From assembly GCA_965228735.1 (NCBI GenBank), contig OZ245838.1:3264001-3328000 (forward strand): 64,000 nucleotides of DNA, in the 5' to 3' direction. The notes below the pieces were generated by a model that worked only from the letters and a program-made list of their open reading frames with translations, was not told the origin of the DNA and did not search any database. The stretch comes from Planctomycetota bacterium. Its GTDB lineage: Bacteria > Planctomycetota > UBA1135 > UBA2386. This document shows, one piece after another, positions 1 through 64,000 of this stretch (positions within the stretch are counted from its first letter, which is position 1; each line of letters begins with the position of its first letter). The translations under genes were made by a program, and so were the position numbers.

Positions 1-116
1 CCGCCGCCGGCACCTGGGTCCGCCCGCTCACCCCCACCGCCCAGCGCGACGAAACCGATGACCGCGCCGACAGCGATCGCCGCCAGCGCCACGGCGATCG
101 CCTGCGAAGAACGCAT
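1..116 (-). CDS. 5' part of a membrane-anchored or secreted protein (runs off the window)
   Basis: ATG at 116 overlaps the TGA of the upstream gene (TGATG); translates MRSSQAIAVALAAIAVGAVIGFVALGGGG, a hydrophobic N-terminal segment; absent from the ORF track. Confidence 0.7.
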   Translation of the reverse strand, partial: MRSSQAIAVALAAIAVGAVIGFVALGGGGERADPGAGG

Positions 117-1195
117 CAGAAGAACGTCGTCTGCGTGTTGGTGAAGCGACCGACACCGGCCGCGTTCGCCACGAGCGCCTGGAAGCGCAGCTCGACCCCG
201 ACGAACGACGGGTTGATCGAACCCGGCGCGAACGCCTGCAGCTCCGCAGCACCGCCGTTCATCACGACGATGCCGAGCCCGATGTTGCCGGTGAGACTCA
301 GATGGAACTGGCCGAGGCCCGGCAGCCCGAGCGGCGGATCGTAGGTCAGCGCACCGGCATAGATCGCGACCCCGTTGGCCGCGGAGTTGTCGTGCGCGCG
401 CAGCGTGATGCCGTCCGACCGCGGCGCGCCGCTGATGTCGGGGAACAGCCCGCCGAGTCCGAGGTTGGACTGCGTCGTCGTCGCCCCCGTACCCTGCCGC
501 GAGTTGTTGGGATCGAAGCCGCCGACGTGCAGCGTCGGCGCGTCGACCATGACGCCCATGATCGTCGACCAGCCGTTGCTGAAGAAGTTGCCGCCCGTCT
601 GCACGGTCCAGTTCGCGTCCGGCGCACCCGCGCGCGGGTTCTCGCCGGGGCCGGCGGCGGTGACGGCCGCGGTGTCGGCGCGCCAGTACGAGTGCCCGTC
701 CGACGCCGGCCACGCCGGGTTGGCCGGGAAGTCGATGCCCATGAACCACGAATCGGTGCACGGCACCGCGACCGGCGTCGTGAACGTGTCGGTCATGATC
801 CACGACCCGCGGCCACCGGCGGCGTTCGTCGGCAGCGTCAGCGGCGAGACCCGCAGGATCTCACCCGCGGCCGTCGTGTCGATCATGCCGCCCGGATCCG
901 CGCTGCGCAGGATGATGCCGTAGGTCTCCGACGTCGACACGTTCTCGTCCGCGCCCCAGTGATAGAAACCCGTGACCTGACAGATCGTGTCCGTGCCGCC
1001 GACACCGCGGAACCACTCGGCGCCGACCTCCTGGTGGCCTTCGCCCTGGTTGTTCCAGTCCGGGCGTCCCACGAACGTGGCGCACGTGATCGTCTGACGT
1101 TCGGGATCCTGGGGGAAGAAGACGAACGGGTTGGTCTGGGCGACGACCATCGCGGTCGAGCCGAGCACTGCCGACAAGAGACAGGTGGTGTTCAT
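116..1195 (-). CDS. Secreted hypothetical protein with a shared C-terminal region
   Basis: Signal peptide ending VVA-Q; G/T/P-rich beta-type sequence; C-terminus VELRFQALV...FTNTQTTFF. Confidence 0.8.
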   Translation of the reverse strand: MNTTCLLSAVLGSTAMVVAQTNPFVFFPQDPERQTITCATFVGRPDWNNQGEGHQEVGAEWFRGVGGTDTICQVTGFYHWGADENVSTSETYGIILRSADPGGMIDTTAAGEILRVSPLTLPTNAAGGRGSWIMTDTFTTPVAVPCTDSWFMGIDFPANPAWPASDGHSYWRADTAAVTAAGPGENPRAGAPDANWTVQTGGNFFSNGWSTIMGVMVDAPTLHVGGFDPNNSRQGTGATTTQSNLGLGGLFPDISGAPRSDGITLRAHDNSAANGVAIYAGALTYDPPLGLPGLGQFHLSLTGNIGLGIVVMNGGAAELQAFAPGSINPSFVGVELRFQALVANAAGVGRFTNTQTTFF

Positions 1196-1454
1196 GGGGC
1201 GTCAGGATAGCGGCCACGGCAGCGGCCGAAACGGGGACCGAGCCGGATGGGAAAAGTGGGACGCCGATTTCGACCCGGGTGACCCGACGGCCGCGAATGC
1301 GCAACCGAAAAGCGACGCGCCCCGCCGCTTCGAAATGCGGTCCGCCGCAGCCCGGCACCGGAAGGCCTCCCCACGGTCCACGTTCCCCTCTAGACTCCCC
1401 CCGCGTCGCGGAACTCAAAGTCCGCCCCTACCAGAGAAACAGAGAAACCACAGC

Positions 1455-2708
1455 ATGCAACTCTCGCGACTTCTTCTTGCCTCAACCGCCACCCTCATCG
1501 CCACCGGCGCTGCCACAGCGCAAGCGAACTACGCCGAAGGCTTCGACAGCCAGGCCGGCGCCGACGTCCAGATCTGGAACGAGACCGACACCATCGTCAC
1601 GTTCGTCGACTACGGGAACATGACGGTCGGTGCGACCTCGTTCAACATCCCCGAGGCGCCGCGCCAGATCCCCGGTTCCGCGCCGACGCGCGGCGTCCTG
1701 ATGCAGTGCAACCTGACGCTCGGCTCGCGCGCCGGCGTCAACATCCTCGCGGGCGCGACCCCGATCACGTTCAGCGGGCGCTACCGCCTGTCGTACGACT
1801 GCTACATCAAGGTCGCCAACCCGGTCCCGAGCGGCGGCACGGAGCAGTGCCTGTTCGGCGTCGGCACGGACGGCAGCGACGGCACGACGACCAACCCGAT
1901 CGAGTCGCGCGGCAACCGCGGCACGGGTGCCCAGGGCGTCTACGGCTGGATCACGGGCGAGAACGGCTACTCGTTCGAGGACGCGTCGATCAACGAAGGC
2001 GCGACCAACCTCGAGCAGTACGGCGACCTGCAGCCCGGCGAAGACGTCTACTTCAACGAGGCGTTCAACCAGCCCGTCGCGGGCGGCACGAACAACGCGG
2101 CCGGCAACCAGTGGGTCCGCGTCGACGTCGACGTCGACGGCAACAACGTGCGCGTCTACTACAACGGCATCCTGTTCTTCGACGAAGCGGCGACGCTCGC
2201 GCCGACCGGCTTCGCGATGATCGGCTACGAGGATCCGTTCAACTCGATCAGCGCCTCGCCGGACGAGCAGTGGTGCATCGTCGACAACTTCCGCGTCGTC
2301 GATCCGACCGGCTGCGCGGCGGCCGGCGTGTCGGCCATCCAGGGCGCCGCCAGCGGTGCGACGGAGATCCTCAACGGTGGCGGTGAGCCGATCATCGGCC
2401 ACCCGTTCACCATCCGTCTGCGCGGCGGCACGAGCAGCGGCTTCGCGCTCCTCAACGCCGGCCTGCCGTCCCCGGTCACGATCCCGCTGCCGTTCGCCGG
2501 CTGCACGCTCAACACCGAGGTCGTCGGCACGTTCTTCAACCTGCTGATCGGCACGGACGCGCTCGGCAACGGCGAGTTCACGATCAACGTCCCGCTCGAC
2601 ACCAACTTCTGCGGCGCCGCGTTCGGCTTCCAGTTCTACTCGACGAGCGCCGCCACGCCGTGCGGCGTCGAGCACTCGGCCGGCCTGTCGATGACGATCG
2701 GCTCCTGA
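1455..2708 (+). CDS. Secreted protein, possible lectin/LamG-like beta-sandwich plus shared C-terminal region
   Basis: MQLSRLLLASTATLIATGAATA-Q signal peptide; NQWVRVDVDVDGNNVRVYYNG and IVDNFRV resemble concanavalin-like strands. Confidence 0.8.
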   Translation: MQLSRLLLASTATLIATGAATAQANYAEGFDSQAGADVQIWNETDTIVTFVDYGNMTVGATSFNIPEAPRQIPGSAPTRGVLMQCNLTLGSRAGVNILAGATPITFSGRYRLSYDCYIKVANPVPSGGTEQCLFGVGTDGSDGTTTNPIESRGNRGTGAQGVYGWITGENGYSFEDASINEGATNLEQYGDLQPGEDVYFNEAFNQPVAGGTNNAAGNQWVRVDVDVDGNNVRVYYNGILFFDEAATLAPTGFAMIGYEDPFNSISASPDEQWCIVDNFRVVDPTGCAAAGVSAIQGAASGATEILNGGGEPIIGHPFTIRLRGGTSSGFALLNAGLPSPVTIPLPFAGCTLNTEVVGTFFNLLIGTDALGNGEFTINVPLDTNFCGAAFGFQFYSTSAATPCGVEHSAGLSMTIGS

Positions 2709-2750
2709 TCGAACCGACAAGCGCGACGACCCGCTGGTCGTCGCAGCTCG

Positions 2751-2788
2751 CGGGGGCGGGTGACGCACGGCGTCGCCCGCCCCCGTTT
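2751..2788 (+). terminator. GC-rich hairpin, probable intrinsic terminator
   Basis: cgggggcgggtgacgc-acg-gcgtcgcccgcccccg (16-bp stem with one G-U pair) followed by ttt, about 40 nt after the stop at 2708. Confidence 0.55.
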
Positions 2789-2904
2789 GCGTTGGGGGCC
2801 GATGGCCAGCCCACGACGACGGTGCCTTGGCTACAATGGGCAGCCGGCGCAGCGACAGGGAAGGTCGCGCGCAACCCCACCACCGATTCGAAGGAGAGAC
2901 TCCG

Positions 2905-4164
2905 ATGGCATTCGAAGGTACGACCCTGCAGGCCCCGCTCGTGAGCGTCGTCGACGGCGACACGATCAAGGTGCAACTGCCGAGCGGCGAAGAGAACATC
3001 CGCATCCTCGCGCTCGACACCGAGGAGAAGCCCGGCAGCGGCGGCTCCAAACCGAAGACGCCGTTCGGCGAGGCCGCGACCCAACGCGCCGCGCAGTTCT
3101 TCGACGGCGCGACCGACGTCACGCTCGAACTGCCAGGCACCGAACCCGTCGACGAGGCGCTCGCGAAGTACCGCGGCAACTTCGGGCGCGTGCTCGCGTT
3201 CGTCTACCGCGGCAACCAGGACTTCCAGGAGACGATGATCGAGGAGGGGTTCAGCCCCTACTTCACCAAGTACGGCAACGCGCAGTTTTCGAGCAACCAT
3301 CAACGCTACCGGCAGGCCGAACGCGCGGCGCAGATGACGCATGCCGGCGTGTGGAACCAGGAGCTCGTCAACGGCTCCGAGCGCCGCAACTACGCGGTGC
3401 TGTCGACGTGGTGGAACCTGCGTGCGGAGATCATCGATCGCTACCGCGCACTCAAACAAGCGGGCCGGCCGATCCTCAACACGCGCCTCGACTACGACAC
3501 GATCGCGACCAAGGCGGCGCAGGGCGCGACCGTCACGGTCTTCACCGAGGTGAGCCGCGTCACGACGATCAACAACGACGCGGTCGGCTTCGCCGACATC
3601 GGTTCGCAGGCCCAGCCGTTCACGCTGTTCCTCCCGGGCCTCGCCGCGAACGCGGGCCGGCAGGTTCTCGACCTGCTGCGCCATCGCTACGTCAGCACGG
3701 GCAGTGACAGCGACCACCCGCGCCGGAGCTACCTCTACGTGACGGGCGCGCTCAGCCAGCACCAGGGCGAGCCGCAGATGGTCGTGACATCCGTCGATCA
3801 GATCACGGACGAGTTCCCCGGCCCGGTCATCCAGCCGACGCCACCGACCGGCAGCGTGCGCATCGTCGCGCTGCTGCCGAACCCCGTGGGCCAGGATGCG
3901 GGCAGCGAAACGGTGACGCTGCGCAACGACTCCGGCAACGTCGTCGATCTGACCAACTGGACGCTGCGCGACCGCAGCGGCAACGCGATGCCGCTCGGCG
4001 GCTCGATCGCGCCGGGCGCCACCCTCGAGATCACGGCCGCCAACCGACTGTCGCTCAACAACGACGGCGACGAGATCGCGCTGCTCGACGGCCAGAGCGC
4101 CGAACGCAGCAAGGTCGACTACGACGGCTCGGAGGTGCAGTCCGGACAACCGCTGTTCTTCTGA
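2905..4164 (+). CDS. Thermonuclease (SNase) family nuclease with C-terminal lamin-tail domain
   Basis: VVDGDTI, IRILALDTEE and FGRVLAFVY SNase motifs; C-terminal LLPNPVGQDAGSETVTLRN...VDLTNWTLRD...LNNDGDEI LTD pattern; AAGGAG RBS at 2891. Confidence 0.85.
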   Translation: MAFEGTTLQAPLVSVVDGDTIKVQLPSGEENIRILALDTEEKPGSGGSKPKTPFGEAATQRAAQFFDGATDVTLELPGTEPVDEALAKYRGNFGRVLAFVYRGNQDFQETMIEEGFSPYFTKYGNAQFSSNHQRYRQAERAAQMTHAGVWNQELVNGSERRNYAVLSTWWNLRAEIIDRYRALKQAGRPILNTRLDYDTIATKAAQGATVTVFTEVSRVTTINNDAVGFADIGSQAQPFTLFLPGLAANAGRQVLDLLRHRYVSTGSDSDHPRRSYLYVTGALSQHQGEPQMVVTSVDQITDEFPGPVIQPTPPTGSVRIVALLPNPVGQDAGSETVTLRNDSGNVVDLTNWTLRDRSGNAMPLGGSIAPGATLEITAANRLSLNNDGDEIALLDGQSAERSKVDYDGSEVQSGQPLFF

Positions 4165-4198
4165 CGGGTGGCCCGGGAGGAGGCGGCGCGCTTCAATC

Positions 4199-5491
4199 GT
4201 GACCCTGATGCCGCGCCTCCTCGCCGCCCTGCTGCTGTTCTTCACCGCCGCTCCCGGGCAGGCGACGCCGACAACCGGGCGTCCGCCCAACGTCCTCCTC
4301 ATCATCTCCGACGACCAGGCGTGGACCGACTTCGGGTTCATGGAGCATCCGGTGATCGCGACGCCGCATCTCGACGCGTTGGCGGCAAGGAGTGCTGCGT
4401 TCGAGCACGGCTACGTGCCGACGAGCCTCTGCCGGCCGAGCCTCGCGACCATGATCACGGGGCTCTATCCGCACGAGCACCAGATCACGGGCAACGACCC
4501 GCCGAAGGGCACGCCGCGCGAGCGCATGCTGCGGCACATCGAGGCGGCGCAGACGCTGCCCGAACTGCTCGCACAGCGCGGCTACCGCAGCCTGCAGACG
4601 GGCAAGTGGTGGGAAGGCAACTGCACGTGCGGCGGCTTCACGGCCGGCATGACGCACGGTGACCCGAAGCGCGGCGGCCGCCACGGCGACGTCGGGCTTC
4701 GGATCGGCCGCGAGACGATGCAGCCGATCCGGGACTTCCTCGCCGAGTGCGACGAGGCGGAAGCACCGTTCTTTCTCTGGTATGCCCCGTTCCTGCCGCA
4801 CACGCCGCACAACCCGCCCGAAAGGCTGCTGAAGAAGTACCGCAGCGATGGCCGCAGCATCCCCGTCGCCAAGTACTTCGCGATGTGCGAGTGGTTCGAC
4901 GAGACGTGCGGGCAGCTGCTCGCGATGCTCGACGAGCACGGGATGACGAACGACACGCTCGTGCTCTTCGTCGTCGACAACGGCTGGATCCAGCGCGAGA
5001 ACGGCCGCTCCTTCGCACCGCGGAGCAAGCGGTCGCCGTACGAGGGCGGCATCCGCACGCCGATCCTCGTGTCGTGGCCGGGGCGGGTCGAACCCGGTCG
5101 CCGTGACGCACTCGCGAGCAGCGTCGACCTCGCCCCGACCGTACTGGCGGCGTGCGGCGTCGAGCGACCCGGCGCGATGACGGGTCAGGACCTGCTCGCG
5201 GTATGCCGTGGCGACGTCGAAGCGCGGGACGCGGCGTTCGGCGCGACGTTCACGCACGACGTCGTCGAGGTCGGGGTCCCCGCGAGGAGCCTGCGCCACC
5301 GTTGGATCGTCCACGACGGCTGGAAGCTCATCGTCGCGAAGGACGCTGCAGGCGGTTCTGGCGAGTTGTTTCACCTGGCCGCGGATCCGCACGAGACGAA
5401 GGACCTCGCTAGTGCGAACCCGGATAGGGTCACCGCGCTGCGCCGGCGACTCGATGCCTGGTGGAACGGCCAACCCGACGCGCCGAAGTAG
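4199..5491 (+). CDS. Sulfatase (formylglycine-dependent, S1)
   Basis: PNVLLIISDDQ, TPHLD, SLCRPSLATMITG, GKW, PHTP, DNG, YEGGIRTP; signal peptide. Confidence 0.92.
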   Translation: MTLMPRLLAALLLFFTAAPGQATPTTGRPPNVLLIISDDQAWTDFGFMEHPVIATPHLDALAARSAAFEHGYVPTSLCRPSLATMITGLYPHEHQITGNDPPKGTPRERMLRHIEAAQTLPELLAQRGYRSLQTGKWWEGNCTCGGFTAGMTHGDPKRGGRHGDVGLRIGRETMQPIRDFLAECDEAEAPFFLWYAPFLPHTPHNPPERLLKKYRSDGRSIPVAKYFAMCEWFDETCGQLLAMLDEHGMTNDTLVLFVVDNGWIQRENGRSFAPRSKRSPYEGGIRTPILVSWPGRVEPGRRDALASSVDLAPTVLAACGVERPGAMTGQDLLAVCRGDVEARDAAFGATFTHDVVEVGVPARSLRHRWIVHDGWKLIVAKDAAGGSGELFHLAADPHETKDLASANPDRVTALRRRLDAWWNGQPDAPK

Positions 5492-5529
5492 CCGCCGCCG
5501 CGAAACGCCACCGCAACCGCCCCTGATCC

Positions 5530-6234
5530 ATGAACGCCAACCGTCTTGCTGCCGCCTCGTTGCTCCTGCTCGTCATTCCGACCGGATGCGGCAGCAAGCC
5601 GATGGCCGTTGCCGCCGCCGCCGCGACGCTGCCGGATCCCGTCGCTGGACCGCTTCCCGAGATCGGCACGTACCGGTTGCGATGGATCCAGGACCACGTG
5701 CACCCCGTGACCGCGGACGTGCCCGGCATCCGCATGGGTGCCGGCCTGCTGCCACGACGCGCCTGGGTGCAGGTCGACTATCAGGGTCAGAAGACCCGCG
5801 CGGAACTCGTCGTCCGCAACACGGTCGACGGCGAAGCAGGCGAACCGATCGTCATCTACGACGAACCGTTCGGCGCCGCCGACCTCGAGATCCGCGGCAA
5901 CAACGCGCGCTACTTCGACGGCGAACCGTTGAGCCGCCCGCAGCAGACGTTCGTGATCGACGTCTTCGCGCTCTCGGGCGACCGGCCCAACGCGTTCGCG
6001 AGCATCATGACGTTCGACTCCGAGCGCCGTGACTTCCACCGCGCGGAGAAGGCCGAGTTCTACGCTGCGCCATGGGACAGCAGCTATCGCGACACCTCGT
6101 CCAGGTTCGGCGACGGTATGCCTGAGTGGAACAAGGTCCCCGGGCCGTCGGAGTTCTCGGACAACGACACGACGTCGCTGTTCTACTTCGGGAACAAGCG
6201 CACGCTCACCGAGATCCAGCTGCGCTTCCGGTAG
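5530..6234 (+). CDS. Hypothetical (lipo)protein
   Basis: Hydrophobic N-terminus with PTG-C lipobox-like site; coding-like composition. Confidence 0.7.
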   Translation: MNANRLAAASLLLLVIPTGCGSKPMAVAAAAATLPDPVAGPLPEIGTYRLRWIQDHVHPVTADVPGIRMGAGLLPRRAWVQVDYQGQKTRAELVVRNTVDGEAGEPIVIYDEPFGAADLEIRGNNARYFDGEPLSRPQQTFVIDVFALSGDRPNAFASIMTFDSERRDFHRAEKAEFYAAPWDSSYRDTSSRFGDGMPEWNKVPGPSEFSDNDTTSLFYFGNKRTLTEIQLRFR

Positions 6235-6238
6235 CCGC

Positions 6239-6450
6239 CTACGGCAGCAGCAGCTCGCGCAGCGCGTCGCCGAGCCCGGCGTCCCACAGCGCGCGGGCAC
6301 CGGCCCGCATGGCCTCCGCGTCGCCGGAGGCATCCGCGATGACGACACTGGCCAACGGATCGGCGCGCCAATTGGCGACGATCGCGGAGCGCAGTTCATC
6401 TGCGTGCGGCAGGAGCGCCGCGATCGCGGCGACGAACGACCTGGTCGTTC
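6239..6450 (-). pseudogene. Possible C-terminal gene remnant
   Basis: Minus frame reads FVAAIAALLPHADELRSAIVANWRADPLAS...ALWDAGLGDALRELLLP* with GC3-rich codons, but no convincing start for the full segment. Confidence 0.3.
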
Positions 6451-6467
6451 GGGCCCGAGAAAGACCG

Positions 6468-7538
6468 TCAGCGGCGCTTGCCGAGTTCCCAGATCCGCAC
6501 CGTCCCGTCCATCGAACCGGTGAACAGCCGCGGCGCGGTCGGGTGGAAGCGCACTTCCATCACGAGGCCGTCGTGGCCGGTCAGCCGTTCGCGCTCGCGC
6601 CCGCGCTTGCTCTCGAGCAGGCGCACGACGTTGCCGACGTCAGCGACCGCGACGCGCTTGCCGTCGGGTGACACGTCGAAGGTCACGATCTCGGCCGGGT
6701 TGTCGTGCTTCAGCGTGGGGCGCGAGCGGCCGGGGCGGTAGGCGCGCAACGACTGCTTGCCGATCAAGGCGAACAGACGGCCCGCGGCCGCGGACCAGAC
6801 GATGCGCTGCACCTGCTCACCCGCCTCGATCGTCGACTCTGGCTCGGGCGGATCCGCGTCGGCCTTGCCGTCGATCAGGACGTCACGCGCGAACGCGCGG
6901 ATCATCCCGTCGACCCCGCCGGACCACAGCTGCCCTTCGGAATCCACGGTCAACGTCGTCACGGCCTTGTCGTGCGCCGCGAACCGCCGCCGCAGAACGC
7001 CAGCGCGGTCTCCTTCCGCGGCCGAACGATCGATCGCGTGCACCGCGATCGAACCGTCGGCGTAGGCCCCGGCGATCTCGGTGGGCGACACCCAGCACAG
7101 ATCCATGAGGCCAGCGGCGGCGCCGGCGAGCCGCCAACCGTCGGTCGGGCGCGCGGGGTCGAGCACCAACACGTCGTCGCGTTGGTTGCTCGGCACGAAC
7201 GCTACGAGGCCGTTCGCCGTCGCGCCTTCGACCGCTGGCGCGTAGCAGAGCTCGCCCGCGAACGTCCGCACCACGGCTCGCTGCTGCCCGCTCGTCGCGT
7301 CGAGCACGCGCAGCGCCATGTCGCCGTCCGCGACCGCCACGACGCCACCGCCGGGCGCGACGTCGAGCGCGTCGACACCGTCCGTGAAGCCGCGCAGCAC
7401 CGTGACCTTGCGGCCGTCGAGCTCGAGTACTTCCCGCTCTGGCGGCTGCTGCGCCCGGATCGATGTCACGGAAAGCGCGGGTGCGAGCACGACGAGCAGA
7501 AGGGCAAGAAACGTTTGGTGCAGCGAGGGTCGGTTCAC
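6468..7538 (-). CDS. Secreted WD40-repeat beta-propeller protein
   Basis: AHDKAVTTL...SGGVDGMIRAF and GHDGLVMEVRFHP...TGSMDGTVRIWE repeats; signal peptide. Confidence 0.88.
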   Translation of the reverse strand: MNRPSLHQTFLALLLVVLAPALSVTSIRAQQPPEREVLELDGRKVTVLRGFTDGVDALDVAPGGGVVAVADGDMALRVLDATSGQQRAVVRTFAGELCYAPAVEGATANGLVAFVPSNQRDDVLVLDPARPTDGWRLAGAAAGLMDLCWVSPTEIAGAYADGSIAVHAIDRSAAEGDRAGVLRRRFAAHDKAVTTLTVDSEGQLWSGGVDGMIRAFARDVLIDGKADADPPEPESTIEAGEQVQRIVWSAAAGRLFALIGKQSLRAYRPGRSRPTLKHDNPAEIVTFDVSPDGKRVAVADVGNVVRLLESKRGRERERLTGHDGLVMEVRFHPTAPRLFTGSMDGTVRIWELGKRR

Positions 7539-7650
7539 GGTGGGGTCCAGGGTTCGGAGCGGCCGCGGGGGTCAGAGCGGCCGGACGTCGACGCGGTCGA
7601 GTCGCCACGACGCGGCGACCGGACTCACGATTCCCGCGAATCCGCGACGC

Positions 7651-8301
7651 TCACGCCAACCCGAGTCGCGCAGCGAGGAACGCGCGGATCGCCGGGAACT
7701 CGCCGACGGGATCGATCGTGTGCCCCTTCTCGTAGCTCGCGAAGCGCACCGGAAAACCGCCGGCCGCGAGCGCCTGCATCTGCGTCGCCGTCGTCCGATA
7801 CGGCAGCACCTCGTCGTGCGTGCCGTGCGTGACGAACCAGCGGCCCGGGTCGTTCGCCCGGTTGCGTTCGGCGAGCAGCGCGGGGGCATCGAGGCAGTAG
7901 CCCGAGATCCCGACGTAGCCCGCGAGCACGCAGGAACTGCGCAGCCCCCACTCCAGCGTCATGAGGCAACCCTGCGAAAACCCGAGCAACGCGATGTCCG
8001 CCGGCGCGTGGCCGTGCTCGACGAGCTCGGCGAACAGTCGATCGAGCAACCCGCGCGAACGCGCGACGCCGGCGGCCTGGTTCGGCGGCAGGTCGTACCA
8101 GCTGCGTCCGGGCGGCCACGGGTCGGGCGCGTTCACGAGCAGATGGTCGAGCCCCTCGAACTGCAGCGCCTCGGGCAGCCAATGGAAGCCAGCCGAGCTG
8201 TCGCCGCGACCGTGCAGCACGACGAGCAGCTTGCCGGCCGGCGCACGGGAGGGGAACCACTCCGTGTCGAGCGCGGTGACGGCAGGCCGAGGGGTCGTCA
8301 T
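7651..8301 (-). CDS. Phospholipase/carboxylesterase (alpha/beta hydrolase)
   Basis: VLHGRG, GFSQG nucleophile elbow, HGTHDEVLP, GH catalytic His. Confidence 0.92.
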   Translation of the reverse strand: MTTPRPAVTALDTEWFPSRAPAGKLLVVLHGRGDSSAGFHWLPEALQFEGLDHLLVNAPDPWPPGRSWYDLPPNQAAGVARSRGLLDRLFAELVEHGHAPADIALLGFSQGCLMTLEWGLRSSCVLAGYVGISGYCLDAPALLAERNRANDPGRWFVTHGTHDEVLPYRTTATQMQALAAGGFPVRFASYEKGHTIDPVGEFPAIRAFLAARLGLA

Positions 8302-8386
8302 GCCGCCACCTTGCCATCGTCCCGGGGAGAATCCAGAAAGCGTCATCACCACCGGGCGCGCGACCGCGCGAGTTAGGATGCCGACC

Positions 8387-9823
8387 ATGCGGACCATCCT
8401 GCTCACCGCGCTCGCCCTGCCGGTTGCCCTGCCGCCCGCCGCGCTTCCGGCTCAGGACAGGGACACCCTCGAACGCGCCGACGGCTATCGCGGCATCTGG
8501 TACTCGAACCAGCCGTCGAAGGACGAGTACCGCTACAAGTACTCGGGCGGCCTCGGCACCTACTGCGCGAAGCACCGCCCGTTCGCCGTCTACTGCGAGG
8601 AGGTCGACAAGACGTTCTTCTGCTACGGCGGCGCGCCCGCCGACGACCCGCGCCGGTTGCTGCACATGGTGTCGTTCTTCGATCACGCGACCGGCACCGT
8701 GCCGCGACCCGTCGTGCTGCTCGACAAGCAGACCGGCGACGCGCACGACAACCCGGTGATCGCGGTCGACGACGCCGGGCACGTCTGGATCTTCTCGACG
8801 TCGCACGGGCGCGCGCGGCCGTCGTTCGTGCACAAGAGCGTGCAGCCGTGGTCGATCGCCGCGTTCGACCGCATCGACGCGACCTACGAGACCGACGCCG
8901 GCGAACGCGCAGCGCTCGACAACTTCTCGTACTTCCAGGTGCGACACGTCGCGGGCCGCGGGTTCGTCGCGTTCTTCACGCGCTACGGCGACCCGGCCAA
9001 GCGTACGAGCATGTTCATGACGAGCCGCGACGGCGTGCGCTGGTCCCGGCGGCAGCGCCTCGCGGCGATCGAGGCGGGGCACTACCAGATCAGCGAGGTC
9101 ACGGCGCAGAAGGCCGCGACGATGTTCAACTACCACCCCGCGAAGAAGGGCCTCAACTGGCGAACCAACCTCTACTACCTCGAGACGGTCGACCACGGTG
9201 AGAGCTGGCAGAACGCAGCCGGAGAACGGATCCCCGTGCCGCTCACCCGACCGGAATCGGCCGCGCTCGTGCACGACTACGCCGCGGATGGCCGGCTCGT
9301 CTACCTCAAGGACCTGCGGTTCGATTCCCGCGGCCACCCGATCCTCGTCTACATCACGAGCCGCGGTTATCGCGCCGGCCCGGACTCGGGCCCGCGCACG
9401 TGGACGACGGCACGGTGGACGGGTGAGCGGTGGTCGATCCACCCGATCACCGAGTCCGACAACAACTACGACATGGGGTCACTCGCGCTGTTGAGCGATA
9501 CGCACTGGCAGCTCGTGGCGCCGACGGAGCCCGGGCCGCAGCGCTTCAACCCCGGCGGCGAGGTCGCGGCCTGGGAGACCGAGGACGCGGGCGCCACCTG
9601 GCGGAAGCGCGCCGTTCTGACGTCGGGCAGCGACCACAACCACACCTACGTGCGACGACCGGTGCGCGCGCACGACGACTTCTGGATGCTCTGGGCCGAC
9701 GGTCACGGGCGGCAGCCCTCGCAGTCGCGACTGCTGTTCTGCGACCGCACGGGCGCGACGTTCGTTCTGCCGGAGACGATGGCCGACGACTCGGTCAAAC
9801 CAACGGCAGCAAGAGCCCGCTAG
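8387..9823 (+). CDS. Secreted BNR-4-type beta-propeller (glycoside hydrolase/lyase-like)
   Basis: Signal peptide; DAHDNPVIAVDDAGHVWIF; Asp-box-like SRDGVRW, TVDHGESW, TEDAGATW; alternative start at 8378. Confidence 0.8.
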   Translation: MRTILLTALALPVALPPAALPAQDRDTLERADGYRGIWYSNQPSKDEYRYKYSGGLGTYCAKHRPFAVYCEEVDKTFFCYGGAPADDPRRLLHMVSFFDHATGTVPRPVVLLDKQTGDAHDNPVIAVDDAGHVWIFSTSHGRARPSFVHKSVQPWSIAAFDRIDATYETDAGERAALDNFSYFQVRHVAGRGFVAFFTRYGDPAKRTSMFMTSRDGVRWSRRQRLAAIEAGHYQISEVTAQKAATMFNYHPAKKGLNWRTNLYYLETVDHGESWQNAAGERIPVPLTRPESAALVHDYAADGRLVYLKDLRFDSRGHPILVYITSRGYRAGPDSGPRTWTTARWTGERWSIHPITESDNNYDMGSLALLSDTHWQLVAPTEPGPQRFNPGGEVAAWETEDAGATWRKRAVLTSGSDHNHTYVRRPVRAHDDFWMLWADGHGRQPSQSRLLFCDRTGATFVLPETMADDSVKPTAARAR

Positions 9824-9985
9824 TGCGGTGTGTCCGAAGTTCGCATCGAAAGTCCGCGCCCCTGGACGCCGTCCGCGGCGTTGCGCCTCCTCGCCATATC
9901 CACCGATATCCCTGCGTCGCCGCGCCTTGCGGACGACGCCCAGGAACGCGGACTTCTGATCCGAACTTCGGACACACCGCACTAG
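9820..9985. mobile_element. MITE-like palindromic element, 166 bp, bounded by CTAG
   Basis: Perfect terminal IR ctagtgcggtgtgtccgaagttcg / cgaacttcggacacaccgcactag plus inner complementary arms; no transposase. Confidence 0.75.
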
Positions 9986-10609
9986 CTACTTCTTGATCTC
10001 GAACGTGACCTCGAGCACCGACGCCATGCCGTCGGGCCGCGGCCCGGAGATCGGCCCGGCCGGCACGGCGTCCGAGCGAACCCAGCGCCATAGGACGACA
10101 GGCTGGTCGGGCGCCAGCGGCAGCGTCGTCCGTTCGCGCCGTTCCTGGAACAGGGTGCCCTCGTTCTCGCCATCGAGGGCGTCCCATTCCGGCAGCGGGA
10201 CCGAGCGGTGCAGCCGCGTGCCGCCGAAGTCGAGGGCAACGAACAGCTCGCGAGGTCGCGACGACTCGACCTTGCGACCGGGCCCCAGTTGTTCACGCGG
10301 ATCGAGCATCAGCATCGCGAGGTCGAACTCGGTATCCGCCGGCAGGACGAACGTCGCGAGCGCGCGCTGCACCGCCCGCTCGCCGTTGTGCCAGATGGAC
10401 ACCCGCACGACGGCTCCCGCCTCCGGCCCGGACCGCCGCAACGAATACATGACGCTGTCGCCGAGCATGGTGCCGAGCAGGCCATGATGCTCGCCGCCGA
10501 ACTCGATCGGTTCGATCGTGACGCTCGGCCCCGTGACGGCGCTCTCGCCGCCGCAACCGGAGAACGCGGCGAGCATGGCGAGCGGAAGCAGACGCAGCAC
10601 GGATCGCAT
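9986..10609 (-). CDS. Hypothetical lipoprotein
   Basis: MRSVLRLLPLAMLAAFSG-C lipobox. Confidence 0.75.
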   Translation of the reverse strand: MRSVLRLLPLAMLAAFSGCGGESAVTGPSVTIEPIEFGGEHHGLLGTMLGDSVMYSLRRSGPEAGAVVRVSIWHNGERAVQRALATFVLPADTEFDLAMLMLDPREQLGPGRKVESSRPRELFVALDFGGTRLHRSVPLPEWDALDGENEGTLFQERRERTTLPLAPDQPVVLWRWVRSDAVPAGPISGPRPDGMASVLEVTFEIKK

Positions 10610-10706
10610 CGGACGATTGCAGCCGCGCACAGCGACGAACGCAAGCTGCGCCCATCGCGCGCGATTCCCGGTCACTCGACCGACCAGCGCAGGTAGCCTG
10701 CGGTGA

Positions 10707-11447
10707 ATGGCCAAGACGACCCTGATCCTCGGCGCGACGTCGGCCGTCGCGATGGAGGTCGCCAGACTCTGCGGCGCGCGCGGAGACCGGCTCTACCTCG
10801 TCGGCCGCGATCCGGCCAAGCTCGCGCCGCTGCTCGCCGAACTCGGCGACGCGGTGGTCGGCCACGAGAGCTGCGACCTCAACGAGTTCGACGAGGCCGG
10901 CCCGCGAGTCGAGCGGGCGATCCGCGCCCTCGGCGGCATCGACCGCGCGCTGATCGCGCATGGCTATCTCGGCGACCAGCAACGCAGCGAGCGCGAGTTC
11001 GACTACGCGAGCAGCATCATCGACACGAACTTCAAGAGCGCAGTCGCGCTGCTGCTGCCGCTCGCCGACCACTTCGAAGCGCAGGGCCACGGCCACCTCG
11101 CCGCGATCACCTCGGTCGCCGGCGTACGCGGCCGCCCGCGCAACTACACCTACGGTGCGTCCAAGTCGGCGCTCTCGACCTACCTCGAGGGCCTCCGCAG
11201 CCGGCTCTACCCGCGCGTTCGCGTGCACGACATCAAGCTCGGCCCCGTCGACACGCCGATGTCGGCCGGCCACCCGCAGAACTTCCTCTGGGGCGAGAAA
11301 CGCACTGTTGCCCGCGGCATCGTGCGTGCGCTCGAACGGCGCTGGCACGCGGTGTACCTGCCGCGCCACTGGTTCCTCGTCATGACCGTCGTGCGACTGC
11401 TGCCCGAGTTCGTGTTCCAGCGCTTCGGCTTCCTCGCGGGGCGGTAG
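10707..11447 (+). CDS. Short-chain dehydrogenase/reductase (DprE2-like subfamily)
   Basis: ILGATSAVA, TSVAGVRGR, YGASK catalytic YxxxK, GPVDT. Confidence 0.92.
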   Translation: MAKTTLILGATSAVAMEVARLCGARGDRLYLVGRDPAKLAPLLAELGDAVVGHESCDLNEFDEAGPRVERAIRALGGIDRALIAHGYLGDQQRSEREFDYASSIIDTNFKSAVALLLPLADHFEAQGHGHLAAITSVAGVRGRPRNYTYGASKSALSTYLEGLRSRLYPRVRVHDIKLGPVDTPMSAGHPQNFLWGEKRTVARGIVRALERRWHAVYLPRHWFLVMTVVRLLPEFVFQRFGFLAGR

Positions 11448-11615
11448 GCGGCCGGCGGCGCCGATCGCGCTGGATTCCCGGTTTTCCGGGTACGATCGCC
11501 TGGGCGCGGTCGGTAGGCCTGCATGACCGCCTTTGGCCCACCGCGACGCTGGACCGTGTCCGACATTCCACGCTCTCCCGTACCCGACGCGCCCCCTTTC
11601 GAACGCGAACCCGAC

Positions 11616-12146
11616 ATGGCCGACCAGGACGTCGAGGTGTTCGTGCGGGCGCACCAGACCGGGGTGTGGCGCTATCTGCGTCTGCTCGGCGCCGAGTCCG
11701 CGGATGCCGAGGACCTGCTGCAGGAGACGTTCCTGCGCTTCTTCCGCACCTCGACGCCGGAGCCCGAGAACCTGCCGCTCCTGCGGCGCATCGCGCGCGG
11801 GCTATGGGTCGATCGACAGCGGTGGCTGAAACGACGCCGCACGATCGTGTGGGCGGATCACGTCGACAGCGCGCTCGCCGAGCAGGCGTTCGCGGGGCGG
11901 GCGTTTGCCGGGTCGGGCGACGCGCTCGAAGGCCCGTGGCTCGACGCGCTCGCCGCCTGTCGCGAGCGGCTGCCCGCACGGTCGCGCCGCGCGGTCGAGC
12001 TGTGCTATCGCGACGGGCTGGATCGCAGCGCGATCGGTCGCGAGCTCGGTCTCGCCGACAACACGGTGCGCAACGTGCTCGCCAAGGCGCGCGTGAGCCT
12101 GCGCGGTTGCATCGAACAACGACTCACGGAGACGAACGATGAGTGA
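11616..12146 (+). CDS. ECF RNA polymerase sigma factor
   Basis: DAEDLLQETFL (region 2); LPARSRRAVELCY...IGRELG...TVRNVLAKAR (region 4). Confidence 0.88.
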   Translation: MADQDVEVFVRAHQTGVWRYLRLLGAESADAEDLLQETFLRFFRTSTPEPENLPLLRRIARGLWVDRQRWLKRRRTIVWADHVDSALAEQAFAGRAFAGSGDALEGPWLDALAACRERLPARSRRAVELCYRDGLDRSAIGRELGLADNTVRNVLAKARVSLRGCIEQRLTETNDE

Positions 12147-13344
12147 CTCCACGACTACCCGCGACGACGTCTTCGCCGCCCGCGTCGGTCTCGGATTGCG
12201 CGAGCTCGACGGCACCGAGCGCGCGCCCGACGTGGCCCACCTCGTCGCCGACGAGCTCGATCGCGACACCACCCCGGCAACACCCGGGTCGCCGCGCGGC
12301 TCACGCCGCCTCGTGCTCGCCGCCGCCCTCCTCGGCCTCGCCGTCACCGCCACGCTGCTCGTCGAGCGCCAGCTCGGCGGCCCGACGACCGATCCCGCGG
12401 CGCAGGATCCGCAGGGCGCGTGGCGCCTCGTCTACGAGCTGCCGCTGCTCGCGATCCTGCAGGACATGCCAGCCGGCAGCGATCCGGACACCGAGGTCGC
12501 GAGCTACCTGGACACCGTTCGAAAGCGCGTTGGTGATGACTCTGCCGTCACCCGACTCGACGAACGGACGTTCGCCGTCGACTTCACCGCGACGGGCGAC
12601 GAAAGCGTCGCACGGATGCGCGCATTGCTCGAACGGGGCGATCACCTCGCGATGCGCATCGTCGCGAGCCCCGGGTATTGGGCCGAGGGTGTGCGATTCG
12701 ATCTCGCCGCCGAGACGAAGCGACTGCGCACCTGGCTCGACGGCGGCGGCCGTGATCGCGTCCTGGACGATCCGCGCGCGCTCTCGGGGTATCGCTCCGG
12801 CACGACCGCGATCCGCTGGTTCCTGCATCGCGTGCGCCCGGACGAACGGGCCCCGGGCTCATGGCGCGCGCGATTCACGGGCCGACCCCAGATGAAGGCG
12901 GTGCCGCTGCACTCCGAGGACGACTGGAACCAGGGCAAGGTCCCACAGCGGATCGAGGCACTGGAACCGACGCAACGGCAGCTCCTCGAGCTCGTGGCCA
13001 TCAACATGCACGAGGTCGCGTTCGCCGGCGAGGACTTCGATCCGGAGCGAACCGTGATCACGAACGACCGCGAGCGGGATCTCGGCTACGAACTCGACTA
13101 CAGCGTGGTCGGCGCTCGAGCCGGCCTTTACGGCGAATTCTCGGAGAAGCACATCGGTCAGGCCTGCGCGATCCTCGTGAACAACGAGGTGTTGAGCGCG
13201 CCGATCTTCGAGTCGCGAATCCCCGGCGTCGGCCGGCTGAGCGGCCTCAGTCGAGCCGCGGCGAACGCGATCGCCCACGCCATGCGGGCGCCACTCGAAG
13301 CCACGCCGAGGCTCGTGCGCTCGTCGCCCCGCCAGGCGAAGTGA
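12139..13344 (+). CDS. Single-pass membrane protein with SecD/SecF P1-like periplasmic domain (putative anti-sigma)
   Basis: Overlaps the sigma stop; TM LVLAAALLGLAVTATLLV; FSEKHIGQACAILVNNEVLSAPIFESRI resembles the SecD P1 head. Confidence 0.65.
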   Translation: MSDSTTTRDDVFAARVGLGLRELDGTERAPDVAHLVADELDRDTTPATPGSPRGSRRLVLAAALLGLAVTATLLVERQLGGPTTDPAAQDPQGAWRLVYELPLLAILQDMPAGSDPDTEVASYLDTVRKRVGDDSAVTRLDERTFAVDFTATGDESVARMRALLERGDHLAMRIVASPGYWAEGVRFDLAAETKRLRTWLDGGGRDRVLDDPRALSGYRSGTTAIRWFLHRVRPDERAPGSWRARFTGRPQMKAVPLHSEDDWNQGKVPQRIEALEPTQRQLLELVAINMHEVAFAGEDFDPERTVITNDRERDLGYELDYSVVGARAGLYGEFSEKHIGQACAILVNNEVLSAPIFESRIPGVGRLSGLSRAAANAIAHAMRAPLEATPRLVRSSPRQAK

Positions 13345-13369
13345 CGCGCGGTGACCGGCCGGGCCGCCG

Positions 13370-14599
13370 TCACGCCCGGAACGGTCGCCCGGCCGCGAGG
13401 CACTCGGCGAGTTCCTGGTAGACCGCGACGAGCACTTCGTGGCCCGGACGCGGTCCGACGGCCCGCGCGATGCGTTCGGCGAGCGTGCCGGTCCGCAGGA
13501 TGTTGGCCACGTGGATCTCGAGCGCGACGGGTCCGGCGAACGATTCCTCGACGAGCCACTCCCAGAGCCGGCCTGCGGTCGTCACTTCGACGGGGTCCGC
13601 TCCGAACAGCGCGGCGAGCTCGGGATCGATCGCCGCCGTCGACCCCGACGTCGCGCAGCGATCGAGCTGCGCCCGCAGTTCTTCCGTCGAGCGACGAGCC
13701 TGGTCCGGGAACGCCGACCATCGTTCTTCGACGAGACCCGCGATCGCGCCCGAAACCGCAGCCACGACCGCGAGGTCCGCGAACGGACATTCCTGCCCGC
13801 CGATGAGCGTGAGCTCGATGACCGAGCGATCGAGCCGCGCCACCGCGCCGCGCGCGTTCGAGAGTTCGTGATCGAACAGGATCGGATCACCGCCGGCCCT
13901 CTCGAGCTCGCTCTGGATCGGCGCGAGCACCTCGGCGCGATACCGATCGAACTCGTAGACCGGTTCGGGGATCAGCGACCCGACCACCGCCGGCGTGGCT
14001 GCCGCGCGCGTCGCCCACCACGCGATGCGGTTGTCGAGCGCGGCGCCGCGCTCGCCCTCGACGACGGGCGAACTCGCAGCGAGGGCGGGGATCAACGGCA
14101 GCACGAGACGCACCGCTGCCATCAAGCGACCGAACTCGGACTCATCCGCGAACGGCAACTCGAAATGCACCCCCGAAACGTTGGCCCAACCGTGCGTTCG
14201 GCAGTTGAACAGCGCATCGATCTCGCGATACACCCGGCCGCTCGCGCGCGGCCAGACATGCGTTTCGTCGACGGGCACCATCCACGGATGCATGCCGCCC
14301 GGCAGCAGACGCGCGGACCGCGACCCGAGGAGTCGCGTGAGCTTCTTGACGCTGCGTTCGAACGGCTCGACGAGTTCGCCGAGCGTCGCTGCCGGCGCCA
14401 CGTTGCCGATCCGCAGCAGATGGCCGGCGAGATCGTGGGACCACACGACGGAGCCGTCGTCGACGCGTTCGGCCTGCTCATCGTCGCCGACCTCCGCGAG
14501 CAGATCCTCCGCGGCCGGCAGCACATCGAGCGACTCACGGTGGACGATCATGCAGCCGACATCGACGGTCCAGGCAGCGGACGGACCGGACGAACTCAT
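13370..14599 (-). CDS. Glutamate-cysteine ligase family 2 (GCS2)-like protein, degenerate active site
   Basis: GGMHPW, CRTHGW, ALAASSP, DNR, NARGAVAR, QECP. Confidence 0.8.
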   Translation of the reverse strand: MSSSGPSAAWTVDVGCMIVHRESLDVLPAAEDLLAEVGDDEQAERVDDGSVVWSHDLAGHLLRIGNVAPAATLGELVEPFERSVKKLTRLLGSRSARLLPGGMHPWMVPVDETHVWPRASGRVYREIDALFNCRTHGWANVSGVHFELPFADESEFGRLMAAVRLVLPLIPALAASSPVVEGERGAALDNRIAWWATRAAATPAVVGSLIPEPVYEFDRYRAEVLAPIQSELERAGGDPILFDHELSNARGAVARLDRSVIELTLIGGQECPFADLAVVAAVSGAIAGLVEERWSAFPDQARRSTEELRAQLDRCATSGSTAAIDPELAALFGADPVEVTTAGRLWEWLVEESFAGPVALEIHVANILRTGTLAERIARAVGPRPGHEVLVAVYQELAECLAAGRPFRA

Positions 14600-14800
14600 C
14601 GGCGTACCTCCAGCCCGGCTGGCTGGCTCGCGACCGCAGCGTTGTGTGAAGATTCGGAAAGGGGGCCCACGTCGGATGGCGTAACGGAAATGCAACGGGA
14701 GGACTGCGGCCCTCCCCACAGATTCTACGCACTTCGACCCAGTGGCGCCCCACAACGTCCGGCATGACCGGACTTTGGCGCCCGCACGGCGCTGCCCGAA

Positions 14801-16039
14801 TCAGCCGAAGAACAGATACGCCAGGCAGATACCGGCGATCACCGCCGTCAGGTCCGCGAGCAGCCCGCACGGCACCGCGTAGCGCGTGCGGCGGATCCCG
14901 ACGGAGCCGAAGTAGACCGCGATGACGTAGAACGTCGTGTCCGTCGCGCCCTGGAACGTGCACGCGAGTCGCCCGATGAACGAGTCGGCGCCGTGGGTCC
15001 GCATCGCGTCGAGCATCATCCCGCGCGCCCCGCTCCCCGACAGCGGCTTCATCAGCCCGGTCGGCAGCGCCTCGACGAACCGCGTGTCGCCGACGAACCA
15101 ACCGGCCACGACCCGAATCGCGTCGACGAGATAGTCGAGCGCGCCCGACTCGCGGAAGACGCCGATCGCCACGAGCATCGCGACGAGGTAGGGCAGGATC
15201 TTCACGGTGACGTGGAAGCCCTCCTTCGCGCCCTCGATGAACGACTCGTAGACGTTGACCCGGCGCAGCGCGGCGAGCCCGACGAAGCCGACGATCACGG
15301 AGTAGAGCGTGACGTTCGCGATCAGCGTCGAGACGACCTCGACCCGTTCTCGCGGCATGCTGAGGAAGAGCGCGATGAGCAGCGCGACGGCCGCGCCGAG
15401 ACCGACGAGCCAGGCCAGCACGACCTTGTCGAGGAGGCGGGTGCGCTGCAGGAGCGCCACGACGACGAGCCCGACGATCGTCGAGAAGAACGTCGTGAGC
15501 AGGATCGGCAGGAACACGTCGGCCGGATTCGCCGCCGCGAACTCCTCGCTCGAACGGTAGGCCATGATCGTGACGGGGATCAGCGTCAGCCCCGACGTGT
15601 TGAGCACGAGGAACATGATCTGCGCGTTCGACGCGGTCTCCTTGTCCTCGTTGAGCTCCTGCAGCTGCTGCATCGCCTTGAGGCCGAACGGTGTCGCGGC
15701 GTTGTCGAGCCCGAGCATGTTGGCCGAGAAGTTGAGCACCATCGTGCCGTGCACCGGATGATCACCCGGCACACCGGGGAACAACCGCCGGAAGAACGGC
15801 CGCACGAGCCGCGCCAGGATCGCGACGGCGCCGGCCTTCTCACCGACGCGCATGATCCCTAGCCACAGCGTCAGCACTCCGAACAGCGTGATGCAGATGT
15901 CGAACGACGTCTTCGCCATCCCGAACGTGCTCTCGACGATCCTGGAGAAGATCTCGACATCGCCGAGCACGACGAGCTTGAAGAGCGCGACGAGATACGC
16001 GATCACGAAGAACGCGACCCAGATGATGTTGAGTGCCAT
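14801..16039 (-). CDS. spmAB: Fused SpmA/SpmB (Gate-domain) membrane protein
   Basis: NFSANMLGLDNAATPFGLKAM, FIEGAKEGF, KPLSGSG, DTTFYVIAVYFG. Confidence 0.92.
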   Translation of the reverse strand: MALNIIWVAFFVIAYLVALFKLVVLGDVEIFSRIVESTFGMAKTSFDICITLFGVLTLWLGIMRVGEKAGAVAILARLVRPFFRRLFPGVPGDHPVHGTMVLNFSANMLGLDNAATPFGLKAMQQLQELNEDKETASNAQIMFLVLNTSGLTLIPVTIMAYRSSEEFAAANPADVFLPILLTTFFSTIVGLVVVALLQRTRLLDKVVLAWLVGLGAAVALLIALFLSMPRERVEVVSTLIANVTLYSVIVGFVGLAALRRVNVYESFIEGAKEGFHVTVKILPYLVAMLVAIGVFRESGALDYLVDAIRVVAGWFVGDTRFVEALPTGLMKPLSGSGARGMMLDAMRTHGADSFIGRLACTFQGATDTTFYVIAVYFGSVGIRRTRYAVPCGLLADLTAVIAGICLAYLFFG

Positions 16040-16049
16040 CGCGGCCCGC

Positions 16050-16748
16050 TCAGAGATCGGTGCGGGTCAGCAGCTCGCGGAACACCGGCGCGATCGTGCG
16101 CAGGTGATGCTCGAGCGACGCGACCGCGAGTTCATAGGTGATCACGTGGCAGCCGTGCTCGGGCGCCCACGACCCGAAGGAGCCGGGCGTGGCGTAGCCC
16201 ACCGAGTCGACGAGCGGCAGCTCCGACTGCTCCGCGAGCCAGCGACCCAGGTCGGTCGCGCCCGGATCCTCGACGCACGCGAGCGGCGCGTGCACGGCGA
16301 CCGCGGTCGCGGGCTGCAGCTCCTGGATCAGCTGCATCAACGCCTGCGTCTCCGGCTCCGAACCCGCGGCGTCGCCCGTCGACAGTTCGATGTCGCGCGG
16401 ATCCTCGGAGAACACGCGATGGCACACCGGCTCGGGGCTCCAGTTTTGCGCCGGCCAGTTGCGGTTGAGGTCGACGCCGTTCGCGTTGGCCCGCGTGCCG
16501 CGCGCGAGTCCGTCGGGATTGGCCGCGAGCACGACGGCGCAGTGCGGCGGCGGCTCGGCGAGATGCCGCAACGCCCACGACAGCGTCGTCGTCGATTCGG
16601 GCTCGTCGCCGTGGATGCCGGCGAAGACGAGCACGCGGCATTCGCCCGCAGGCCGAAAGACCTCGAGCGGCGCACCGAGGCGGCTCTTGCCGTAGACGTC
16701 GGACGGCAGCGCGACGGTGCCGCGCGCACTCCGGGGGCGGGTGGACAT
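16050..16748 (-). CDS. mpaA: Murein tripeptide amidase MpaA (M14 zinc peptidase)
   Basis: YGKSRLGAPL, AGIHGDE, NPDG...RANANGVDLNRN, SEPET, GYATPGSFGSW, ITYEL. Confidence 0.9.
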   Translation of the reverse strand: MSTRPRSARGTVALPSDVYGKSRLGAPLEVFRPAGECRVLVFAGIHGDEPESTTTLSWALRHLAEPPPHCAVVLAANPDGLARGTRANANGVDLNRNWPAQNWSPEPVCHRVFSEDPRDIELSTGDAAGSEPETQALMQLIQELQPATAVAVHAPLACVEDPGATDLGRWLAEQSELPLVDSVGYATPGSFGSWAPEHGCHVITYELAVASLEHHLRTIAPVFRELLTRTDL

Positions 16749-16759
16749 GGCGCGGGATG

Positions 16760-17797
16760 TTAGGCGAGGTCCGCTCGCGGCTCGACCCCGATCCCGGGTC
16801 GATCCGTCGCGAGCACGCAGCCGTCCTCGAACGGCAGCGCGTGGAACGGGTCGTTGGCGACGAGCAGCGCGCCGTCGAGATCGGCCCAGTCCGCGAGGCT
16901 CTGCAACTGGCACGCGGCCGCGATCGCGCACGACGTCTCGGTCATGCAGCCGAGCATCACGCGCAGGTCGAGCTCCTTGGCCAGTCCGATCATCGCGTGG
17001 GCTTCGCGCAGGCCGGTGCACTTCATGAGCTTGACGTTGATGCCGTCGTAGACGCCGCGCGCAGCGGCAACGTCCGCGAGCCGCTGCACGCCCTCGTCGG
17101 CGACGATCGGCAGGGGGCTGCGTTCGCGCAGCCATGCGAGGTCGTCCAGTCGTTCCTTCGGCATCGGCTGCTCGACGAGCTCGACCGCGTGCTCCGTCAA
17201 CCACTCGATCTCGCGCAGCGCGTGCTCGCGGTCCGACCAGCCCTGGTTGACGTCGACGCGCACTGGCACGGCGGTCACTGCTTGGATCGCCGCGATCATC
17301 GCGCGGTCGGCGGCGCTGCCGAGCTTGATCTTGAGCACGCGGTAGCCGGCGGCGTCGGCGTCGGCCGCGCGCTGCCGCACGTCATCGGGTTCGCCGATGC
17401 CGATCGTGAACGACGTCGGCCGGGCGCTCGTGCGATCGAGCCCGAGCCACTGCCAGTGCGGCTGCCCGCGCTGCTTGCCCTGCCAGTCGTGCAGCGCGAT
17501 GTCGAACGCCGCCTTGGCCGCCGTGTTGCCAACCGCGACCGCGTCGACCGCGGCGAGGATCGTTCCGGTGTCGAACGGGTCGTCGAACGCGGTCACGTCG
17601 ATCCGCTGCAAGAACGCCTGCGCCGACTCCTGCGTCTCGCAGAGGTACGGCGGCATCGACGCCTCGCCGTAGCCCGTCACGCCGTCGCGCTCGAGCTCGA
17701 CGAGCAGCGTCGGCGTCGTCGTGCGCGAGCTGTTCGCCAGCGTGAAGCGATGGCGCAGCTCGAGCGTGAACGGGATGCAGCGCAGCGCGAACGTCAT
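16760..17797 (-). CDS. L-Ala-D/L-Glu dipeptide epimerase (enolase superfamily)
   Basis: KIKLG, DVNQGW, EQP, ADE, NVKLMK, GCMTET, DLDG. Confidence 0.92.
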   Translation of the reverse strand: MTFALRCIPFTLELRHRFTLANSSRTTTPTLLVELERDGVTGYGEASMPPYLCETQESAQAFLQRIDVTAFDDPFDTGTILAAVDAVAVGNTAAKAAFDIALHDWQGKQRGQPHWQWLGLDRTSARPTSFTIGIGEPDDVRQRAADADAAGYRVLKIKLGSAADRAMIAAIQAVTAVPVRVDVNQGWSDREHALREIEWLTEHAVELVEQPMPKERLDDLAWLRERSPLPIVADEGVQRLADVAAARGVYDGINVKLMKCTGLREAHAMIGLAKELDLRVMLGCMTETSCAIAAACQLQSLADWADLDGALLVANDPFHALPFEDGCVLATDRPGIGVEPRADLA

Positions 17798-18765
17798 CGC
17801 ACCGCGGGGTCGAGCAGTTCGAGGGTCGCGGGACCGGCTGCCGCCCCCGCCACGAGTCGCGCCCGCCCGCCGAAAGGCAGAGTCCACGAACCGGGTCGAT
17901 GACCGAACGGGAAGCCCATGGCGACGGGCACGTCGAGATCCCCGAGGCGATCCGCTAGCACGGCCGTCATCGGCGGGTGCGCGCTCGCGAGTTCGGTCTC
18001 GTCGACGTGGAAGTCGCCGAGCACGACGCCGGCGACGCGCTCGAAGAGCCCGGTCTGGCGCAGCTGCGTGAGCATGCGATCGACGCGGTACGGCACCTCG
18101 CCGATGTCCTCGAGGAAGAGCAGGACATCGTCGCCGTCACGCCCGATCTCCCACGGCGTGCCGATGAGCCCCTGCAGGACCGCGAGGTTGCCGCCGACGA
18201 GGCGACCGGTCGCGGTGCCGACGGCGAGCGCGCGAGCCGCGGGCGCCGGCGGCAATGGCGTGGCCTGATCCGACCGCGTGAGCAGACCGTGCTGCAGTTC
18301 CCAGCCAGCTGTCAGGGGATCCATCGCGGGCGTCGTCGCGACCATCGGACCGTGGAACGACAGGACGCCGGCCCCCACCCGAGCACCCGCGAGCAGCGCC
18401 GTGATGTCGCTGTAGCCGACGATCGGTTTGGGATCCTCGCGAAGCGGCTCCCAGTCGAGATCAGGCAACAACCGCGCCGCGCCGTAGCCGCCGCGGCCGC
18501 AGAAGACGGCGCGGAATCGCGGCTCCGCGATGGCCTGCTGGAACGCGGCGAGACGGTCGGCGTCGGGCGCCGCGACCGTGCAACCCTCGGGCCAGTCCAC
18601 GCCGGCGTCGACGGCGCCGCTCGACAGCACGTGCGGCCGGAGCTGCCATTCCCGCAGCCGCTCGAGGCCATGCTCGAACGCGGCGAGATCGCGCACCGCG
18701 CTCGATGGCAACACGACGGCGACCTCGTCACCGGGCTGCAGGGCCTTGGGCAGCTGCCAGTCCAT
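17794..18765 (-). CDS. ldcA: LD-carboxypeptidase (peptidase S66)
   Basis: RGGYG, GYSDIT, GGNL, LEDIGE, FGH. Confidence 0.92.
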   Translation of the reverse strand: MDWQLPKALQPGDEVAVVLPSSAVRDLAAFEHGLERLREWQLRPHVLSSGAVDAGVDWPEGCTVAAPDADRLAAFQQAIAEPRFRAVFCGRGGYGAARLLPDLDWEPLREDPKPIVGYSDITALLAGARVGAGVLSFHGPMVATTPAMDPLTAGWELQHGLLTRSDQATPLPPAPAARALAVGTATGRLVGGNLAVLQGLIGTPWEIGRDGDDVLLFLEDIGEVPYRVDRMLTQLRQTGLFERVAGVVLGDFHVDETELASAHPPMTAVLADRLGDLDVPVAMGFPFGHRPGSWTLPFGGRARLVAGAAAGPATLELLDPAVR

Positions 18766-18837
18766 CGTGGCACTCTCGGCGGCGGATCAGCGCTTTGCAA
18801 CCGTGGCGCGAGAACGGGCCATGGCATGATGCACCGC

Positions 18838-20223
18838 ATGAAGTCGTTTGCCCTGCCGCTCGCCGGCTTGCTGCTCCATGCCTGCGCAACGTCGCCGCTC
18901 GACGAGCTGGCCGCGGAGCTTCGGCAGTATGACGACCACCCGGTCCAGGTCGCGGTGATGGTCGTCGATCTCGACAGCGGCGAGACGCTGCTCGCCCGCG
19001 AAGCGCAACGGCTGTTCCGGCCCGCGTCGACGATGAAGCTGCTGACGACGTCGGCGATCTGTCAGCGCGATCCCGACGGCGAGTTCGTCACCGAGGTGCG
19101 GGTCGACGCGGTACCGACGGGCCGCGTGACGCTGGTCGGCGGTGGCGACCCGCTGCTGTCGACCGCGGAGCTGCACGCGCTCGCGAAGCAGCTGCACGAG
19201 CACGGCGTGCGCGAGATCACCGGCCCGATCCGCATCGTCGATCCACTCCTGCACGGCAACCGCTTCGGGATCGGCTGGATGTGGGACGACGAGCCGGCGA
19301 CGTTCCAGCCCGCGATTTCGGCGGCGATCGTCGACGGCGGCTGCGTCACCGTCGAAGCTGCGGGCAACGGTGAGTCGCTCGATGCCAGCCTGCTCGGCGT
19401 TCCCGGGGAGCTCGAGCTTCACGTCGAGGCGAGTGCGGCCCGGCTGGCCGTCACCCGGGGGCGCTACCGCGACCCGAACGTGATCACCGTCCGCGGCCGC
19501 ACGCGGGAAGGACGGCAGGAACGGCGGACCATCACCGTCCCGGACCCGGCGCGCTACACCGGGCACGTTCTCGCGGACGCGCTGCGGCACGCCGGCATCA
19601 CCATCGCGGACAGCGGAGTCGAGGTCGTCGCGACCAACCCGGACGCGAACGCCCCAGCGGCCAAAGCGAGACTGAATCGACCGATGGCCGACGTCGTGAT
19701 CCACACCAACAAGGTCAGCGACAACCTCGGAGCCGAGCTGCTGCTGCGGCGGCTGGCCACGCTGCGGGAGGCCAATCCGAGCCCGCTGGGCCCTCTTGCC
19801 GAGTCCAGCGGCCTGACGACACTCGAAGGCGATGTCGACCGAAACCTTGACGAACCCGTCGACTACCGCCTCGCGGATGGCTCCGGGGTATCGCACTACA
19901 ACCTCGTGAGCGCCGGCCTGCTCTGGAGTCGCCTCGGCCTCATGCACCGGTCTGACGCCGACGCGGCGAGCCTGTTTCGCCGAAGCCTTCCGATCGCCGG
20001 CGTCGACGGCACGCTGAGGAACCGCATGAAAGGCACGGCCGCCGAGGGCCGGGTCTTCGCCAAGACCGGCACCGTATCCGGAGTCAGCAATCTCGCGGGC
20101 TACGTCGAGACCGAGTCGGGGCGCAACCTCGCGTTCGTGATCCTGTGTCAGAACTTCGTCGGTTCGTCGCGACCGTGGCGCGAACTGCAGGATCGGATCT
20201 GCGCGACGCTCGCGGCGATGTAG
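18838..20223 (+). CDS. dacB: D-Ala-D-Ala carboxypeptidase/endopeptidase (PBP4, peptidase S13), lipoprotein
   Basis: PASTMK (SxxK), GGDP, SDN, DGSG, GVDGTL, AKTGT; LHA-C lipobox. Confidence 0.93.
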   Translation: MKSFALPLAGLLLHACATSPLDELAAELRQYDDHPVQVAVMVVDLDSGETLLAREAQRLFRPASTMKLLTTSAICQRDPDGEFVTEVRVDAVPTGRVTLVGGGDPLLSTAELHALAKQLHEHGVREITGPIRIVDPLLHGNRFGIGWMWDDEPATFQPAISAAIVDGGCVTVEAAGNGESLDASLLGVPGELELHVEASAARLAVTRGRYRDPNVITVRGRTREGRQERRTITVPDPARYTGHVLADALRHAGITIADSGVEVVATNPDANAPAAKARLNRPMADVVIHTNKVSDNLGAELLLRRLATLREANPSPLGPLAESSGLTTLEGDVDRNLDEPVDYRLADGSGVSHYNLVSAGLLWSRLGLMHRSDADAASLFRRSLPIAGVDGTLRNRMKGTAAEGRVFAKTGTVSGVSNLAGYVETESGRNLAFVILCQNFVGSSRPWRELQDRICATLAAM

Positions 20224-20281
20224 CGCCCGAATCCTCTCCAACGGGGTTGCAAAGCGCCGACCGGAAGCGTCCCGTCGCGCC

Positions 20282-20617
20282 ATGCCGGCCACCCCACGCT
20301 TCGCCCACAACGTCTACTTCGAACTGCGGGACAGCTCGCCGGCGGCGCAGGACCGCCTGATCGCGGCGTGCTACGACAAGCTCGGCGGCATCGAGTGCGT
20401 CGATTTCCTCGCGGCCGGGCCGCGCGACCGCGAACTGCAACGCGACGTGAACGATCAGGGCTTCGACGTGGCGCTGCACGTGTTCTTCGCCGACCGCGCC
20501 GCGCACGACGCGTATCAGAACGCGCCGGCGCACCTCGAGTTCATCCACGACAACCAGGACAACTGGCGATCGGTGCGCGTCTTCGACTCGACGCTCGTGA
20601 CCAACGAACCGCGCTGA
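20282..20617 (+). CDS. Dabb family stress-responsive alpha/beta barrel protein
   Basis: HNVYFEL...FDVALHVFF...HDAYQNAPAH...VRVFD. Confidence 0.88.
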   Translation: MPATPRFAHNVYFELRDSSPAAQDRLIAACYDKLGGIECVDFLAAGPRDRELQRDVNDQGFDVALHVFFADRAAHDAYQNAPAHLEFIHDNQDNWRSVRVFDSTLVTNEPR

Positions 20618-20625
20618 CGAAGACC

Positions 20626-22479
20626 TCAGCCGCCGGTCCGGAACGACTCGAGGCGCTGCTCCATCCGGGCCCGATCGAACTTCGCGGGCGGCGGGAAGTC
20701 CTGATCCCGCAGCAGCGCGTCGAGGCCCGGCGTCACGGACTGCACGCCGCCCGCCGGCACGTCGAGGTGCGCGCACCAGACGATCGCGTTGAGCACGAGC
20801 CGACGGCAGTCGTCGTGCCCCCAGTTCCAGTGCACGTGGCCGCCGGTGAAACCGAACCCGCGGCCGCCGTCGGGCCGCTGCACCGCCCACGCGACGTGCT
20901 GCGGCTTCTGGGCCGCGACCGCCCGGCGCACGTGCGGGTTGCCGCTGTGACGACCGTCCTTGCGCGCCATCGTCGAGGCGGGCGCGATCGCCGAGAGGAT
21001 CGGCGTCACGGCCTCGAGCCGCGGCCGGAAGCGCATGTGGAAGTACCACTCGTCGTTCAGCTCGAATGGCCCGACGCCGCGCGTGATCGGATGTTCCGGC
21101 AGCTCGGTGAACGCCGCGGTCCAGTGCGGATTGACCGACCAATCGGTCTCGAAGTAGCCGCCGAGCCAGTTCACGAAACGGTCACCGGGCACGCCCTTCG
21201 GCACCTCGACCGCGTAGTGCAGGCAGACGAACCCGACCCCGCGCGCGAGCAGTTCATCCACGGCGCCGAGATGCCGAACGAGCGGATGCCCGCGCCCACC
21301 ATCGGAGTACACGACGAGCACGTCGGCATCGGCGAGCTCTTTCGGATCCTCCGGCCAGCCGCGGATCACCTCGACGTCGATGTCGAGACCGCAACGCTCG
21401 AGCGCCCGCGCGAGCAGCAGACAGCCGGCGTGGTGTTCGTGCGCGCCGAAGCCGTGACTGCGGCGGCCCGCGAGCATCACGACCTTGCGCGTGCGCCACG
21501 GGTCGTCCTCGACAACCCAGATGTTGCGGTAGACCACGGGGTTGCCGTGGTCCTGCAGCACGAGCCCGCCGGGCTCCGACCCCTCACGGCGCTTGCTCGC
21601 CGTCGTCCGCCGCGGCACCACAACGTCGTCCTGCACGAGGATGCCGTTGAGGTGCACGGTCATGCGCGCCGGCGCGATCTTCTCGTCGCCGCGATAGCGC
21701 GCCGCCGTGAAGCGGATGTCGTAGGTCTGCCACGTCGCCGGCGGCAGGCACGCGTTCACGATCGGATCACTGATGGAGTAGATGCCGCCGCACTCGTTGT
21801 TCTTGCCGACGAGCCCGAACGAGTCGAGCACCTGGCACTCGTAGCGCCCCTGCACGTAGACGCCGCTGTTGCCGCGCTTCTGCCCCCGGTGGTGCGGCTC
21901 GAACGGCGTCCTGAACTCGAGGTGGATGCGCTGGTCGCCGAACGCGCGCCTGCTGTCGCAACCGACGGCGAGGTGCCCGTCCTCGGTCAGGCGGCCGTTC
22001 TCGAACGCGTCGGCCGAGCTGCCGTCGAACAGCACGATCGCGCCCGGCGGCGGCGTGGCGCCGAGCGTCGGGCTCGCCCGCGTGACGCGCTGCAACTCAC
22101 CGAGCTCGTCGCCCGCCGTCGAACGGAACCGGATCGCGCCGTCGCCGAGCGTCGCCCGCCAACCGGACTCGAACGTCGCCACACCAGCCGTGAACGCCGC
22201 TTCGACCTCGACCCGGGGATCGCCGCGCCGCCAGCCGTCACCGGGCAGGCCGCCGTCCAGCAGCACGAGTCGCAGCCGGGAACCGTCGTCCCCGGAGAAC
22301 GCGACGACCTGGGCGCCGAACGGCCGCTCGACCGGCGTCGCCCCCGCCGCCGGAATCGTCAACACCCCGCGATACTCGCCCTGCGCGGCGAGCAGGTCAG
22401 CACGCATCGGCGTTGCCTGACCCGCGGCGGGGTCAGCGAAGGGCAGGGCGGCGAGGAGTCCGGCGAGCATTCGGATCAT
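20626..22479 (-). CDS. Secreted DUF1080 (3-keto-disaccharide hydrolase-like) plus ThuA-like domain protein
   Basis: LFDG, HLEF, GNSGVY, YECQVLD, LQDHG, YRNIW; then SHGFGAHEH, LHYAV, DEWY, FTGGH. Confidence 0.88.
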   Translation of the reverse strand: MIRMLAGLLAALPFADPAAGQATPMRADLLAAQGEYRGVLTIPAAGATPVERPFGAQVVAFSGDDGSRLRLVLLDGGLPGDGWRRGDPRVEVEAAFTAGVATFESGWRATLGDGAIRFRSTAGDELGELQRVTRASPTLGATPPPGAIVLFDGSSADAFENGRLTEDGHLAVGCDSRRAFGDQRIHLEFRTPFEPHHRGQKRGNSGVYVQGRYECQVLDSFGLVGKNNECGGIYSISDPIVNACLPPATWQTYDIRFTAARYRGDEKIAPARMTVHLNGILVQDDVVVPRRTTASKRREGSEPGGLVLQDHGNPVVYRNIWVVEDDPWRTRKVVMLAGRRSHGFGAHEHHAGCLLLARALERCGLDIDVEVIRGWPEDPKELADADVLVVYSDGGRGHPLVRHLGAVDELLARGVGFVCLHYAVEVPKGVPGDRFVNWLGGYFETDWSVNPHWTAAFTELPEHPITRGVGPFELNDEWYFHMRFRPRLEAVTPILSAIAPASTMARKDGRHSGNPHVRRAVAAQKPQHVAWAVQRPDGGRGFGFTGGHVHWNWGHDDCRRLVLNAIVWCAHLDVPAGGVQSVTPGLDALLRDQDFPPPAKFDRARMEQRLESFRTGG

Positions 22480-22538
22480 CGCTGCCGATTAGAGAGCGTG
22501 GCCGCCCGCGAGGACAACGTGAGCTGTCCGAACGCCCG

Positions 22539-23783
22539 TCAAAAACGGGCGACGAACTGCACGCCGCCACCGCCGAAGGCCGCCTCGTCGAGCTGGGTCG
22601 TGACCTGCACGGTCATGCGCGCGTGTTCGCTGAAGTCCCAGAGCGTGTTGAACGCGAGCTTGCCCTCGAAGCGGTCGGCGAACTCGTCATTCATCGCGTC
22701 GCGCGCGATCCGTCGCACGTTGCCGGCGAGCACCTGGGGTTCGAACGACAGCCGGCCGGAGAACGGCAGGTGGATGCGCGCGATGCCGAACCACTCCTCC
22801 CGCCGACCGCGCAGTCGGTTGTCGAGATTCTGCGTGATGCCGTCCTCCTCGAGCACGAGGTGCGAGACGCCGAGCGACCACGGCGTCTCCGGGTCGTCGT
22901 GCCAGTACTCGACGCGGAACTCACGGAAGTCGCGCCGGAAGTCCTCGGGCTCGACCGTGCCGCCGGTGAGCGGTGCCCGCGACTTGTCCGTCCATTCGAC
23001 CTCGGCCGCCCCCACGAGCCAGCTGCGCTCGCCGAGTCGCACGTGCGATTCGACGCTGCCGATCCAGCGCTGCAGCTCGTAGGCCGCAGCACCCGGCACG
23101 TCGTGAACCTCGAACGGCAACTGGCCAGAGACCTCGAACGCGACCCGATGACTCTCCGGATCGCCGAACGCCCCGGCCACCATGAGTGCGTACGCATCGG
23201 TCTGGTATTCGAGGTCCGCGTTCTTCGCCGACGGCGCGTCGACGGCGGTCAGCATGACGCGCAGCGCTTCATGCTCGTTCCGCAGCAACCAGGCCCCGAC
23301 CGAGGCGTCGACGACCGCCTTCTCCGCGAACAGCTCCGCCTGCGCGAAGACGGCGGTGCCCGGCCCGAGCTCGTACTCGAGTTCGAGCGCGGTCCGCAGG
23401 AAGCGCGTGTCCCGCGTCTCCGATTGCAGCATGTGGAAGCCCGCGGACCAGCCGCTGCCGAGCCTCTTCGTGACATCGAGCTGCCCTTCCAGCGTGAGCT
23501 CCGCGGTGCGCACCGAACCGCCGCGATACGACAGCTGATCGTGGAAGCGCGGCAGCCCGCGATTCCACCACGGCGGCAGCACGACGTAGGACGCGCGGTC
23601 CATGAAGTACTCGACCCCGCGACGGAAGTCGGAGCGGATCCCTTCGCGCTCGACGCCGAGCCAGGTCGCCCGGTTGAGGAACTGCGCGGGCAGCAGGCCA
23701 GCGCTCATCGCGCCGAAGGCCAGGATACCGAGCGCGGCGCGGACGCGGGTCGCGGTCGAACATGGCGAGGGTGTCGGTGGCAC
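22539..23783 (-). CDS. Probable outer-membrane beta-barrel protein
   Basis: Signal peptide ending LPA-Q (start uncertain, GTG at 23783); alternating amphipathic strands; C-terminal GVQFVARF. Confidence 0.65.
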   Translation of the reverse strand: MPPTPSPCSTATRVRAALGILAFGAMSAGLLPAQFLNRATWLGVEREGIRSDFRRGVEYFMDRASYVVLPPWWNRGLPRFHDQLSYRGGSVRTAELTLEGQLDVTKRLGSGWSAGFHMLQSETRDTRFLRTALELEYELGPGTAVFAQAELFAEKAVVDASVGAWLLRNEHEALRVMLTAVDAPSAKNADLEYQTDAYALMVAGAFGDPESHRVAFEVSGQLPFEVHDVPGAAAYELQRWIGSVESHVRLGERSWLVGAAEVEWTDKSRAPLTGGTVEPEDFRRDFREFRVEYWHDDPETPWSLGVSHLVLEEDGITQNLDNRLRGRREEWFGIARIHLPFSGRLSFEPQVLAGNVRRIARDAMNDEFADRFEGKLAFNTLWDFSEHARMTVQVTTQLDEAAFGGGGVQFVARF

Positions 23784-23927
23784 GCTGCGCCGAGCATAGC
23801 GAGTCCGCTTTCGGTGCGCTGGGGCGACGTCGAGCAGCGGTTCTGCCGTTGCCCTGCCTCGCGGCGCGGCTAGGTGACTGCAGACACACGCCCGACGGCG
23901 GTTGCCGTCATGACCAAGACCTGACCG

Positions 23928-24896
23928 ATGCCGATTCGTTCCCGCACTCTCCCCCTGTTCGCGCTGGTCCTCGGGCCGGTCGTCGACCTCGCGTCCCCGC
24001 TGCAGGCCCAGACGTTTCAGATGAGCGCGGTCAACCCGGTGACGGTCCAGGCGCAGGACGCCACGCAGGTGCATACCGCCTGGCAGCCGGCTGGTCCGAT
24101 CCCGCCGTGGACGCAGCTCGCGGCCACGATCCAGGTTCCGAACTCATCGAGCCTCGCGGCCCGCGCCTATCTGGCGATGAACGCATCCCACCAGCCGCAC
24201 GTCGCACGCGGCGACCTCCAGCTCTACCTCACTGCCACCGCCGGGGCACTGGCAGAGCTCCAACCCAGCGAGTTCCTGGTCGACTTCACGAACCCGACGG
24301 CGAGCCCGGTGATGTTCACGTTCTCTCGGACGATCACCGGCACCGCCGGCACGCCGTTGCCGCTGCTCGAGGTCGACCTCATGGACGACGGCAGCGTCGA
24401 CTACACGCTCGCGGGCCCACAGCCGGAATGGCAGCGGATCGTGGCCGCCAGCGCGAACGTCCCGACTCGGATTCGACTGAGCGGCGTCCTGGCCAGTCCA
24501 GGCAGCATCGGTCTCGAGTTCCGGATCAGGGTCACGCCGGCCTACACCACGGTGACGAACACGGTCAGCGGCTGCTTCGGCGTGAACCTCGACATGCAGC
24601 CCCGGCTCGACGGCGACCTCGGCTACACCGTCGGGCTCGGCGGACTGACGGGCCCCACCGCCGTGGTGTTCGGGCTCACTCCGCAACCGCAGCTTCTCGG
24701 CACGATGTCGCAATCGAACGCCCCGTGCATGCTGTGGCCGCGGCCCGATGCCGTGATGCTGTGGCCGCAGGGGTTCGGCTCCGCAACGCTCCCGATTCCG
24801 CCAGCCGTCCGACCGATCAAGGTCCACGCGCAGAGCGTCGTGGCGTTCACCCCCTTGCTCGTGACGAGTCACGGGTATCTCGTCGATATGCGATGA
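23928..24896 (+). CDS. Secreted hypothetical protein, tandem paralogue A
   Basis: Signal peptide ending LQA-Q; collinear similarity to 24986-25930. Confidence 0.82.
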   Translation: MPIRSRTLPLFALVLGPVVDLASPLQAQTFQMSAVNPVTVQAQDATQVHTAWQPAGPIPPWTQLAATIQVPNSSSLAARAYLAMNASHQPHVARGDLQLYLTATAGALAELQPSEFLVDFTNPTASPVMFTFSRTITGTAGTPLPLLEVDLMDDGSVDYTLAGPQPEWQRIVAASANVPTRIRLSGVLASPGSIGLEFRIRVTPAYTTVTNTVSGCFGVNLDMQPRLDGDLGYTVGLGGLTGPTAVVFGLTPQPQLLGTMSQSNAPCMLWPRPDAVMLWPQGFGSATLPIPPAVRPIKVHAQSVVAFTPLLVTSHGYLVDMR

Positions 24897-24985
24897 GGCT
24901 GACGCGTAACCAACCGCTGTCAGAGCGGTAGTTCTCGGCAGACCCCTGACGGCCCGACACCGTCGTAACCCAAAGCCCTCTCCAG

Positions 24986-25930
24986 ATGCTGCGACCGACC
25001 CTGTCCCGCACGCTGATCACTACCGTGATCGGCGCCTTCTCCTGTTCCTCGGCCGAGCTCACCGCGCAGTCGGCCCAGCTGACCGCGGTCACGCCGGTGA
25101 CCGTGACCGCCCAGTCCGGCGCGCAGACGATCAGCAACACGCTGCCGGCCGGTCCGCTGCCGGCCTCGAGCAACGTCCAGGCGGTCGTGGCGAACGTCGC
25201 GCGCGTCCTCGCCAGAACCGAAGCGATCGCATCGACGCACACGATCGGCGCCATTCTCGACCTCGACCTCATCGTGCCGCCCGCCGGCATGGCCGAGCTC
25301 GCACCTTGCGAACTCACGCTCGACCTGGCGAACCCGACGACGGACTTCCTGCACTACACGATCACGCGTGAACTGACGGGTTCGCCCGGCATGCCGATGC
25401 CGACGCTTTCGATCGACGTGCAGGACGACGGCACCCCCGACTTCAACCTCGTCCACTCACAGTCGACGGGGACGTTCCTGCTCTCCGGCAACACGAGCAT
25501 CCGGTCCCGCATTCAGTTGGCCGGCAGCTCGGTCGTGGCCGGAACCCAGTCCCTGCGCGTGACGATCCAGGTCACCCCGGCGACCGCGACGGTCACGAGC
25601 GCTGGCGGTCAGTGCACGTTGTTCGACTTCGGCACGACGCCGCGGTTCGACGGCGGGGTCGATGTCCAGGCGTACTCGGGTTCGGCGAGCATCCCCGCGG
25701 CCATCGTGCTCGGCCTCGGCATCCAGCCGCAGATCCTCGGCACGTTGGCCGGCGGCCCGTGCCTGCTGCTGCCGCGGCCGGACGCTCTCGTGCTGCTGCC
25801 GCAGGGCTTCGGGACGACGACGATTCCGGTTCCACAGGCGGTGCGACCGCTGCGGCTCTACACGCAAGCCGTGATGCCGGCCGGCCCCGTCATCGCGACC
25901 AGCCAGGCGTATTCGGTCTACTTCCTGTAG
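24986..25930 (+). CDS. Secreted hypothetical protein, tandem paralogue B
   Basis: Shares AVxPVTVxAQ, NPT, DDGxxD, PRxDG, QPQxLGT, PCxLxPRPDA and PQGFG with paralogue A. Confidence 0.82.
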   Translation: MLRPTLSRTLITTVIGAFSCSSAELTAQSAQLTAVTPVTVTAQSGAQTISNTLPAGPLPASSNVQAVVANVARVLARTEAIASTHTIGAILDLDLIVPPAGMAELAPCELTLDLANPTTDFLHYTITRELTGSPGMPMPTLSIDVQDDGTPDFNLVHSQSTGTFLLSGNTSIRSRIQLAGSSVVAGTQSLRVTIQVTPATATVTSAGGQCTLFDFGTTPRFDGGVDVQAYSGSASIPAAIVLGLGIQPQILGTLAGGPCLLLPRPDALVLLPQGFGTTTIPVPQAVRPLRLYTQAVMPAGPVIATSQAYSVYFL

Positions 25931-25947
25931 ACCCGCTGCCCGCAGCG

Positions 25948-27171
25948 CTACTGCACGATCCCGCCCGCGAGCGGTGACGCGTAGACCGTGGCGCCGTCGA
26001 GCTGCGCGGCCTGCAGCCAGACCTCGACGTAGAGCAACGTCGGCGATGCGGGCAGCGTCACGCCATGAACGAACGGCGTGCCCGCAGCCGGCGCCCCCGT
26101 CGCGAGCACGAACGTCGGCCCCGCGAGTCCGAACACGGGGCCGACGACGCCGGGCAACGTCGCTACCGTCCGGTCGAACGTCGCCGCGAGCGCGAGCAGC
26201 TGACCCGATGTTCCAGGAGTCGCGGTCGCGGTCGTCGTCTGGCCGAGCTGCCAACGCGAGTCGAGCGCGAGGCCGACGAGCTCCGGCGTCGGCTGCATGT
26301 TGCCGACGAACAGCGGACCGTTCGGGATGCCGACACCGCCGGTGAGCGTCGTGCGCGCGAGCCGCGCGTTCACCGTGCCGGCGAGCGCCGCTGCGCCTGG
26401 CAGCTGGCAGGCGCTCGTGGGCGGCTGACCTGCCCCGCCCGTGACATCCGAGTCCGTGAGATGCAGCACGCCGCTGCCCGCGACCTCGACCCCGGGCGAC
26501 GGCGGCAGCATCGGCGACGGCGTGCCCATCGGACACGCCGCGTCGCCACCGATCGCGACGAGATCCGTCGCCACGACGATCCCGTCTTCGACCGTCAACG
26601 CGGTGGACGATGCGACGAGGCCCGAAGCCGCGCTCGTTGCGATGGCGCCCGCAAGGAAACAGCGCGTGAGTGACACGGTGCCACCTTGCACGGCGAGCCC
26701 GCCGCCGCCCGGCTGACCGAACACGACGCACTCGTGCGCGATCACCGTGCCGCCCGTGATCGTCACCGTGCGCGTCGGCGTCGACGTCTGGCCGGCGAGC
26801 GACCGAAACCGGCAGCCCTCGAGCGCGACGTCGCCGTCGATCGCGATGAACTGGCCGGCCGGGCCGCCGAAGAAGAGGTCGACGAGCCGCGCGCGCTGGC
26901 CGGGCGGGATCGCGATGCGCGAGTGTGACGCCGCCGTGGTCTGGCGCAGCACGGGCGCGGGACCGACCATCGTCAGCCCCTTCGTGAGCACGAACGGCGG
27001 AAAGTTGCCCGTGCCCTGGACGAACTGCAGCACGTCGCCGGGCGTGGCCTGCGCGATCACGGCGAGCAGATTGTCGCTGCCGGTGTCGCCCTCGACCTGC
27101 CAGGTCGTCTGGGCAGCTCCTACGGTGGCGAGAAACGTGATCGGCAGCAGCGCGGCGAGAACGGGTCGCAT
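25948..27171 (-). CDS. Secreted Gly-rich protein, possible beta-helix
   Basis: Signal peptide ending GAA-Q; AVIAQATPGDVLQ is typical of beta-helix N-caps. Confidence 0.75.
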   Translation of the reverse strand: MRPVLAALLPITFLATVGAAQTTWQVEGDTGSDNLLAVIAQATPGDVLQFVQGTGNFPPFVLTKGLTMVGPAPVLRQTTAASHSRIAIPPGQRARLVDLFFGGPAGQFIAIDGDVALEGCRFRSLAGQTSTPTRTVTITGGTVIAHECVVFGQPGGGGLAVQGGTVSLTRCFLAGAIATSAASGLVASSTALTVEDGIVVATDLVAIGGDAACPMGTPSPMLPPSPGVEVAGSGVLHLTDSDVTGGAGQPPTSACQLPGAAALAGTVNARLARTTLTGGVGIPNGPLFVGNMQPTPELVGLALDSRWQLGQTTTATATPGTSGQLLALAATFDRTVATLPGVVGPVFGLAGPTFVLATGAPAAGTPFVHGVTLPASPTLLYVEVWLQAAQLDGATVYASPLAGGIVQ

Positions 27172-27210
27172 CGCCGCGAGCATAGCGCGTTCCGCGCTAC
27201 GCTGTTCGCG

Positions 27211-27411
27211 ATGCCCGGCCGCCTCCTCGCCCTCCTGTCGCTCATGCTCCTCGCGCTCACGGGCGACCGCATCGGCGCCCAGACCGAGCTGCGCGGTACC
27301 TGGGTCGCGCGCGACGGGCTCACGTCGCGAGCGAAGATCATCGCGACGCTCGACCAGCTCGCGGCGGCCAACATCAACCTCGTCTGCGCCGTCGGCACCG
27401 TGCTGCCGTAG
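27211..27411 (+). pseudogene. Truncated glycosyl hydrolase-like 10 (DUF187) N-terminal fragment
   Basis: Signal peptide then ELRGTWV...IIATLDQLAAANINLV, stop after 66 aa; next gene is convergent, so there is no room for the rest. Confidence 0.65.
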
Positions 27412-27418
27412 CTCTTGC

Positions 27419-28603
27419 TCACCGCGCGATCGTCACCCGCCGCCCGCTCGCCGCGCTCTCGTACGCGCTGTAGATCAACCGCACGACCTCGAGGCCGAGC
27501 TCGCCGTCGACCTCGTTCTTCGCGCCGCCGACGAGGCAGTCGGACACCGCCTGCACGAGGCCCTGCTGGCCCGACGTCCAGTCCTCATCGGGCATCGGCG
27601 TGGACCAGCCGGCCTGGCCCGCGAGCTTCTCCATCAGGTATTCGTCGCCGAACGCGTCGTCCTTCACCGCGTAGGCCTTGAGCGTGTCGACCGGCGTCAG
27701 CGAACACTCGAAGCGGTGGTCGCTCGCGAGCACGGTCAGATGACTCTGCATGCCGCCGAGCAGCGTGTCGCTGCCGTACGCGATGCCGCGCGAGCCGTCG
27801 TCGAAGTGCAGGATGCACGTGCCCCAGTTCTCGACGTCGTGCCAGTCGCGCGCGACGTGACATTCCGCCTCGCCGACCGCCTGCGAGATGTCGGCGACCT
27901 CGGCCGTGACCGCGACGACGCGGATCGGACTGCCGCGCCGGCGCCGCCCTTCGCGGTTCTTGAGCCACACCATCGCGCCGATCGGATGGGCGCCGAGCCG
28001 CAGCAACGCGCCGCCGCCGGCGTGGCGCCAGTCGCGCGCATACTCCGCGTGCGAACCCGAATGGCTCTCCCACCCGCGCATCTCGAGCGCGACACCGCCG
28101 CTGCTCGCGCCGAGTTCGGCCGCGCGCCGGATCGCCGGGGCGAACGGCCAGTTCTCGCCGTAGAACAGCTGCACGCCCGCCTGCTTGCACGCATCGACCA
28201 TCGCCTGCGCATCGGCGACGGCCGCGCGCAGCATCGTGCTCCGATCGGTGCCCGCAACATCGGCCGCGCTCGCGTCCGCCGGCAACCCCTGGCCCCAGAA
28301 CGCGGTCAGCGGCTTGGTGCAGAGCACGTGCTTGCCGGCGCCCGCGGCGCGCGCGGTCAGCGGTCCGTGCGCGTGGTTCGGCACGCAGAGATCGAGCAGG
28401 TCGACGGTGTCGTCGGCCAGGATCTCGTCCAACGATGCGCCGCGCCCGGCACCGTGTTCCCGGGCGAACGCGTCGGCCCGGGCCCGGTCACGGCTCGCGA
28501 TCAGGATCGAGACCGTCGCGCCGTGCACACGACGCCAGCACCGCAGCCGGGTGCGCGCGAGGAATCCCGTGCCGACGATGGCGACGGTGAGGGGGCGGTT
28601 CAT
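27419..28603 (-). CDS. Gfo/Idh/MocA family oxidoreductase
   Basis: AIVGTGF, CVPNHAH, GKHVLCTKP, GGGAL...GAH. Confidence 0.9.
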   Translation of the reverse strand: MNRPLTVAIVGTGFLARTRLRCWRRVHGATVSILIASRDRARADAFAREHGAGRGASLDEILADDTVDLLDLCVPNHAHGPLTARAAGAGKHVLCTKPLTAFWGQGLPADASAADVAGTDRSTMLRAAVADAQAMVDACKQAGVQLFYGENWPFAPAIRRAAELGASSGGVALEMRGWESHSGSHAEYARDWRHAGGGALLRLGAHPIGAMVWLKNREGRRRRGSPIRVVAVTAEVADISQAVGEAECHVARDWHDVENWGTCILHFDDGSRGIAYGSDTLLGGMQSHLTVLASDHRFECSLTPVDTLKAYAVKDDAFGDEYLMEKLAGQAGWSTPMPDEDWTSGQQGLVQAVSDCLVGGAKNEVDGELGLEVVRLIYSAYESAASGRRVTIAR

Positions 28604-28643
28604 GCGGAGATCTCAGGAGATCGGCCGGGCACAAGCAAGGACT

Positions 28644-28670
28644 CCGCAGCCGCTGCGATTGCGGCTGCGG
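28644..28670. terminator. Hairpin downstream of the DUF1570 gene
   Basis: ccgcagccgc-tgcgatt-gcggctgcgg perfect 10-bp stem; no clear U-tract. Confidence 0.35.
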
Positions 28671-28676
28671 CTGCGG

Positions 28677-29930
28677 CTATTGGCGCCAGGCCTCGTCGTC
28701 GATCTGCTTCTGGTCCCGCCGGAACAGCTTGCGGAACGTCGAAGCCTGCCCCTTGCCGGCCGCCGCATCGCGCAGGTACTGGGTGAAGCGATCGCGCAGG
28801 CCCGGATCCGGGTTCTCGCGCAGGTAGCGAAACAGCGCCCACGCCTGCGCGTACTTGACCGACTGCTTCGACGACGCGAAGAAGTCGGAGGTCTTGAAGT
28901 TGAGCACGCGGTGGACGCCGTAGAGGTCCTTGCTCCGCTGCGCCTGCGCGAGCGTCGCGAAGTGCCCGGGCTGCATGCTCGCCGCGAGCAGGGTCGGTTT
29001 GCCCGGCACGCGCGTCTGGATCCGACCGCTCATGTACTCGGCCCAGCCTTCGTCGAGCCAGGCCGGAATCGTTCCGCGGCTGCCGGCCGCGCGCACGAAG
29101 AAGAAGTGCAGCAGGCCGTGCGTGCCCTCGTGGATGAGCGCGTACGGCCGCCCGTTCTCGTAGCACGTGAACAGCTCGCGCTCGCTGACGGAGAAGTACG
29201 CGCCGGACGTGTTGCTGATCTTCGGCATCTGCTCGCGCGAGCGATAGACGCGCACGCCGATCGGCTCGACGAGCTCCTGCAGCTCGAGGTCACTGCCGAA
29301 GAGGTCATGCATCGTCCAGTACGCGAACTCGAGCTCCATGAGCGTGTCGAGCGCGACCTTCAACCCTGCGGCGCAGCGGATCTGGAAGTGCTCGGAGCGC
29401 AGCTCCCAGGCGTCGTCGAAGTCCTCGCCGAGCGCGTCGGCCTTCTCGAACGGCACCCAGCGGCCGTCGATCTGCACCGCGTAGCCGTTCCGTCGTTTGC
29501 GGTTGCCGAGCGCCTCGTGGATCGTCGCGTCGGCCGGTCGCTGCAGGGCCGCATACCAGCGCATCAGCCGCGCCTCGTGCGGCAGCCCAATGTCGTCGGC
29601 GTGCAGCGCGAGCGCGAGCAGCGCCATGACGTCGGTGGCCTTCGTGCCGCGCCACGTCGACAACAGCTTGCGTTGCTTCTCCGCGACGCTGTCGAACGAC
29701 TCCACCCGCGCGCGCTCGATCGTGCGATCCCGCGAGCCGACCCGCAGGACGATCTCCTCGTCGTCGACGCGGATGATGCGCCCACGCATCTCCTTGCCGT
29801 CCGTGAGCACGACGGTGTCGCGCGACTCCACGGTCTGGGCACGCACACTACCGAGCGCGGCGAACAGTCCGAGGAAGAGCAGGCCAGCGCGCCGGCGGGC
29901 GGCGCGGCGCTCGTGCGGGTTCCCGTTCAT
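28677..29930 (-). CDS. Secreted DUF1570-like zincin metallopeptidase-domain protein
   Basis: HEGTH (HExxH) and PAWLDEGWAEY; N-terminal DTVVLTDGKEMRGRI small domain. Confidence 0.82.
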   Translation of the reverse strand: MNGNPHERRAARRRAGLLFLGLFAALGSVRAQTVESRDTVVLTDGKEMRGRIIRVDDEEIVLRVGSRDRTIERARVESFDSVAEKQRKLLSTWRGTKATDVMALLALALHADDIGLPHEARLMRWYAALQRPADATIHEALGNRKRRNGYAVQIDGRWVPFEKADALGEDFDDAWELRSEHFQIRCAAGLKVALDTLMELEFAYWTMHDLFGSDLELQELVEPIGVRVYRSREQMPKISNTSGAYFSVSERELFTCYENGRPYALIHEGTHGLLHFFFVRAAGSRGTIPAWLDEGWAEYMSGRIQTRVPGKPTLLAASMQPGHFATLAQAQRSKDLYGVHRVLNFKTSDFFASSKQSVKYAQAWALFRYLRENPDPGLRDRFTQYLRDAAAGKGQASTFRKLFRRDQKQIDDEAWRQ

Positions 29931-30038
29931 TCGGACCAGGATACTCGGTCCGATCCGTCGATTGGCGACAACCCCGTCGGCGCGCCGAAAGGCGTGAATG
30001 CGGCCGGGCCTTGACGTGCGCCCGAAGTTCCGCACCCT

Positions 30039-31715
30039 GTGGCGCCGCTCGTTCCTCCCGTGCCCGCCCTCACCGAATCCGCCCAGGCCCGCATCGGCCT
30101 GCTCGGCAACCCGTCCGACATCTACGCCGGGCGAGGCCTGGGTTTCGCGGTCGCCGAACTCGGCGTGACGGTGACGCTGCGGGACACCGCGAGGACCGAG
30201 TTGCCGAACGCGTTGTTCGAAGCCGGCTGGCAGCTGTTGCGTGATCTGCTGGAGACGCGCGGCATCGACCCGAACGGGCGCCCGTTCGCACTCGAGTTCA
30301 CGAGCTCGGTGCCGTTCCAGGGCGGCCTCTCGGGCTCCAGCGCGCTGCTCGTCGCGGCGCTGCGCGGTTGGACGCGTTGGTTCGGCCTGCCGCTGCCGCC
30401 GACCGCCATTGCGGAGCTCGCCTTCCGCGCCGAGAACGACGTGCTCGGCATCCGCGCCGGCCCGCTCGACCGGCTGGTGCAGGCCCACGGCGGCCTGCTC
30501 GTGATGGACTTCGCCGAGCCGTTCCGCGCCGAGTCGATCCAGCGTCTCGACCCCGCGTTGTTGCCGCCGCTGCTGCTCGCGCTGCACGGCACGCCGGGTG
30601 AGAACTCGGGCGACGTGCACGCCCCGGTCTACGAACGCTGGCAGCAGGGCGACGCCGCAGTGCAGGAGGTCATGCGCGAGCTCGCGGACAACGCGATGCG
30701 CGGTCGCGACGCGCTGGTGGCCGGCGACCGCGACGCGTTCCGCCGGTGCATCGACCACAACTTCGACCTGCGCGCGCGCGTGTTCCCGATCGCGCCCGCC
30801 GACCGCGAACTCGTCGAGCTCGGCCGCGGGCTCGGCGCCGGATGCAAGTTCCCGGGGTCGGGCGGCGCGGTGCTCATGACCTGCCGCGACGAGGACCACC
30901 GCGGAGAACTCGAGGCCGCATGCCACGCCCGCGGTCACGACACGCTGCGCCCGACGGTGCAGCCCGAACGCCCGCGACTCGCCGCGGTGTTCCTCGCTGC
31001 CGGCTTCGCCACGCGCCTCTATCCGCTGACGAAGACGAAGGCCAAGCCGCTGCTCGAGGTCGGCGGTCAGGCGATGCTCACGCGCATCGTCGATCAGGTC
31101 GCGCGCATGGGCGCGGTCGAGGACGGCGTCGTGGTCACGAACGGTCGCTTTCACGCCGACTTCGTCGACTGGCAACGGCAGGTCCGACCGCAGCTGCCGC
31201 TCACGATCGTCAACGACGGCGCGGAGAACAACGAGACCCGCCTCGGCGCGATCCAGGACCTCGCGCTCGGACTGCAGCAGCGTGCCGATCGACCGGCGCC
31301 CGACGGCTGGCTCGTGCTCGCGTGCGACAACCTGTTCGAGTTCGACCTCGCGCGCGTTGCGCAGCGCTTCGCGTCGACCCGGAACGGCCAGCTCATCGTG
31401 CGTCAGGTCCCCGCGCCCGTGCCGGCGGGCCGATACAGCGAGGTGATCCTCACGGGCGATCGCGTCGAACGGTTCCGCGAGAAGCCGCAGGATCCCGAGT
31501 CCGACCTCTCGGCGATCGCGGTCTACCTGCTGCCGCAGGACCTCCCCGAACTCGTGCGCGACTACCTCGACGGCGGCGGCAACCCGGACGCCCCCGGTCA
31601 CTTCCTCGCGTGGCTCAGCGAGCGCCGACCGCTCGAGGCGACCCGACTCGACGGGCGCTGGCTCGACATCGGCAGCGCCGCGGATCTGATCCGCGCGCAG
31701 ACCGCATTCGACTGA
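30039..31715 (+). CDS. Fused GHMP sugar kinase (glucuronokinase-like) and NTP-sugar nucleotidyltransferase
   Basis: ARIGLLGNPSDIY, PFQGGLSGSSA, AGPLDR, KFPGSGGA; C-terminal LAAGFATRLYPLTKTKAKPLL, EKP, WLDIG. Confidence 0.9.
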   Translation: MAPLVPPVPALTESAQARIGLLGNPSDIYAGRGLGFAVAELGVTVTLRDTARTELPNALFEAGWQLLRDLLETRGIDPNGRPFALEFTSSVPFQGGLSGSSALLVAALRGWTRWFGLPLPPTAIAELAFRAENDVLGIRAGPLDRLVQAHGGLLVMDFAEPFRAESIQRLDPALLPPLLLALHGTPGENSGDVHAPVYERWQQGDAAVQEVMRELADNAMRGRDALVAGDRDAFRRCIDHNFDLRARVFPIAPADRELVELGRGLGAGCKFPGSGGAVLMTCRDEDHRGELEAACHARGHDTLRPTVQPERPRLAAVFLAAGFATRLYPLTKTKAKPLLEVGGQAMLTRIVDQVARMGAVEDGVVVTNGRFHADFVDWQRQVRPQLPLTIVNDGAENNETRLGAIQDLALGLQQRADRPAPDGWLVLACDNLFEFDLARVAQRFASTRNGQLIVRQVPAPVPAGRYSEVILTGDRVERFREKPQDPESDLSAIAVYLLPQDLPELVRDYLDGGGNPDAPGHFLAWLSERRPLEATRLDGRWLDIGSAADLIRAQTAFD

Positions 31716-31770
31716 CGGCGCACTCGATCCGGCAAGACAGGGCCCGCGACTTGCCGCTATGGTGCGTGGC

Positions 31771-34188
31771 ATGCAACGCCCAGCGGCTGCCCTCGCCGCG
31801 CTCCTCCTCGTTCCCGCCTGCAGTGACCCGCCGCTCGTCCGCGGCAGCAGCGCGCCGATCGTCGCAGGTGTCGCAGCGCAGCGCGCGGTGCCGGAGCGCG
31901 CCAACCCGGCCTCGCCGAAGGCCGGCGGCGATCGTCCCGGCCTGCCCGCGCGCCTGCGCGGACTCGCGCTGCTCGACGAGCTCGGCTGCACGGCGTGTCA
32001 CGACCACGACGGCGCCGATCCGCGACCGGGGCCCGACCTCGAGACTGCCGGCGCGCGGCTGCGTCGAGGTCACCTCCGAGCGTTCATCGGCGACCCGCTC
32101 GGGACCGAGCCCGGCACGGCGATGCCCGATCTGTTGCGCGATCTCGAGCGCTCCGAACACGCCGCCGCAGTCGCGGCCCTCGCGGCGTACATCGAGACCC
32201 GACGTCGCGACGAGGCGCCGGCACGAGAACGTCCGACCAACGATCCCGAGGCCGCCGCACGCGGCGAACGACTCTGGGGCGCGATCGGCTGCGTGCAGTG
32301 TCATCGCAGCGGCGATGACGATGGCGATGGCGCTGGCGCTGGCGCGCTCGATCTCGCCCACGTCGGATCGAAGTATCGGGCCGGCGCTTTGACCGCGTTC
32401 CTGCTCGCGCCGCATGCCGCGCGGCCGGGCGGCCGGATGCCCGACTTCGGACTCACGCCGGCGGCGGCCAGCGACCTCGCGGCGTTCCTCGGAGGTGCGG
32501 CAACCGACGCCGACGCGGCAGCGCACGAACCGGGCGGTGCTCTCGTGGCGCAGGGCCAGCGGCTGTTCGCCGAACGAGGCTGTGTCGCATGTCACGACGT
32601 GACCGATGCCGACCGGCCCACTCGAACTGCCGCGAAGCCGCTCGCCGCCATCGCGCCGACAGCATCAGTGGAAGCACCGAGGACCGGCTGCCTGTCGGAT
32701 CTCGCGGGGCCGTGGCCGTTCTACGCCTTGACCGACGAACAACGAACCGACATCACGGCGGCACTCACGCAGCTCGACGAGCCGCTGACGCCCGCGGATC
32801 GGGCGCACATCGCGCTGGCGAGCCGCAACTGCACGGCGTGCCACATCCGCGCGACGGACTGGACGATCGACACCCCGCGCCCTCTCGAGTCGCACGTGAT
32901 GGTCTCGAACGTCCAGACGCATGACCCATCGTTCCGGACCAACGATCCGACGATCGGTCAGGAAGGTCGACTGCCGCCGCCGCTCACCGGCATCGGCGGC
33001 AAACTGCAGGCCGACTGGCTGCGCGCGACGATCGCGCACGGCCAGCGCGAGCGGCCGTACCTGAGGACCCGCATGCCGGGCTTCGGCGACGCGTTCGGCG
33101 AACGGCTCTCGGCTGCGCTGACCGCGGCTGACGAAGCGCCGAAGACGGCGGTCACGCCGCTGTCGAAGGACCGCGAGAAGAAGAAGGTCGTCATCGAGCT
33201 CGGCAAGGAGCTCACGGGTGACCGCGGCATGAACTGCATCGCGTGTCACACCTTCGCGGGCGAACAGGCCGGCTCGATGGCTGCCCTCGATCTCGTCGCG
33301 ACCACCGGCCAGCGCCTGCGGCCCGAGTGGTTCGCGCACTTCCTGCGCTCGCCGTTCTCCTACAAGCCCAACACGCTGATGCCGCAGTTCTTCCCGGACG
33401 GCAGGTCGACGCGGCCGGAGATCGGCGGCGGCGACGTGCAGCAGCAGATCGACGGCCTGTGGCACTACCTCGCCGAGGGGCGCAACGTGCGCAAACCGCG
33501 CGGCCTGCGCCGGCCGCCGATCGTGCTGCAGGTCAAGGACGAGGCCGTGATGCTCCGGCGCGCGCTGCAGCACACCGGCAAGCGCGGCATCGCGGTCGGC
33601 TACCCCGGCGGCGTGAACATCGCGTTCGACGCCGAGACGCTCGGCATGGATCAGGTCTGGTGGGGCGAGTTCCTCGACGCCGGTCCGGTCTGGCGCGGGC
33701 AGGGCAGCGGCCGGGCCCATCCGCGCGGCAAGCCGCGGGTCACGCTGCCGAAGGGGCCCGCATTCGTCGTGCTCGAGAACGCTGATGCGCCGTGGCCCGA
33801 GCAGAGCCGCCGCGAGCTGGGCCACGAGTGGTTCGGCTATGACCTCGACGACAAGCGCCGCCCCGCGTTCCGGTACGCGGCGCACGGGGTCACGATCGTG
33901 GATGTTCCGCGTGAGCGCGCCGTGACCGAAGGGCAGCGACCGCACCTCGAACGACGACTGCGGTTGTCGAGCGCGGCCGCGACCCGGCTGACGTTCCGCG
34001 CGGCGCGCCATGCCGACATCGAGGCGGCGAACGATCGCTTCCTCGTCGGCCAGGATCTCGCGATCACAGTGACCGGCGCACGCGCGACGGTGCATGACGC
34101 CGGCGAAGTGCGCGAACTGCGCCTCACGATCGACGTTCCCGAAGGCGACTGTGACGTCGTCCTGACCTACGAGCCGAGGAAGCCATGA
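31771..34188 (+). CDS. Multiheme c-type cytochrome lipoprotein (five CxxCH)
   Basis: CTACH, CVQCH, CVACH, CTACH, CIACH, most followed by a distal MP; VPA-C lipobox; alternative start 31759. Confidence 0.88.
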   Translation: MQRPAAALAALLLVPACSDPPLVRGSSAPIVAGVAAQRAVPERANPASPKAGGDRPGLPARLRGLALLDELGCTACHDHDGADPRPGPDLETAGARLRRGHLRAFIGDPLGTEPGTAMPDLLRDLERSEHAAAVAALAAYIETRRRDEAPARERPTNDPEAAARGERLWGAIGCVQCHRSGDDDGDGAGAGALDLAHVGSKYRAGALTAFLLAPHAARPGGRMPDFGLTPAAASDLAAFLGGAATDADAAAHEPGGALVAQGQRLFAERGCVACHDVTDADRPTRTAAKPLAAIAPTASVEAPRTGCLSDLAGPWPFYALTDEQRTDITAALTQLDEPLTPADRAHIALASRNCTACHIRATDWTIDTPRPLESHVMVSNVQTHDPSFRTNDPTIGQEGRLPPPLTGIGGKLQADWLRATIAHGQRERPYLRTRMPGFGDAFGERLSAALTAADEAPKTAVTPLSKDREKKKVVIELGKELTGDRGMNCIACHTFAGEQAGSMAALDLVATTGQRLRPEWFAHFLRSPFSYKPNTLMPQFFPDGRSTRPEIGGGDVQQQIDGLWHYLAEGRNVRKPRGLRRPPIVLQVKDEAVMLRRALQHTGKRGIAVGYPGGVNIAFDAETLGMDQVWWGEFLDAGPVWRGQGSGRAHPRGKPRVTLPKGPAFVVLENADAPWPEQSRRELGHEWFGYDLDDKRRPAFRYAAHGVTIVDVPRERAVTEGQRPHLERRLRLSSAAATRLTFRAARHADIEAANDRFLVGQDLAITVTGARATVHDAGEVRELRLTIDVPEGDCDVVLTYEPRKP

Positions 34189-35675
34189 CGATCCGCACTC
34201 ACCTCGTTGCCGTGGCCGTCGCGGCATGCGCCGGTCCGGCGGCGATGGCCCAGGCCCTCGGTGGCATGTGGGGCACGGCGGGCGCCGAGGCCGACTACTA
34301 CCGCATCGTCGACGTGCCCGTCCCCACCGAGCTCGCGCTCGAGGTCGGCAGCATGTGCGCGTTGCCCGACGGCCGCATGGCGCTCGGCACGCGGCGCGGC
34401 GAGATCCTGCTGCTCCGCGGCGTTTCCGACGACCGGCCCGCCGCCGAGATCCAGTGCTTCGCGGGCGGGCTGGACGAGGTCCTCGGTCTCGGCTTCAAGG
34501 ACGGCGCGTTCTACGTGACGCAGCAGACCGAGGTCTCGCGCATCACCGACACGACGGGCGACGGGCGCGCCGACCGCTTCGAGAACCTCAGCGACGTCTG
34601 GGGCTTCGAGCACTACCACGAGTTCGCGTGGGGCTCGCCCGTGCAACCCGACGGCTCGGTCTACGTCGCGCTCGGGCTGTCCGCGTCGTACCACTACAAG
34701 GCCGACTACCGCGGGTTCGTGTTCCAGGTGACGCCGGACGGCGAGTCGATCCCGATCGCGTCCGGCGTGCGGAGTGCCGGCGGCGTCGCGCCCAACGAGC
34801 ACGGCGAGATGTTCTACGTCGAGAGCCAGGGACCGTGGAACGGCTCGTGCTCACTGAAGCACCTGCGTCCCGGCGGCTTCATGGGCCACCCGGTCTGCTT
34901 TCCGGCCTACGACCTGCCGCTCGGCACGAAGCTCGGACCGAAGCCGGAGAAGCCCGAGAACCGTTCGCGGCTCGCGACCGAGAGCAAGCGCATCCCGCAG
35001 CTCGTGCCGTACGCGGTCGTGTTCCCCTATCGCCGCATGGGGCAGTCGATCACGGCCCCGCGCGTGGATCGGTCCGCGGGCAGGTTCGGCCCGTTCGAGA
35101 ACCAGATGTTCCTCGGCGACTACAGCCTGAGCATCGTGATGCGCGCGACGACCGAGCAGGTCGACGGCGTCTGGCAGGGCGCGTGCTACCCGTTCCGCGA
35201 AGGCCTCGGGAACGGCATCCTCGCGGTCGAGTTCACGACGGACGGCAAACTGCTGACGGGCGGCACCAACCGCGGTTGGCCCGTGCGCGGCAACCGGCAC
35301 TTCTGCCTCGAGCGCATCGAATGGACGGGGCGGACGCCGTTCGAGATCGAGCGCATCACGGCGCGGCCGGACGGTTTCCGCCTGACGTTCACGGTGCCGG
35401 TCGATCCCGCGACGGCCACCGCTCCACCGGCCTACGATCTGGAGGCGTTCACCCACTACTTCCAGCAGGGCTACGGCAGCCCCGAGATCGATCGCACCCA
35501 ACCGATCGTCAAGACGGCGACCGTGAGCGCGGATGGCCGCACCGTCGATCTCGTGATCGATGGCCTCGTCGAAGGCCACGTGCACGGCTTCGAGCTGATC
35601 GGTGTCAGAGCCCGCGACGGCCGCGAGCTGCTGCACCGCCAGGCGTTCTACACCCTCAACCGGATTCCGCGATGA
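34185..35675 (+). CDS. Secreted beta-propeller of the PVC membrane-bound dehydrogenase type
   Basis: DTTGDGRAD, YHEFAWG, ASGVRS, QGPW, GPFENQMF, TNRGW; ATGA overlap with the cytochrome gene. Confidence 0.8.
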   Translation: MTIRTHLVAVAVAACAGPAAMAQALGGMWGTAGAEADYYRIVDVPVPTELALEVGSMCALPDGRMALGTRRGEILLLRGVSDDRPAAEIQCFAGGLDEVLGLGFKDGAFYVTQQTEVSRITDTTGDGRADRFENLSDVWGFEHYHEFAWGSPVQPDGSVYVALGLSASYHYKADYRGFVFQVTPDGESIPIASGVRSAGGVAPNEHGEMFYVESQGPWNGSCSLKHLRPGGFMGHPVCFPAYDLPLGTKLGPKPEKPENRSRLATESKRIPQLVPYAVVFPYRRMGQSITAPRVDRSAGRFGPFENQMFLGDYSLSIVMRATTEQVDGVWQGACYPFREGLGNGILAVEFTTDGKLLTGGTNRGWPVRGNRHFCLERIEWTGRTPFEIERITARPDGFRLTFTVPVDPATATAPPAYDLEAFTHYFQQGYGSPEIDRTQPIVKTATVSADGRTVDLVIDGLVEGHVHGFELIGVRARDGRELLHRQAFYTLNRIPR

Positions 35676-37282
35676 GCGACAAGTCAGGCCAGTCCCTGCC
35701 GCCGAGCATCTTCAACGACGTGATCGGCCCCGTGATGCGCGGGCCGTCGAGCTCGCACTCCGCGGCGTCGGTGCGCATCGCGCGGCTCGCGCGCGACCTG
35801 TGCGGCGGCACGCCCGAGCGCGTGCTCGTCGAGTTCGACAACCACGGCTCGCTGCCGACGACGCACGTGAGCCAGGGCTCGGACATGGGACTGTTCGGCG
35901 GGCTGCTCGGCTGGGAGGCCGACGACGAACGGCTCCCCGAGTCAGCGAAAGCCCTGCAGGATGCCGGCGTCGACCTCGAGATCCGCTACGTCGACCTGCA
36001 CGACCCGCACCCCAACACGTATCGGCTGACCCTCACGCGAGCCGGCGTCGAGCATCGCATGATCGCGATCTCGACGGGCGGCGGCATGATCGAGGTGCAG
36101 TCGATCGACGACCTCGAGGTGCAGCTGTTCGGCGACCTCGCGGTGACGCTGCTCCAACTGCACGACGGGGGCAACCTCGACGAGCTGGCGAACGCCGCCC
36201 GGGCGTTGCCGATCGACGGGGTCGACATCGTGCTCGCTAGCGGCGTGCCGGCCGCCGTCGTCGTCAAGGGCCAGGCGCCGCTCACGGATGACGCGATCGC
36301 GCAGCTCCCCGGCGAGCTTCGCATCCGGCGCATGAACGCCGTCCTGCCGGTGCGCTCACGCCGCAACCTCGCGGTGCCGTTCCTGCACGCGAGCGAGATG
36401 GCTGCGGCTGCGAGTCCAGAGGACCGTCCGCTGTCCGAGTTCGCGCTCGACTACGAGTGCGCGCGCGGTGGCATCGATCGCGACGCGGTCTTCGCGATGA
36501 CGCGCAACATCCACGCGATCATCAACAGCGGCGTGCAGCAGGGCCTGCAGGGCACGAGCTACCCCGACCGCATCCTGCCGCGTCAGAGCGACCGTTTCGC
36601 GCAGCTGCTCGAGCAGGGCAAGCTGCTCGACGGCGGCATCCTCAACCGCGCGATCCTCTACGTCACGGCGCTCATGGAGGTGAAGAGCTCGATGGGCGTC
36701 ATCGTCGCCGCCCCCACCGCCGGCTCGTGCGCGACGTTCCCCGCGACGTGCGTCGCCGCGGCCGAGATGATGGCGGCGAGCGAAGAGCAGACCCTGCGTG
36801 CGATGCTCGCGGCCGGCCTGATCGGCGTGTTCGTCACGACGCGTTCGAGTTTCGCCGCCGAGGTCGGTGGCTGTCAGGCGGAGACGGGCGCCGGCGCGGC
36901 GATGGCCGCGGCGGCACTCGTCGAGCTCGGCGGCGGCACGGCCGCCCAAGGCCTGTCGGCCGCGAGCCACGCGCTGCAGAACGTGCTCGGGCTGGTCTGT
37001 GACCCCGTCGCCAACCGCGTCGAGGCGCCGTGCCTCGGCCGCAACGTGGCCGGCGCCGCGAATGCACTCGCATGCGCCAACATGGCGCTCGCCGGCTACG
37101 ACCACCTGATCCCGCTCGACGAGGTGCTCGATGCCCACCGCGAGATCAGCGAGTCGATGGCGCGCGAGCTGCGCTGCACGGCCCTCGGCGGCCTCTCGAT
37201 CACGAAGACGTCCAAGGCGATCGAGGCGCGCCTCGCGGCCGGTTGTGAGTCGGAGGGCTGCGGCTCGGGCTCCTGCGGCTAG
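35672..37282 (+). CDS. Fe-S L-serine dehydratase, fused beta and alpha chains
   Basis: GPVMRGPSSSHSA, STGGG, AAPTAGS, GGCQAE, LGLVCDPV...VEAPC, ELRCTALGGL. Confidence 0.92.
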   Translation: MSDKSGQSLPPSIFNDVIGPVMRGPSSSHSAASVRIARLARDLCGGTPERVLVEFDNHGSLPTTHVSQGSDMGLFGGLLGWEADDERLPESAKALQDAGVDLEIRYVDLHDPHPNTYRLTLTRAGVEHRMIAISTGGGMIEVQSIDDLEVQLFGDLAVTLLQLHDGGNLDELANAARALPIDGVDIVLASGVPAAVVVKGQAPLTDDAIAQLPGELRIRRMNAVLPVRSRRNLAVPFLHASEMAAAASPEDRPLSEFALDYECARGGIDRDAVFAMTRNIHAIINSGVQQGLQGTSYPDRILPRQSDRFAQLLEQGKLLDGGILNRAILYVTALMEVKSSMGVIVAAPTAGSCATFPATCVAAAEMMAASEEQTLRAMLAAGLIGVFVTTRSSFAAEVGGCQAETGAGAAMAAAALVELGGGTAAQGLSAASHALQNVLGLVCDPVANRVEAPCLGRNVAGAANALACANMALAGYDHLIPLDEVLDAHREISESMARELRCTALGGLSITKTSKAIEARLAAGCESEGCGSGSCG

Positions 37283-37295
37283 AAGCTCGGCCGAC

Positions 37296-38027
37296 TCAGC
37301 ATCGACCGACCCGCAGATAGCGACTCGCCGTGCCGAACAGTTCCTCGCTGTGGTCCTCGACGAGTTCCAGCCCGACTGCAGCGAAGATCGGCAGCACCTC
37401 GTCCGCCTCCCAGCAGCGCAGCCGGACCGCGTCCTCGTACGCGAACGGTTCGCCGTCGATCACGCCCTCGGTCCGTTCGTCGTAGTCGAAGAGGCCGTCG
37501 CTGCCCGGCACCGGCCGCATCCGCACGCGGCGAAGGAAGTCCGGCTCCTCGTAGACACAGTCCGCGAACAGCTCGCGGTCGGCGAGATCGAACAGGAACG
37601 TGCCGCCCGGTCGCAGGCTCTGTACGACGCGTTCCGCGAGCGCCTGCAGAGCGGCGTCGTCGAGCAGATAGTTCATCACGGTGAACACGGCGATCGCCTG
37701 ATCGCAGCCGCTCGCCGGTTCGAAATCCTGCGCCGCAGCGACGCGCACGTCGATCGCGAGCCCTTCGCCGAGCGCGCGGCGCCCGAGTTCCGCCGCGAGT
37801 TTGCGCGCGGGCTCGACCGCGACGACCCGACAACCGCGGCGCGCGAGTGGCAACGCGAGCCGACCGTTGCCCGCGCCGATGTCGAGCACACGAGACGGCG
37901 GCGGCGCAACACGCTCGAGCAGCGCCACGGTCGCGGCCGTGAGGTTGTCGTAGAACTCACCGAACGACAGACGATGCACGTCGTCGTAGAGGTGGGCCCA
38001 GGAGTCGTGCGGCACGGCCATGCTCAT
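37296..38027 (-). CDS. Class I SAM-dependent methyltransferase
   Basis: VLDIGAGNGR, LRPGG. Confidence 0.9.
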   Translation of the reverse strand: MSMAVPHDSWAHLYDDVHRLSFGEFYDNLTAATVALLERVAPPPSRVLDIGAGNGRLALPLARRGCRVVAVEPARKLAAELGRRALGEGLAIDVRVAAAQDFEPASGCDQAIAVFTVMNYLLDDAALQALAERVVQSLRPGGTFLFDLADRELFADCVYEEPDFLRRVRMRPVPGSDGLFDYDERTEGVIDGEPFAYEDAVRLRCWEADEVLPIFAAVGLELVEDHSEELFGTASRYLRVGRC

Positions 38028-38128
38028 CCACAAGCGTCACCTGAGGTTGGGCATGGCGCACGCCCCGGGACCGGTTTCCCGAGCGACATGCGAATCCACC
38101 CACCGCTACGATTCCCGGGAGACGAGGC

Positions 38129-38659
38129 ATGGAGACCACCCGCATCGAACCGTTCCTGTCCTTCTCCCGGTCGGTCCGCAAGCGCACGCGCGCGGCCGCT
38201 TTGGCCGTCCCGGCCGATCGACTCGAGTGGCGCCCGTTCGAGACGGCGTTCTCCGCAGGGGATCTCCTGCGCCACATCGCCGGGACCCAACGCTGGATGT
38301 TCGTCGAGAACGTGCTCGGTCGACCGAGCCGATACCCGGGTCACGGCGAAGACCTCGCGAGCGGTCATCCGGCCGTGCTAGCCTACCTGGACGGCACGCA
38401 CGAGGACGCCATGCAGCTGCTCGCCGGACTGCCGAGCGAGGACCTGCAGCGGGCCTGCACGACCGTGGCCGGGGCCGAGGTGCCGGCCTGGCTGCTGCTG
38501 CGCATGATGCTCGAACACGAGATCCACCACCGCGGTCAGCTCTACTCCCTGCTCGGCCAGCTCGGGGTTGTGCGGCCGTCGCTGTTCGGCCTCACCGAGC
38601 AGCAGGTGCTCGAGCGGAGCAGCGCTGCGAATGAGCCGGGCGATCAATCGACCATGTGA
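38129..38659 (+). CDS. DinB family protein
   Basis: SAGDLLRHIA and EHEIHHRGQL. Confidence 0.9.
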   Translation: METTRIEPFLSFSRSVRKRTRAAALAVPADRLEWRPFETAFSAGDLLRHIAGTQRWMFVENVLGRPSRYPGHGEDLASGHPAVLAYLDGTHEDAMQLLAGLPSEDLQRACTTVAGAEVPAWLLLRMMLEHEIHHRGQLYSLLGQLGVVRPSLFGLTEQQVLERSSAANEPGDQSTM

Positions 38660-39417
38660 CCGCGGACGGCGTCGAGCCAGGCCTGCGCCATGAGCGCCGC
38701 CCCGGCTTGCGACGGGTGCACACCGTCCTTGGCCCAGTGCTCGGGCTCCGCGAACTCGATGGCGCGATCGAACACTGCCTGGAACGGCACGAACGTCGCG
38801 CCGTGATTCTGCGCGACCCGCAACGCGGCGGCGCGGTAGTCGTCGAACTCCGGGAACCACGATTCGTCGACGGCCCCGCAACGCAGAACGAACGGCTCGC
38901 ACACGACGAGCCGAACGTCGGGCAGATCCGTCCGCGTGCGCGTCAGCAGCTGGTTGTAGTCGCGTTCGTAGATCGCGACCGTGCCGTCGTACTTGCCGTT
39001 CTTCGTGTGCCAGATGTCGTTGACCCCGATCAGGATGCTCACGACGTCGGGCCGCAGGTCGAGGCAGTCACGCTGCCAACGCTTCGCGAGCTGGAAGACC
39101 TTGTGGCCGCTGATGCCGCGGTTGTAGATGCGCAGATCGGACGCGCGCTCGTCGACGAGCAGCCCCGCGGCGGCGAGCCAGGCATAGCCCTTGCCGAGCG
39201 CCGCACGCGAGTTCGCGGTGTCGGCGTCCTTGCGGCTGCGGCCGGCGTCGGTGATCGAATCACCCTGGAAGAGCACGACGTTGCCCGATTCGACGATGCG
39301 GCGCTGCGGAGCGGCCGCGGCATCGACTGCCGCGCACGACGTGAGCCCGGCCGCCCCGGCCGCCATCGCGGATGCGGCGAGGAAGCGGCGGCGAGGGAGA
39401 GCGGAGTCGTCGCGCAT
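38644..39417 (-). CDS. Tat-exported SGNH/GDSL hydrolase
   Basis: RRRFL Tat motif; FQGDSITD, NRGISG, GVND, DGVH. Confidence 0.92.
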   Translation of the reverse strand: MRDDSALPRRRFLAASAMAAGAAGLTSCAAVDAAAAPQRRIVESGNVVLFQGDSITDAGRSRKDADTANSRAALGKGYAWLAAAGLLVDERASDLRIYNRGISGHKVFQLAKRWQRDCLDLRPDVVSILIGVNDIWHTKNGKYDGTVAIYERDYNQLLTRTRTDLPDVRLVVCEPFVLRCGAVDESWFPEFDDYRAAALRVAQNHGATFVPFQAVFDRAIEFAEPEHWAKDGVHPSQAGAALMAQAWLDAVRGHMVD

Positions 39418-39501
39418 CCCGGAACGATAGGCCGAAGCGCGCGACGGCCCTATCGAAACCGCCCGAACGCCAGCTTACCTGGAACCCTGCTGCCCGCTCC
39501 C

Positions 39502-40014
39502 TTACTTGCCGGGCAGGCTCTGCCAGAGGATGTTGCGGATCTGCCACTTGCCGTCGAACTTGCCGAGCTGCATGTGATCGACGCCCCAGACGGCCGTGAC
39601 CTTGAGCACTGCGGTCTGGTCCATGAGGTCGAGCACCTCGACCTTCTTCACGGACTCGGCGTTCGCCCGCTTGCCCGACTCGTTCCAGCTGCCGGCGAGC
39701 TTCTTCAGCTGCTCGAACGTCATCGCCGAACCGTGGTAGGGCTGGTCCGCGCCGCGCTTGTAGAAGCCGAACTTGCTGAGCTCCGGGTGAACGCTGCGCC
39801 CGATGAGCTCCGGCTTGACGTCGTAGATCGCTTCGACGTAGTCCATGCCGGCACGGACGACCGCGGCGCGTTCGGGGTGCGGCGTCGCCGCCGGCCCGGG
39901 CGGCGCCTTGCGCACCGGATCCTGCATCCCACCGGTTTCCCCGAGGGTGTAGCCCGTGAGCGACGCGGCGGCGACGGCGAGGGCGGAACAGACGAATCGC
40001 GAGACGTGGAGCAT
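39502..40014 (-). CDS. NTF2-like (lumazine-binding 2 type) secreted protein
   Basis: DYVEAIY...SVHPEL...TAVLKVTAVWGVDHMQLGKFDGKWQI. Confidence 0.8.
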   Translation of the reverse strand: MLHVSRFVCSALAVAAASLTGYTLGETGGMQDPVRKAPPGPAATPHPERAAVVRAGMDYVEAIYDVKPELIGRSVHPELSKFGFYKRGADQPYHGSAMTFEQLKKLAGSWNESGKRANAESVKKVEVLDLMDQTAVLKVTAVWGVDHMQLGKFDGKWQIRNILWQSLPGK

Positions 40015-40166
40015 CCCGCGATTGTCACCGATCCTTCGCGCGACGCCGAGGCCCGTCACCCGGAAGGGCCATCCCATCTCACCCGGGCACCAGGCCAGAG
40101 CCGACGCGGCGATCCGGGCCAGGGCAGCGGCGACGGGACGATACCCGAGCGCACACGCGCCGAGGC

Positions 40167-41510
40167 TCAGCGCTCCGCGGCGCCGGCAGGCGCGCTGGCG
40201 GCGCAGCCCGCTGGCGCGCTCGCGGCGCACGCGGACGGGACGCCGGCCACCCTCGGCGGGCCCTGAGCCTCGCCCCGGTTCCACGGTGCTTTCGCGAGCA
40301 GCAGTCCCATCCCGCACCAATCCGTGATCCCGGCAAACGTGAGACCGGCGCCGACGAACGCTGCCAGACCGTAGAAGGCCGGATGCAACCACGTGCCGAG
40401 GATGACGCCGAGCAGGACCAGGACACCCGCGCCGATGCGCACCTGCCGTTCCAGCGAGATCACACCGCGACCCGCGATCGTTTCGCCTCCCACCGCACGG
40501 TAGGCCTCGATGCCGCCCACGACGACGCGAAGCCCGCCGACCTGCTGCTCGGCCAACAGCCGCTGCGCCATCTGCGCCCGCTGCCCGGAACGACACATTA
40601 GCAGGCGCGGAGCCGGCGTCGCGCGCACTTCGTCGACCCGGCTTCCGAGCTGGTCGAGTGGAATCAACCGCGAACCCGCGATGTGCTCGGCAGCGAACTC
40701 ACCGCCCGTTCGAACGTCGATCACGCTGCTGCTGCCGCCATCCTCGACGAGCCGGGCACAGTCGCCCGCGTCGATGGTGCCCGGGATGTCCACGCCTTCG
40801 CGATTGAGTCGCAGCAGATCATCCATGTTGGCCGGACGCGGCGGCGGCGCCTCGGCAAGGGCGCTCGCGAACGCCGCACGATCGGTCATCCGGAACCATG
40901 CGTTGGAGCGCCGCTCCTCTCCGAGGGTCGTGCGCTGGCGCCCCTCGTAGTCATGCCCGGGGAACACCACGGTTTCGTCCGGCAGGGGATCGAAGACGCG
41001 ATGCAGCGAGTCGAACAGCTCGCCAGCGTCGCCCCCGAGGAAATCGGTGCGAGCGACTCCACCGATGAACAGCGTGTCGCCGCTGAGAACGACCCCAGCG
41101 GCCACCAGGACGATGTGGTCGGGAGTGTGGCCCGGAGCATGACGAACGGTGACCGCGACATCGCCGAGATGGAGCGCTTCGCCGTCTTCGGGATGTCGGT
41201 CTACCCCGGCGTGGCGGGCCAACTCATGCGCAACTCGCGTGGTCGACGTCGCAGCCGCGAGCGCCCCGGCCCCGGACGGATGATCGGCGTGTGTGTGGGT
41301 ATCGATGACGTAGCGCAACGACCAACCGGCATCCCGCACGCGCGCCGCCACCGCTTCGACGAAGTCGAGATGAACGTCGACCGCCATGGCCTGCTCGCTG
41401 ACGGGATCCACGAGAACGTAGGTCCGACAGCCTTGCGGGTGCGGCAGCACCAGGATCTGCAGAGCGCCGATCGACTCGGCTGGAGCGAAATCGTGTTCGA
41501 GAGTCGTCAT
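40167..41510 (-). CDS. Persulfide dioxygenase (ETHE1-like MBL) + rhodanese + DUF2892 membrane-domain fusion
   Basis: DTHTHADH, PGHT, GDTLF, RTDF, PGHDY; IDVR...CRSGQRA; SLERQVRI...GITDWCGMGLLLAKAPWN. Confidence 0.92.
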   Translation of the reverse strand: MTTLEHDFAPAESIGALQILVLPHPQGCRTYVLVDPVSEQAMAVDVHLDFVEAVAARVRDAGWSLRYVIDTHTHADHPSGAGALAAATSTTRVAHELARHAGVDRHPEDGEALHLGDVAVTVRHAPGHTPDHIVLVAAGVVLSGDTLFIGGVARTDFLGGDAGELFDSLHRVFDPLPDETVVFPGHDYEGRQRTTLGEERRSNAWFRMTDRAAFASALAEAPPPRPANMDDLLRLNREGVDIPGTIDAGDCARLVEDGGSSSVIDVRTGGEFAAEHIAGSRLIPLDQLGSRVDEVRATPAPRLLMCRSGQRAQMAQRLLAEQQVGGLRVVVGGIEAYRAVGGETIAGRGVISLERQVRIGAGVLVLLGVILGTWLHPAFYGLAAFVGAGLTFAGITDWCGMGLLLAKAPWNRGEAQGPPRVAGVPSACAASAPAGCAASAPAGAAER

Positions 41511-41568
41511 CGTTTGGTCCTCGGGCAGTCAGCGCGACCGGCGTGGTGTCGCCGGCGCACGCCGCCTG

Positions 41569-41600
41569 TTGATCATATGACTAATAACTCATATGATCAA
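41569..41600. promoter_or_regulatory. 12-8-12 inverted repeat, probable ArsR operator
   Basis: ttgatcatatga-ctaataac-tcatatgatcaa between divergent genes; AT-rich island. Confidence 0.85.
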
Positions 41601-41603
41601 GCC

Positions 41604-41993
41604 ATGAGCAAGAACCGGAAGCCCCTGAACCGGAAACCCCTGAACCGGAAGCCCAAGAATCGGCAGCAGGGGAAGCGGCTGTCGGACGCCCAACTCGAGG
41701 CCGTGGCGCGACGGTTTCGCACGCTCGCGGTCCCGAGCCGACTCCGGATCCTCGACGGTCTGATGGCGGGACCGCTACCGATGTCGGAACTCGCCGACGA
41801 GACCGGGCTCACCCAGTCGAATCTGTCCCGCCAGGTCACCGAGCTCGAGCGGGAGGGCTGTGTCGAGCGCGACCGCCGCGGCCGCGAGGTCGTGGTACGC
41901 ATCGCGGATCCGAGCCTCGCACAGCTCTGCGAGCTCGTCTGCGGGGCCCTGCAGGAGCGCGCAGCGACGACACAGGCGCTGCTCGGCGACTGA
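41604..41993 (+). CDS. ArsR/SmtB family transcriptional regulator
   Basis: FRTLAVPSRLRIL, TQSNLSRQV, RRGREV, C-terminal LCELVC. Confidence 0.92.
   Translation: MSKNRKPLNRKPLNRKPKNRQQGKRLSDAQLEAVARRFRTLAVPSRLRILDGLMAGPLPMSELADETGLTQSNLSRQVTELEREGCVERDRRGREVVVRIADPSLAQLCELVCGALQERAATTQALLGD
41613..41657 (+). repeat. 15-bp tandem repeat x3 (NRKPL) in the ArsR N-terminus
   Basis: aaccggaagcccctg aaccggaaacccctg aaccggaagcccaag. Confidence 0.85.
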
Positions 41994-42014
41994 GCCCCGT
42001 GCAAGCCGACGCGA

Positions 42015-42623
42015 TCAGCCGCCGAATCGATCGCGCACCACGACTTCGTCGAGCGTGAGCTGACCGGGCTTCGGCCACGGGTCCTTCGTTCCGCGCCCGA
42101 CCGCGACCATCGGGCCGATGACGTGATCCGCGGGCAGGTTGACGAGCTCGGCCACCTTGTCGTGCTCGAAGCCGATCATGGGACACGACTCGTAGCCCAT
42201 CGCGGCGGCCGCGACCATGATCGTCTGCATCGCCATGCCGATCGAGCGCTGGGCCTCGTCGCGCTGCAGGTCCTCCTTGCCCTCGTGGAACGGCTCCATC
42301 CAGTTCACGAGCAGTTCGGCGACCTCGCCCGGCGCGTTGCGCCAGTAGCGCTGCGGCTCCTTCGCCCACGCCTTCGTGTCGGCGGTCATGAGAATGAGCA
42401 ACGACGCATCCGTCATCTGGGCCTGATCGTTGCCGACCGCGCGGATCTGCCTGCGCAACTCGGGATCGCTCACGATCACGAACCGCCAGTGCTGGATGTT
42501 GAAGCTCGTCGGCGACTGGATCGCAGCCTGCATGAGCTTGTCGACCTCGGCGTCGGTCAACCGATGGTCCGGGTCGAAGTGCTTGACGGCACGGCGGGCA
42601 TAGATGGCTTCGAACGTCTCCAT
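42015..42623 (-). CDS. Nitroreductase family protein
   Basis: RRAVKHFD, SPTSFNIQHWRF, GYESCPMIGF. Confidence 0.93.
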   Translation of the reverse strand: METFEAIYARRAVKHFDPDHRLTDAEVDKLMQAAIQSPTSFNIQHWRFVIVSDPELRRQIRAVGNDQAQMTDASLLILMTADTKAWAKEPQRYWRNAPGEVAELLVNWMEPFHEGKEDLQRDEAQRSIGMAMQTIMVAAAAMGYESCPMIGFEHDKVAELVNLPADHVIGPMVAVGRGTKDPWPKPGQLTLDEVVVRDRFGG

Positions 42624-42717
42624 GCCCCCAGATACGATGCCTTCGCGCCACGACCCACCCCCGGATTCACCGATCTCCGAAATCCAACCGCGAGTCGGGT
42701 ACGGTCTCCACTCCCCC

Positions 42718-43428
42718 ATGGTGTTCGAAACGACGCGCTGGAGCCTGATCGCCCGGGCCAACGACGACGGCGAATTGGTCGCCGCCGCGAAAGCGCTCGA
42801 CGAGCTGTGCGGCATCTACTGGCCAGCGGTCTACGCGCTGTACCGGGCCGATGGGCTGCAGCCCGACGCGGCGCGGGATCTCACGCAGGGGCTGTTCACG
42901 CATCTGCTCGAACACAGGGACTTCGGGCGCGCGGATCCGGAACGTGGCCGATTCCGCGCGTTCTTGCGCACGGCCGCGCAGCACTGGGCCAGCAACGCGC
43001 GGCGGGCCGAACGGGCCAGCAAGCGCGGCGGCGACGTCCGCACGTTCACGATCGACGCCGACGGTGAAGAAGAACGTCGCAGCCTCGAACCGCTCGAACG
43101 GCTCGACGCCGCCGCGATCTTCGAACGCCGCTGGGCCCAGGCCGTGATCGAACAGGCGCTCGCGGAGCTCGAGCAGGAAGAACGGAGCGCGGGCCGCGAC
43201 GCGCTGTGGCCATACCTGCGCCCGGCGCTAGAAGGCACGCCGCAGGAACGGTCCTGGGCCGAGCTCGCCGCCGAACTCGCGACGACCGAGGGGGCGCTGC
43301 GGGTCGCGGCCCACCGACTGCGACAACGGTTTCGGGCGCGGCTCGAGGCCGAGGTGCGGGATACGCTCGCGGACCCGGAGGCCCACGGCGAGGAGCTCGA
43401 GGAGCTGCTGCGGGCGCTGCGGCAGTAG
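42718..43428 (+). CDS. ECF sigma factor of the Ser/Thr-kinase-associated type
   Basis: FETTRWSLI, YWPAVY, DLTQG, RGRFRAFL, RLRQRF; alternative start 42637. Confidence 0.88.
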   Translation: MVFETTRWSLIARANDDGELVAAAKALDELCGIYWPAVYALYRADGLQPDAARDLTQGLFTHLLEHRDFGRADPERGRFRAFLRTAAQHWASNARRAERASKRGGDVRTFTIDADGEEERRSLEPLERLDAAAIFERRWAQAVIEQALAELEQEERSAGRDALWPYLRPALEGTPQERSWAELAAELATTEGALRVAAHRLRQRFRARLEAEVRDTLADPEAHGEELEELLRALRQ

Positions 43429-43488
43429 CTGGCACGTTTTTTCGAGAACGAGCCGTAACGCCACCGCGATGCTGGTGCATCGGCGGTC

Positions 43489-45510
43489 ATGAACGATCCC
43501 CACGAACGCAAGTTGAACCACGAGGAGCTGCTGCGTCAGGCCATGGCGGACGCCGCCTCGGACCCGGGGACCGGCCCCGGCGCGCCGCCGCTCCCCGATA
43601 TCACGGATCTACGTGCCAGGTTCCCCGAGTTCGAGATCGTCGAGCTCGTCGGCCGCGGCGGCATGGGGGCCGTGTTCAAGGCTGTGCAGCTGCAGCTGCA
43701 GCGCGCCGTCGCGCTCAAGGTCATGCCACATGAGCTCGGCCGCGACCCCGAGTTCGGCGAACGCTTCCTGCGCGAAGCGCGCGCGCTCGCCACGCTGAGC
43801 CACCCGGGGATCATCACCGTCCACGACTTCGGCGAACGCGACGGTCAGTTCTACCTCGTCACCGAGTTCGTCGACGGCGTGAACCTGCGCCAGCTCATGG
43901 CGCTCGGCGAACTGTCGCCGGCCGAAGCGCTGCGCATCGCGCCGCAGATCTGCACCGCGCTGCAGTTCGCGCACGAGCGCGGCATCGTGCACCGTGACAT
44001 CAAGCCGGAGAACATCCTCGTCGACACGACGGGCCGCGTGAAGATCGCGGACTTCGGGCTCGCGAAGGTCGCGCGCCCCGGCGACCCGGTCGCGTTGACG
44101 CGCACCACCGCGGTGTTCGGCACGCCCCATTACATGGCGCCCGAGCAGTTCCGCGGTACGGCCGGCGTCGACCACCGCGCGGACATCTACGCCGTCGGCG
44201 TCGTGCTCTACGAGATGCTCACGGGTCAGCTGCCGATCGGCCACTTCGATCCGCCGTCCCAACGCGGCGGCGTGCCGCGCGGGCTCGACGAGGTCGTGCG
44301 CCGGGCGCTCGCGCAGCAGCCGGAGAAGCGCTATCAGCACGTTCGCGAGGTGCAGACCGACGTCGAACGGCACGCGCAGGATCTCGGATCGAACGACGCC
44401 TCGCCGGGGGCGCCGGGGACGGCGGCGTCGACCACGACATCGGCAGCGGCCACGCCCAACGGCCGTCCGCGACTCGGACTCGGCTCGTTCGCCGCGATCG
44501 CCGTCTGCATCCTGACGCTCGCCGGCCTCGCCGTCGTCCAGACGATCGCCATTCGCGAGAGGAGCGTCGAGTACAAGTACGAGAACCAGTTCCGGCGCTA
44601 CACCGCCGAGGTCGAGCTCACGGCCGACGCCATCCAGCAGGGCAGCGTGCCGCCGAACCCGCTGCCGGTCCTGCCGGACGCCCCGCCACCCGGCCTCGTC
44701 GACGGCGCCCGTGAGGTCATGCTGATGCCCGCGATCGCCTTCGGCGGCGCGCTCCTCGTGCTCGCCCTCGGCTTCGGCGCCGTGCGCCGCATCCGCAACG
44801 GCAACGGCCGCTTCTACGGCCTCGGCCTCGCCGTGCCGGTCGCGTGGGCCATCCCGCTCGGCATCGCGATCGGCCTCGCATTCGCGCCCGTCACGAGCAT
44901 CAACAACCGCGACCTCGAACGCGTCACCGGCATCGCATTCGGCGCGCTGCTGGCGGCCGGCACCGTCACGTTCCTCGTCTGGGAGGTTCGCCGCCAACGC
45001 CGCCTGCTGGCCGCCGGCGTGCGGATGCCCGGCGGCGGCTGGATCGCCACCGCCGCCACCCTTGGCGTGCTCGCGCTCGGCTTCGCCGGCAGCGTCCCCG
45101 GGTTCGTGCCGCCGGAGCCGCGCACCGTCATGCTGCCGTCGGCGATGATCGCGAGCGAACTGGTCGGCGAGTCGACGACCACGGTCCTGGAACGCCTGGG
45201 ACCGCCGCTCGGGATCACCGTGACTCGTGACACCACGACGTGGAGCTACAGCGACGCGCGGGGCCGGCCGGTCACGGACGCGCTCATCGTGAGCAACGGC
45301 GAGGTTCAGGCAACCGCCCCGGACCTCGTCGTCATCGGAGCGAGCCCGCGCACCGAACGGCCGTGGATCGGCGAGCCGCTGCGCGCGTTCGTGCAGCGGT
45401 TCGGCCCCCCGGTCCGCCGGACGACCGGCGCCCTCACGACGAGGTACGGATTCGATCACGGACTGATCGTCGCGGTGCACGACGGCATCGTGGTCAGTCG
45501 CGAGAACTGA
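43489..45510 (+). CDS. Membrane Ser/Thr protein kinase
   Basis: GRGGMGAV, VALK, HRDIKPEN, DFG, GTPHYMAPE; several C-terminal TM segments. Confidence 0.95.
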   Translation: MNDPHERKLNHEELLRQAMADAASDPGTGPGAPPLPDITDLRARFPEFEIVELVGRGGMGAVFKAVQLQLQRAVALKVMPHELGRDPEFGERFLREARALATLSHPGIITVHDFGERDGQFYLVTEFVDGVNLRQLMALGELSPAEALRIAPQICTALQFAHERGIVHRDIKPENILVDTTGRVKIADFGLAKVARPGDPVALTRTTAVFGTPHYMAPEQFRGTAGVDHRADIYAVGVVLYEMLTGQLPIGHFDPPSQRGGVPRGLDEVVRRALAQQPEKRYQHVREVQTDVERHAQDLGSNDASPGAPGTAASTTTSAAATPNGRPRLGLGSFAAIAVCILTLAGLAVVQTIAIRERSVEYKYENQFRRYTAEVELTADAIQQGSVPPNPLPVLPDAPPPGLVDGAREVMLMPAIAFGGALLVLALGFGAVRRIRNGNGRFYGLGLAVPVAWAIPLGIAIGLAFAPVTSINNRDLERVTGIAFGALLAAGTVTFLVWEVRRQRRLLAAGVRMPGGGWIATAATLGVLALGFAGSVPGFVPPEPRTVMLPSAMIASELVGESTTTVLERLGPPLGITVTRDTTTWSYSDARGRPVTDALIVSNGEVQATAPDLVVIGASPRTERPWIGEPLRAFVQRFGPPVRRTTGALTTRYGFDHGLIVAVHDGIVVSREN

Positions 45511-45534
45511 CCACGACACTGCCGGGCCGTCACC

Positions 45535-45738
45535 CTACGGATCGTGGCGCTTGTGCCACGGACCGAGCGGCCCAGTCGTCACCCCCGAGGTGCCGACCTC
45601 ACCCCACGCCCCGGCGAAGTTGCGCCACGGCGCGTCGGGCGGCGACGGCAGCAGCAGCGAAGATGCCCCCACCGCGGCGGGAGCGAACGAAAGAGAGTCG
45701 GTGCATCGGAGTTGCGATAGTGGTGAATGCGACGTCAT
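45535..45738 (-). pseudogene. Short ORF or remnant with a Vps62-like C-terminal motif
   Basis: PWRNFAGAWGEVGTSGVTTGPLGPWHKR* resembles W-x2-F-x-G-x-WG...GP-x-GP. Confidence 0.3.
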
Positions 45739-45882
45739 CGCCGGTATGGAGGCTGCAGGCGCAGGTCGCGCCGAGAACCGGCCGAGATGGACGCGGGATT
45801 TCCGGTTCGCCGCCGCGCGGTTGCGAGACCCCGGCCGCGACGTTGAACTGGTGAGCTCCCATCCGGACCTGGCGCCCGAACC

Positions 45883-47886
45883 ATGCCGCAAACTCCGACC
45901 TGCATCGCTCTCGCCATCGCGCTGCTGTCCGCAGCCCCCGCCGCCCAGATCGCGCCGCAGCAGTTGCCCGCCCGGACCGCGGTCGGCGCGGGCATCACGC
46001 TGCAACGCGGCGAGACCCAGGACCCGGCGGGACGACCGCAGAGCGTCGCCGCCCTGGTCGTGGACCTCGCGACACCGGGCACGCGGCTGGAGCTCGCGCT
46101 CGCCGACGGGCTCGAACCGACCAGTCTGCTCGCGCAACGCGGCGGCGCGCTCGCGGCGATCAACGGCGGGTTCTTCACGAAGGCGCGACGACCGAGCGGC
46201 ATGTTCCGGATCGGCGGCTCGACGATCACCCCGGCCGCGACGAACCGTCAGAGCGCGTTCGTGCTGGACGACGGCGGCACGCCGGGAATCACGATCGACC
46301 GGACCGGCGAGTTCGCCGGCCCGCCCAACGTGCTCGCCGCGGGCCCGTGCCTCGTACAGAACGGCGCGTTGCCCGAAGAACGCACGTGGAGCGACGCGCG
46401 GCATCCACGCAGCGCCGTCGGGCTGTTCGCCGACGACTGCGTGCTCCTGCTCACCGTCGACGGACGCCACGCCCGCGCCGCCGGGATGACGCTCGACGAG
46501 CTCGGCGAGACGTTGATCGCGTTCGGCTGCGAGCATGGCATCAACCTCGACGGCGGCGGCTCGACGACGCTGTGGGTCTCTGGTGCGCCGCGCAGCGGCA
46601 TCGTCAACCACCCGTCGGACAACAAGGCGTTCGACGACGGCGGCGAACGCCCGGTCGCCAACGCGGTACTGGTGTTCGCCGAGCCTGCGAAGGCAGCGCC
46701 CCGTGCGAGTGCCGAGGAGCGACGTTCTCGAACGGCCCGTGACTTTCGCCTCACGCGCGAGCGACTGCTCCAACAGCTCGAGCGCCGCGTGAGCGACTTC
46801 GCGCCCGGCGAACTCGACGGGTGGATCGCTCGCGGCCTCGTCGACCGCGACCCGAACGGCGGCGATGGCTTCGCGGGGCCGACCGTGAGCAACCTGTTCT
46901 TCCGCGACACTGCGATCCGCAAGCGCCGCAAGCAGGGACGGACGCATTGGCCGATGCCGACAGCGACGCGGGAGCTCAAGTTCGACATCGAGGTCGAGCT
47001 CATCGTCCAGGCGGACGCGGTGCCGGCCGGCGAGACGATCCGCGCCTGGCTGCCGTTCCCGCAGGAGTACGAGCACCAGCGCGTGATCTCGGCGGCGCAC
47101 GGCGGCGCCGCGGCTGCCGCGCCGATGCGCGCCGTGTACCTCGAGCAGGTCGCCGAAGCGGGCCAACCGACCGTGTTCGCGACCAGCTACCGCATCGCGC
47201 GTTCCGGGGTCGAGCACGGCGCGCTCGACGCGACCAACGCCCGCCTGCCGCACTCACCCGCGTTCACGACCGAACGCCAGCCGCACGTCGTGGCGACGCC
47301 GGCCCTGCGTGAACTCGCGGATACGATCGCGCGTGACGAGACCAATCCGCTGCGGATCGCGCGCGCGATCTACGACTGGTGCGGCGACAACCTCACGTAC
47401 TCGTATGCGCGCGAGTACTCGACCATTCCCTGCATCCCGTCCGAGGTGCTCCGCACGCGCCGCGGCGACTGCGGTCAGCTCACGCTCACGTTCATGACGC
47501 TCTGCCGCCTGCGCGGGATCCCGGCGCGCTGGCAGTCCGGCTGGGTGATCCAGCCGGGCAAGGAGAACCTGCATGACTGGTGCGAGATCCGCATCGCGCC
47601 GTGGGGCTGGCTGCCCGTCGACGTGAACACGGCCGTCGAGCTCAATCACGCCGACGATCTGACCCCGGAGGAACGCGCCGCGGTCCGCGACTTCGCGTTC
47701 GGCAACCTCGACGGCTATCGGCTCGTCGTCAACCGCGACCATGCCAGGCCGCTCGTGCCAGCCAAGTATTCGGAGCGCAGCGACGACGTCGACTTCCAGC
47801 GCGGCGAGGTCGAGTGGGGCACGCCCGCCAGGAACCTCTACTACGACCGTTGGAGCTACCGCCTGCAGGCGACGGTCGTGGAGTAG
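45883..47886 (+). CDS. Secreted phosphodiester glycosidase (NAGPA-like) fused to a transglutaminase-like domain
   Basis: AAINGGFF, RHPRSAVG, VDGR, NLDGGGST; GDCGQ, HDW, WLPVD triad. Confidence 0.9.
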   Translation: MPQTPTCIALAIALLSAAPAAQIAPQQLPARTAVGAGITLQRGETQDPAGRPQSVAALVVDLATPGTRLELALADGLEPTSLLAQRGGALAAINGGFFTKARRPSGMFRIGGSTITPAATNRQSAFVLDDGGTPGITIDRTGEFAGPPNVLAAGPCLVQNGALPEERTWSDARHPRSAVGLFADDCVLLLTVDGRHARAAGMTLDELGETLIAFGCEHGINLDGGGSTTLWVSGAPRSGIVNHPSDNKAFDDGGERPVANAVLVFAEPAKAAPRASAEERRSRTARDFRLTRERLLQQLERRVSDFAPGELDGWIARGLVDRDPNGGDGFAGPTVSNLFFRDTAIRKRRKQGRTHWPMPTATRELKFDIEVELIVQADAVPAGETIRAWLPFPQEYEHQRVISAAHGGAAAAAPMRAVYLEQVAEAGQPTVFATSYRIARSGVEHGALDATNARLPHSPAFTTERQPHVVATPALRELADTIARDETNPLRIARAIYDWCGDNLTYSYAREYSTIPCIPSEVLRTRRGDCGQLTLTFMTLCRLRGIPARWQSGWVIQPGKENLHDWCEIRIAPWGWLPVDVNTAVELNHADDLTPEERAAVRDFAFGNLDGYRLVVNRDHARPLVPAKYSERSDDVDFQRGEVEWGTPARNLYYDRWSYRLQATVVE

Positions 47887-47919
47887 ATCGTAAATCGCAG
47901 ATCGCAAATCGCGGATCGT
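47885..47919 (+). repeat. Heptamer tandem repeat x5 (RRATCGY)
   Basis: agatcgt aaatcgc agatcgc aaatcgc ggatcgt between convergent genes. Confidence 0.7.
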
Positions 47920-47954
47920 GGCTCGCAGCGTGCAGCCGGCGCGAGCCGAGCCGG

Positions 47955-48431
47955 CTACTTCTTCTCGCGCTCGGACCCACTCTTCTTCGCGGGCTTCTTC
48001 GCGCGCTCGGGCTTGCTCGAGCCCTTCTTGGCGGGACGCTCCTTCGGCTGCCGGGGCTGCTTCTTCTGGCCCTTCTTCTGGGCCTTCTCGCGCAGCTGCT
48101 CGACGAGCTTGTTCGCGGCGGCCTCGTCGATCGAGGCCTTCACGACCTTGAGCTTCTTGGCCTTCGGAGCGGGCAGCGTGCCTTTCTCCTTGCGGGCCTT
48201 GCGCGCCTTGACCTCGGCCTTGTGCGCTTCGACGGCGTCCTTGTGCTCCTGCTTGAGCTCGGCCTTCAGCCCGGCGACTTCATCGGCCTTCACGACGCGG
48301 TACTCGTCGTCGATCTGAACGACGGCGTGCGGGATCGGCTTGCTCTCGGGCTCCTGCGCCATGGCGGGTTGCGCCAGGGTCGCGACGGCCAGAAGGAGGG
48401 AGACAGGAACGAGGGAGACTTTGATGTTCAT
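47955..48431 (-). CDS. Secreted lysine-rich small protein
   Basis: MNIKVSLVPVSLLLAVATLAQPAMA signal; very K-rich mature part. Confidence 0.8.
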   Translation of the reverse strand: MNIKVSLVPVSLLLAVATLAQPAMAQEPESKPIPHAVVQIDDEYRVVKADEVAGLKAELKQEHKDAVEAHKAEVKARKARKEKGTLPAPKAKKLKVVKASIDEAAANKLVEQLREKAQKKGQKKQPRQPKERPAKKGSSKPERAKKPAKKSGSEREKK

Positions 48432-48474
48432 TGGAATGGGCGCCCGGCGATCTCGAGGGCGGTCGCGCCGAGAG

Positions 48475-48490
48475 AGCAACAGCCGTGCCA
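48475..48490 (-). promoter_or_regulatory. Sigma54 -24/-12 promoter
   Basis: Minus strand TGGCAC-GGCTG-TTGCT upstream of the ATG at 48431. Confidence 0.85.
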
Positions 48491-48654
48491 CGGCGAATTC
48501 GGCCGCGGCGGGCCGCCGACCGGGCCTACCGCCACCCAACCGGACGACGGACCACTCACGGCACACCCGATCGGGTGTCCCGCCTCCGATTCCGAATCGC
48601 CGGCGGACACCGCCGCTGACCCGCCAGGCGCCGCGCGCTACCGTGCGGTCGCCC

Positions 48655-50097
<1,443 letters not shown>

Positions 50098-50119
50098 CGC
50101 GCCGCGAGTTGCCGCAGCG

Positions 50120-50135
50120 TGGCACCGAGTTTGCT
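50120..50135 (+). promoter_or_regulatory. Sigma54 -24/-12 promoter
   Basis: TGGCAC-CGAGT-TTGCT upstream of the USP gene at 50191. Confidence 0.85.
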
Positions 50136-50142
50136 CTCATAA

Positions 50143-50193
50143 GGGCATCACGTTCGGGCATCACGTCCGGGCATCGCATTCGGGCATCGCATG
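50143..50193 (+). repeat. 13-bp tandem repeat x4 in the 5' leader
   Basis: gggcatcacgttc gggcatcacgtcc gggcatcgcattc gggcatcgcatg; the last copy contains the ATG. Confidence 0.85.
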
Positions 50194-50682
50194 ACGACCG
50201 ACCACCTCGAGCCACCGACCGGCAACCCGAGCACGACCGCTGCGCCGCGGGCCGCCCCGGTGTTCTTGCGGCGTCCGAGACTGGCGGCGCCACCACGCCG
50301 ACTCCTCGTGCCGCTGGACTTCGCACCCGGCTGCGGCGCGGCCGTCCATGCCGCGCGATCGCTCGCCGAACCCACCACCGAGTTCCGGCTGCTGCACGTG
50401 ATCGACCCCGAGCTGTTCCGCCCGCTCGCAGCTGGCGATCACCGGATCGATGCCGACTGCACGCATCACCTGCGCGAGATCGCCGTGGCGAACGGACTGC
50501 CGGACGACCGCGTGCGCATCGAGGTGCGACGCGGTGATCCGGCGACCGCGATCCTGCAGGCGATCGTCCGCCGTTCGCCGGACGCCGTCGTGCTCGGCGT
50601 CGGACGCCTGGCGCTCGGTCCGCTGGCCCGCGCGATCCTGGAATCCGCGCCGTGCCCGGCCATCGTCGTCGAACGTCGATAG
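50191..50682 (+). CDS. Universal stress protein
   Basis: LLVPLDFA, LLHVI, GDPATAI, VVLG, APCPAIVV. Confidence 0.85.
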   Translation: MTTDHLEPPTGNPSTTAAPRAAPVFLRRPRLAAPPRRLLVPLDFAPGCGAAVHAARSLAEPTTEFRLLHVIDPELFRPLAAGDHRIDADCTHHLREIAVANGLPDDRVRIEVRRGDPATAILQAIVRRSPDAVVLGVGRLALGPLARAILESAPCPAIVVERR

Positions 50683-50691
50683 CGCGCGCCG

Positions 50692-51888
50692 TCAGTCGCC
50701 GGGAACGACCGCAGCGCTCGGCCCGGGCCAGCTCCAGGCGATCACGTTCGTGAGGCATCGAACGGTTCCGCCGCTCGGCGCGATCGCCGCGACATCGATC
50801 GGCAGCACCGCGACCCCGACCTCCCGGAAGGCCCGAGCCGCCACCTCGTCGAGCTCCGGCAACCCGTAGGCCGGCATGTAGGCCCGGCGCCCGTCGGCCC
50901 GGCGCTCGATCACGGCGTTGTTCCAGGTCAGCACGTTGCCGTCTTCGCCGTGCACGATCGGCAGCCGCCGCACGGTCAGGCCCTGGCGTTCGAGCTCGTT
51001 GAGCACGCACTCGTAGCGCGCCAGCAGACCCGAGTGCAGCGCCACCTGCGTCCACGCGTCGAAGTCCGGCACGTTGTCGGCCGGCTCCCGCCCCAGCAGC
51101 TCGAGGCCCAGAACCGGGTCGCCGAGCAACACGGTCCGTTCATCGACGACGGTCATGAACATGTCGAGGTGCTCGTGCGGCGGCGCGGGGCGGCCGACGA
51201 CGACCAGCGGACAACCGAACATGCGCGCGAACGCCGCCTCGATGTCGTCGGTCATTCCGTTCTCCAGATTGTCGGTGACCGTCTTCCAACCGATGAACGC
51301 GTGCGTGCCGTTGCACGCGACATCGCCGCCCTCGAACGAGTAGCCGGTCGGAAAGCAACGCGCGCTGGGCGCGGCCGACGCGTGTGCCCCCGCGAGATCG
51401 CCGAGGTACTCGGGGTCGACCCGATCGATCCTCGGCGTGAGGAACGCGGACCGGTCGCCGTCACGAATCGCCACGTACCGATCCCGAGCCCACGACGTCA
51501 CGGGGCGCCCGACGACGAGCGTGCACGGTCGGTCTCGGATCGCCGGCGCTTCGAGAGCCAACGCACGCGCGAGGTGGTCGGCCTCGGCCTGGCCGTGGAC
51601 CGCGATGGAGACCCGCACCGCGGGCGGCAGCGACCGCAGCAGGTCACGGCAGGTCGGCAACCATTCCGCCATCGCGTCCGGGTCGTAGTGCAGCACGATG
51701 TGGTCGATCGCGGCGCAGCCTTCCGGGAACGGCGTCGGCGGCAGCTGGGCCGACGCCCGCGCTACCGTCACCGATGGTCGGTGCGGCAACGCCTGGAACG
51801 ACTGTGCTGCCAGCGGCACCCCGCAGGCCGCCGACGAGAGCACGGTGACAAGCCAGCGGAACCCGCCGTCCCTCATGGATCGTTTCAT
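50692..51888 (-). CDS. Secreted pentein-fold amidinohydrolase (agmatine or peptidyl-arginine deiminase-like)
   Basis: WARD, FEGGD, HEHLDMF, GGTVRCLT with catalytic Cys; signal-like N-terminus. Confidence 0.8.
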   Translation of the reverse strand: MKRSMRDGGFRWLVTVLSSAACGVPLAAQSFQALPHRPSVTVARASAQLPPTPFPEGCAAIDHIVLHYDPDAMAEWLPTCRDLLRSLPPAVRVSIAVHGQAEADHLARALALEAPAIRDRPCTLVVGRPVTSWARDRYVAIRDGDRSAFLTPRIDRVDPEYLGDLAGAHASAAPSARCFPTGYSFEGGDVACNGTHAFIGWKTVTDNLENGMTDDIEAAFARMFGCPLVVVGRPAPPHEHLDMFMTVVDERTVLLGDPVLGLELLGREPADNVPDFDAWTQVALHSGLLARYECVLNELERQGLTVRRLPIVHGEDGNVLTWNNAVIERRADGRRAYMPAYGLPELDEVAARAFREVGVAVLPIDVAAIAPSGGTVRCLTNVIAWSWPGPSAAVVPGD

Positions 51889-51900
51889 CGGCGTTGCACT

Positions 51901-51916
51901 AGCAACGCGCATGCCA
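51901..51916 (-). promoter_or_regulatory. Sigma54 -24/-12 promoter
   Basis: Minus strand TGGCAT-GCGCG-TTGCT, 12 nt upstream of the ATG at 51888. Confidence 0.8.
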
Positions 51917-52068
51917 AACCGAGAACCGCGGAATCCGGCCCGGTTCGGTCACCCGTCGGGCGCCCGGGCCCGCGATCGGAGCCGTGACACCCGATCGGGC
52001 CCGACCGCCATCGCGCTCGGCCCGGCCGAACCGCGAAACAACCGCCGACCACGCGGAGTTGTCGTCAC

Positions 52069-52668
52069 ATGACGAACGACGCCAGTGGGCCGTTCCTCGC
52101 GCGCTGTCGCGAGCTCATCGCAGCCAACGTGGAGCGGCTGCGCGGCTACGCCGGCATCACGCCGGAGATCGCGAACCGGCGCCCGGCCGATGGCGGCTGG
52201 TCGGCCGCGCAGTGCATCGATCACGCCGTGCTGACCGTCGAGCTCTACCTGCCGTTCATGGACGAGGCGCTCGCCCGCAGTCGGCCACTCGCGACGGGCG
52301 AGGTGAAGGGTCGCGGCACGCTCGTCGGACGCGTGCTGCTCGACGCGCTCGACCCGGATCGCAAGAAGCCGCGACGGATCCGCGCTCCCGGCATCTTCGC
52401 CCCGAGCCAGGAGCCGATCGACTGGCCCGCGCTGCTCGACCGCGCGCAGACCGCCCACGATCGCCTGCTCGAGATCCTCGAGCGCGGGGCCGATCGCGAC
52501 CTCGATCGCGCACGGCATCGGACGCCGTTGTCGTGGCTGCTGCGGGTCTCCCTCGCGCAGGCCCTGCAGGTGCACGCGATCCACGTGGCCCGGCACCTCG
52601 ATCAGGCGGATCGGGTCCTCGCCGCGAGCGGTCGGGCGCCGGCCGAGCCCGCGACCGCAACGGCGTAA
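52069..52668 (+). CDS. DinB family protein
   Basis: RPADGGWSAAQCIDH and HVARHLDQ. Confidence 0.88.
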   Translation: MTNDASGPFLARCRELIAANVERLRGYAGITPEIANRRPADGGWSAAQCIDHAVLTVELYLPFMDEALARSRPLATGEVKGRGTLVGRVLLDALDPDRKKPRRIRAPGIFAPSQEPIDWPALLDRAQTAHDRLLEILERGADRDLDRARHRTPLSWLLRVSLAQALQVHAIHVARHLDQADRVLAASGRAPAEPATATA

Positions 52669-52793
52669 ACCGCGCCCTCGAGTCCGGCGTCGCGCGATTT
52701 CTCCTCACCCCGGTTATCTCGGGGGCAAACTGCGTGGGCGCGGCGTAGCCCCGGTGACCGCAAGGTCCTCGACCCCTCCGCCGGAGCCGACTC

Positions 52794-53564
52794 ATGACCC
52801 GATCCCGACCGACACCGACCCGAAACTCGCGGTCCATCGCGTTCACGTTCACCTGCCTCGCGCTGATCGCCGCACCGCTCACCGCGCAGGGCCACGGCAA
52901 GGGCGCTGGCGATCGCAGCTCCGGCAAGGCCGAGGCGCGCGCCGAAGCCCGCGCCGACAGCAAGGGGAGCGGACCCCGGACGTCGCGTTCGAGCCACACC
53001 GTGACGCACCGCGTCGTGGTCGAGAACGGCCGGACGGTCGTCGACGAACGGACCGAGAACGGCCGGCGGGTGCCGACCGGCAAGGGCCGTGGACCGGGAC
53101 TCGTGCCGCCGGTCGGCGAGCCGAGCGCGCAGATCGAAGAGCTGATGGAAAGGACGCGCCGCGAGATGGAGCGCCAGGGCGCCGGCCTGCCGCCCGCTGC
53201 CAAGGAGCGCGCCGTGCGCGAGGTGGAGCGCGCAATGGACTCGGCGCGGGCGACGGATTCGTCGCGAAGTGCAGACCGGTCGTCGTCGCGCGACTCGTCG
53301 AGTTCGCGACGCTCGACCGCTGGCAGGTCACGGTCGAAGGACACTGGCTCGCGCTCCGGCACGTCGCTGCCGCGGAACCGGAACACGAAGACTCCACGCC
53401 CGACGACCGAGGTCGACCCGGGGCTGAAACGCCCGATCACGACGCCGCGGACCGCGAAACCGAAGACCGCGAAGCCGAAGACCCCGAAGCCGCCCACCGC
53501 GAAGCCGCGCGACGCCAAGGTCCAGAAGCTCCCACCGGTCGACACCAAGGGACGCCGCCGGTGA
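52794..53564 (+). CDS. Secreted low-complexity (S/R/K/P/T-rich) protein
   Basis: Signal ending PLTA-Q; RVVVENGRTVVDERTENG core; TAKPK repeats. Confidence 0.7.
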   Translation: MTRSRPTPTRNSRSIAFTFTCLALIAAPLTAQGHGKGAGDRSSGKAEARAEARADSKGSGPRTSRSSHTVTHRVVVENGRTVVDERTENGRRVPTGKGRGPGLVPPVGEPSAQIEELMERTRREMERQGAGLPPAAKERAVREVERAMDSARATDSSRSADRSSSRDSSSSRRSTAGRSRSKDTGSRSGTSLPRNRNTKTPRPTTEVDPGLKRPITTPRTAKPKTAKPKTPKPPTAKPRDAKVQKLPPVDTKGRRR

Positions 53565-53646
53565 CGGAGCGCGGCCCGTGGCCGAATTCGGGAGCCTCGC
53601 GTCAGGACTCGCCGCGATGACGACGCCCTGGACGACGGGATCCCCG

Positions 53647-54198
53647 ATGGCGTGGCAGGACGTCGACGACGAAACGTTGCTGGATCGGGCTGCCCGCGGC
53701 GAGGACGCCGCCGTCGACGCGTTCGTCGACCGCTTCGGTGACCGCCTCTGCAGTTTCCTCGTTCGTCTCGTGCGCGATCGCGCATGGGCCGACGACCTCG
53801 TGCAGGAGGTGCTCGTGCGCGCGCTCCACGAGGCCCACCGCTACGATCCCGAGTGGCCCGTCGTCGTGTGGCTGTTCGGCATCGCCCGCCACCTCGGCCT
53901 CGACCTGCTGCGTCGTGAAGGGGGCCAGCGGCGGCGCGCGAGCAACCTGACCCGCCCCGAACCCGCACCCGCCGCGGTGACGACCGCCGAGCATCGCGAG
54001 TTCCAGATCGCGCTCGAAGCGGCGCTGCAGCAGCTGCCCGAGGAGTATCGCTCGGTGTTCCTGCTGCGCGACGGCGAGAGTCTGAGCTACGAGGCGATCG
54101 GCGAGGTTCTCGGCATCTCACCCAAGACCGTTTCCAGTCGGCTGCACCGCGCGCGCCGCGCGCTGCGCACCGCCCTGCAGGAGCACCTGCCCAGATGA
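53647..54198 (+). CDS. ECF sigma factor
   Basis: DDETLL, ADDLVQEV, WLFGIARH, LPEEYRSVFLL, SYEAI, TVSSRLHRAR; start uncertain. Confidence 0.92.
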   Translation: MAWQDVDDETLLDRAARGEDAAVDAFVDRFGDRLCSFLVRLVRDRAWADDLVQEVLVRALHEAHRYDPEWPVVVWLFGIARHLGLDLLRREGGQRRRASNLTRPEPAPAAVTTAEHREFQIALEAALQQLPEEYRSVFLLRDGESLSYEAIGEVLGISPKTVSSRLHRARRALRTALQEHLPR

Positions 54199-54222
54199 CG
54201 AGTACCGGATGACGAGGACCCG

Positions 54223-55452
54223 ATGACGAGAACTGGCGACTCATCGCGCTCCGACCGCGAGTGCGCCCGCGTGCAGCGCCGCGTGACCGCGTTCGTCGAC
54301 GGCCGGCTCGACGCCCGCGAACGCGCCGCGACCCAGCAGCACCTGCGGGGCTGCGCGCGCTGCATGCAGGAGGCCCGCGACCTCACGCGGCTCGCGCGCG
54401 CCACGCACAACCTGCCGCCCCACCGGGCCGAATCCGGCCTCGCCGACCGGGTGCGGCGCGGCCTGGCCGATCGTCGCTCACGCGGCCTCGCCGACCTCGA
54501 CACCCGCGCGAGCGCCCGCCACGGACGTTCGTGGCAGCGCGTCTTCCGGGCCCCGGGCCTGCGCGCCGCAGCGGCGGGCATCGCGATCGCGCTCGTCTGG
54601 GGTGCGGGCTTCGTCGCGGGCCGCAGCGTCGAATGGCTGACCGGCGCGACCGGCGAATCGGCCGGACCGGCGGGGGTCACGACCTCGGGGATCGAGCAAC
54701 GCCGCGTCACCGAAACCGTGCCCGCGATCCTCGTCGACCCGGAGTTCGTCACGACGGGCCGCGAAGTCCTCGCGGATCTCGCGTGGGCCGAGTGTCTGCC
54801 ACCGTCCGCGCGCCGCCCGATGCTCGCGAGTCAGTTCGCGCTGTTCGAACTGCGGGAGCGCGCCGAGGCCGTGCTCGAACGAGCTCCGACGACGGACCCG
54901 ACGCGATCGCTCGCGCAACTCGTCCACGACTTCGGCACGACGCTCGCTGGCCCCGGAGCGATCGACTGGCGGGCCTGGAGCAGCGCCGCGCGCGCAGTGC
55001 AACTCGCGTTGCCGACCCGCTCCCACATCGCGGCGCGTCCCATCGTCGGCCCGCCGGGAATCGAAGCGCGCCCTCGCCGCGCTCTCGAACCGACGATCAC
55101 CCACGCGCTCGCGAACTGCGGCGCCGAACTCTCACAGCACGAGCGCCGCGACCTCGCCGAACTGCTTCGCTTCAAGCAGCAACTGGTCCACGACACGATG
55201 ACGGGCGGCCCGACCGCCGCAGCGTCGCGGACGACGACGTTCTTGAGCCACTGGCAGAGTTCGACGACGAGCGGCGGCGGTCACGACGGAACGCACATCA
55301 CGACCTCGTTCCGCCTCGCGACGGGAGTGCGCGCAGCGCGCACGCTGCACGACGCCGGCCACGGCAACGCCCCCGAGCTCGCGCGGCTGATCGAACGGAT
55401 GGCCCGCGACCTCGGTCTCGACCCGGCGGTCGACCTGCCGCTCGGCCAGTAG
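54223..55452 (+). CDS. Zinc-binding (ZAS/zf-HC2) membrane anti-sigma factor
   Basis: HLRGCARC (HxxxCxxC), one TM segment, directly after the ECF gene. Confidence 0.85.
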   Translation: MTRTGDSSRSDRECARVQRRVTAFVDGRLDARERAATQQHLRGCARCMQEARDLTRLARATHNLPPHRAESGLADRVRRGLADRRSRGLADLDTRASARHGRSWQRVFRAPGLRAAAAGIAIALVWGAGFVAGRSVEWLTGATGESAGPAGVTTSGIEQRRVTETVPAILVDPEFVTTGREVLADLAWAECLPPSARRPMLASQFALFELRERAEAVLERAPTTDPTRSLAQLVHDFGTTLAGPGAIDWRAWSSAARAVQLALPTRSHIAARPIVGPPGIEARPRRALEPTITHALANCGAELSQHERRDLAELLRFKQQLVHDTMTGGPTAAASRTTTFLSHWQSSTTSGGGHDGTHITTSFRLATGVRAARTLHDAGHGNAPELARLIERMARDLGLDPAVDLPLGQ

Positions 55453-55471
55453 CGGATCAGCCGGTAGCGGA

Positions 55472-57154
55472 TCAGCGACGTTCGCCGGCGACGAGATCCC
55501 ACCGGTCGCCGGGACTCAGCCAGACGGGTTCGGGCGCGCCGCCGTTGTCCGCGGCGCTCGCCTCGAGGAAACGGCCGCAGAGTCGGCGCCAATCGTAGAT
55601 CGCGATCTTCGACGCGCCGATGACCTCGAGCTCGTGCCCCGCGACGACGGCCGCGGTGCCTTCGTCGACGCCGATCCCGATGAGCTGCGGGTGGGTCTCG
55701 ATGAGGCCGGCGAGGTCACGCATCCGGTTCCGCGCGAGGAAGTGCTGATCCACCGCGCAGCCCGGCAGGAACGCGAAGCCGCGGTCGTAGCCCTCGCACG
55801 CCATGTCGCGATTGCCGAGCGGATTTCCCCGCACGAGGAAATCACCCTGAATCGTCGCGCCGGCGCTGCTGCCACCGATCACCCCGCCGCGCTCGAGCAC
55901 GGCGCGAAAGGCCGGCATCGCGAGGGTATCGGCAAACGCGTCGACGAGCCGCCACTGCCGACCGCCGCCGAACCACACGCCCGTCGCGTCGGCGAGAACA
56001 GTGAGGCGCTCGGGCGTCACTTCGTCGGGGTGCGCACAATCGAGGACCGCGACCTCGGCACCGCGCTTCTCGAACGCACCGCGCAGGTAGAGCCGCCGGT
56101 CACGCGAGCCGCCGCGGCCGCCGCGGGGCGCGGGACTCGCGCTCGGCACGAGCACGATCTTGCCATCAGCGCCGCCGGCGAGCGCGACGAAGCGGTCGAT
56201 CACGGCGGCCGGCAAGCGGCCGCCGCCGGCGAGCATGACGGCACCCGACGGCACGCGCGGCGCTGCCATCGTCGCCGGCGGCCACGCAGCGCCGACGCGC
56301 GCCGCGGCGGCGCGCTGCCAGCTCACGAGGTCCGCGCGTTCACCGGCACTCAACCGCACGATCTTCTCTTCGTGGCCCGCGCCGGCCGGCAACACGAGCG
56401 TCACGTCCGAGGCGCCGAGCACGCGCATCGCGCGCCCCTGCACGACGAGTGCAGTGCCCTCGTCGACGCCGAACCCGAACGCCCCGCGCGTCTGGGCGAG
56501 CGCTCGCCGCAGCCGCGGCAGGCGCTCCCGCGCGCGGAAGTGCTGATCGCCGATCGCGCCAGGGACGAGGTCGAGGCCCTGACCGAGCACCGGCTCGGGG
56601 TTGCCCGACTGGATCATCGTGCGGGTCTGGATCGCCAGGCCAGCCGAGCTGCCGCCGACGACACCGCCGCGGTCGAGCAACGCCATGACCTCGCGTTCGA
56701 AGCGGGTGCCGACGTAGGCCTCGGCGAGCCGGCGCTGCTGCCCGCCACCGAACCAGACCGCGGTCGCGCGGCGGAGCGGAGCGCAGAACTCCTCGTCGTT
56801 CGCGCGCTCGCGATCGCGGGTATGGAGCACGACGAACTCGGCATCGGGCCGACTCTCACGCCACTGGGCGACGAGCCGCGCCTGCGAACTCTCGGAGTCG
56901 GCGCGCGAGCTCGCCGTCGGCACGAGAACCACGACCGCCTCGTCCCCGCCCGCGAGCGCGAAGAACCGCTCGTAGATCGCAGCCGGCAACCGGCCGCCAC
57001 CCGCCAGAATGCGCGCACCCGGCACGCCGGCGGGATCGATCGCGCGAGCCGCACACGTCGGATCGGCGCGCGGCGTGGATGACTGGGCAACGGCAGTCGC
57101 GCTCGCGAACGCAAGACCGAGGCAGGCGACGAGGACGGGCAGGCAACACCTCAC
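55472..57154 (-). CDS. Secreted tandem two-domain cyanophycinase (peptidase S51)
   Basis: Two copies of AGGG / VP[TS]AS / WFGGGxQ / GGSSAG / DQHF / GVDEGTA; signal peptide. Confidence 0.9.
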   Translation of the reverse strand: MRCCLPVLVACLGLAFASATAVAQSSTPRADPTCAARAIDPAGVPGARILAGGGRLPAAIYERFFALAGGDEAVVVLVPTASSRADSESSQARLVAQWRESRPDAEFVVLHTRDRERANDEEFCAPLRRATAVWFGGGQQRRLAEAYVGTRFEREVMALLDRGGVVGGSSAGLAIQTRTMIQSGNPEPVLGQGLDLVPGAIGDQHFRARERLPRLRRALAQTRGAFGFGVDEGTALVVQGRAMRVLGASDVTLVLPAGAGHEEKIVRLSAGERADLVSWQRAAAARVGAAWPPATMAAPRVPSGAVMLAGGGRLPAAVIDRFVALAGGADGKIVLVPSASPAPRGGRGGSRDRRLYLRGAFEKRGAEVAVLDCAHPDEVTPERLTVLADATGVWFGGGRQWRLVDAFADTLAMPAFRAVLERGGVIGGSSAGATIQGDFLVRGNPLGNRDMACEGYDRGFAFLPGCAVDQHFLARNRMRDLAGLIETHPQLIGIGVDEGTAAVVAGHELEVIGASKIAIYDWRRLCGRFLEASAADNGGAPEPVWLSPGDRWDLVAGERR

Positions 57155-57449
57155 GCGAGCGTTGTAGCACGGGCCCGCCGCCGGATTGTATCAAGGCGGT
57201 GAACCGCGCCTCTTGCGACGACAATCGGGCAAAGCCTTACGGCGGTGTTACGTTTGGGGCGGCAAAGCGGGCCGCGACGAAGGGGTCGGACGAACTGCCG
57301 ATCACGGCGACGATCGGAAGCTGAACTCCGCATCGAACGGAACCGGGAACTCCGATTCGGCCGGCACCGGTGTGCGCAACACGGGGCCCGTGACGCGCCT
57401 GGCCAGGATCGAAGCGGGTCGCAGCTCGGGGACCCTCGCGGGCCCGGGT

Positions 57450-57465
57450 CGGCACGGACCTTGCG
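57450..57465 (+). promoter_or_regulatory. Sigma54 -24/-12 promoter
   Basis: CGGCAC-GGACC-TTGCG, about 50 nt upstream of the P-II ATG. Confidence 0.65.
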
Positions 57466-57516
57466 ACTCCGGCCTTGCGACTCCGGCGCCCAACCTCGTC
57501 GACGACCGCCGCCCCA

Positions 57517-57873
57517 ATGAAGAAGATCGAAGCCTACGTCAAGCCGTTCCGGCTCGCGGAGATCCGCGACAGGCTCGCAGAACGGCGATTCGACGTCCTG
57601 CGGGTCCACCGCGCCGAAGAAGTGCGCCCCGCGGAAACGTACACGGAGACGGTGCAGGGCGTCGCCTACGAGGTCGACTCGACTCCTCGCGCATTGATCG
57701 TGTTGCTCGTCGAAGAGAAGGACCTCGAGGAAGCCATCCGCCTCATCCAGAGCGTGGGCAAGACCGACCACGCCGGGGACGGTCGCATCGTCGTCACTCA
57801 CGTCGACCTCATCGCCGCGATCAACCCGGACGAGAATCCGGACTCCGAGATCCCGGGACGGCATGTCAACTGA
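57517..57873 (+). CDS. Divergent P-II family protein
   Basis: MKKIEAYVKPFRL, YEVD, KTDHAGDGRIVV. Confidence 0.88.
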   Translation: MKKIEAYVKPFRLAEIRDRLAERRFDVLRVHRAEEVRPAETYTETVQGVAYEVDSTPRALIVLLVEEKDLEEAIRLIQSVGKTDHAGDGRIVVTHVDLIAAINPDENPDSEIPGRHVN

Positions 57874-58402
57874 CGGCCAGTACGTGCTCACCGCCCTCGG
57901 AGCGGCAATGGCCCTGCTGTCGAGCGACGCACGTCCCCAGGGGCAAGGCAACGCCATCGGGACCGTGACCATCGCGGCGCCCGTGTTGGCAGGTCCTGCG
58001 CACGCATCGGCTGACGGCCAGTTCAGCCTGCGCTGGCAGGTCTCGCTCGACGACGTCGAGGATGCGGTCGCAGCCGCAGTCGAGTTCGAACTCGAAGAGC
58101 GCGCCGGCGACGCACGGACGCTGCTCGCCGCCGGCCATCATCTGGCGGCAGCGCTCAGCGGTCGCGACGACGGCGACTACGACTATCGCGTCAGAGCCGT
58201 GCAGACCGGCCACGCGATCAGCCCGTGGAGCGAGCCCGTCACGGTGCAGGTGCGGCATCACCCTCTGGGCTTCGCGCTGCGAATGTTCGCGGTCGGCGCG
58301 GTCGTATTCCTCGCGACTGCCGCGCTCGTGCTCGTCGGGCATCGGCGCGCCCGCCCGAGCGCCCATGCGACCGCCGCCGGCGACGCCGCGACCTCCGCCT
58401 GA
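57863..58402 (+). CDS. Membrane protein with an FN3-like domain
   Basis: FSLRW...FELEE...DGDYDYRVRA...SPWSEPVTV followed by a C-terminal TM helix. Confidence 0.78.
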   Translation: MSTDGQYVLTALGAAMALLSSDARPQGQGNAIGTVTIAAPVLAGPAHASADGQFSLRWQVSLDDVEDAVAAAVEFELEERAGDARTLLAAGHHLAAALSGRDDGDYDYRVRAVQTGHAISPWSEPVTVQVRHHPLGFALRMFAVGAVVFLATAALVLVGHRRARPSAHATAAGDAATSA

Positions 58403-58414
58403 CCTCGAAGCGCC

Positions 58415-59833
58415 ATGAACATCCAGTTCCTCGACCCATGGGTCGCCGGTGGGTTGCTTGCTGCCTTCAGCATTCTGTGGGTGTTCCTCGGCTGGTACTG
58501 GGGGCGCAAGAACAGCGACGTCGACGACTTCATGCTGGCTGGCCGCAAGGTCGGGCTCGCGCTCGGCAGCGCGACGGCGATGGCCACGTGGGTGACCAGC
58601 AACACGACTCTCGTCGCGCCCGAGCTCGCGTTCAACTTCGGCATCTGGGGCATGCTCGGCTACTCGCTCGGATGCGTGGGCCTGCTGCTGTTCGCGCCGA
58701 TGGCGTCCCGCATCAGGCACCTCATGCCCCGCGGATACACGAGCGGCGACTTCGTGCGGCTGCGGTATGGCCGGGCGGCGTGGCGGGTCTTCCTGCTGAT
58801 CTCCGTCGCCTACAGCGGCGCCTGGCTCGTCAGCCTCGGTTCCGCCGGCGGCCTGCTGATCCAGGCGCTCAGCGGCATTCCGTTCCTCGTCGGCGCGACG
58901 GTGATCCTGGTGATCTGCGTGCTCTACACGCTGCTCGGCGGCCTGCGGGCCGTGATCGGCACCGACTTCATCCAGACCATCGTGATCATCTCGGGTGTCG
59001 TACTGGTCGGCGTGATGACGCTGCAGCAGGTCGACCTGCAACAGGTTCATGCCCGCCTCAGCGATGTCCGCCCGCGCCTGCTCGACGCGCTCATGCCGGC
59101 GGCGGTGATGTTCCTCTTCAACAACCTGCTCTTCGGCATCGGTGAGATCTTTCACTCGAACGTCTGGTGGAGCCGCGCGTTCGCGTTCGACCGGGGCGTC
59201 GGGTTCAAGGCCTACCTGACCGCCGGTCTGCTCTGGGCGCCGATCCCGATCGCCGCCGGCTTCATCGCGCTCTCGGCGCCGGCCCTCGATCTCGCCGTGC
59301 CGCGCGCCGACATGGTCGGGCCGCTCGTGGCCGCGAACGTGCTCGGGGTGGGCGGCGCCGTTCTGCTGTTCATCGTGGTCTTCTCGGCGATCGCGTCGAG
59401 CCTCGACTCGCTCCTCGCAGCGACGAGCGACCTCGTCGTCGAAGACATCTACCGGCGCCACCTGCGCCCGAACGCGACTCCCACTCAGCTGCGCCGGGCC
59501 GCGTCGACCACCATCGTCGCGCTCGGCGTGCTGACCTGGGTCATCGTCGCGCTCGACATCTCGACCCTGGCCAAGCTGCTCAACTTCGCCGGTGCGCTCG
59601 TCGCGAGCACGATCTGGCCGATCGCGGCCGGCCTCTACTGGCGTCGAACGAACCCGCTGTCAGCGACGCTGGGGATGGCCCTCGGATCGATCGGCGGCCT
59701 GCTCGCCTACTTCCTCATCGACTGGTACGTCGCGGCCCTGGTCGGCGCCGCGATCTCCATGACGATCGTGCTCGCCCTCACGTTCGTGCGGCCGAGTGAC
59801 TTCGACTGGCGTCGACTGGGAGCCGGATCATGA
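58415..59833 (+). CDS. Sodium:solute symporter (SSS; PutP/DUR3-like)
   Basis: DFMLAGR, YTLLGGLRAVIGTDFIQ, SAIASSLDS; about 13 hydrophobic segments. Confidence 0.93.
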   Translation: MNIQFLDPWVAGGLLAAFSILWVFLGWYWGRKNSDVDDFMLAGRKVGLALGSATAMATWVTSNTTLVAPELAFNFGIWGMLGYSLGCVGLLLFAPMASRIRHLMPRGYTSGDFVRLRYGRAAWRVFLLISVAYSGAWLVSLGSAGGLLIQALSGIPFLVGATVILVICVLYTLLGGLRAVIGTDFIQTIVIISGVVLVGVMTLQQVDLQQVHARLSDVRPRLLDALMPAAVMFLFNNLLFGIGEIFHSNVWWSRAFAFDRGVGFKAYLTAGLLWAPIPIAAGFIALSAPALDLAVPRADMVGPLVAANVLGVGGAVLLFIVVFSAIASSLDSLLAATSDLVVEDIYRRHLRPNATPTQLRRAASTTIVALGVLTWVIVALDISTLAKLLNFAGALVASTIWPIAAGLYWRRTNPLSATLGMALGSIGGLLAYFLIDWYVAALVGAAISMTIVLALTFVRPSDFDWRRLGAGS

Positions 59834-59952
59834 CCGTTCCGCCGTTCGTCCTCGAAGCGTTGGTCTACGCCGCGCTGACCGTGAGCGCGGCCGCGCCGAT
59901 CGTGCTCCTCGCCCTGCTGTTTCGAGACTGGAAGAGAGGCAACCTGTGGTAG
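59830..59952 (+). CDS. 40-aa membrane peptide
   Basis: MTVPPFVLEALVYAALTVSAAAPIVLLALLFRDWKRGNLW*; ATGA overlap with the SSS stop and overlap with the next GTG start; absent from the ORF track. Confidence 0.78.
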   Translation: MTVPPFVLEALVYAALTVSAAAPIVLLALLFRDWKRGNLW

Positions 59953-61034
59953 CCACACCGACCCTGCATCCTCGCCTGCAAGGCCCGATCGACGTGCGCA
60001 GCCCGCACGTCGGACTCGAGCACCCGCGCCGACTGCTCGCGACGGTTCCCGAGAACCCGAGCGCCCTGCTCGCGCTCGCGACCCGTCACATCGTCTCGGC
60101 CCTGCAGTTCGACCGTGAACTCGTGACCCAGCTCTGCCGGCTCGCGGCGAGCATCGAGATGCAGCCGAAGCTGCTCCACCTGCCGCTCACGGGCAAGATC
60201 CTGATCACCGCGTTCCTCGAGCCGAGCACGCGGACGCGGCTGTCGTTCGAGAGTGCGTGGCACCGACTCGGCGGCGACATCCTGTCCATCACCGAGGCGG
60301 CAACGACGGGGATCGCGAAGGGCGAGAGCCTCCGCGACATCGCCGAGATGTTCAGCAACTACGGCGACGCGGTCGTGCTCCGTGACAACAACGAGCACTC
60401 GGTCTACGAGATGCTCGACACGCTGCGGGTTCCGATCATCAACGCCGGCAACGGCATCGACGAGCACCCGACGCAGGCACTGTCCGACATCTACGCGATC
60501 GTGAAGTGGCGCCCGCAGCTCCTGACGGACGAGCCGGGCGACCGACTGCGGATCGGCATCATCGGCAACCCGGCGAAGATGCGGACGGTTCGCAGTTTGC
60601 TGCTCCTGCTGAGCCTCTTCCCGCACGCGATCGACGAAGTCGTGGTCGTCAGCGGCGCCGGCACGGCGGATCCGTTCGATCCCGGCCAGCGCGAACTGCT
60701 CGAGGAACGCGGTCTCCGCCTCAGGGTCGAACGACAGCTCCAACACGTTCTGCAGACCCTCGATGTCGTCTACATCAACTCGATCGCGTGGATCGGCGAC
60801 ACGTTCGAGCGCCTGACGGGCGATCTCCGGCTGACCGCCGGTTCGGCCGTCAAGGACGGCGCGATCATCCTCCATCCGCTCGCCCGCGGCGCGGAGCTCG
60901 ACGTCAGCCTCGATGACACCGAGCACAACTGGTACTTCAGCCAGGCCCGCGGCGCGACCTTCCTCCGCATGGCGCTGCTCACCTGCATGGTCGAGCGCGT
61001 GCATCGCGTCGCCGACGTCGAACCCCCGGCGTAG
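59946..61034 (+). CDS. Aspartate carbamoyltransferase-like protein with altered acceptor site
   Basis: FLEPSTRTRLSF, KGES, LR, NAGNG, EHPTQ, RTVRSL, HPLAR; start (GTG 59946) uncertain. Confidence 0.9.
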   Translation: MVATPTLHPRLQGPIDVRSPHVGLEHPRRLLATVPENPSALLALATRHIVSALQFDRELVTQLCRLAASIEMQPKLLHLPLTGKILITAFLEPSTRTRLSFESAWHRLGGDILSITEAATTGIAKGESLRDIAEMFSNYGDAVVLRDNNEHSVYEMLDTLRVPIINAGNGIDEHPTQALSDIYAIVKWRPQLLTDEPGDRLRIGIIGNPAKMRTVRSLLLLLSLFPHAIDEVVVVSGAGTADPFDPGQRELLEERGLRLRVERQLQHVLQTLDVVYINSIAWIGDTFERLTGDLRLTAGSAVKDGAIILHPLARGAELDVSLDDTEHNWYFSQARGATFLRMALLTCMVERVHRVADVEPPA

Positions 61035-61061
61035 CGATCAGCCCAGGACACGACCGAACTC

Positions 61062-63098
61062 ATGTGTGGCATAGCCGGCATCTTCCATCTCGACCGCAAT
61101 CGCCCCGTCGACCCCGCCCTGCTCGCGGGAATGGCGGCGATCCAGCACCACCGCGGGCCCGACGGCTGTGGGCACCACGTCATCGACGATCGGGGCGTGG
61201 GGTTCGCCCACGCCCGGCTGGCGATCATCGATCTCGAAAACTCTGGACAGCAGCCCCTGGTCGCCGGAGGGCAACGCTGGATGCTCACGCACAACGGCGA
61301 GTTCTACGACTACGCCCGGATCCGGGCCGACCTCGCGACCCGCGGCGCCAGGTTCACGACGAAGAGCGACTCCGAGATCGTGCTCCACCTGGCCGAACGC
61401 CGCGGGCTGGAGGGCGCCCTGCCGCACCTGCGCGGCGAGTTCGCGTTCGGGCTCTACGACCGTGAACGGGACGAGCTCACGCTCGTGCGCGACCGCTTCG
61501 GCGTCAAGCCGCTCTACTGGACGCGAACGAGCAACGGCATCGTATTCGGGTCGGAGATCAAGGTGCTCTTCGCGCATCCCGACGTCCGACGGGAGTTCGA
61601 CGACGAAGGTCTGTTCCACCAGTTGATGCAGACCATCGTGCCCGGGTCGACCCCGTTCGCGGGAGTCCACCAGGTCAAGCCGGGACACGCGCTCACGGTC
61701 CGCCGCCAGAACGGCGATCTGCTGATCGAGGACCGCCGCTACTGGGACATGCCGTTCCCCGAGTGGAACGACCGCGGTCCGGACCGCCCGGAACAGGACG
61801 TCATCGAGGAGGTCCGAGCGCGCTTGCTCGAGGCGGTGCAGCTGCGGCTCGTCGCCGACGTGCCGGTCGGATGCTATCTCTCCGGCGGCATCGACTCGTG
61901 CTCGATGCTCGGGCTCGCGGCCGCATGCCGTCAGGACGCGGTCAAGGCGTTCACGATCGGCTTCGACAACAAGGACTACGACGAGACCGAGATCGCGCGG
62001 GAGATGGCTCGGTCGGTCGGTGCGGACCAGGACGTGCTCGCGCTGGACGCTGGCCATCTCTACGACCACTTCGTCGAGACCCACTGGCACACGGAGCGAA
62101 CGATCTACAACACGCTCGGTGTGGCCAAGCTGCTCATGAGCCGGCATGTCCACCGGGCCGGTTACAAGGTCGTGATCACCGGCGAAGGCTCCGACGAACT
62201 CTTCGCCGGCTATCCGTCCTTCCGGAACGACCTGTTCGCGCACGGCCTCGCGCATCTGCCGGCACCCGAACGGGAGGCGATGCAGGAGGCGCTGGGCCGG
62301 TCCAACGCCGTCTTCCGCGGCGCGATGCTGCCCGTCGAGACGCATGACGACCCGGATCTCGAGAGGGTGTGCGGCTTCACCCCGACCTGCCTGCAGCCGT
62401 GGCTCAATGCCTCGCGCCACGTCGCGCCGCTGATCGATGGCGACCGACGGGCGCGGCTGGCGGGCTACAGTCCGGGCGCAGCGATCGCGAACGCCCTGGA
62501 CGAGAGCGCGATGCGCGGCCGTCATCCGCTCGACGTCGCGCAGTACGTCTGGATCAAGACGATGCTCGAAGGCCAGATCCTGACCTGGGGCGGTGACCGC
62601 GTCGACATGGCCAACTCGATGGAGGCACGTCCCGCGTTCCTCGATCACCACCTGGCGGAGTTCGCCGCGACGATCCCGCCGCAGTATCGGATCCGCGGGA
62701 TCACCGAGAAGTGGGTCCTGCGTGAAGCCATGAAGGGCGTGCTGCCGCGCGTGCTCTACGAACGGGAGAAGTTCGCGTTCATGGCACCACCGGCGCACAC
62801 CGACCCCGCGAAGCGCAAGGCGCTCGGCGCCCTGACGAGCCGATACCTGAACTCAGGGTCCATCCGCCACTCCAACCTGCTCGACGAAGGCGGCGTCCGG
62901 GACGTGCTCGACCGCTACGCCGACGACAGCCGACCGCGCGATGAGCTCGTGCAGCTCGATGCCGTCGTCAACCACCTGCTCGGAGTCCAGATCCTGCACG
63001 ACCAGCTCGTCGATCAGGACGTGCCCGCGCTCGCAGCAGCGCGAGCGGACGAGCTCGGCGACGGGGTCGTCGCCGTGGCCGAGCCTGTCGCGCGTTAA
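61062..63098 (+). CDS. asnB: Asparagine synthase-like glutamine-dependent amidotransferase
   Basis: MCGIAG (Ntn Cys), HRGPD, NGE, RDRFGVKPLY, LSGGIDS, GEGSDE. Confidence 0.93.
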   Translation: MCGIAGIFHLDRNRPVDPALLAGMAAIQHHRGPDGCGHHVIDDRGVGFAHARLAIIDLENSGQQPLVAGGQRWMLTHNGEFYDYARIRADLATRGARFTTKSDSEIVLHLAERRGLEGALPHLRGEFAFGLYDRERDELTLVRDRFGVKPLYWTRTSNGIVFGSEIKVLFAHPDVRREFDDEGLFHQLMQTIVPGSTPFAGVHQVKPGHALTVRRQNGDLLIEDRRYWDMPFPEWNDRGPDRPEQDVIEEVRARLLEAVQLRLVADVPVGCYLSGGIDSCSMLGLAAACRQDAVKAFTIGFDNKDYDETEIAREMARSVGADQDVLALDAGHLYDHFVETHWHTERTIYNTLGVAKLLMSRHVHRAGYKVVITGEGSDELFAGYPSFRNDLFAHGLAHLPAPEREAMQEALGRSNAVFRGAMLPVETHDDPDLERVCGFTPTCLQPWLNASRHVAPLIDGDRRARLAGYSPGAAIANALDESAMRGRHPLDVAQYVWIKTMLEGQILTWGGDRVDMANSMEARPAFLDHHLAEFAATIPPQYRIRGITEKWVLREAMKGVLPRVLYEREKFAFMAPPAHTDPAKRKALGALTSRYLNSGSIRHSNLLDEGGVRDVLDRYADDSRPRDELVQLDAVVNHLLGVQILHDQLVDQDVPALAAARADELGDGVVAVAEPVAR

Positions 63099-63568
63099 GG
63101 ACCGTCGGACTCGGCAGCGCGCTGCGGATAGAGCAGCAATGGGATCGAGCTCTTCCGAACGACGCCCTCGGCGACGCTGCCGCCGAACAGACGTTCGAGC
63201 CCGGAGCGGCCGTGCGTCGCCATCGCGATCATGTCGGCGTCGAGCGCCTCGGCCTGCTCGACGATCGTCTCCGCCACATCGAGACCGCGCACCGCCTCGA
63301 TGCCGATGCGCTCGAGCGGCGCGAAGCTGCCACGCAGTTCTTCGAGGCGCCCACGCGCGGTCTTCAGAGCCTCCTCGAGGTCCGGCGCGACCGCCGGCAT
63401 CGCGGGCACGCTCGGGATGCCGGGCGCGACGATGGTGACGGGATCGACAACGACGTGCAGCAGCGTCAGTCGTGCATCCAGAGCAAGCGCCAAGGCTGCT
63501 ACCGGCTCACACATCTGCAACGAGAGATCGGAGAAGTCCGTAGCGGCGACGATGTGAGGTGTGGTCAT
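63095..63568 (-). CDS. Universal stress protein
   Basis: IVAATDFS, LLHVV, MATHGRSGLERLFGGSVAEGVVR. Confidence 0.93.
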   Translation of the reverse strand: MTTPHIVAATDFSDLSLQMCEPVAALALALDARLTLLHVVVDPVTIVAPGIPSVPAMPAVAPDLEEALKTARGRLEELRGSFAPLERIGIEAVRGLDVAETIVEQAEALDADMIAMATHGRSGLERLFGGSVAEGVVRKSSIPLLLYPQRAAESDGP

Positions 63569-63579
63569 CCCCGGCAAAC

Positions 63580-63595
63580 TGCAAGCCGCGTGCCC
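63580..63595 (-). promoter_or_regulatory. Sigma54 -24/-12 promoter
   Basis: Minus strand GGGCAC-GCGGC-TTGCA, 11 nt upstream of the USP ATG. Confidence 0.75.
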
Positions 63596-63697
63596 TGCCC
63601 CGCGAAATCCGATCTCGCTGCAGCGCACGGACGCGGTTCACTCGTGCGATCCCCCAGATGCGGCGAGCACGGGCGAACCCGCGCTCGCGCGGCGACG

Positions 63698-64000
63698 TCA
63701 GTGCTTGCCATCCGTCATCACGAGATCGGCGCCGAGGGATGTCAGCACGGCGTCGATCTCCTGAACGGACGGACCGGCCCTGCGGCCCGCCATGCCCTCC
63801 TCCGTCGCGACCTCGTGTTCGCGAGCCGCGTAGCTCAGCCGCTGCAGCCGATCGACCTTCTGTTCCATGGTCGCCTCACCGTCCTCGAGGATGGCCACGA
63901 TCGCGGGGTGGGCCGGAGTGGCCGCGGGCAATCCGGCCTCGTGAACGGTGCCGTGATCGCGAAACGCCTCGAGCATCGCGATGTGGCCCTGCACCTGCGG
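63698..64000 (-). CDS. 3' end of a hypothetical protein (starts beyond the window)
   Basis: Open frame to the window edge with coding-like composition. Confidence 0.6.
   Translation of the reverse strand, partial: PQVQGHIAMLEAFRDHGTVHEAGLPAATPAHPAIVAILEDGEATMEQKVDRLQRLSYAAREHEVATEEGMAGRRAGPSVQEIDAVLTSLGADLVMTDGKH

Follow-up and report, generated by a model that had tools for sequence, protein, structure and literature searches.

A planctomycete operon pairing a pseudo-ATCase with an AsnB-type amidotransferase, and a candidate pathway for an N-carbamoyl amino-acid amide

The question raised by this locus is what an ATCase-like and an AsnB-like enzyme might make together when they are encoded side by side downstream of a transporter. 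The window, a stretch of 64,000 nucleotides of planctomycete DNA, carries at 57517-63098 six closely spaced ORFs on the + strand, in the order P-II-like, FN3-like, sodium:solute symporter (SSS), peptide, ATCase-like and AsnB-like. The junction spacings are -11, +12, -4, -7 and +27 nt, and the original prediction of six co-directional genes that overlap or lie less than 30 nt apart is thus borne out.

The ATCase-like protein (59946-61034, + strand, GTG start) aligns to the PyrB structure with a Z of 36.5 and an rmsd of 2.0 over 301 residues. In E. coli ATCase numbering, mapped through alignment and Table 1 of Barba et al, it has the STRT, K84, R105 and HPxQ of a carbamoyl-phosphate site on an ATCase fold, and S52-T55, K84, R105, H134, Q137 and R167 are kept in all 120 of its top homologs. 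The fold, the carbamoyl-phosphate site and R167 are shared with PyrB, but the aspartate side-chain ligands R229 and Q231 (RxQ) are S and A in the host enzyme (SIA), HP[LG]P has become HPLA with P268 replaced, and R229, Q231 and P268 are kept in none of the 120. The protein also falls under the TIGR00670 cut-off (180 vs 237 bits), and its family separates from PyrB and ArgF with tree support of 99.8/100, and on these grounds a true ATCase is very unlikely. Each of six genomes checked has its own pyrB, that of the host, a point the original prediction had asked to confirm, lying elsewhere in the genome (C1:2704025-2705365, outside the window); carB likewise lies outside, at C1:3749947, and a search of the host genome for pyrC of the TIGR00857 type gave nothing at E<=1e-30. 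Because the carbamoyl-phosphate and alpha-carboxylate residues are kept while R229 and Q231 are lost, the acceptor is predicted to be an alpha-amino acid other than aspartate. The enzyme would then be an alpha-amino-acid N-carbamoyltransferase, with glutamine as our best guess for the acceptor.

Its partner, a glutamine amidotransferase of the AsnB family (61062-63098, + strand, 678 aa), passes TIGR01536 (424 bits, cut-off 267) and belongs to a subfamily of its own, in which the motifs for glutaminase activity and adenylation are intact: the N-terminal Cys, NG, SGGxDS, EGxDE, DR and catalytic Lys are invariant in 65/65. It scores under the cut-off for E. coli-type asparagine synthetase B (PRK09431, 248 vs 499 bits), and it is predicted to convert the alpha-carboxylate of an N-carbamoyl amino acid into an amide. 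The synteny is conserved, as had been anticipated: of 55 loci with complete flanks, 54 have AsnB adjoining the carbamoyltransferase and the remaining one has it elsewhere in the genome. Among 201 picocyanobacterial genomes, those of the taxonomic family to which Synechococcus locus L073 belongs, the two genes occur in the identical 45, and neither was seen in the other 156.

N-carbamoyl-glutamine 1-amide (NCGA) was described in 1991 and one species is reported to produce it, Ectothiorhodospira marismortui, the type strain of which is E. mobilis DSM 4180. The original prediction looked to Ectothiorhodospira for the gene pair, and this strain does carry it, with 63% and 65% identity to the window genes. 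Its draft genome has just three ATC/OTC genes, argF, pyrB and the carbamoyltransferase of the pair, which is thus the only spare gene of this type found there, and a carbamoyltransferase of the CmcH/NodU type was not found in the draft, though carbamoylation might also run by some other route. However, finding the gene in the producer says little within its own group, since 49 of 55 genomes of its taxonomic family carry the pseudo-ATCase family. The producer also has five strong AsnB-family matches, one of them an AsnO of the type that makes N-acetylglutaminylglutamine amide (NAGGN) at 985 bits, and the amidating enzyme could be one of these others, AsnO included. Our literature searches found no genes assigned to NCGA, and the producer strain is the sole pointer to glutamine specifically.

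In the pathway that we propose the carbamoyltransferase would move the carbamoyl group of carbamoyl phosphate onto the alpha-amine of glutamine, and the AsnB-type enzyme would then turn the alpha-carboxylate into an amide at the expense of ATP and glutamine, giving N-carbamoyl-L-glutamine 1-amide, which might serve as a compatible solute or nitrogen store. In the NAGGN pathway (Ngg and AsnO) the alpha-amine of glutamine is capped and the alpha-carboxylate amidated by an AsnB-type enzyme to give an uncharged solute. The proposed scheme has the same logic, but there the steps are acetylation and dipeptide ligation and here the cap would be a carbamoyl group added by an enzyme of ATCase fold. The operon was rejected as a NAGGN system: its AsnB falls under the AsnO equivalog TIGR03104 (284 vs 570 bits), an Ngg-type match is lacking among the six genes, and the true AsnO of the producer is separate. 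The genomic checks proposed with the original prediction, namely linkage, a separate pyrB and occurrence in the producer, thus all came out in favour of its core idea, and the prediction is supported in part, nitrogen control being the exception (see below). We think it probable that the pair makes some N-carbamoyl amino-acid amide, and on balance favour NCGA itself.

The SSS (58415-59833, + strand, 472 aa) passes PF00474 and is below the TIGR00813 cut-off (138 vs 184); its nearest solved relative is the urea transporter DUR3 (E 2e-35, the next family being at 9e-12), and it likely carries a ureido compound. The single-helix membrane peptide of 40 aa that overlaps it (59830-59952, + strand) has no known family, but a homolog of 39-44 aa lies directly 3' of the SSS gene in 35 of 36 loci examined, with M1, P23, D33 and W40 invariant. 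It is thus a conserved gene, likely for a small transporter subunit. The Ig/FN3-like protein (57863-58402, + strand, 179 aa, one C-terminal membrane helix) has no Pfam match, the Pfam fn3 domain being absent in 8/8 members tested, and gives weak PDB profile matches to single FN3 domains (E about 1e-3); as it travels with the SSS it is likely an accessory subunit. All three genes are together in 43 of 55 loci and all three missing from 9. The kinship of the symporter with DUR3 is in keeping with the earlier suggestion that SSS and peptide transport the product or a precursor, and the module could serve (re)uptake of a ureido product. However it is absent from the producer's cluster, and we therefore treat it as accessory to synthesis.

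The original prediction overlooked a breakdown arm. An M20 carbamoylase is found near 47 of the 55 loci and an isochorismatase-family amidase, whose closest kin are biuret/N-carbamoylsarcosine-type cysteine hydrolases, near 34, and the two would reverse both proposed synthesis steps. In the host an altered M20 carbamoylase (G000:C1:3328594-3329961, + strand) begins beyond the window, 1.5 kb past the AsnB stop, and is likely a seventh member of the gene set. It passes TIGR01879 (231 vs 204 bits) and resembles L-N-carbamoylases and beta-alanine synthase in keeping the Zn ligands, catalytic Glu and dimer-domain His, but the Asn and Arg that anchor the substrate carboxylate (PMC12169670) are Thr and Met, in 71/71 of its clade, the sites being equated with beta-alanine synthase Asn309/Arg322 from alignments and a 13-residue spacing. 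Both anchors are kept in 43/43 M20s accompanied by an amidase, and Arg in 56 of 59 cluster M20s, including 13 amidase-less ones in which Asn is His. The Thr/Met clade, which is new here, is restricted to carriers: of the 301 genomes that make up the host order 5 have it, all among the 6 carriers, and in G788, G768 and metagenome locus L158 the gene is inside the cluster. No isochorismatase-family gene was found in 4 of the 5 genomes. The host M20 comes from another lineage than the usual cluster hydrolase, and the tree has the Thr/Met change as a single event; it occupies the place of the usual carbamoylase-plus-amidase pair, and this position and the loss of the anchors are what would be expected for an alpha-amide substrate. 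Breakdown would thus take amidase and carbamoylase in most carriers, and in the host lineage one altered M20 acting directly on the amide, which would give a second, independent handle on the amide position. Two of five close metagenome M20 loci have no cluster gene, and the Synechococcus M20 keeps Asn/Arg with no amidase found there (one query sequence), so that this hydrolase does not fit the scheme.

For nitrogen control, which had been read from the P-II gene and a sigma54 promoter, the evidence gives no support. The P-II-like protein (57517-57873, + strand, 118 aa) passes PF00543 (29.1 bits, cut-off 25) and keeps Tyr51 and GDG, and scores far below the GlnB and GlnK equivalog cut-offs (48/202 and 42/181 bits). 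It lacks Gly35, Gly37, Gln39, Lys58, Arg101 and Arg103, which in GlnB numbering are ATP/2-oxoglutarate-binding residues. The gene is in 12 of 55 loci, and no second P-II besides this degenerate copy was found in the host genome. The -24/-12 motif CGGCACGGACCTTGC (57450-57464, + strand) lies 52 nt 5' of the P-II ATG; GG-N10-GC at promoter distance, in a genome with two rpoN genes, is what a sigma54 promoter should have. It has C rather than T at the first position, and across the host genome the C/T pattern shows no enrichment (31 sites against about 35 expected) whereas the T form is in excess (16 against about 7). The motif recurs 5' of 1 of 67 other loci and was not found at L158. It is plausibly real at this locus without being a conserved feature of the system. 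As the P-II is degenerate and the motif not conserved, both look like local add-ons and nitrogen control is unsupported.

Several other readings have to be weighed against synthesis of NCGA. The same chemistry might give another product, the N-carbamoyl 1-amide of Asn, of a doubly amidated Glu or of some neutral residue, or subclades could differ in what they make. The side-chain pocket indicates only that the acceptor is not aspartate, in a distant planctomycete subclade MRT is MRA and Trp is Phe, Leu or Tyr, and among named profiles the producer's M20 scores highest with that of an N-carbamyl-glutamate hydrolase, though without reaching its cut-off (391 vs 520). Rhodopirellula baltica carries the family (part of PMC4016543 cited here), and in the part of an 800-MHz NMR study considered the solutes named are glutamate, sucrose, trehalose and mannosylglucosylglycerate only, with no NCGA (PMC3694870); RB13301 is not on the stress-regulated lists in supplement 1 of PMC2754498. 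However the window pocket (YINSIAW, MRT, HPLAR) matches that of the producer (YINAIAW), and NCGA was the sole natural compound of its kind met in our literature searches, so that we see another amino acid as unlikely, if the most serious of the rivals. We give less weight to a product with a free alpha-carboxylate or a ring, in which AsnB would amidate the side chain of N-carbamoyl-Glu/Asp or activate the carboxylate for hydantoin or dihydropyrimidine closure. AsnB relatives do include cyclases (there is an NF033535 match), most cluster M20s have carboxylate anchors and some carriers have no amidase that we could find, but the intact glutaminase domain points to amide formation, the anchor-less M20 clade suits an alpha-amide, and inspection by eye recognised no cyclic amidohydrolase among recurring neighbours.

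Similarly improbable is nitrogen scavenging, with import of urea or ureido compounds, ammonia freed by the hydrolases and the carbamoyltransferase reversed, or the alternative pyrimidine pathway that Doré et al suggested for asnB-pyrB2-pydC of marine picocyanobacteria (PMC10119275; bioRxiv 10.1101/2022.08.17.504260), which comprises these three genes too and agrees in phyletic pattern. That cluster is associated with N-depleted waters and niches, which is awkward for a four-nitrogen osmolyte, and the DUR3-like symporter, the kinship of the amidase and the catabolic role of UGTCase, a related pseudo-ATCase (in the part of PMC4016543 used), all suit scavenging. The lost aspartate ligands argue against the pyrimidine pathway, and the constant partner is an ATP-consuming AsnB, with symporter and hydrolases missing from some loci. 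Carbamate kinase was above the TIGR00746 cut-off in none of 5 carrier genomes; a phosphorolytic role is therefore disfavoured, and assignment as a UGTCase-type system was rejected. In some hosts the accessory genes may even so serve chiefly for uptake and breakdown. Least credible is a spare housekeeping set, a second ATCase and asparagine synthetase beside an unrelated transporter. Database names, the ATCase fold and the TIGR01536 match agree with it, as do two carrier genomes in which the operon-type AsnB is the sole strong one, but RxQ is lost throughout, both enzymes miss the housekeeping cut-offs, and most picocyanobacterial relatives do without the pair.

If the pair does make an N-carbamoyl amino-acid amide, pseudo-ATCase subgroup 3, the orphan pyrB2-asnB-pydC of marine picocyanobacteria, would gain a function and the transcarbamylase family a new acceptor, many genes annotated as aspartate carbamoyltransferase or asparagine synthase would need correcting, and metabolomics would have a four-nitrogen compound as a target. 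More tentatively, and rather doubtfully as a whole, NCGA could be a nitrogen-rich compound widespread in saline bacteria, made by a new carbamoyltransferase and traded through a three-part DUR3-like transporter, with a new M20 amide decarbamoylation in the host lineage. The original prediction missed that the gene block had been published, without function, by Barba et al in 2013 (PMC4016543) and Doré et al in 2023. In the part of the Barba paper drawn on here, subgroup 3 has no assigned function and is the family of the window enzyme, with members in Kangiella and Synechococcus and the same neighbours, namely a Na+ symporter, an AsnB-like gene and an N-carbamoyl hydrolase; its "asparaginase" is the AsnB-type synthetase, and that part has no mention of the peptide, FN3-like protein, amidase or anchor-less M20 for this subgroup. 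HPLA with SIA/AIA, as in the window, Kangiella and Synechococcus loci, is printed under "pseudo-ATCase 1" in its Table 1, where the labels are apparently swapped. The family has 471 matches among species-level genomes, many marine Synechococcus included.

All six genes of the operon are present as originally described, on the + strand and in the order P-II-like (57517-57873), FN3-like (57863-58402), SSS transporter (58415-59833), 40-aa peptide (59830-59952), ATCase-like carbamoyltransferase (59946-61034) and AsnB-like (61062-63098), with successive junctions of -11, +12, -4, -7 and +27 nt. No sigma70 promoter or terminator was found on the + strand. NqrA is encoded in the host genome.

The carbamoyltransferase scores 180 bits against the TIGR00670 cut-off of 237, and the structure predicted for it (pLDDT 84) matches the ATCase fold at Z 36.5 and an rmsd of 2.0 across 301 residues. 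In E. coli ATCase numbering, S52-T55, K84, R105, H134, Q137 and R167 are kept in all of the best 120 of 2855 homology matches and R229, Q231 and P268 in none of the same 120, a set that was used for motif counts because the patterns of our genome scan themselves contain YIN[SA]IAW. The positions were mapped through an alignment with 1ml4 and Table 1 of Barba (PMC4016543), where, to judge from the accompanying text, the rows giving the motifs of pseudo-ATCase 1 and pseudo-ATCase 3 seem to have been exchanged. By established ATCase chemistry the predicted site is one for carbamoyl phosphate and an alpha-amino acid that has a free alpha-carboxylate and lacks a beta-carboxylate. A tree built from 26 members and five PyrB/ArgF sequences separates the family from PyrB and ArgF at 99.8/100. 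The nearest homologs carry the names of Planctomycetota MAGs, so that the host is probably a planctomycete too; within its order the family is patchy (6/301 genomes). Outside the operon the host genome has argF, an AOTCase-like gene and the separate canonical pyrB that the original prediction expected (all three named by motif); carB also lies outside the window. The true PyrB (G000:C1:2704025-2705365, - strand, on the host contig) has a Cys-rich C-terminal extension that by eye resembles the PyrI zinc domain, and no TIGR00857-type pyrC was found in the host genome.

The genome scan matched at least 471 relatives of the carbamoyltransferase, a lower bound since a distant subclade lacks the scan pattern. 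We kept 80 loci, of which 25 were left out of synteny counts for short flanks and 16 out of the paired trees. AsnB adjoins the carbamoyltransferase in 54 of the 55 fully flanked loci, so the linkage is conserved as anticipated; in Thiorhodospira, the one locus where it does not, a member of this AsnB subfamily (64%) is encoded elsewhere in the genome. Near the carbamoyltransferase in these 55 loci are an M20 carbamoylase (47), SSS (44), an isochorismatase-family amidase (34), MarR (19) and P-II (12). SSS, peptide and FN3-like genes occur together in 43 and are all absent in nine; among solved structures the SSS protein is closest to the DUR3 urea transporter (E 2e-35, against 9e-12 for the next). 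The cluster is real and conserved. The carbamoyltransferase-AsnB pair is duplicated in one picocyanobacterial genome (G501:C1:1680763-1683836 and 2533793-2536867). Two loci, L015 and L043, come from records titled Bifidobacteriales or Bifidobacterium, probably mislabelled bins; in L043 the SSS is missing and the FN3-like and peptide genes survive as remnants only.

The two enzymes also travel together. In the family of the Synechococcus locus L073 both are in the same 45 of 201 genomes and neither was seen in the other 156, and their tree distances correlate at 0.80 over 65 sequences (0/500 permutations, with kin not independent). The glutaminase and synthetase residues are invariant in the 65 AsnB sequences. 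We reject a second ATCase or a plain Asn synthetase on the sub-cut-off scores, the lost aspartate ligands and the co-occurrence of the pair across genomes. We also reject phosphorolysis with carbamate kinase, as none of five genomes carrying the family has a carbamate kinase over the cut-off, and the pair therefore reads as biosynthetic. In its chemistry the cluster would resemble the NAGGN pathway, though it does not belong to that system.

The search of Ectothiorhodospira that had been proposed was positive. Ectothiorhodospira mobilis DSM 4180 appears in PMC7824335 as the type strain of E. marismortui, and E. marismortui is given in reviews (PMC1224877, PMC3857566) as the only known producer of N-carbamoyl-L-glutamine 1-amide (NCGA), there a minor solute. 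This strain has the pair at locus L013, 63% (carbamoyltransferase) and 65% (AsnB) identical to that of the window, in the order MarR-M20-amidase-carbamoyltransferase-AsnB between sucrose synthase and PfkB kinase, with the symporter module absent. Its draft genome has three ATC/OTC genes, namely argF, pyrB and that of the cluster, and no CmcH/NodU-type carbamoyltransferase was found in it. However the link to the producer is limited in that 49 of 55 genomes of its family have the carbamoyltransferase, and that further AsnB paralogs, one of them an AsnO of the NAGGN type, are encoded in the strain. Back-to-back placement with sucrose synthase, often beside PfkB kinase, is seen at L013:3879-6263 and nine other loci (10/80).

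A new addition of the present analysis is an M20 carbamoylase gene 1.5 kb past AsnB and 0.6 kb beyond the window end (G000:C1:3328594-3329961, equal to L084:2095-3462; + strand), the sole hydantase-family M20 gene of the host genome, with its own sigma54-like motif TGGCACGGGGCTTGC. In the protein the catalytic Glu and the Zn ligands are intact, and Thr/Met stands in place of the carbamoylase Asn/Arg. In beta-alanine synthase that Asn and Arg anchor the substrate carboxylate (PMC12169670), and we infer that the Thr/Met positions are their equivalents. Thr/Met is found in 71/71 close homologs and Arg is kept in 48/49 of the next, the change being one evolutionary event; the Thr/Met clade (99% bootstrap) and the hydrolase usual in the cluster come from different M20 lineages. 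It is present in five of 301 genomes of the host's order, all among the six with the carbamoyltransferase, and the sixth has an ordinary M20 and amidase. The gene directly follows AsnB in two genomes (G788 and G768), three of five close metagenome loci touch cluster genes, and one of the metagenome loci (L158) has a full P-II-FN3-SSS-peptide-carbamoyltransferase-AsnB-M20 operon. A Myxococcota genome with the carbamoyltransferase also has it, and the pair is at none of 75 distant M20 loci. The host M20 is likely to be a seventh, catabolic member of the system.

The amidase bears on what this M20 may do. No isochorismatase-family gene was found in four of the five Thr/Met genomes (completeness 73-93%), and G578 has two, neither matching the cluster amidase, while M20s accompanied by the amidase keep Asn and Arg in 43/43 cases. 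In most hosts the 1-amide would be stripped first and the carbamoylase act next, and in the host lineage the Thr/Met M20 would act on the amide itself. The simplest reading of this residue pattern is that the cluster compound would have no free alpha-carboxylate, and this points to a 1-amide, NCGA for example, without reference to the producer. As a broader rule, that clusters without an amidase always have an M20 without the Arg, the pattern did not hold and is true of the Thr/Met clade only: in 13 M20s with no amidase Arg is kept and Asn replaced by His, and in Synechococcus, where the query used found no amidase, the M20 has both residues. The genome of locus L040 has an amidase fragment, 60% identical and with a stop (G591:C21:211424-211675).

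The cluster corresponds to pseudo-ATCase subgroup 3 of Barba (PMC4016543) and asnB-pyrB2-pydC of Doré, and in the available text of either we found no tested function for it or mention of NCGA. Nor was a gene assignment for NCGA found in the papers searched, coverage of which excluded subscription journals and theses. We consider it probable that the cluster makes at least an N-carbamoyl amino-acid 1-amide, and lean, less firmly, to NCGA itself. Some findings speak against an osmolyte role. R. baltica carries the carbamoyltransferase family according to Barba (PMC4016543), but the NMR accounts across salinity and nitrogen levels name only glutamate, sucrose, trehalose and mannosylglucosylglycerate in the text available (PMC3694870). 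RB13301 is absent from the regulated-gene lists available from PMC2754498, and RB13300 and RB13294 (unmapped) are in its salinity-up sheet. In picocyanobacteria the cluster is associated with N-depleted water (Doré). Rather than a main osmolyte, the compound may be a nitrogen store or a solute of minor importance.

The suggestion of nitrogen control by P-II and sigma54 is not supported, and we reject the two as evidence for it. The P-II-like protein, the only P-II found in the host genome, is barely over the Pfam cut-off and lacks the usual effector residues, with Tyr51 kept; in homologous clusters P-II is canonical, degenerate or absent. The sigma54-like motif CGGCACGGACCTTGC, 52 nt upstream of the first ATG, recurs in 1/67 loci (background 6/2422 windows), and its C/T pattern, with C at the first position, is not enriched in the host genome, which has two rpoN genes. 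At cluster heads P-II grades from canonical (L029, L049, L077) to degenerate (L004, L005, L009, L015, L017, L021, L026, L028, L045, L063), and most degenerate proteins keep the T-loop Tyr. An exact 14-nt tandem duplication, CCTTGCGACTCCGG, at 57459-57486 overlaps the -12 box. Of the 16 motifs with the canonical first T, two stand ahead of ORFs that by eye are small heat-shock-like.

The divergent gene at 55472-57154 (-) encodes a cyanophycinase-like S51 protein of two domains (TIGR02069, 233 bits against a cut-off of 127) that seems to carry a signal peptide; it has no homolog in related loci, and Usp is not conserved there either, so that neither is a conserved neighbour. The single-copy gene at 50692-51912 (-) has a weak peptidyl-arginine deiminase/amidinotransferase-fold match (PF04371, 19.2 bits, below cut-off). 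A sigma54 activator is encoded at 48424-50097 (+) and a second, named by eye, at C1:3334855-3336342; at 53578-55452 (+), judged by eye, an anti-sigma-like gene comes after one for an ECF sigma factor. Three further GGCAC-N5-TTGC motifs are at 48489 (-), 50121 (+) and 63594 (-); Usp-like genes, one of them identified by eye, come after two of these.

What the first reader, a model, noticed from the sequence alone, without database searches (positions are those of the whole stretch)
59946..61034. ATCase homologue keeps the carbamoyl-phosphate site but loses the aspartate beta-carboxylate residues
Seen: STRT, KGES, LR and HPTQ are intact, as is RTVRSL (equivalent to E. coli R167, which binds the alpha-carboxylate). 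The 240s-loop motif YMTRVQKE (R229/Q231, which binds the Asp side-chain carboxylate) is replaced by YINSIAWI, and HPLP by HPLA. The OTCase HCLP and SMG motifs are also absent. Inference: a new transcarbamylase specificity for an alpha-amino acid with a neutral or longer side chain.
Basis: partly seen in the sequence, partly recalled or inferred. Interest (0 to 1): 0.78.

Follow-up and report, generated by a model that had tools for sequence, protein, structure and literature searches.

The report
Likely glutamine-capping enzyme for salt protectant
This gene encodes an intact relative of the pyrimidine enzyme aspartate transcarbamoylase that has lost its aspartate side-chain grip and sits beside an amide-adding enzyme; together they likely make a capped glutamine known as a salt-protecting solute in one bacterium, but no enzyme or product has been tested.

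Summary
Observation confirmed. The 362-aa protein keeps the carbamoyl-phosphate site, K84 and R167, but R229/Q231 become S/A and HPLP becomes HPLA; the genome has a true ATCase elsewhere. The family is not new: it matches the marine 'pseudo-ATCase' subgroup of Barba 2013 (PMC4016543), whose substrate was not tested in the sections read, and probably the picocyanobacterial 'pyrB2'. It lies in an operon with a P-II-like protein, an FN3-like membrane protein, a sodium symporter, a 40-aa peptide and an AsnB-type amidotransferase, its near-constant partner. [quoted passage not shown] Best reading (about 0.5): glutamine is carbamoylated, then amidated. Against: Rhodopirellula baltica carries the gene but its NMR solute pool lacks the compound; glutamate, asparagine and a nitrogen-scavenging role remain open. 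This scan reached the same idea before on other genomes.

The parts
59946..61034 (+). pseudo-ATCase (HPLA/SIA clade) carbamoyltransferase, 362 aa
60225..60236 (+). STRT carbamoyl-phosphate motif (S94-T97 = E. coli S52-T55)
60465..60476 (+). HPTQ motif (H174/Q177 = E. coli H134/Q137)
60576..60584 (+). K211-M212-R213; R213 = E. coli R167 (alpha-carboxylate); 211 is Arg/Lys in 94% of 249, role unexplained
60771..60791 (+). YINSIAW: replaces the ATCase R229/Q231 motif; N278 invariant and aligned with OTCase D231
60873..60884 (+). HPLA motif (E. coli HPLP)
61062..63098 (+). AsnB-type glutamine amidotransferase, 678 aa, with N-terminal Cys and SGGIDS loop; own clade, under 35% to E. coli AsnB and to AsnO-type/EPS-type paralogues
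58415..59833 (+). sodium:solute symporter (PF00474), 472 aa
   Evidence: in 64 of 80 related loci
59830..59952 (+). 40-aa membrane peptide overlapping the symporter stop and the carbamoyltransferase start; likely small transporter subunit
   Evidence: detected in 49 of 80 related loci
57863..58402 (+). 179-aa protein with a predicted FN3/Ig-like domain and C-terminal hydrophobic helix, no Pfam family
   Evidence: in 52-54 of 80 related loci depending on query
57517..57873 (+). divergent P-II-like protein, 118 aa, overlapping the next start; only PF00543 match in the genome
   Evidence: same place in two family relatives; a P-II lies directly upstream in 6 of 80 other loci

Best explanation
[quoted passage not shown] Shown: intact carbamoyl-phosphate site and R167 equivalent, family-wide loss of R229/Q231, operon layout, near-fixed pairing with the amidotransferase, presence of the pair in the known producer. 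Inferred: direction (synthesis), order (carbamoylation first, because the alpha-carboxylate Arg is kept), substrate (glutamine), product, and uptake or re-uptake by the symporter. In most other carriers an M20 carbamoylase and a cysteine amidase sit in the cluster and would reverse the two steps; this lineage lacks both orthologues, so it would make and import but not recycle by that route. My odds: not aspartate 0.9; a carbamoyl amino acid amide made with the amidotransferase 0.7; this exact route and product 0.5.
For: (1) Residues. N278 (249 of 249) aligns with OTCase D231; glutamine has four carbons between its two nitrogens, as ornithine does, so an Asn there suits a terminal amide (inference, no docking; role of D231 recalled). 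(2) Partner: amidotransferase in 73 of 80 loci and 60 of 62 with at least 4.5 kb downstream; both exceptions have a 64% or 67% orthologue elsewhere in the genome. In the order of G387 each gene is in 49 of 55 genomes, both in 48, neither in 5; in the window's family 4 and 5 of 91, both in 4; in the Dore 2023 table pyrB2 and asnB are in the same 83 of 256 genomes. (3) Producer: the solute is reported from E. marismortui (PMC1224877, PMC3857566, passages); DSM 4180 is its type strain (PMC7824335 table passage); locus L009 of DSM 4180 reads sucrose synthase(-), MarR, M20, cysteine hydrolase, carbamoyltransferase (63%), amidotransferase (65%). That genome (G387) gives three PF02729 matches: an OTCase, an ATCase and this one; no PF02543 match. 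(4) Hydrolase neighbours fit the reverse steps: M20 over the hydantoinase/carbamoylase cut-off (370 vs 204) in 64 of 80 loci, isochorismatase-family hydrolase in 60 of 80. (5) The transporter is dispensable: not in the 9 Ectothiorhodospira loci nor in the 9 Prochlorococcus genomes with pyrB2; the hydrolases are dispensable too (window and 2 relatives). What is left is the enzyme pair. (6) Carbamate kinase: none in G000, 1 of 80 loci. (7) Analogy: AsnO amidates the terminal carboxylate in NAGGN synthesis under a MarR regulator (PMC8070244 passages); MarR in 41 of 80 loci. (8) Salt link: named carriers are mostly marine or soda-lake taxa; among 29 subcluster 5.2/5.3 genomes pyrB2 is in 12 of 19 marine or brackish and 0 of 10 freshwater (habitat labels recalled, kin not independent); the window's DNA is held by runs labelled coral (share 0.69) and macroalgae (0.43, 0.36) metagenome.
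Against: No enzyme, metabolite or expression data. The solute is reported from one organism only while the genes are in hundreds (512 matching stretches in GTDB). R. baltica carries the gene (RB13301) yet its NMR solute pool is sucrose, glutamate, trehalose and MGG, and 'carbamoyl' does not occur in that paper (PMC3694870); RB13301 is not in the salt, heat or cold lists of PMC2754498 (0 hits in 2 supplement files; only neighbours RB13300 and RB13294 appear as salt-up, ratios 1.4 and 1.25). In picocyanobacteria the cluster marks warm N- and P-depleted water, an odd place for a four-nitrogen osmolyte. E. marismortui also has a stand-alone AsnO-type amidotransferase (985 vs cut-off 570) without Ngg, which could do the 1-amidation instead. 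Arg/Lys 211 is unexplained and could bind a gamma-carboxylate. The neighbour passes the broad asparagine synthase cut-off (424 vs 267). The gene is in 49 of 55 genomes of the producer's order, so presence in the producer is not a rare coincidence. G387 is a draft genome, and carbamoylation by an unrelated enzyme family is not excluded.
Confidence: 0.5

Rival explanations
1. Glutamate is the acceptor: the enzyme makes N-carbamoyl-L-glutamate, and one or two amidotransferases amidate one or both carboxylates, giving the same solute or a mono-amide.
For: Arg/Lys at 211 in 94% of 249; the best named family for the cluster M20 is N-carbamyl-L-glutamate amidohydrolase ErtE (391 bits); a second, AsnO-type amidotransferase exists in E. 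marismortui and T. sibirica.
Against: ErtE score is under its cut-off of 520; the 273-288 loop has no basic residue; no AsnO-type gene over cut-off in 5 of 5 other carriers including G000.
Confidence: 0.15
2. The neighbour is a true asparagine synthetase (or acts on carbamoyl-aspartate) and the enzyme handles asparagine, giving N-carbamoyl-asparagine as a nitrogen store or a side entry to pyrimidines, as Dore et al. proposed for asnB-pyrB2-pydC.
For: TIGR01536 cut-off passed; ATCase fold and R167 kept; an amide side chain also explains loss of R229/Q231; published suggestion and N-depleted niche; an Ntn-hydrolase gene travels with the cluster in picocyanobacteria.
Against: The amidotransferase is about 28% identical to E. 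coli AsnB and carries long family-specific inserts; EPS- and AsnO-type enzymes pass the same cut-off; carriers checked keep a true ATCase; no dihydroorotase was seen among the neighbours scanned (109 ORFs from 17 loci and the window); leaves the producer's solute without a carbamoyltransferase.
Confidence: 0.15
3. The enzyme works catabolically, like the ureidoglycine carbamoyltransferase of Rubrobacter: the symporter imports a ureido compound and phosphorolysis releases carbamoyl phosphate and an amino acid.
For: The only characterised pseudo-ATCase is catabolic; the symporter is annotated ureP/DUR3 in picocyanobacteria; N-depleted niche; P-II-like gene at the head of this operon; carbamoyl phosphate could be used directly without carbamate kinase.
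Against: No carbamate kinase in G000, 1 of 80 loci; the constant partner is an ATP-dependent amidotransferase, not the transporter; an M20 carbamoylase in the same cluster would make phosphorolysis redundant.
Confidence: 0.12
4. It is a second, divergent aspartate carbamoyltransferase.
For: Best sequence and fold matches are all ATCases; databases name it so.
Against: R229/Q231 absent in 249 of 249; under all ATCase cut-offs (180 vs 237 for TIGR00670); separate clade; true ATCase present.
Confidence: 0.03

Closest known systems
Marine 'pseudo-ATCase' subgroup of Barba, Dutoit, Legrain and Labedan 2013 (PMC4016543; parts 2-4 of 7 read, supplements unreadable)
   Same: STRT, HPTQ, HPLA and SIA/AIA motifs (Table 1 row 'pseudo-ATCase 1'); Na+ symporter on one side, amidohydrolase often adjacent; true ATCase elsewhere; clusters with Kangiella and Synechococcus proteins.
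   Different: Nothing of substance: this is a further member. The paper's table row 1 appears to be the text's subgroup 3 (Kangiella and Synechococcus relatives carry HPLA/AIA). The paper calls the neighbour a putative asparaginase; here it is an AsnB-type amidotransferase. No substrate is given there for this subgroup.
asnB-pyrB2-pydC gene cluster of marine picocyanobacteria (Dore et al. 2023, PMC10119275; passages of the preprint and parts 1 and 5 of Dataset 6 read)
   Same: Symporter, small membrane protein, carbamoyltransferase, amidotransferase, carbamoylase in one cluster; locus L103 with Synechococcus-named close relatives has this order.
   Different: Interpreted there as alternative pyrimidine synthesis or nitrogen recycling; carries an Ntn hydrolase instead of the cysteine hydrolase; identity of pyrB2 with this family is inferred from gene order and strain pattern, not from a direct sequence comparison.
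Aspartate carbamoyltransferase catalytic chain (PyrB)
   Same: Fold (Z 36, rmsd 2.1 A), 31-35% identity, carbamoyl-phosphate site, K84, R167.
   Different: R229, Q231, P268, D162 not kept; about 40-residue N-terminal extension; no pyr context.
NAGGN osmolyte system (asnO-ngg with MarR PA3458; PMC8070244, passages read)
   Same: Works like it, if the reading holds: N-capping of glutamine, amidation of the terminal carboxylate by an AsnB-type enzyme, MarR regulator and hydrolase alongside.
   Different: Carbamoyl cap instead of acetyl, no Ngg ligase, amidotransferase under the TIGR03104 cut-off (284 vs 570).
Ureidoglycine carbamoyltransferase Rxyl_2847 (UGTCase)
   Same: ATCase-like paralogue acting on a non-aspartate substrate.
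   Different: Catabolic, beside carbamate kinase and allantoinase; a different subgroup in Barba 2013; its sequence was not compared here.

Membership tests
ATCase (PyrB) | carbamoyl-phosphate residues S52-T55, R105, H134, Q137 and K84 | tested here: met
ATCase (PyrB) | R167 for the alpha-carboxylate | tested here: met
   R213, 248 of 249
ATCase (PyrB) | R229-x-Q231 for the beta-carboxylate | tested here: not met
   S/A and A; no Arg/Lys or Gln in 249
ATCase (PyrB) | HP[LG]P motif and curated HMM cut-off | tested here: not met
   HPLA; TIGR00670 180 vs 237, NF002032 172 vs 263
ATCase (PyrB) | activity on aspartate | not testable with these tools
   needs assay or pyrB complementation
OTCase / PTCase / AOTCase / YgeW | D231, SMG loop, HCLP-type motif; HMM cut-offs | tested here: not met
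   N278, WIG, HPLA; TIGR00658 86 vs 281, TIGR04384 67 vs 500, TIGR03316 30 vs 500, NF003384 29 vs 288
Marine pseudo-ATCase subgroup (Barba 2013) | STRT + HPTQ + HPLA + AIA/AIS/SIA | tested here: met
Marine pseudo-ATCase subgroup (Barba 2013) | Na+ symporter next to the gene; genuine ATCase elsewhere in the genome | tested here: met
Marine pseudo-ATCase subgroup (Barba 2013) | clade with the paper's organisms | tested here: inconclusive
   groups with Kangiella aquimarina (62%, SH 97) and Synechococcus relatives, the same genera, but the paper's own sequences could not be read
UGTCase (purine catabolism) | carbamate kinase beside the gene | tested here: not met
   none in G000 (93% complete); 1 of 80 loci
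NAGGN system | Ngg (TIGR03103) and AsnO (TIGR03104) over cut-off | tested here: not met
N-carbamoyl-glutamine amide pathway (proposed) | carbamoyltransferase plus amidotransferase present in the known producer, with no other spare carbamoyltransferase found | tested here: met
N-carbamoyl-glutamine amide pathway (proposed) | enzymes make the compound; carriers accumulate it under salt | not testable with these tools
   published R. baltica data do not show it

The most novel reading that the evidence does not exclude
Probability: 0.35. Interest if true: 0.75.

Novelty: new member of a known kind. Interest (0 to 1): 0.55.

Why it matters
It names two genes whose test would assign the pathway of an osmolyte described in 1991, for which my searches found no genes, and would give a substrate to a widespread family now annotated as aspartate carbamoyltransferase. 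Because the cluster is in about a third of the picocyanobacterial genomes of one survey (83 of 256), a positive result would add a nitrogen-rich metabolite to marine budgets. The family itself and its gene context are already in print, which limits the surprise.

Tried and rejected
Literature: nine searches. Those aimed at genes for the solute returned 2, 4, 0, 0 and 0 papers; the passages read in three of them assign no genes; the fourth listed (PMC11979133) was seen as a listing only. The library lacks most subscription journals; Galinski and Oren 1991 and Sagot 2010 were not retrieved under the ids tried, and the Barba alignments were unreadable, which bears on subgroup membership. No plasmid match at E 1e-40. 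No RNA holder listed, so expression is untested; no reads were laid. Promoter/terminator scan uninformative. The IQ-TREE run did not finish; the FastTree tree has weak deep branches (59) and midpoint root, so no claim on origin or transfer is made. The M20 gene just outside the window was considered as the recycling enzyme: only 28-34% identical to cluster M20s and not seen near the operon in G310, so not counted as a part. Sucrose synthase (11 of 80), PfkB (12 of 80) and MscS (8 of 80) neighbours were not counted as salt evidence because they come mostly from close kin.

Full report
Observation. Window 59946-61034 (+) is a single 362-aa frame matching both ATCase/OTCase Pfam domains but under every curated carbamoyltransferase cut-off in NCBIfam. 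Aligned with E. coli PyrB and ArgI from NC_000913.3, it keeps S52-T55, K84, R105, H134, Q137, R167 and R296, and has N-S-I-A-W where PyrB has T228-R229-V230-Q231-K232, and HPLA for HPLP. In 249 family proteins (the query, 119 of the 120 hits listed, the 120 listed, and 9 divergent ones) position 279 is never Arg/Lys, 281 never Gln, N278 is invariant and A313 is in 248. The AlphaFold model from a 112-row alignment (query plus 111 of the 120 hits) has pLDDT 91 and the ATCase fold.

It is not the cell's ATCase. The genome has an ATCase with R-A-Q and HPLP, an OTCase and an AOTCase-like gene elsewhere. In a FastTree tree of 134 rows (representatives of 270-480 aa from the 150, plus references) the HPLA proteins form a 36-row clade with SH support 100, apart from the R-x-Q ATCases; deep branches are weak. 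The nearest named homologues (73-76%) are labelled Planctomycetes bacterium, so the host is probably a planctomycete. The gene is patchy there: 2 of 300 other genomes sampled from the phylum and 3 of 90 of the family.

The family is in print. Barba et al. 2013 list a pseudo-ATCase with STRT, HPTQ, HPLA and AIA/AIS/SIA, and describe a marine subgroup (Rhodopirellula RB13301, Nitrosococcus, Synechococcus WH8102, Kangiella) beside a Na+ symporter. Table and text number the subgroups differently; Kangiella and Synechococcus relatives here carry HPLA/AIA, so the HPLA row is the marine group. The enzyme they assayed is from the purine subgroup. Dore et al. 2023 noted asnB-pyrB2-pydC in picocyanobacteria and suggested alternative pyrimidine synthesis or nitrogen recycling.

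Context. The gene is fifth in a run of six same-strand, overlapping or closely spaced genes: P-II-like, FN3-like membrane protein, sodium symporter, 40-aa peptide, carbamoyltransferase, AsnB-type amidotransferase. A GTDB scan with an Ectothiorhodospira orthologue found 512 relatives among 554 candidate stretches and kept the best 80, a set biased to Ectothiorhodospiraceae. In these: amidotransferase 73, symporter 64, M20 carbamoylase 64, isochorismatase-family hydrolase 60, MarR 41. With at least 4.5 kb downstream the amidotransferase is in 60 of 62, and both exceptions have the orthologue elsewhere. Genome-wide the two genes go together: both in 48, neither in 5, one only in 2 of 55 genomes in the order of G387; 4 and 5 of 91 in the window's family; the same 83 of 256 in the Dore table. 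The symporter is missing from the 9 Ectothiorhodospira loci and from the 9 Prochlorococcus genomes with pyrB2; the hydrolases are missing from this operon and those of two relatives, and G000 has no PF00857 match. The core is therefore the enzyme pair.

Mechanism. A carbamoyltransferase with an alpha-carboxylate site plus a glutamine-dependent amidotransferase with intact catalytic motifs would give an N-carbamoyl amino acid amide, and the two hydrolases match its two caps. [quoted passage not shown] Its type strain DSM 4180 carries MarR, M20, cysteine hydrolase, carbamoyltransferase and amidotransferase in one run next to sucrose synthase, and has only three PF02729 genes (OTCase, ATCase, this one) and no PF02543 match. 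The invariant N278 sits at OTCase D231, the residue recalled as binding ornithine's far amino group; glutamine has the same N-to-N spacing. The NAGGN pathway supplies the precedent for alpha-amidation by an AsnB-type enzyme. I noted this idea, before looking at earlier findings; eight earlier notes on other genomes reach a similar reading, which is not independent support. All steps from substrate to product are inferred.

Results against. R. baltica has the gene but NMR showed sucrose, glutamate, trehalose and MGG, and RB13301 is absent from the stress lists. The solute is called minor and was not detected by Raman even in E. marismortui, so it may be easy to miss, but that cuts both ways. 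The picocyanobacterial cluster marks N-depleted water. E. marismortui has a second candidate amidotransferase of AsnO type. Position 211 is basic in 94% of the family. The gene is nearly universal in the producer's order, which weakens the producer argument; the elimination of other carbamoyltransferases in that genome is the stronger part. The salt link (12 of 19 versus 0 of 10) rests on recalled habitat labels and related strains.

Verdict. Real, intact and not an ATCase; a further member of a published but functionally untested family, with a specific and cheaply testable assignment at about even odds. That the solute's genes are unassigned rests in a library without most subscription journals. 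Interest 0.55.

Noticed in passing
P0130, P0134-P0136, P0138-P0140, P0142-P0144, P0146, P0148, P0151, P0158, P0167; loci L093-L095: A 15-row subclade (SH 100) inside the HPLA clade has lost STRT, KGE and HPLA but keeps length, the N-terminal extension and much of the scaffold: likely pseudo-enzymes. The 3 loci seen lie outside the operon in unrelated contexts. Not in G000.
   Followed up: partly
window 57517-57873 (+): The only P-II-family gene found in this 7.2-Mb, 93% complete genome is divergent (27.5 bits, lacks the usual Gly-rich T-loop entry seen in the L067 P-II) and heads this operon; same in L091 and L092; more typical P-II genes precede the operon in 6 loci, five of them Leptospirales/Leptospiraceae. 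Suggests control by nitrogen or energy status.
   Followed up: partly
G000:C1:3328594-3329961 (+), about 600 bases beyond the window end: Hydantoinase/carbamoylase-family M20 gene 1.5 kb after the amidotransferase, over the TIGR01879 cut-off but only 28-34% identical to the cluster M20s; could be a non-orthologous recycling enzyme.
   Followed up: partly
L188:778-2550 (G387) and L187:763-2538 (G388): Stand-alone AsnO-type amidotransferase over the TIGR03104 cut-off with no Ngg in the genome; acceptor unknown.
   Followed up: partly
G000:C1:2704028-2705509 (-): The genome's true ATCase frame continues into a C-terminal Cys-rich stretch resembling the zinc-binding part of a PyrI regulatory chain (resemblance recalled, not tested).
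   Followed up: no
window 55472-57154 (-): Two-domain peptidase S51 (cyanophycinase-like) gene divergent from the operon; not seen among the conserved neighbours.
   Followed up: no
L010 (Thiorhodospira sibirica) and L052: Carbamoyltransferase and amidotransferase are separated (about 700 kb apart in G388, about 10 kb in G390).
   Followed up: yes
PMC4016543 Table 1: Subgroup numbers in the table do not seem to match the text and Figure 5 legend.
   Followed up: partly
window 63095-63628 (-): Universal stress protein gene converging on the amidotransferase with overlapping stops.
   Followed up: no
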